From: an uncultured bacterium
GTDB taxonomy: Bacteria > Abyssobacteria > SURF-5
Length of the DNA: 13,155 bases
Reading direction: 5' to 3'
Assembly (NCBI GenBank): GCA_964510165.1
Contig: CAZEBC010000114.1
Location: 1-13,155 of the forward strand
This document shows positions 1 through 13,155 of this stretch, one piece after another. The stretch's first letter is position 1. Each line of letters opens with the position of its first letter. The notes under the pieces were generated by a model. It was not told the DNA's origin, ran no database searches, and saw only the letters and a program-made list of their open reading frames with translations. Made by a program: the position numbers and the translations under genes.

Positions 1-474
1 TATTCCAACGTCGAATTCCGGCTTGGGGAGATCGAGAATTTGCCGGCCGCCGACGGTTCGGTTGACGCGGTCATCTCGAACTGCGTCATCAATCTGTCGC
101 CGGACAAGCCGAAGGTGTTCAGGGAGGCGTTTCGCGTGCTCAGGCCGGGCGGGCGGATGATGGTGTCGGACATAGTGCTTCTGGCGGAGCTTCCGGACTT
201 CGTGAAGGAGTCCATCGAGGCGTATGTGGGCTGTGTCGCGGGCGCGCTTCTGAAGGACGATTACATTCGAGCCATAGAGGACGCGGGTTTCCGGGGCGTA
301 TCGGTTGTAGGTGAGACGCACTTTCCTGTGGAACTGATGGCCAACGACCCGACGGTGAAGGCGTTCATCGAGAACAGCGACATTCCGATGGAGGAACTCA
401 GAAAGGTCGCGGATTCGGTTGTCAGCATAAAGATTCACGCGACGAAGCCTGCCGGTTTTGGATGTTGCAGTTGA
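1..474 (+). CDS. arsM: Arsenite S-adenosylmethionine methyltransferase (ArsM/AS3MT family), 5'-truncated by the window edge
   Basis: Frame 1 is open from base 1: [59 protein letters not shown]...YVGCVAGAL...GCCS*. It contains the ArsM SNCVINL and GCVAGA Cys motifs and a C-terminal Cys-Cys. Stop TGA at 472-474. Confidence 0.88.
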
Positions 475-1106
475 TGAGTATGGGCGAGAGCAAGAAAATC
501 CTGTACGACAAGTCGCTGCTTGGGCGGTATGAGATTCTCGTCAACCTGTTTCTGTACCCGTTTGGGCTTCGGAGTTTTGTGCTTGATGAGGTTTCACTCA
601 AAGAGGGCGAGCGGGTCCTGGACGCCGGCTGCGGCGACGGGCTGTTGAGCCTTGCGATTCGGGCAAAAGCGGAGAAGAATCGGCTTCGAGATGTCGAGCA
701 GCATGCGTTCGACATCTCGGCCGATATGCTCGAGGCGTTCAAAGAGCGGGACGCCGACGGGATTGATTTGCGCCGACTCGACGTGCGCGAGCTCTCGTAC
801 GAGGATGATTATTTCGATTTGATCGTCAGTTCTGCGATGCTCGAGTACGTGCCCGACCTGGAAGAGGCGCTGGCGTCGCTCAGAAGATGTCTCAAGCCGG
901 GTGGTCGCATGCTCGTCTTCATGTCGAGGAAGTCTCCGGTCAACAGTCTGCTTTTCCTTCCGTTTGGTAATCCGAAGTGCTATTCTTATGGGGAATTGGC
1001 GGACGCGTTCGGCCGAGCGGGTTTTCGGAACATGCGAAGGCACAAGTTTCCTCTCAAGACGTGCTGGTTGAACGCGTGGGGTGTCATAATCGAGGCCAGC
1101 AAGTGA
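474..1106 (+). CDS. Class I SAM-dependent methyltransferase (Methyltransf_11/UbiE-like), substrate unknown
   Basis: Motif I VLDAGCGDG, post-I FDISADML, FDLIVSSAMLEYV and LKPGGRM are present. ATG at 474 overlaps the arsM stop (TGATG), which suggests translational coupling. ATG 462 or 480 are alternative starts. Confidence 0.88.
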   Translation: MSMGESKKILYDKSLLGRYEILVNLFLYPFGLRSFVLDEVSLKEGERVLDAGCGDGLLSLAIRAKAEKNRLRDVEQHAFDISADMLEAFKERDADGIDLRRLDVRELSYEDDYFDLIVSSAMLEYVPDLEEALASLRRCLKPGGRMLVFMSRKSPVNSLLFLPFGNPKCYSYGELADAFGRAGFRNMRRHKFPLKTCWLNAWGVIIEASK

Positions 1107-1140
1107 AGCGTACAGCGGCCACAGCCACAAGCAAGCGTTA

Positions 1141-1175
1141 AATTGGGGACATCATGCCGCATGATGTCCCCAATT
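1141..1175. repeat. Perfect 17-bp inverted repeat (REP-like GGGGAC...GTCCCC family)
   Basis: aattggggacatcatgc (1141-1157), then c, then gcatgatgtccccaatt (1159-1175); the arms are exact reverse complements. Confidence 0.9.
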
Positions 1176-1237
1176 CAACGGAGGAATTGCGGCGGGAATT
1201 CAAGATTTCAAAGCAAGCAATGCGGGAGAGCGGCGGC

Positions 1238-2407
1238 ATGCCACACGATACGATGACGGCGGAGCAGCGGTTTCGAACGGCGATAGAACTGGGCGCGCCC
1301 GACCGGGTACCCGTGGCGCCGATGATTTATTATTTCGCCGCATTTTACGCCGGTATCACCGTACACGAGTTGTGGTCGGACCCGGAGAAGTACCGCTTCG
1401 CGATCGAGAAATGTTTCCATGAACTCGGGCCGTGGGACGTCTACTATCCCATCAATCCACTGACGCCCGAGGCGTACACGTTCATCCTGCCAATGAAGAT
1501 AAAGTATCCGGGGGTAGACCTGCCGCCGGACAACATCTGCCAGGTGATCGAGGAACCCATTATGGCGGCGGACGAATATGCGCGCTTTGCCGCCAGCCGA
1601 GCGCCTCTGCCGCTACTCAAGTACGCCAATTTCCTGCTGACGCTGGCGTGCCGCGTGCAGCGCGAGCCGGTGAAAGGCCTGTGGACCAGGCTGCGCGTAC
1701 TCAAGAAACTGCTTGACCAAGCGGGGGCGTGGCGCGCGGAGTTCGCACGGTGGCAGGAGCGTGGCGTGGCGATACAGCACGGGCTGTGCGCTGAGGCCCC
1801 GTTCGACACGTTTTCGATGTCGCGCGGGGTCGTTGATTTCTCCTATGACCTGATGGAACGGCCGGAGGAATTGCGCGACTGTGCGCTTGCGCTGTCGGAC
1901 GGGTATGTGCAGGTGACGGACAGGTTCACGCGTCGAACGGGCGTGCCGCGCGCGCTGGTGTTTTGCCACCGGACGTCGAACGATTTCATGTCGCCGAGAC
2001 ATTTCGAGGAATATGCGCTGCCTTCGCTCAAGGCGATAGTCGAGGGGTTGCTCGCGCGGGGAATCACTCCGATCCTGCATTGCGACGGGGATTGGGGGAA
2101 GAACCTCGACTGTCTGCACGAGTTTCCGAAGGCGAAGGTGGTGCTTCAGTTCGACGGCAGGACCGACATCTTCCGCGCAAAGGAAATCATTGGGGAGCAC
2201 TGCTGCATATTCGGCGACGTGCCCGCCGCGATGCTCGCGTTTGGGGGGAAGGAGGAGGTCAGCGATTACTGTAAGAAGCTGATGGAGGTGGTCGGCAGGC
2301 GCGGCGGATTTGTGCTCGGGGCCGGCTGCGAGATTCCGCCCAATGCGCGTCCGGAGAACGTGAAAGCGATGATAGAGGCGCCGAAGAAGTTCGGATATTA
2401 CGGCTGA
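1238..2407 (+). CDS. Uroporphyrinogen decarboxylase superfamily protein (MtaA/CmuA/MT2-like corrinoid methyltransferase family)
   Basis: N-terminal MTAEQRFRTAIELGAPDRVPVAP, EAPFDTFSMSRG, FMSPRHFEEY, LHCDG, CIFGDVP and C-terminal GGFVLGAGCEIPPNARPENVKAMIE are typical of the family. ATG 1238 has GGAGAG 7 nt upstream. The ORF-track start at 1154 lies inside the palindrome and is less likely. Confidence 0.85.
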   Translation: MPHDTMTAEQRFRTAIELGAPDRVPVAPMIYYFAAFYAGITVHELWSDPEKYRFAIEKCFHELGPWDVYYPINPLTPEAYTFILPMKIKYPGVDLPPDNICQVIEEPIMAADEYARFAASRAPLPLLKYANFLLTLACRVQREPVKGLWTRLRVLKKLLDQAGAWRAEFARWQERGVAIQHGLCAEAPFDTFSMSRGVVDFSYDLMERPEELRDCALALSDGYVQVTDRFTRRTGVPRALVFCHRTSNDFMSPRHFEEYALPSLKAIVEGLLARGITPILHCDGDWGKNLDCLHEFPKAKVVLQFDGRTDIFRAKEIIGEHCCIFGDVPAAMLAFGGKEEVSDYCKKLMEVVGRRGGFVLGAGCEIPPNARPENVKAMIEAPKKFGYYG

Positions 2408-2422
2408 TAATATCCGCCTTCG

Positions 2423-2455
2423 AATCCCCCTACCCCCTTGGCGAAAGGGGGAATT
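2423..2455. repeat. CCCCCT-type short palindromic/mirror repeat (intrastrand-triplex-like)
   Basis: aatccccctacccccttggcgaaagggggaatt: hairpin ccccctt (2433-2439) / aaggggg (2445-2451), preceded by a mirror tccccc tract. Confidence 0.65.
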
Positions 2456-2477
2456 AATCAAGTTGGAAGCTGGGGAA

Positions 2478-2516
2478 AAAAGCGGGGACACGATAATTCA
2501 TCATGTCCCCGGTTTT
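2478..2516. terminator. GGGGAC-family hairpin, probable bidirectional terminator between convergent genes
   Basis: aaaa-g-cggggaca-c-gat-aattc-atc-a-tgtccccg-g-tttt. The GC stem has an A run on the left and a T run on the right, and lies between the stops at 2407 (+) and 2525 (-). Confidence 0.6.
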
Positions 2517-2524
2517 GCTTGTAT

Positions 2525-4279
2525 TCACCTGTGCCGGTACACGAGCACATTGCGGCTGTCGTATGTCTCGAATATCAGAGGAAACGTCTTGATGAGCACG
2601 TAGTTCTGTTTGAACCACGGGTCGTCAAAGAGGCTTTCCACCCCGAAGATTTCCATGGTCACAATCCAATCGGCGTTGACAGCTCTCGCGAAAGCGGCCG
2701 AAATGCTGCCAGTGTTCGGTCCGACCCGCTTGCCGAATGGGACTGGCAGGAACGGTATGGCCTCGGGGGTGACAAGCCCGCAGGCGTCGTACAGGTGATT
2801 TCGGGAGTAGAACCCCAGCCCGCCGATTTCCGGAGCGGCTATGGTGTCGGAGGGATTGCCGGTCCGATTTATGAAATTCGCCACATCCCTGTATGTTTGG
2901 GTGCGGAAGTTGTTGCGGGGATTCACAAAATGAAGAGGCAGAAGGGGGAGACCATTGGCGCGCGCGGTGGAAACGGAGGCGGCAGTGAGAATGAGCAAGG
3001 GCGCCGCGGCCGATACCGTGCGAATGAGGAATCCTTGCTGTTCAACATTATACCGCCTGCACACGTCTGCGACTGCCTCGGCAGTGAGACAGGCTATTCC
3101 GGTCATCAGGAAGAGATACCATCCAATGAACACAATGGGGAAATACCAATCAAAGAACAACGGGTTACTGACGCCATAGAATGAGAGGATGAGAAGCGGA
3201 AAGAGCGGGATCACGAACCACGTTTTCCGCTCGGGGGGCTTTCGGAGCGCGAGGCCGGCGGCGGCCGCGAGCGTCGCGACTCCCAGCCAGAACCTTCCTC
3301 CTGGAGGAGAGGAAATCCCATACGCCATTTTCTCCAAGATATATTGGATCGCGTAGCCCGGCGGCAAAGGATAGAGGGGTCGGGATTTCGCGATAAGGGA
3401 ATGATAGACGGGAGTTCCGTAGTACACAGTGGCGAAGGCAGTCCACACGACACCGGGCAGCATGCCGGCTGCAAGAAATGGAAGCGGCTTTTTCCTGTCA
3501 TGGAGCAGCCATACGAGTCCGACCGGAAGCGCGCAGAAGATGCCCTCGGGCCGAGCCATGATGGAGAGTCCCGCCAGCGCGCTTGCGAGGATGTATCTGC
3601 CGGACATCAGGAACAGGAACGAGAACAAGACCAGGGCGCAGAAAAGAAAGGTTTCGTTCCCGCCCAGCGAAACCGTCATCATATCGTGCCGAAGCAGAAA
3701 CAGGCTGGCAGCAAGCGCACCCACCGCGGCCGAGCCGAGAAGCTTTCGGAACAAGAAGAGCAATCCGACTGCCGCCGCACAGTAGAAAATGACGTTGCCC
3801 CTGATTGCGAGCGAAGGGATTTCAATGTCCGGCAGAACAACCTTCAGGACCACGAGCCATCCCATATAGAGCGGTGTGGTGCTCCCAAACACTCGCTCGC
3901 CCGGGTTGTACACCAGGCCATGCCCCTCGAAGAGGTTGCTCACATAGCGAAACGTGATGAACGAGTCGTCATAGGGGATGGAGTACGCCTCGAAATGCAG
4001 ATAGACGGCATATGCGCAGCAGAGGATGAAGAAGAAGATTGAGGCGATCGGGACAGGCCCGACTGTGGCAAGCAGCAGTTTCCCCCTCGCCTTGCCCGCT
4101 CCCTCACGACACGCAATACAGACAGCGGCAAACACAGTGCTGCGGAGTCGCAACCAAAGCTCCCTCACCCTGCCCCCTCCCACTGGGAGAGGGTGTCCGG
4201 ACTCCAGGCCCTCTTCCACTGGGAGAGGGTTGGGGTGAGGGGCTTCGGAACCCTCGGAGTTTCTGAGCGACCCTGTCAT
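2525..4279 (-). CDS. Polytopic membrane glycosyltransferase of GT-C type (AftB/GT39-like), start uncertain
   Basis: After the first TM helix comes DDSFITFRYVSNLFEGHGLVYNPGERVFGSTTPLY, then GNET and ARPEG motifs, many TM segments, and a soluble C-terminal domain (IAAPEIGGLGFYS...DACGLVT). ATG 4279 lies 2 nt after the upstream stop at 4282; TTG 4153 is an alternative. The ORF-track start at 4600 overlaps the HEAT gene. Confidence 0.75.
   Translation of the reverse strand: MTGSLRNSEGSEAPHPNPLPVEEGLESGHPLPVGGGRVRELWLRLRSTVFAAVCIACREGAGKARGKLLLATVGPVPIASIFFFILCCAYAVYLHFEAYSIPYDDSFITFRYVSNLFEGHGLVYNPGERVFGSTTPLYMGWLVVLKVVLPDIEIPSLAIRGNVIFYCAAAVGLLFLFRKLLGSAAVGALAASLFLLRHDMMTVSLGGNETFLFCALVLFSFLFLMSGRYILASALAGLSIMARPEGIFCALPVGLVWLLHDRKKPLPFLAAGMLPGVVWTAFATVYYGTPVYHSLIAKSRPLYPLPPGYAIQYILEKMAYGISSPPGGRFWLGVATLAAAAGLALRKPPERKTWFVIPLFPLLILSFYGVSNPLFFDWYFPIVFIGWYLFLMTGIACLTAEAVADVCRRYNVEQQGFLIRTVSAAAPLLILTAASVSTARANGLPLLPLHFVNPRNNFRTQTYRDVANFINRTGNPSDTIAAPEIGGLGFYSRNHLYDACGLVTPEAIPFLPVPFGKRVGPNTGSISAAFARAVNADWIVTMEIFGVESLFDDPWFKQNYVLIKTFPLIFETYDSRNVLVYRHR
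4162..4241. repeat. Inverted pair of CCCTCNCCC..GGGNGAGGG..GGGNGAGGG elements (BoxC/intrastrand-triplex-motif-like REP doublet)
   Basis: Copy 1, ccctcaccctgccccctcccactgggagaggg (4162-4193), and copy 2, ccctcttccactgggagagggttggggtgaggg (4209-4241), are imperfect reverse complements. The spacer contains the palindrome gtccggac (4195-4202). Confidence 0.8.
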
Positions 4280-4281
4280 GT

Positions 4282-5502
4282 TTACCGCTTGACACTCATC
4301 AGTGACTGCTCGAATAACGGCTGTTCGGGGAGCTTGTCGGGGTTCTCTTGGAGCCACTTGGAGTAGGGCGCTCGCAGGTCGTCGGTGGTCTTCCCGGCAA
4401 AACGGCGACCGTCCGAGTCCCAATACATTCCTGTCATCTTCGCGAGAGCCTTGTCCGCGTCGCGCCTGACGTCTATTTCCGGGTCGGCAAGCAGTTCCAT
4501 GAGCGTCGTAAGAGTATGGCGAGAAGGGTACCCGTAAAGCTGCTCGATCACGTCCTGCCGCACTCGTTTGTTCGGATGCCGGCTGAGCGAAAGAAGGCAT
4601 TCGTACGCTTGTGGATGTTTGAGTTTGCCCAGTGCGTGGATAAAGGATATGTCATATGAAAATCCGGAATAGCTTCGGTCGGCCTTGGGGGGCGGAAGGT
4701 CCAGCACGGAGAGCATTTGGGGCACTATCGAGGGGTCGCCCATTTCGGCGATTGCGCTGATCATTCCGGGCAATTGCTCGCTCATGGCGGGGTCCGACAA
4801 CAGCCGGAGCATGGTGTCGAGGGCCCGGGGTTCCTTTCGCTCGGCGAGTTCAAACGCCGCCCAGAGGCGAACCTGCGGATTGGGATTCTCGAGCAATGCG
4901 AGCAGCGCCTCGGTAGCCTTATCGCCGGGGATGTCGCCGATCACTTGTGCCAGTATGAAGGTGTTGGGAGCGTTCGGCCCGTCGTTTGCAGCATTGAGAA
5001 TTTCCGGAACGACAGATTCTCCGCGCCTCACAAGTTCTTTTCGCGCAGGCTCGAAGAAATCGGAAAAATCATGTCGCGCGTCGTCGATGAGCTTTGACGT
5101 GGGATGAAACCTCGGTATGACAGGATATGCGTTTCTCCCGCTGGCAAATGTGCAGACGACGGCGAGAGCAAGCGCAACCAATCTCAGCTTGCTTGAGGGC
5201 GCCGAAGGCTTGATGCGTGTGACAAGAACCGCCGAAAAAGCGATGAAACTGAGTATGCCCGCTCCGATCCCGGCGGCAACCATGAACGCGATGACCGCGA
5301 TGCCAGCCCATTCTCCGCTCAGGTCCAGCAACAACATGGCCAGGATGCCTATACCAAAGGCAGCGACCAATCCGACCACCAAGGAGCCGGCCAGCGCGAG
5401 CAGGACCGCCTTTCCTTGTATGGTTGCTCCGGCGGCATACATGAAAAGGCCGATTGCCGCGACGCCCCAAAGCACGGCGTACAGCGTGGCATAAAATTGC
5501 AT
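4282..5502 (-). CDS. Membrane protein with about 4 N-terminal TM helices and C-terminal HEAT (PBS-lyase-like) repeats
   Basis: The first ~120 aa are hydrophobic. Repeats follow, such as ALLALLENPNPQVRLWAAFELAE, LSRHPNKRVRQDVIEQL and LLADPEIDVRRDADKALAK. SD AAGGGAG precedes ATG 5502. Confidence 0.8.
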   Translation of the reverse strand: MQFYATLYAVLWGVAAIGLFMYAAGATIQGKAVLLALAGSLVVGLVAAFGIGILAMLLLDLSGEWAGIAVIAFMVAAGIGAGILSFIAFSAVLVTRIKPSAPSSKLRLVALALAVVCTFASGRNAYPVIPRFHPTSKLIDDARHDFSDFFEPARKELVRRGESVVPEILNAANDGPNAPNTFILAQVIGDIPGDKATEALLALLENPNPQVRLWAAFELAERKEPRALDTMLRLLSDPAMSEQLPGMISAIAEMGDPSIVPQMLSVLDLPPPKADRSYSGFSYDISFIHALGKLKHPQAYECLLSLSRHPNKRVRQDVIEQLYGYPSRHTLTTLMELLADPEIDVRRDADKALAKMTGMYWDSDGRRFAGKTTDDLRAPYSKWLQENPDKLPEQPLFEQSLMSVKR

Positions 5503-5648
5503 GGTTCTCCCTTTCGGATATGGATAACTCTACTGGAAGCGCCCTGCGAAATCAAGTATGCGATGCCACCTTAGCTTCCCGTGCAGCTTGGACAGGTTTC
5601 ACGGTTGAATGTGCTAATGTTTGGGAACCGCAAGCAACTATCCTACCC

Positions 5649-5758
5649 ACCAATTACGCGAAACAAGGGGAACCGCGAATGCGCGCGAATGTCCGAAGGG
5701 CATGGGGAAAGAGGGAAAGTGGGGAAAGGGAACCACGAATTACACGAAACACGCGAAT
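5649..5758 (+). repeat. Cluster of short ~9-nt (CACGAA/CGCGAA) and purine-rich (GGGGAAA) tandem repeats
   Basis: accacgaat-tacacgaaa-cacgcgaat (5732-5758), aaccgcgaat-gcgcgcgaat-gtccgaa (5671-5697), and ggggaaa-gagggaaa-gtggggaaa-gggaa (5704-5732). Confidence 0.6.
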
Positions 5759-5812
5759 TGATTTGTCAACCGGAAACCGTGGACCTTTCGGGATTCAAAG
5801 CAGCGGAGAGTC

Positions 5813-5838
5813 TGGGCGAACACGAGGCTCGCCCCTGC
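5813..5838 (-). repeat. GTAG-family-like REP (GCAG variant)
   Basis: The minus strand reads GCAG-GGGCGAGC-CTCGT-GTTCGCCC: a tetranucleotide foot followed by a GC-rich hairpin. Confidence 0.6.
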
Positions 5839-5869
5839 GAGAAAGACGAGAATTACGGACAGTTCTGCC

Positions 5870-7873
5870 CTACCCTATCTGCACGAGGACCGAGCCTTTC
5901 TTGACTGAGTCGCCGGACTTGCAGTTGACGGCGAGCACTTTGCCGCTGATTGGCGCAGTGAGCGTGTTCTCGACCTTCATCGCCTCGAGGATAACCACGG
6001 GGTCGCCCGCATTGACTGAGTCGCCCTCGCTGACAAGCACCTTGATAATGACGCCCGGCATAGGCGCACTGACCGCCGTAGCCCCTGCAACCGTTGCGAT
6101 GGCCGGATTGGGCGCAGGCACCGGTTTTGCCGGTGCGGCAGCGCTCGACGGCTGGGGAGCGGGCTGCGGAGGCGCGGGCTTCACAGTCGCGCCGGTTCTG
6201 GCGATGTTCTGAATGACCGGCTTTCCACCGGGTTCATCGACGGTGACCTCGAAGTGCTGCCCGTCCACGAACACGTTGAACGTACGGGCGGCGGGTCCCT
6301 TGGCGGGTGCTTCTTTCTTCGCGGCTTCGGCCTTGGACTTCTCAACCAACTCGCCTTTGAGCGCTTTCTGGATGAGTTCGTCCTCGCGCCGCGCGTCCTC
6401 GAGAGTCTTGGGCTTGAGCCCTTCGGGTACCGGCTCAAGGCCATACTTCCACTTGAGGAAGCGCTTGCCGGTGACGGGATAGAGCGCGACGATGAGGACG
6501 TCGCCGTCGTTCTTCGCGAGGCCCTTGCCTTCCTCGCGCGCCTTTTCCATGCCCGGTTCGAGCAGGTCCGCGGGCCGCTTGTCTGTGGGGGTTTGTCCGC
6601 GCGGATAGTCCTTCAGTCCGATCTCGAGCACCTTCTTGTCTATGGGTGCTGGGGTCCTGCCGTAGAGGCCGAAGAGGTAATCCTTGACCTGGTCGGAAAC
6701 CATCTTGTAGCGACCGAACAAAACGTTCTGCACGGCCTGTATGCCGACGATCTGGCTCGTGGGCGTGACGAGCGGGGGATAGCCGAGTTCCTTTCGGGTG
6801 CGCGGGAGTTCCTCGTACACTTCACTGATGCGGTCGAGCGCGTCGGCCTCGCGGAGCTGGCTGACGAGGTTGGTGGTCATGCCGCCGGGTATCTGGTGAA
6901 TGAGCACGCCCGTATCAATGATGGACATGCGCGTGGTGTCGAGGAACTGCCGGTATTTGGGCGCGATGGACTCGATGTATTCGCCCATCTGGACGAGTTC
7001 GTTCAGGTCGAGGCCGGGGTCGCGGTCGGTCCCCTGGAGCGCGACCAGCAGCGGCTCGATGGCGGGCTGAGACGAGCGGAGCGCGAACGGCGCAAGCGCG
7101 GTATCGATGATATCAACACCCGCCTCGACGGCCTTGAGGTAGCTCATCGAGGCCATGCCGCTCGTGTAGTGCGTATGCAGGCAGATGGGGATGGAGACGG
7201 CGTCCTTGAGCGCGCTGATGAGGTCGTATGCGTCCATGGGCGAGATGAGTCCGGCCATATCCTTCACGCAGAGGATGTCAGCGCCCATCTTCTCGAGGGT
7301 CTTCGCCTTGTTGACAAAATATTTGATGTTGAATACGGGGCCGCCGAGCCTGCGCTCGGTGAGCGAATAGCAGATGGTCCCTTGGATCGTCTTGCCGGCT
7401 TTCTTGATTTCATCGAACGAGGTTTCGAAGTTGCGCTCATCGTTGAGCGCGTCGAACACGCGGAACACGTCGATGCCGGCCTCGGCGGACTCCTTCACGA
7501 ACGCGCGCACGACGTCGTCGGGATAATGGCGGTATCCGACGAGGTTCTGGCCGCGCAAAAGCATCTGGAGCGGCGTGTCGGGGATCATCTTCTTGAGCGT
7601 GCGCAGCCGCTCCCACGGGTCTTCGTTGAGGAAGCGGGTGGGCACGTCGAACGTGGCGCCGCCCCACACCTCGAGCGAGTGGAAGCCCACGCGGTTCATG
7701 CGCTCGGCGATGGGGAGCATGTCCTCGGTGCGCATGCGCGTGGCGAGCGTGGACTGGTGGCCGTCGCGAAGCGTCGTATCGGTGATCTTCACCGGATTCT
7801 TGCCGGTTGATTTCGAGCCTTTTTTTTCGTCCTTCTTCTTGCGGATCTTGTCTTTATCCTTATTGTGTCCCAT
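5870..7873 (-). CDS. oadA: Pyruvate/oxaloacetate carboxyltransferase fused to a C-terminal biotinyl domain (OadA/PycB family; transcarboxylase 5S+1.3S-like)
   Basis: DTTLRDGHQS, EVWGGATFD, LLRGQNLVGY, KDMAG, HTH metal ligands, QIPGGM and YPPLVTPTSQIVG are present. An Ala/Pro linker leads to the biotinyl domain APMPG...EAMKVEN. SD AGGAGGA at 7881-7887. The symbol marks the family only; pycB fits equally. Confidence 0.92.
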   Translation of the reverse strand: MGHNKDKDKIRKKKDEKKGSKSTGKNPVKITDTTLRDGHQSTLATRMRTEDMLPIAERMNRVGFHSLEVWGGATFDVPTRFLNEDPWERLRTLKKMIPDTPLQMLLRGQNLVGYRHYPDDVVRAFVKESAEAGIDVFRVFDALNDERNFETSFDEIKKAGKTIQGTICYSLTERRLGGPVFNIKYFVNKAKTLEKMGADILCVKDMAGLISPMDAYDLISALKDAVSIPICLHTHYTSGMASMSYLKAVEAGVDIIDTALAPFALRSSQPAIEPLLVALQGTDRDPGLDLNELVQMGEYIESIAPKYRQFLDTTRMSIIDTGVLIHQIPGGMTTNLVSQLREADALDRISEVYEELPRTRKELGYPPLVTPTSQIVGIQAVQNVLFGRYKMVSDQVKDYLFGLYGRTPAPIDKKVLEIGLKDYPRGQTPTDKRPADLLEPGMEKAREEGKGLAKNDGDVLIVALYPVTGKRFLKWKYGLEPVPEGLKPKTLEDARREDELIQKALKGELVEKSKAEAAKKEAPAKGPAARTFNVFVDGQHFEVTVDEPGGKPVIQNIARTGATVKPAPPQPAPQPSSAAAPAKPVPAPNPAIATVAGATAVSAPMPGVIIKVLVSEGDSVNAGDPVVILEAMKVENTLTAPISGKVLAVNCKSGDSVKKGSVLVQIG

Positions 7874-7915
7874 TCCGATTTCCTCCTGAAATATGACGCG
7901 AGAAGCCCGTGCGGC

Positions 7916-8107
7916 TCATCTCGGTACGATGCGAAGCTGCCACATCTGACGATGGCGCATGATTTCCTGACGGCCCGACTGGCTCCACAGGTCAATGGTT
8001 GGCAGCGAGGGTCGTTCCCTGGCCGCTCTTTCTGCCGCCTGTTGGGATTCGATATAGGCGTTTACGCCGGCGCTGATCGCCGCCACAAGTTTCTTGTCAA
8101 GTTCCAT
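7916..8107 (-). CDS. Small accessory protein resembling acyl-CoA carboxylase epsilon-type subunits
   Basis: The 63 aa contain an AAISAGVNAY helix and a W-x-x-SGR motif, a pattern seen in epsilon-like subunits. It has SD AGGGG and lies between the two carboxyltransferase genes on the same strand. Confidence 0.7.
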   Translation of the reverse strand: MELDKKLVAAISAGVNAYIESQQAAERAARERPSLPTIDLWSQSGRQEIMRHRQMWQLRIVPR

Positions 8108-8178
8108 GAAATACCCCTATCAACCACCAAGGCGCAAAGAATTCGGGAAAAAAACCGCTCATAAGTCGCAGTTCCGGC

Positions 8179-8225
8179 GTAGGGGGGCCCTGTGTGGCCA
8201 ACCAGGCGCCCACATAGGGGCCTAC
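8179..8225. repeat. GTAG...CTAC REP doublet (REPIN-like)
   Basis: gtaggggggccctgtgtggccaacc-a-ggcgcccacataggggcctac: two inverted, degenerate GTAG-type REP halves. Confidence 0.65.
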
Positions 8226-8268
8226 AATTCCGGGACAGTCTTTTTTGCGCTTTCCCCTTTTACCCTAT

Positions 8269-9825
8269 TTACATCGGTATATTCCCGTGTTTCTTTGGCG
8301 GGCGGCTCTCGCGTTTGGAGAGCAGCACCCGCAGCGCCTCGATCAGGCGGGGACGCGTGTCGCGCGGGTGAATGACCGCGTCGACGTGCCCGCGCGAGGC
8401 CGCGATATAAGGATTCGAAAATATCTCTTCGTATTCGCGCACTTTCTGCTTGCGCATGGCGTCGGGGTCGGCGGCCTCCTTGATCTCCTTGCGATGGATG
8501 ATGTTGGCCGCGCCTGCCGCGCCCATAACGGCGACCTCAGCGGTGGGCCATGCGAGCACGTAGTCGGCGCCGAGGTCGGGGCTGCACATCGCGAGGTACG
8601 CGCCGCCGATGCTCTTGCGGATCAGGAGGGTGAGCTTCGGCACGGTTGCCTCCGAGTAGCACCAAAGGAGTTTCGCACCGTGACGGATGATGCCGCTCCA
8701 TTCCTGGTCGCTGCCGGGCAGATAGCCGGGGACATCCACCATCGTGAGGAGCGGGATGTTGAATGCGTCGCAGAACCGGATGAAGCGAGTGGCCTTGTCA
8801 GAGGCGTTCACGTCGAGGCTGCCCGCCAGCGCTTTGGGCTGATTGGCGATGATGCCGACGGTGTGCCCATCGAGTCGCGCGAGGCAGACGATCATGTTTT
8901 CGGCGTAGTATTGGTGAGGTTCGATGAAGGCGCCTCCGTCAACCAGCGAGCGGATGATGTCCTTCATGTCATAGTTTTTGCGCGGGTCGTCGGGAATGAC
9001 CGAATCGAGCGCCGGGTCGGTGCGACGGGGGTCGTCACCGAGGTCAACGACGGGCGGGTCCTGCATGTTGTTCGACGGCAAATATGAGAGCAGTTCGCGG
9101 ATGCGCGCGATGGCGTCCTGGTCGTTTTCGCACGCGAAATGGGCGACGCCGCTCTTGGTGTTGTGGGTCATCGCGCCGCCGAGTTCCTCGAAGCTGATCT
9201 GTTCGCCGGTGACCGCCTTGATGACCTCGGGGCCGGTGATGAACATGTAACTTGTGTTCTTCACCATGAACACCCAATCGGTCATCGCGGGCGAGTAGAC
9301 GGCGCCTCCGGCGGTCGGCCCCATGATGGCCGATATCTGCGGAATCACGCCCGAGGCGCAGGCGTTGCGGAAGAAGATGTTGCCGTAGCCGCTGAGCGCG
9401 TCGACGCCTTCCTGTATGCGCGCGCCGCCCGAATCGTTGAAGCCGACGACGGGCGCTCCGTTCTTCATTGCGAGGTCCATGATCTTGCAGATTTTCCTGG
9501 AGTGCATCTCGCCGAGCGTGCCGCCGACTGAGGTGAAATCCTGCGAGAAGGCGAAGACGGTACGACCCTCGACAGTGCCGTGGCCGGTGACGACGCCCTC
9601 TCCGGGGATGAAGGTGTCGGCCATTCCGAAATGGGCGCAGCGATGGCGCACGAACATGCCCATTTCGACGAAGCTGCCCGGGTCGAAGAAAAGGTCCAGC
9701 CGTTCGCGCGCCGTGAGTTTTCCCGATTCGTGCTGCTTGCGGATTCGCTCCTCTCCGCCCATGGCGAGTTCGCGCTCGATTCTCCGGTCGAGGTCGGTCA
9801 GCTTGTCGGAAATGCTCTCTGGCAT
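8269..9825 (-). CDS. pccB: Acyl-CoA carboxyltransferase beta subunit (methylmalonyl-/propionyl-CoA type; PccB/MmdA/transcarboxylase 12S family)
   Basis: GKLTARER, GEGVVTGHG, SQDFTSVGGTLG, NDSGGARIQEGV, GGAVYSPAMTD, DVPGYLPG, RHGAKLL and the C-terminal KKHGNIPM are present. SD AAGGAGAG precedes ATG 9825. The symbol marks the family only. Confidence 0.93.
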   Translation of the reverse strand: MPESISDKLTDLDRRIERELAMGGEERIRKQHESGKLTARERLDLFFDPGSFVEMGMFVRHRCAHFGMADTFIPGEGVVTGHGTVEGRTVFAFSQDFTSVGGTLGEMHSRKICKIMDLAMKNGAPVVGFNDSGGARIQEGVDALSGYGNIFFRNACASGVIPQISAIMGPTAGGAVYSPAMTDWVFMVKNTSYMFITGPEVIKAVTGEQISFEELGGAMTHNTKSGVAHFACENDQDAIARIRELLSYLPSNNMQDPPVVDLGDDPRRTDPALDSVIPDDPRKNYDMKDIIRSLVDGGAFIEPHQYYAENMIVCLARLDGHTVGIIANQPKALAGSLDVNASDKATRFIRFCDAFNIPLLTMVDVPGYLPGSDQEWSGIIRHGAKLLWCYSEATVPKLTLLIRKSIGGAYLAMCSPDLGADYVLAWPTAEVAVMGAAGAANIIHRKEIKEAADPDAMRKQKVREYEEIFSNPYIAASRGHVDAVIHPRDTRPRLIEALRVLLSKRESRPPKKHGNIPM

Positions 9826-9878
9826 GGGGTCCGTCTCTCCTTATACGTTCATGGTCTCATGGGGGCGCTCATTGGGGC

Positions 9879-9910
9879 AAAAAACGAAGGCCGCTCATGG
9901 GAGCGGTCGC
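9879..9910 (-). terminator. Intrinsic-terminator-like hairpin inside the 5' leader of the carboxyltransferase operon (attenuator candidate)
   Basis: The minus strand reads GCGA-CCGCUC-[CCAU]-GAGCGG-(CCU bulge)-UCGU-UUUUU, ending about 55 nt upstream of ATG 9825. Confidence 0.55.
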
Positions 9911-10097
9911 AAATAACATCTTATCGCGAGAGCCCGTGTCTCGGCAGCGAATACCGTATCCATACTGTTCTGGCTCTGCGACCCTTCAGGGCTGTGCGCC
10001 TCGCCGGATTCATGTCGCCCTTTTGTGATCGACCCGGACGGTCTCTCGCGTGTGGGGTATTCGGGCTTTTGTTTTGAATGACGGACCGAAGTCCTGT
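9879..10097 (-). ncRNA. Candidate structured cis-regulatory leader RNA (riboswitch/attenuator-like), family not recognised
   Basis: 5' GGAC-UUCG-GUCC hairpin; long-range helix 10038-10050/9925-9937; inner stems; a terminator; and a 9-bp antiterminator 9975-9983/9905-9913. Confidence 0.45.
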
Positions 10098-10101
10098 TGC
10101 A

Positions 10102-10130
10102 ATTCTATCCAATCGCCGATGAATTGTCAA
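10102..10130 (-). promoter_or_regulatory. sigma70-type promoter of the carboxyltransferase operon
   Basis: The minus strand has TTGACA (10130-10125), 17 nt, then TAGAAT (10107-10102). Predicted TSS is near 10095. Confidence 0.75.
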
Positions 10131-10262
10131 ACGGCTCGCGGCGGCTATTGTGGTGGTTCCAAAAGTGGATTCACTCAAAGGAATCCGTGCCCCTGCGACT
10201 AGAAACCGAATTACGGGACGGTCTCTGTTGAGCGATGTTCTAATGGATTCTGTAAAATCCCT

Positions 10263-10306
10263 GGCATTGCGAGAAATCCCGCTGCAAGCGGGATGACGAA
10301 GCAATC
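10263..10306. repeat. (G)TCATTGCGAG...CGAAGCAATC-type REP-like palindrome
   Basis: ggcattgcgagaa-atcccgc-tgcaa-gcgggat-gacgaagcaatc: an inner 7-bp stem plus outer attgc/gcaat pairing. Confidence 0.65.
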
Positions 10307-10360
10307 ACGACACAACGCGGAAAACGCCTTTCGCCCTTCATGCGTCGCCCACCCGAGTTA

Positions 10361-10492
10361 TCACGCGTTTCGCATGATTCGCGTGATCCGCCTCTCCGAA
10401 CCGTCCGATCCGTCCGACTTGTCCGACGCAGTTTCCCTCTTCGCCAGGGCTTACGCATCTGAACCCTGAACCTTGACCTTCGGACCTTGGAA
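10361..10492. repeat. Adjacent short tandem repeat tracts of three different families
   Basis: A 9-nt CGCGAA-type tract on the minus strand (10361-10386); four TCCGA units with period 9 (10392-10427); about five degenerate 7-mers, ctgaacc-ctgaacc-ttgacct-tcggacc-ttggaa (10459-10492). Confidence 0.65.
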
Positions 10493-10725
10493 TGTGTCCC
10501 CATTGTCACGGCTCATTCTGGGCGCTTTGGCCGTTTTTTCCGCCCGCGCATAACGAAATTGTCAAAGGATGTCCCCGTTTCGCCGATTCTTTCCCGTCCA
10601 GGTGAAACGCCCCGACCCGGGAGCAGGCACGCTCACGTGTCAGCGCTATTCATAACTCATTGCATCTAAAGGGGTTATTTCCATCCAGGCGCGCCCGCGC
10701 AAGACCCGAAAGGCTTGGCCCCCTC

Positions 10726-10736
10726 TGTGGTATGTT
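10726..10736 (+). promoter_or_regulatory. Possible extended -10 promoter for the OmpA-family gene
   Basis: TGTG-G-TATGTT resembles TRTGnTATAAT, about 60 nt upstream of ATG 10797. There is no good -35. Confidence 0.3.
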
Positions 10737-10796
10737 TTATGCTTCCCCTTCATTGAAAATCTCAGCCCTGAACTGCCACATGGAGGAGAACGCCAG

Positions 10797-11813
10797 ATGA
10801 GAATCGTCAAATACACATTGATGCTCTTTGTCGTCATCAGCCTTATGACCGTATCTCCCGCGATAGCGGCGGCGCAGGCCGGCAGCGGGTCGGGTGACGA
10901 CTCGCTCACGCTCACTCTGGACCGGAAATACATGCCCAAGACCATTTTCTATCCCGGACTCCTGTGCACCGACGCCGACACAATCACCGTGCATGAATAT
11001 GTCATCCGGGACCATCTCGGCAAACCGATTGACGGCTTCATAATCCAGACGGCGTCGGGTCAGACGTTGGTCCCCGTCGAGAAAGTCAAGGAGATCAGCT
11101 TCGAGCAGTGCATTCGACACAAGACCAGGGACGTCGATCACGTCTATTTTGTCGAAGACGCTCGCATGGTGCTGACCAGCGGCAAGGAAATGAGCGTCAT
11201 CATGAACGCCGACTTCGGAACTGTCGAGGGAAAAACCAAGCTGGGCGATTTCTTCCTCGGCGACCCGCACACGGTCAAGAAGCTGGTGTTCAACCGGGAA
11301 GCGGCGGCCGAACCCGAACCGGCGCCTCCGGCGGCGCCAGGGCCTCAGGAACCCGCGCCCCAGGAAGCGCGGCCTGTTACTCCTCCTGAAGTTGACAGCG
11401 ACGGCGACGGCGTGCCCGACTCTCGGGACAAATGCCCCGACACCCCGAAGGGAGCGAAGGTCACCGAGGAAGGCTGCTGGACAATCAAGGGAGTCAACTT
11501 CGATTACAACAAATGGGATATCAAGCCCGAGTATTTCAGCGTGATGGATGAGAATGTACGCGTGCTGCTTATGAACCCGACCATGGAAATCGAGATACAG
11601 GGACACACCGACAGCATCGCGTCGGAAAAATACAACCAGTGGCTCTCCGAGAAAAGGGCCAACTCGGCCAAAGAGTATTTCGTATCCAAGGACGTGAACG
11701 AGAAACGCATCACCACACGCGGCTTTGGTGAGACGAGGCCGATAGTCTCGAACGATACTCCCGAGGGTCGCGCGAAGAACCGCAGAATCGAAATCATGGT
11801 AACCAACAAGTAA
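10797..11813 (+). CDS. OmpA-family peptidoglycan-binding protein: signal peptide, unrecognised ~132-aa beta-rich domain, Pro/Ala linker, TSP3-like Ca-binding loop, OmpA C-terminal domain
   Basis: SD GGAGGAG; signal peptide ending in AIA/AAA; DSDGDGVPDSRDKCPDTP; VNFDYNK, IQGHTDS, YNQWLSEKRA, GFGETRP and GRAKNRRIE. Confidence 0.9.
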   Translation: MRIVKYTLMLFVVISLMTVSPAIAAAQAGSGSGDDSLTLTLDRKYMPKTIFYPGLLCTDADTITVHEYVIRDHLGKPIDGFIIQTASGQTLVPVEKVKEISFEQCIRHKTRDVDHVYFVEDARMVLTSGKEMSVIMNADFGTVEGKTKLGDFFLGDPHTVKKLVFNREAAAEPEPAPPAAPGPQEPAPQEARPVTPPEVDSDGDGVPDSRDKCPDTPKGAKVTEEGCWTIKGVNFDYNKWDIKPEYFSVMDENVRVLLMNPTMEIEIQGHTDSIASEKYNQWLSEKRANSAKEYFVSKDVNEKRITTRGFGETRPIVSNDTPEGRAKNRRIEIMVTNK

Positions 11814-11826
11814 GGGAGGCTGACTG

Positions 11827-12315
11827 ATGAAGGCATCCAAATGCGTCTTGACCGTTACGCTCGCAGTCGTTGTGGCGCTGACACTCGTCGGCGAGGCAAT
11901 GGCCGAAAGGAAGGAATCAATCACCGTTACTCTCGACCGCAAGGTATACCCCGCCGTCATCTTCTATCCGGGCCTGTGCTGGACGGAGCCCCAAACGGTG
12001 ACGGTGAACAACTATGCCATCCGTAATTATCTCGGAATTCCCGTCGAGGGGTTCATCATTCAGACGGTCTCAGGACAGACCCAAGTGCCCCTTTACCTGG
12101 TGAAGGAAATCAAATTCGACGGGTGCATACACCATAAGACGCAGGATATCGACCACATCTACTTCGTGCAGTGGGCCGACATGACTCTGGTGGATGGAAC
12201 CCGGATGCGCGTGCTGGCAAATGCTGATTTCGGTACGATAGAGGGCGATACCGAGGATGGCGCGTTCTTCCTCGGCGACCCGCACACCGTGAAACACATC
12301 GTCTTCAATCGGTAG
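11827..12315 (+). CDS. Secreted protein consisting only of a paralog of the N-terminal domain of the upstream OmpA-family protein
   Basis: SD GGGAGG; signal peptide ending in AMA. By hand, it aligns without gaps to the upstream domain at 82/132 identities (about 62%). Confidence 0.85.
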   Translation: MKASKCVLTVTLAVVVALTLVGEAMAERKESITVTLDRKVYPAVIFYPGLCWTEPQTVTVNNYAIRNYLGIPVEGFIIQTVSGQTQVPLYLVKEIKFDGCIHHKTQDIDHIYFVQWADMTLVDGTRMRVLANADFGTIEGDTEDGAFFLGDPHTVKHIVFNR

Positions 12316-12557
12316 GAACGGATAATCCGCTGCCTTCCCTTTGCGCTGCCGGGCCTCGCGCCCGGCAGTTCCGTTTGATCCGACTCCCGTACTTTTTCAT
12401 GGTGCGGGCATTTCGGGCGTGTCGGCTCGTGGACCAGGAACCTGTCGAGCTTGACACAGAAGACGGTCCTGCCCGCGCATCCGAGGGCCTGATAATGGGC
12501 GCAGTCCAGGCACGCGTCAATATCGGTCCTGTGAATCCTCGGTTCTTCTTCCATCAT
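12159..12557 (-). CDS. Putative small Cys/His-rich metal-binding protein; only the first ~55 codons look protein-like
   Basis: C16-x2-C19-x-H21...C27...C34...C50-P-H-H. TAGAAT lies at 12596-12591 upstream, with a weak SD. The last 157 nt overlap the convergent gene. Confidence 0.4.
   Translation of the reverse strand: MMEEEPRIHRTDIDACLDCAHYQALGCAGRTVFCVKLDRFLVHEPTRPKCPHHEKVRESDQTELPGARPGSAKGRQRIIRSYRLKTMCFTVCGSPRKNAPSSVSPSIVPKSAFASTRIRVPSTRVMSAHCTK
12346..12376 (+). terminator. Probable terminator hairpin after the two-gene ompA unit
   Basis: 9-bp stem ctgccgggc (12346-12354) / gcccggcag (12360-12368) with a 5-nt loop, followed by an imperfect T tail (ttccgttt). Confidence 0.5.
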
Positions 12558-12661
12558 AGCTGTCGCTTCCGCATTCCGAATTCAGTAACTATTCTACTAT
12601 TTCTCATATCGCCGTTCCATTTCCTGGAACCGCCGGGGTTTGTCTTGAAATTCCGTAGACA

Positions 12662-12690
12662 TTGACAAATCGGGCGGGTTTCTGTATACT
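12662..12690 (+). promoter_or_regulatory. sigma70-type promoter of hppA
   Basis: TTGACA (12662-12667), 17 nt, TATACT (12685-12690). Confidence 0.8.
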
Positions 12691-12767
12691 AGCGGCCAGT
12701 TGTTAGTGCCCTTCCTTACAAAACAAGTCGGTCGCCCCTGTGAACTTTCGGATGAGGAGGAGAGGTT

Positions 12768-13155
12768 ATGAGTGCAGAAGTATTGCGTATAGTGTTCGTT
12801 GCACTGGGCTCGGGCATCCTGGCTCTTCTGTTCGTCATCTATCTTGCCGCGTACACGATGAAACAGAACCCCGGCAACGAGAAGATGCAGAAGATTTCCA
12901 AGATGGTGCAGGCCGGCGCCAGAGCGTTCCTGAAACGCGAATACACCTACGTCTTCACGTTCGTGGTGGTTATCGCCGTCCTTATCGCCATCGCTCCCTT
13001 TGTGTGGGGAAGCGTGTTTCCGGACAGGCCGAAGCTCGAGCTCGGCATCAACACCTCGATATGCTTCGCGTTAGGAGCGATGATGTCGGCGCTCGCCGGC
13101 TATATCGGCATGAGCATTGCCACGCGCTCCAATGCCCGCACTACCGAAGCAGCGA
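12768..13155 (+). CDS. hppA: Membrane-integral Na+/H+-translocating pyrophosphatase, 3'-truncated by the window edge (absent from the ORF track)
   Basis: Translated by hand: MSAEVLRIVFVALGSGILALLFVIYLAAYTMKQNPGNEKMQKISKMVQAGARAFLKREY...ICFALGAMMSALAGYIGMSIATRSNARTTEAA. These are hallmark M-PPase N-terminal motifs. Strong SD GAGGAGGAGAGG. The coupling ion cannot be determined from this fragment. Confidence 0.93.
   Translation, partial: MSAEVLRIVFVALGSGILALLFVIYLAAYTMKQNPGNEKMQKISKMVQAGARAFLKREYTYVFTFVVVIAVLIAIAPFVWGSVFPDRPKLELGINTSICFALGAMMSALAGYIGMSIATRSNARTTEAA

What the first reader, a model, noticed from the sequence alone, without database searches (positions are those of the whole stretch)
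9879..10130. Candidate new riboswitch/attenuator controlling a biotin-dependent carboxyl-transfer operon
Seen in sequence (minus strand): TTGACA-N17-TAGAAT puts the TSS about 270 nt upstream of the first gene. The transcript would begin with a GGAC(UUCG)GUCC hairpin. CGCGAGAG-A-CCGU (10050-10038) pairs with ACGG-G-CUCUCGCG (9937-9925), closing a ~100-nt domain. Inside are the stems CCGG-GUCG...CGAC-(AUGAAU)-CCGG and GCG-(CACA)-GCCC-UGAA-GGGU-CGC. CGAAUACC (10063-10056) is perfectly complementary to GGUAUUCG (9955-9948), giving a pseudoknot or an alternative fold. A terminator-like hairpin with a U tract follows (9910-9879). Its 5' arm is overlapped by UUUGCGACC (9913-9905), which can instead form 9 bp with GGUCGCAGA (9983-9975), a strand of an inner stem. 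Established: an aptamer strand doubling as antiterminator is the usual design of transcriptional riboswitches. I could not match it by eye to SAM-I, TPP, FMN, cobalamin, glycine, lysine or c-di-AMP consensus sequences. Inference: it may sense a ligand tied to carboxyl transfer (an acyl-CoA, biotin, oxaloacetate/pyruvate or an ion), or bind a regulatory protein.
Basis: partly seen in the sequence, partly recalled or inferred. Interest (0 to 1): 0.8.

Follow-up and report, generated by a model that had tools for sequence, protein, structure and literature searches.

The report
Translated leader attenuator before transcarboxylase operon
The long untranslated stretch ahead of a biotin-dependent transcarboxylase operon is a family-conserved leader, but it looks like a small translated reading frame that ends at a terminator hairpin, so that ribosomes would decide read-through, and not like a metabolite-sensing riboswitch.

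Summary

Orthologous operons in all 10 genomes of this family carry the same unit:
- a conserved promoter (9 of 9 loci that reach it);
- a short C-rich box;
- an SD-like motif plus AUG;
- an almost invariant 7-bp hairpin plus U-run (9 of 10 loci).

The riboswitch reading is not supported:
- No Rfam match in the window or in the 9 orthologous loci.
- The leader folds no better than shuffled sequence (z = 0.05).
- RNAalifold recovers only the terminator.
- The proposed antiterminator is not conserved.

What is conserved instead is a 30-37-codon open frame. It starts at the conserved AUG and stops 1-14 nt before the terminator stem in 7 of 9 loci; in 2 it reads through. P is about 5e-4 to 5e-6 against shuffles. 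The peptide sequence itself is not conserved.

Best reading (confidence 0.45): a translation-gated attenuator of the pyrE/pyrBI type. Main rival: a sRNA or dual-function RNA gene. No transcript data exist.

The parts
10102..10130 (-). Sigma-70-type promoter: -35 TTGACA (10130-10125), 17-nt spacer, -10 TAGAAT (10107-10102). The predicted transcription start lies around 10098-10094.
   Evidence: 11 of 12 matches. The same promoter is found in 9 of 9 orthologous loci that reach that far, or 8 by the stricter rule. Sequence is also conserved in and around the spacer. The transcription start is inferred, not mapped.
10083..10094 (-). 5' hairpin GGAC-UUCG-GUCC at the predicted start of the transcript.
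   Evidence: A strain variant at 10084 turns one G-C pair into G-U. The hairpin sequence is not conserved in other genomes: 25% of cells pair.
10054..10060 (-). C-rich box, AUACCCC here and (A/U)CACCC(C/U) in the relatives. It is the only conserved motif of the 5' untranslated part. Function unknown.
   Evidence: the invariant A and C columns of alignment A1. No significant pairing partner was found.
10018..10022 (-). Shine-Dalgarno-like AAGGG, 4 nt before the leader AUG.
   Evidence: A purine-rich GAGG/AAGG-type motif lies before the aligned start in most loci (SD regions printed).
9921..10013 (-). Leader open reading frame of 30 codons plus TAA. The stop codon ends 14 nt before the conserved upper stem of the terminator and 10 nt before the predicted lower stem.
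   Evidence: frame maintained in 7 of 9 loci; peptide not conserved, no Pfam family.
9879..9910 (-). Intrinsic-terminator-like element: lower stem 9910-9907 / 9887-9884, upper stem CCGCUC 9906-9901 / GAGCGG 9896-9891, loop CCAU, U-run 9884-9879.
   Evidence: The upper stem is present in 9 of 10 loci with no compensatory change, only U-A to U-G (91.7% of cells paired).
9856..9865 (-). Second conserved C-rich box, CCCCCAUGAG, between the terminator and the operon's ribosome-binding site. Role unknown.
   Evidence: seen in L031, L032, L034, L038, L040. (79% identity block in G006 covering query 231-308).
8269..9825 (-). Carboxyltransferase (12S-type) gene, the first gene of the operon, with SD AAGGAGAG at 9842-9835.
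   Evidence: PF01039, E 8.7e-196. (orthologues 81-89% identical in 9 other genomes).
7916..8107 (-). Conserved 63-codon gene between the two enzyme genes. It serves as an internal control for what a real small protein looks like in these genomes.
   Evidence: 53-70% amino-acid identity in 9 of 9 other loci; no Pfam family.
5870..7873 (-). 5S-type carboxyltransferase (HMGL-like plus PYC_OADA) fused to a biotinyl carrier domain.
   Evidence: Conserved downstream of the first gene in 10 of 10 loci.

Best explanation
The region is the transcribed leader of the transcarboxylase operon, and it works as a translation-gated attenuator.

Proposed mechanism:
1. A strong, conserved promoter starts an RNA of about 215 nt.
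2. That RNA carries a ribosome-binding site and a short reading frame (30 codons here).
3. The frame's stop codon lies 1-14 nt in front of a GC-rich hairpin followed by a U-run.
4. If a ribosome follows the polymerase through this frame, it covers the foot or the 5' arm of the hairpin when the polymerase reaches the U-run. The terminator cannot form and transcription runs into the operon.
5. If the frame is not translated, or the ribosome lags, the hairpin forms and the transcript ends near 9880.

The peptide itself has no function; only the act of translating it matters. The input that sets translation of the frame is not identified. It could be ribosome availability, or a factor acting on the C-rich box or on hairpins around the start.

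Shown: the anatomy and its conservation. Inferred: transcription start, termination, translation of the frame, and the coupling.
For: 1. Conserved module. The promoter-to-hairpin distance is 224-259 nt in 8 loci, with the promoter in 9 of 9 and the hairpin plus U-run in 9 of 10 orthologous loci.

2. Maintained frame. A frame starting at the aligned SD-like motif plus AUG/GUG runs 30-37 codons and stops 1, 3, 7, 10, 12, 12 and 14 nt before the upper stem in 7 of 9 loci with a terminator. In L033 and L040 the frame from the aligned AUG reads through the hairpin instead.

3. Shuffle tests, all assuming independent loci:
- anchored at the aligned start: P about 1e-7;
- anchor-free: 7 of 9, P about 5e-6;
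- strictest null, keeping the real last 18 nt: P about 5.5e-4;
- collapsing close relatives into 6 lineages gives about 2e-3 (my own arithmetic on the figures).

4. The frame persists despite 56-68% DNA identity, indels that are not multiples of three, and mismatches spread evenly over codon positions. The real 63-codon gene in the same operon keeps 53-70% amino-acid identity. This is the pattern of a leader peptide.

5. Promoters. The leader promoter is the only sigma-70-like promoter within 560 nt upstream of the first gene (found in 8 loci). None lies between hairpin and gene in 10 of 10 loci.

6. Synteny. The upstream neighbour is not conserved, while the operon downstream is. L034 has lost the 5' arm of the hairpin but keeps promoter and leader.

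7. Established knowledge. In E. coli, moving a stop codon from 28 to 5 bp before terminator tR2 lowers termination from about 90% to under 10%, and 10-15 nt of free RNA are needed for the hairpin (PMC4824070, section 10, read). The rph stop-codon position sets read-through at the pyrE attenuator (passages of PMC2784333).

8. Strain contigs show 0 differences in 9826-10078. There are 5 in 9764-9786 and several upstream of the promoter.
Against: - No transcript, 5'-end, 3'-end or ribosome data exist. No RNA run was listed, so start, termination and translation are all inferred.
- A stop codon close to a terminator is also what any ordinary small gene looks like.
- The frame test weakens to about 5e-4 (about 2e-3 by lineage) under the strict null. 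One start (L036) was chosen after looking for a frame. Another reading frame is also often open in this GC-rich leader.
- Two of 9 loci do not have the stop before the hairpin, and the SD-like motif is weak or absent in L032 and L033.
- The U-run starts 4-7 nt after the conserved stem in several loci with no predicted lower stem, so the terminator may be weak.
- The model does not explain why the hairpin stem sequence is nearly invariant with no compensatory changes, nor what the C-rich box does.
- The distance from hairpin to gene varies from 76 to 274 nt. This fits an independent RNA gene as well.
- The promoter scan covers sigma-70 consensus only.
Confidence: 0.45

Rival explanations
1. An independent small-RNA gene, possibly dual-function with a small frame, that merely sits upstream of the operon. 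It would have its own promoter, a conserved single-stranded C-rich seed (the CACCC box) that pairs with G-rich ribosome-binding sites of target mRNAs in trans, a variable body, and a conserved terminator that ends the RNA. The operon would be transcribed by read-through or from an unrecognised promoter.
For: - The conservation pattern is that of many trans-acting sRNAs (this comparison is from general knowledge, recalled): promoter, one short motif and the terminator stem are conserved and everything else drifts.
- The terminator stem is conserved at the sequence level with 0 compensatory changes.
- The promoter-to-terminator length is constant (224-259 nt), whereas the terminator-to-gene distance varies from 76 to 274 nt, with inserted palindromic repeats.
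- The box has no significant partner in cis.
Against: - No sigma-70-like promoter lies between terminator and gene in 10 of 10 loci, and in 6 loci that gap is only 60-65 nt.
- The module is always with this operon, although the upstream neighbour changes.
- It is single-copy and absent from the paralogous carboxyltransferase loci.
- L034 lost the terminator arm but kept promoter and leader.
- This reading does not explain the maintained reading frame.
- No target search was done.
Confidence: 0.25
2. A ligand- or protein-responsive transcription attenuator without translation, which is the first reader's reading in a wider form. The 5' part, including the C-rich box, would bind a metabolite, ion or RNA-binding protein and thereby decide whether the conserved hairpin forms.
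For: - The leader, the box and the hairpin are conserved.
- The invariant hairpin stem with a variable loop (4-6 nt) suits sequence-specific recognition at the RNA level.
- In the window itself a long closing helix (shuffle fraction 0.027) and a 9-bp antiterminator candidate can be drawn.
- The box resembles the ACANCCCC bulge of the NAD+-I riboswitch domain (abstract of PMC7297122, seen in the listing).
Against: - No Rfam family matches: 0 hits at gathering, 0 at E<=10 on 9780-10320, and nothing in the leaders of the 9 other loci at E<=1.
- MFE z-scores of the 10 leaders average -0.81, and the window's is 0.05.
- RNAalifold finds only the terminator.
- The closing helix and antiterminator are not conserved.
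- Only about 5 nucleotides are conserved in the 5' part, far fewer than in known aptamers.
- Caveat: the set is only 10 sequences, aligned by sequence and not by structure.
Confidence: 0.15
3. An ordinary small-protein gene with its own promoter and terminator, in which the 30-37-residue product is the functional entity.
For: An SD-like motif, a start codon, a maintained frame and a terminator right after the stop codon.
Against: - The peptides are not alignable beyond a shared N-terminal decapeptide in L038/L039.
- DNA identity is 56-68%, with frame-shifting indels and no third-position excess of mismatches.
- 0 of 7 peptides reach a Pfam cut-off.
- The genuine small protein of the same operon keeps 53-70% identity over the same genomes.
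Confidence: 0.07

Closest known systems
pyrE attenuator behind rph, and the pyrBI leader, of Escherichia coli (attenuation through coupling of translation to transcription)
   Same: An upstream reading frame ends close to, or runs through, an intrinsic terminator placed before the regulated gene. A ribosome close behind the polymerase prevents hairpin formation, and no antiterminator helix is required. The dependence on stop-codon position is described in passages of PMC2784333. The pyrBI details are recalled, not read here.
   Different: Here the frame is a dedicated leader of 30-37 codons, not the end of a real gene (rph). The regulated genes are a biotin-dependent transcarboxylase, not pyrimidine genes. 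No UTP-sensitive pause logic is evident or tested. Nothing here is experimentally shown.
Position effect of terminator tR2 behind a translated gene (Li et al., Nucleic Acids Res 2016, PMC4824070)
   Same: The geometry matches. Stop codons 1-14 nt before the stem fall in the range where ribosomes repressed termination: about 90% to under 10% when the stop moved from 28 to 5 bp, with 10-15 nt of free RNA needed (section 10).
   Different: That was a synthetic reporter in E. coli. It shows the principle, not that this natural leader uses it.
Classical leader-peptide attenuators (trp, his, leu type)
   Same: A short translated leader frame upstream of an intrinsic terminator within the 5' leader of an operon.
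   Different: Those need runs of regulatory codons and a conserved 2:3 antiterminator, and their stop codon lies well before the terminator. Here there is no shared codon bias (peptides), no conserved antiterminator, and the stop abuts the terminator.
   Same: A long 5' leader ending in a terminator. A C-rich box recalls the ACANCCCC bulge of the NAD+-I domain (abstract of PMC7297122).
   Different: No covariance-model match at any threshold tried, no conserved aptamer helices, and no conserved expression platform. In most loci the box has one C fewer than that bulge.
Dual-function or 5'-leader-derived small RNAs (for example SgrS/SgrT; recalled, not read here)
   Same: Own promoter, conserved short motif, conserved terminator, and a poorly conserved small frame.
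   Different: No target, no trans effect and no separate promoter for the downstream operon is known here.

Membership tests
Known riboswitch or RNA family (Rfam 15, including NAD+-I/nadA, nhaA-I/DUF1646, SAM, TPP, FMN, cobalamin, glycine, lysine, c-di-AMP) | Covariance-model match | tested here: not met
   0 matches at gathering over the window. 0 at E<=10 on 9780-10320. In 9 orthologous loci, only 3 sub-threshold plant-miRNA matches, all outside the leaders.
Transcriptional riboswitch (generic) | Conserved aptamer helices with covariation | tested here: not met
RNAalifold on 10 leaders finds only the terminator, with 0 compensatory pairs. Caveat: 10 sequences, sequence-based alignment.
Transcriptional riboswitch (generic) | Unusually stable fold | tested here: not met
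   z = -1.33 with the terminator. Without it, z = 0.05 for the window and a mean of -0.81 over 10 leaders.
Transcriptional riboswitch (generic) | Conserved antiterminator overlapping the terminator's 5' arm | tested here: not met
   Best duplexes are no better than shuffles: window 0.10, and combined p = 0.58 over 9 loci.
Transcriptional riboswitch (generic) | Direct ligand binding | not testable with these tools
   Needs in-line probing or in vitro transcription.
Translation-coupled attenuator (pyrE/pyrBI type) | Translatable frame in the leader with a ribosome-binding site | tested here: met
   An SD-like motif plus AUG/GUG at an aligned position. The frame is maintained in 7 of 9 loci, P 5.5e-4 to 1e-7 depending on the null. 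Translation itself is not shown.
Translation-coupled attenuator (pyrE/pyrBI type) | Frame ends within ribosome reach of the terminator hairpin, or runs through it | tested here: met
   The stop ends 1-14 nt before the upper stem in 7 of 9 loci and the frame reads through in 2 of 9. The range is that of PMC4824070 section 10.
Translation-coupled attenuator (pyrE/pyrBI type) | Intrinsic terminator between promoter and structural genes, with no downstream promoter | tested here: inconclusive
   Hairpin plus U-run in 9 of 10 loci. No sigma-70-like promoter after it in 10 of 10. However, the U-run is offset by 4-7 nt in several loci, other sigma factors were not scanned, and no 3' ends are mapped.
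Translation-coupled attenuator (pyrE/pyrBI type) | Read-through depends on translation of the frame | not testable with these tools
   Needs reporter fusions or Term-seq. No RNA run was available.
Classical leader-peptide attenuator (trp type) | Run of regulatory codons and a conserved alternative 2:3 helix | tested here: not met
   The peptides share no codon run, and there is no conserved antiterminator.
Trans-acting small RNA | Own promoter and terminator with a conserved seed | tested here: inconclusive
   Promoter, box and terminator are conserved. That the box is single-stranded, and that it has any targets, was not established.

The most novel reading that the evidence does not exclude
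The leader may be a new, lineage-specific riboregulator. Its invariant elements, the CACCC box and the sequence-invariant terminator stem, would be recognised by a dedicated RNA-binding protein or small ligand that sets translation of the leader frame. The prematurely terminated 215-nt RNA might also act in trans through its C-rich box. That would be a combined sensor, leader-peptide and sRNA device controlling a central carbon-carboxylation enzyme in an uncultivated phylum.
Probability: 0.15. Interest if true: 0.6.

Novelty: new member of a known kind. Interest (0 to 1): 0.35.

Why it matters
If the reading is right, this is a natural and evolutionarily maintained case of a principle so far shown mainly in E. 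coli pyrimidine operons and synthetic constructs: a terminator placed within ribosome reach of a stop codon turns ribosome traffic into a transcriptional switch.

It would be the first cis-regulatory element described for a transcarboxylase operon. Two literature searches found none. It comes from a phylum represented by only 11 genomes in the held set.

It is also a caution for motif hunters. A GC-rich leader can be drawn as a convincing aptamer that comparative data do not support.

Tried and rejected
- Promoter-pattern scans of metagenome contigs and genome contigs. Of all the loci fetched by these two scans and read by the script, only L231 carries the operon, and it is the same contig as G006/L032.
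- Sequencing runs: no RNA holder was listed. Only DNA contigs could be laid.
- The search of earlier findings returned nothing by place, sequence or words.
- Structure-aware alignment (mafft-qinsi) is not installed. All alignments are therefore sequence-based.
- Pairing of the C-rich box with the start of the frame is no better than shuffles, combined p = 0.50.
- C-rich / G-poor composition as a Rho-loading site: only a mild signal, 31% C against 23% G in the first 65 nt. Not pursued.
- An upstream extension of the frame over the box was rejected by my own reading of the sequences printed. The box sits in different frames relative to the leader frame in L038, L039 and L040, and 2 of 3 substitutions there would be second-position changes.
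- PyrR-type and NAD+-I-type resemblances (recalled motifs): no Rfam support.
The statement that the peptides are not conserved rests on the translations printed and the pairwise DNA alignments.
- Bonekamp et al. 1984 (PMC557777) is not held. It is cited only through the reference list of PMC2784333.
- No supplementary files were consulted.

Full report
WHAT IS THERE

On the minus strand the window carries the following, in order:
- A near-consensus sigma-70 promoter: TTGACA, 17 nt, TAGAAT, at 10130-10102, 11 of 12 matches.
- A leader of about 270 nt.
- A carboxyltransferase gene, 9825-8269 (PF01039, E 8.7e-196).
- A 63-codon frame, 8107-7916.
- A 5S-type carboxyltransferase fused to a biotinyl domain, 7873-5870.

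This gene set is that of a methylmalonyl-CoA:pyruvate transcarboxylase-like enzyme. That assignment is an inference from the domains.

The hairpin CCGCUC-CCAU-GAGCGG followed by a U-run is at 9906-9879.

IS IT MORE THAN CHANCE, AND IS IT A KNOWN RNA?

- Rfam 15 gives no match at gathering thresholds in the window.
- It gives none at E<=10 in 9780-10320.
- It gives nothing in the leaders of nine orthologous loci at E<=1. Three sub-threshold plant-miRNA matches lie elsewhere.
- The leader folds no better than dinucleotide shuffles. z = -1.33 with the terminator, with 24 of 200 shuffles as good. z = 0.05 without it.
- The terminator-like scan finds one site where shuffles give 1.2.

Taken alone, the window therefore gives no statistical reason to believe in a structured domain.

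COMPARATIVE EVIDENCE

The genome (325 contigs, 4.17 Mb) belongs to a phylum with only 11 genomes in the held set. All 10 genomes of its family have an orthologous first gene, 81-89% identical to the window's. The single genome of the sister family has only a 58% paralogue.

Upstream of the orthologues I found the following:
- The same promoter in 9 of 9 loci that reach that far (L040 ends at a contig edge).
- A short C-rich box, (A/U)CACCC(C/U).
- An SD-like purine run followed by AUG or GUG, often in the form AUGAAUC.
- A hairpin GCCGCUC-loop-G(A/G)GCGGC plus a U-run in 9 of 10 loci. L034 has lost the 5' arm.

Distances and neighbours:
- Promoter to hairpin is 224-259 nt.
- Hairpin to start codon varies from 76 to 274 nt, the longer gaps holding palindromic repeat insertions.
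- The gene upstream of the promoter is not conserved.
- The 5S gene downstream is conserved in 10 of 10 loci.
- The module is single-copy in the genome and absent from the paralogous loci.

Contigs of a near-identical strain in other metagenomes show two differences in the first 22 nt of the transcript. One keeps the 5' hairpin as G-U. They show none in 9826-10078, against five in 9764-9786 and several upstream of the promoter.

TEST OF THE RIBOSWITCH MODEL

- RNAalifold, run on the MAFFT alignment of the ten leaders (A1), recovers only the terminator, with no compensatory change.
Controls with the 3' partner slid by 1-3 columns give 31-41% overall. The covariation score is reached by 232 of 500 shuffles. 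The terminator pairs in 91.7% of cells.
- A duplex search for the long closing helix at the equivalent place beats shuffles only in the window (0.027) and in L040 (0.043), out of 9 loci.
- The proposed antiterminator is the best duplex in the window but is reached by 10% of shuffles. Over 9 loci the combined p is 0.58.
- MFE z-scores of the ten leaders average -0.81.

The alignment is sequence-based and the set is small, so a subtle structure cannot be excluded. Still, nothing supports an aptamer or a conserved expression platform.

WHAT IS CONSERVED INSTEAD

From the aligned AUG a reading frame runs 30-37 codons. It stops 14, 10, 7, 12, 12, 1 and 3 nt before the conserved stem in L031 (the window, 10013-9921), L032, L035, L036, L037, L038 and L039. 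In L033 and L040 the frame from the aligned AUG reads through the hairpin.

Tests against dinucleotide shuffles, assuming independent loci:
- Anchored at the aligned start: about 6% per locus, P about 1e-7 for 7 of 9.
- Anchor-free (any ATG/GTG frame of 25 codons or more ending within 15 nt of the stem): P about 5e-6.
- Real last 18 nt kept and only the body shuffled: P about 5.5e-4.
- Collapsing close relatives into six lineages: roughly 2e-3 (my own arithmetic on the figures).

The frame is kept although the DNA is only 56-68% identical between pairs, indels are not multiples of three, and mismatches are spread evenly over codon positions. None of 7 peptides reaches a Pfam cut-off. By contrast the 63-codon gene inside the operon keeps 53-70% amino-acid identity in all nine other loci. 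A frame that is maintained while its product is free to change is the signature of a leader peptide.

MECHANISM PROPOSED

A ribosome at a stop codon protects about 10 nt downstream of the A site. In E. coli, moving a stop codon from 28 to 5 bp before terminator tR2 lowered termination from about 90% to under 10%, an effect abolished by removing translation. About 10-15 nt of free RNA are needed for the hairpin to close (PMC4824070, section 10). The rph stop-codon position likewise sets read-through at the pyrE attenuator (passages of PMC2784333). Tight coupling is described as preventing intrinsic terminator hairpins (abstract of PMC5021804).

The distances found here (1-14 nt, or read-through) fall within that range. 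No sigma-70-like promoter lies between hairpin and gene in any of the 10 loci.

I therefore read the element as a translation-gated attenuator. Translation of the leader frame permits read-through into the operon, and lack of it lets the hairpin end the transcript near 9880.

Shown: the anatomy and its conservation. Inferred: the transcription start, termination, translation, coupling, and the physiological input.

WHAT THIS DOES NOT EXPLAIN

- The C-rich box has no significant partner.
- The hairpin stem is almost invariant in sequence, whereas its loop varies from 4 to 6 nt.
- In several loci the U-run starts 4-7 nt after the stem.

These features, together with the constant RNA length and the variable distance to the gene, fit a trans-acting or dual-function small RNA. 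I keep that as the main rival (0.25). A factor- or ligand-responsive attenuator without translation stays at 0.15, and an ordinary small-protein gene at 0.07.

COMPARISON WITH KNOWN SYSTEMS AND NOVELTY

The element works like the pyrE/pyrBI class of coupling-dependent attenuators. It differs in having a dedicated short leader frame that abuts the terminator, and in the genes it controls.

It is not a member of any Rfam family. It fails the defining tests of a riboswitch and of a trp-type attenuator.

Two full-text searches found no described leader or riboswitch for transcarboxylase genes. The search for transcarboxylase with leader, attenuation and terminator returned 0 papers. The search for methylmalonyl-CoA carboxyltransferase with riboswitch returned 2 reviews, of which I saw only the search listing.

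I rate it a new member of a known kind, of moderate interest, with all functional steps still to be tested.

Noticed in passing
window 9856-9865 (minus strand); also L032, L034, L038, L040 upstream regions: A second conserved box, CCCCCAUGA(G), lies about 40 nt before the operon's start codon. In five loci the AUG/GUG in it opens a 3-5-codon mini-frame that stops just before the operon's Shine-Dalgarno sequence. No SD precedes it. Its role is unknown.
   Followed up: partly
window 7916-8107 (minus strand): A 63-codon frame between the two enzyme genes is conserved at 53-70% amino-acid identity in all 9 other loci but matches no Pfam family. It is probably an unannotated small subunit of the enzyme.
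   Followed up: partly
window about 8130-8230 (minus strand, between the first gene and the 63-codon frame); L033 and L034 leader or spacer regions: GC-rich palindromic repeat elements of the type GTAGGGGCG...CGCCCCTAC are inserted in intergenic spacers of several family genomes. One of them sits inside the leader frame of L034. A similar element lies in the window between the operon genes.
   Followed up: no
window 10100-10130 (minus strand): The promoter is conserved beyond the two hexamers: GATTGGATAGAATTG, and in three loci an inverted repeat CAATTC...GAATTG spanning it. This could be an operator for a DNA-binding regulator acting at initiation.
   Followed up: no
window 10140-10737: About 600 nt upstream of the promoter hold no frame with a Pfam match and no Rfam match. 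The 407-codon frame (10737-11960, minus strand) and the 691-codon frame (2525-4600, minus strand) also have no Pfam family.
   Followed up: no
window 9700-10300: Near-identical strains occur in one further freshwater run and in runs of a hot-spring study (coded runs X2-X5). Differences cluster in the first codons of the carboxyltransferase gene (9764-9786) and upstream of the promoter.
   Followed up: partly
L034 (G001) leader: This genome has lost the 5' arm of the terminator hairpin while keeping promoter, box and leader frame. It is a natural variant that should express the operon without attenuation.
   Followed up: no
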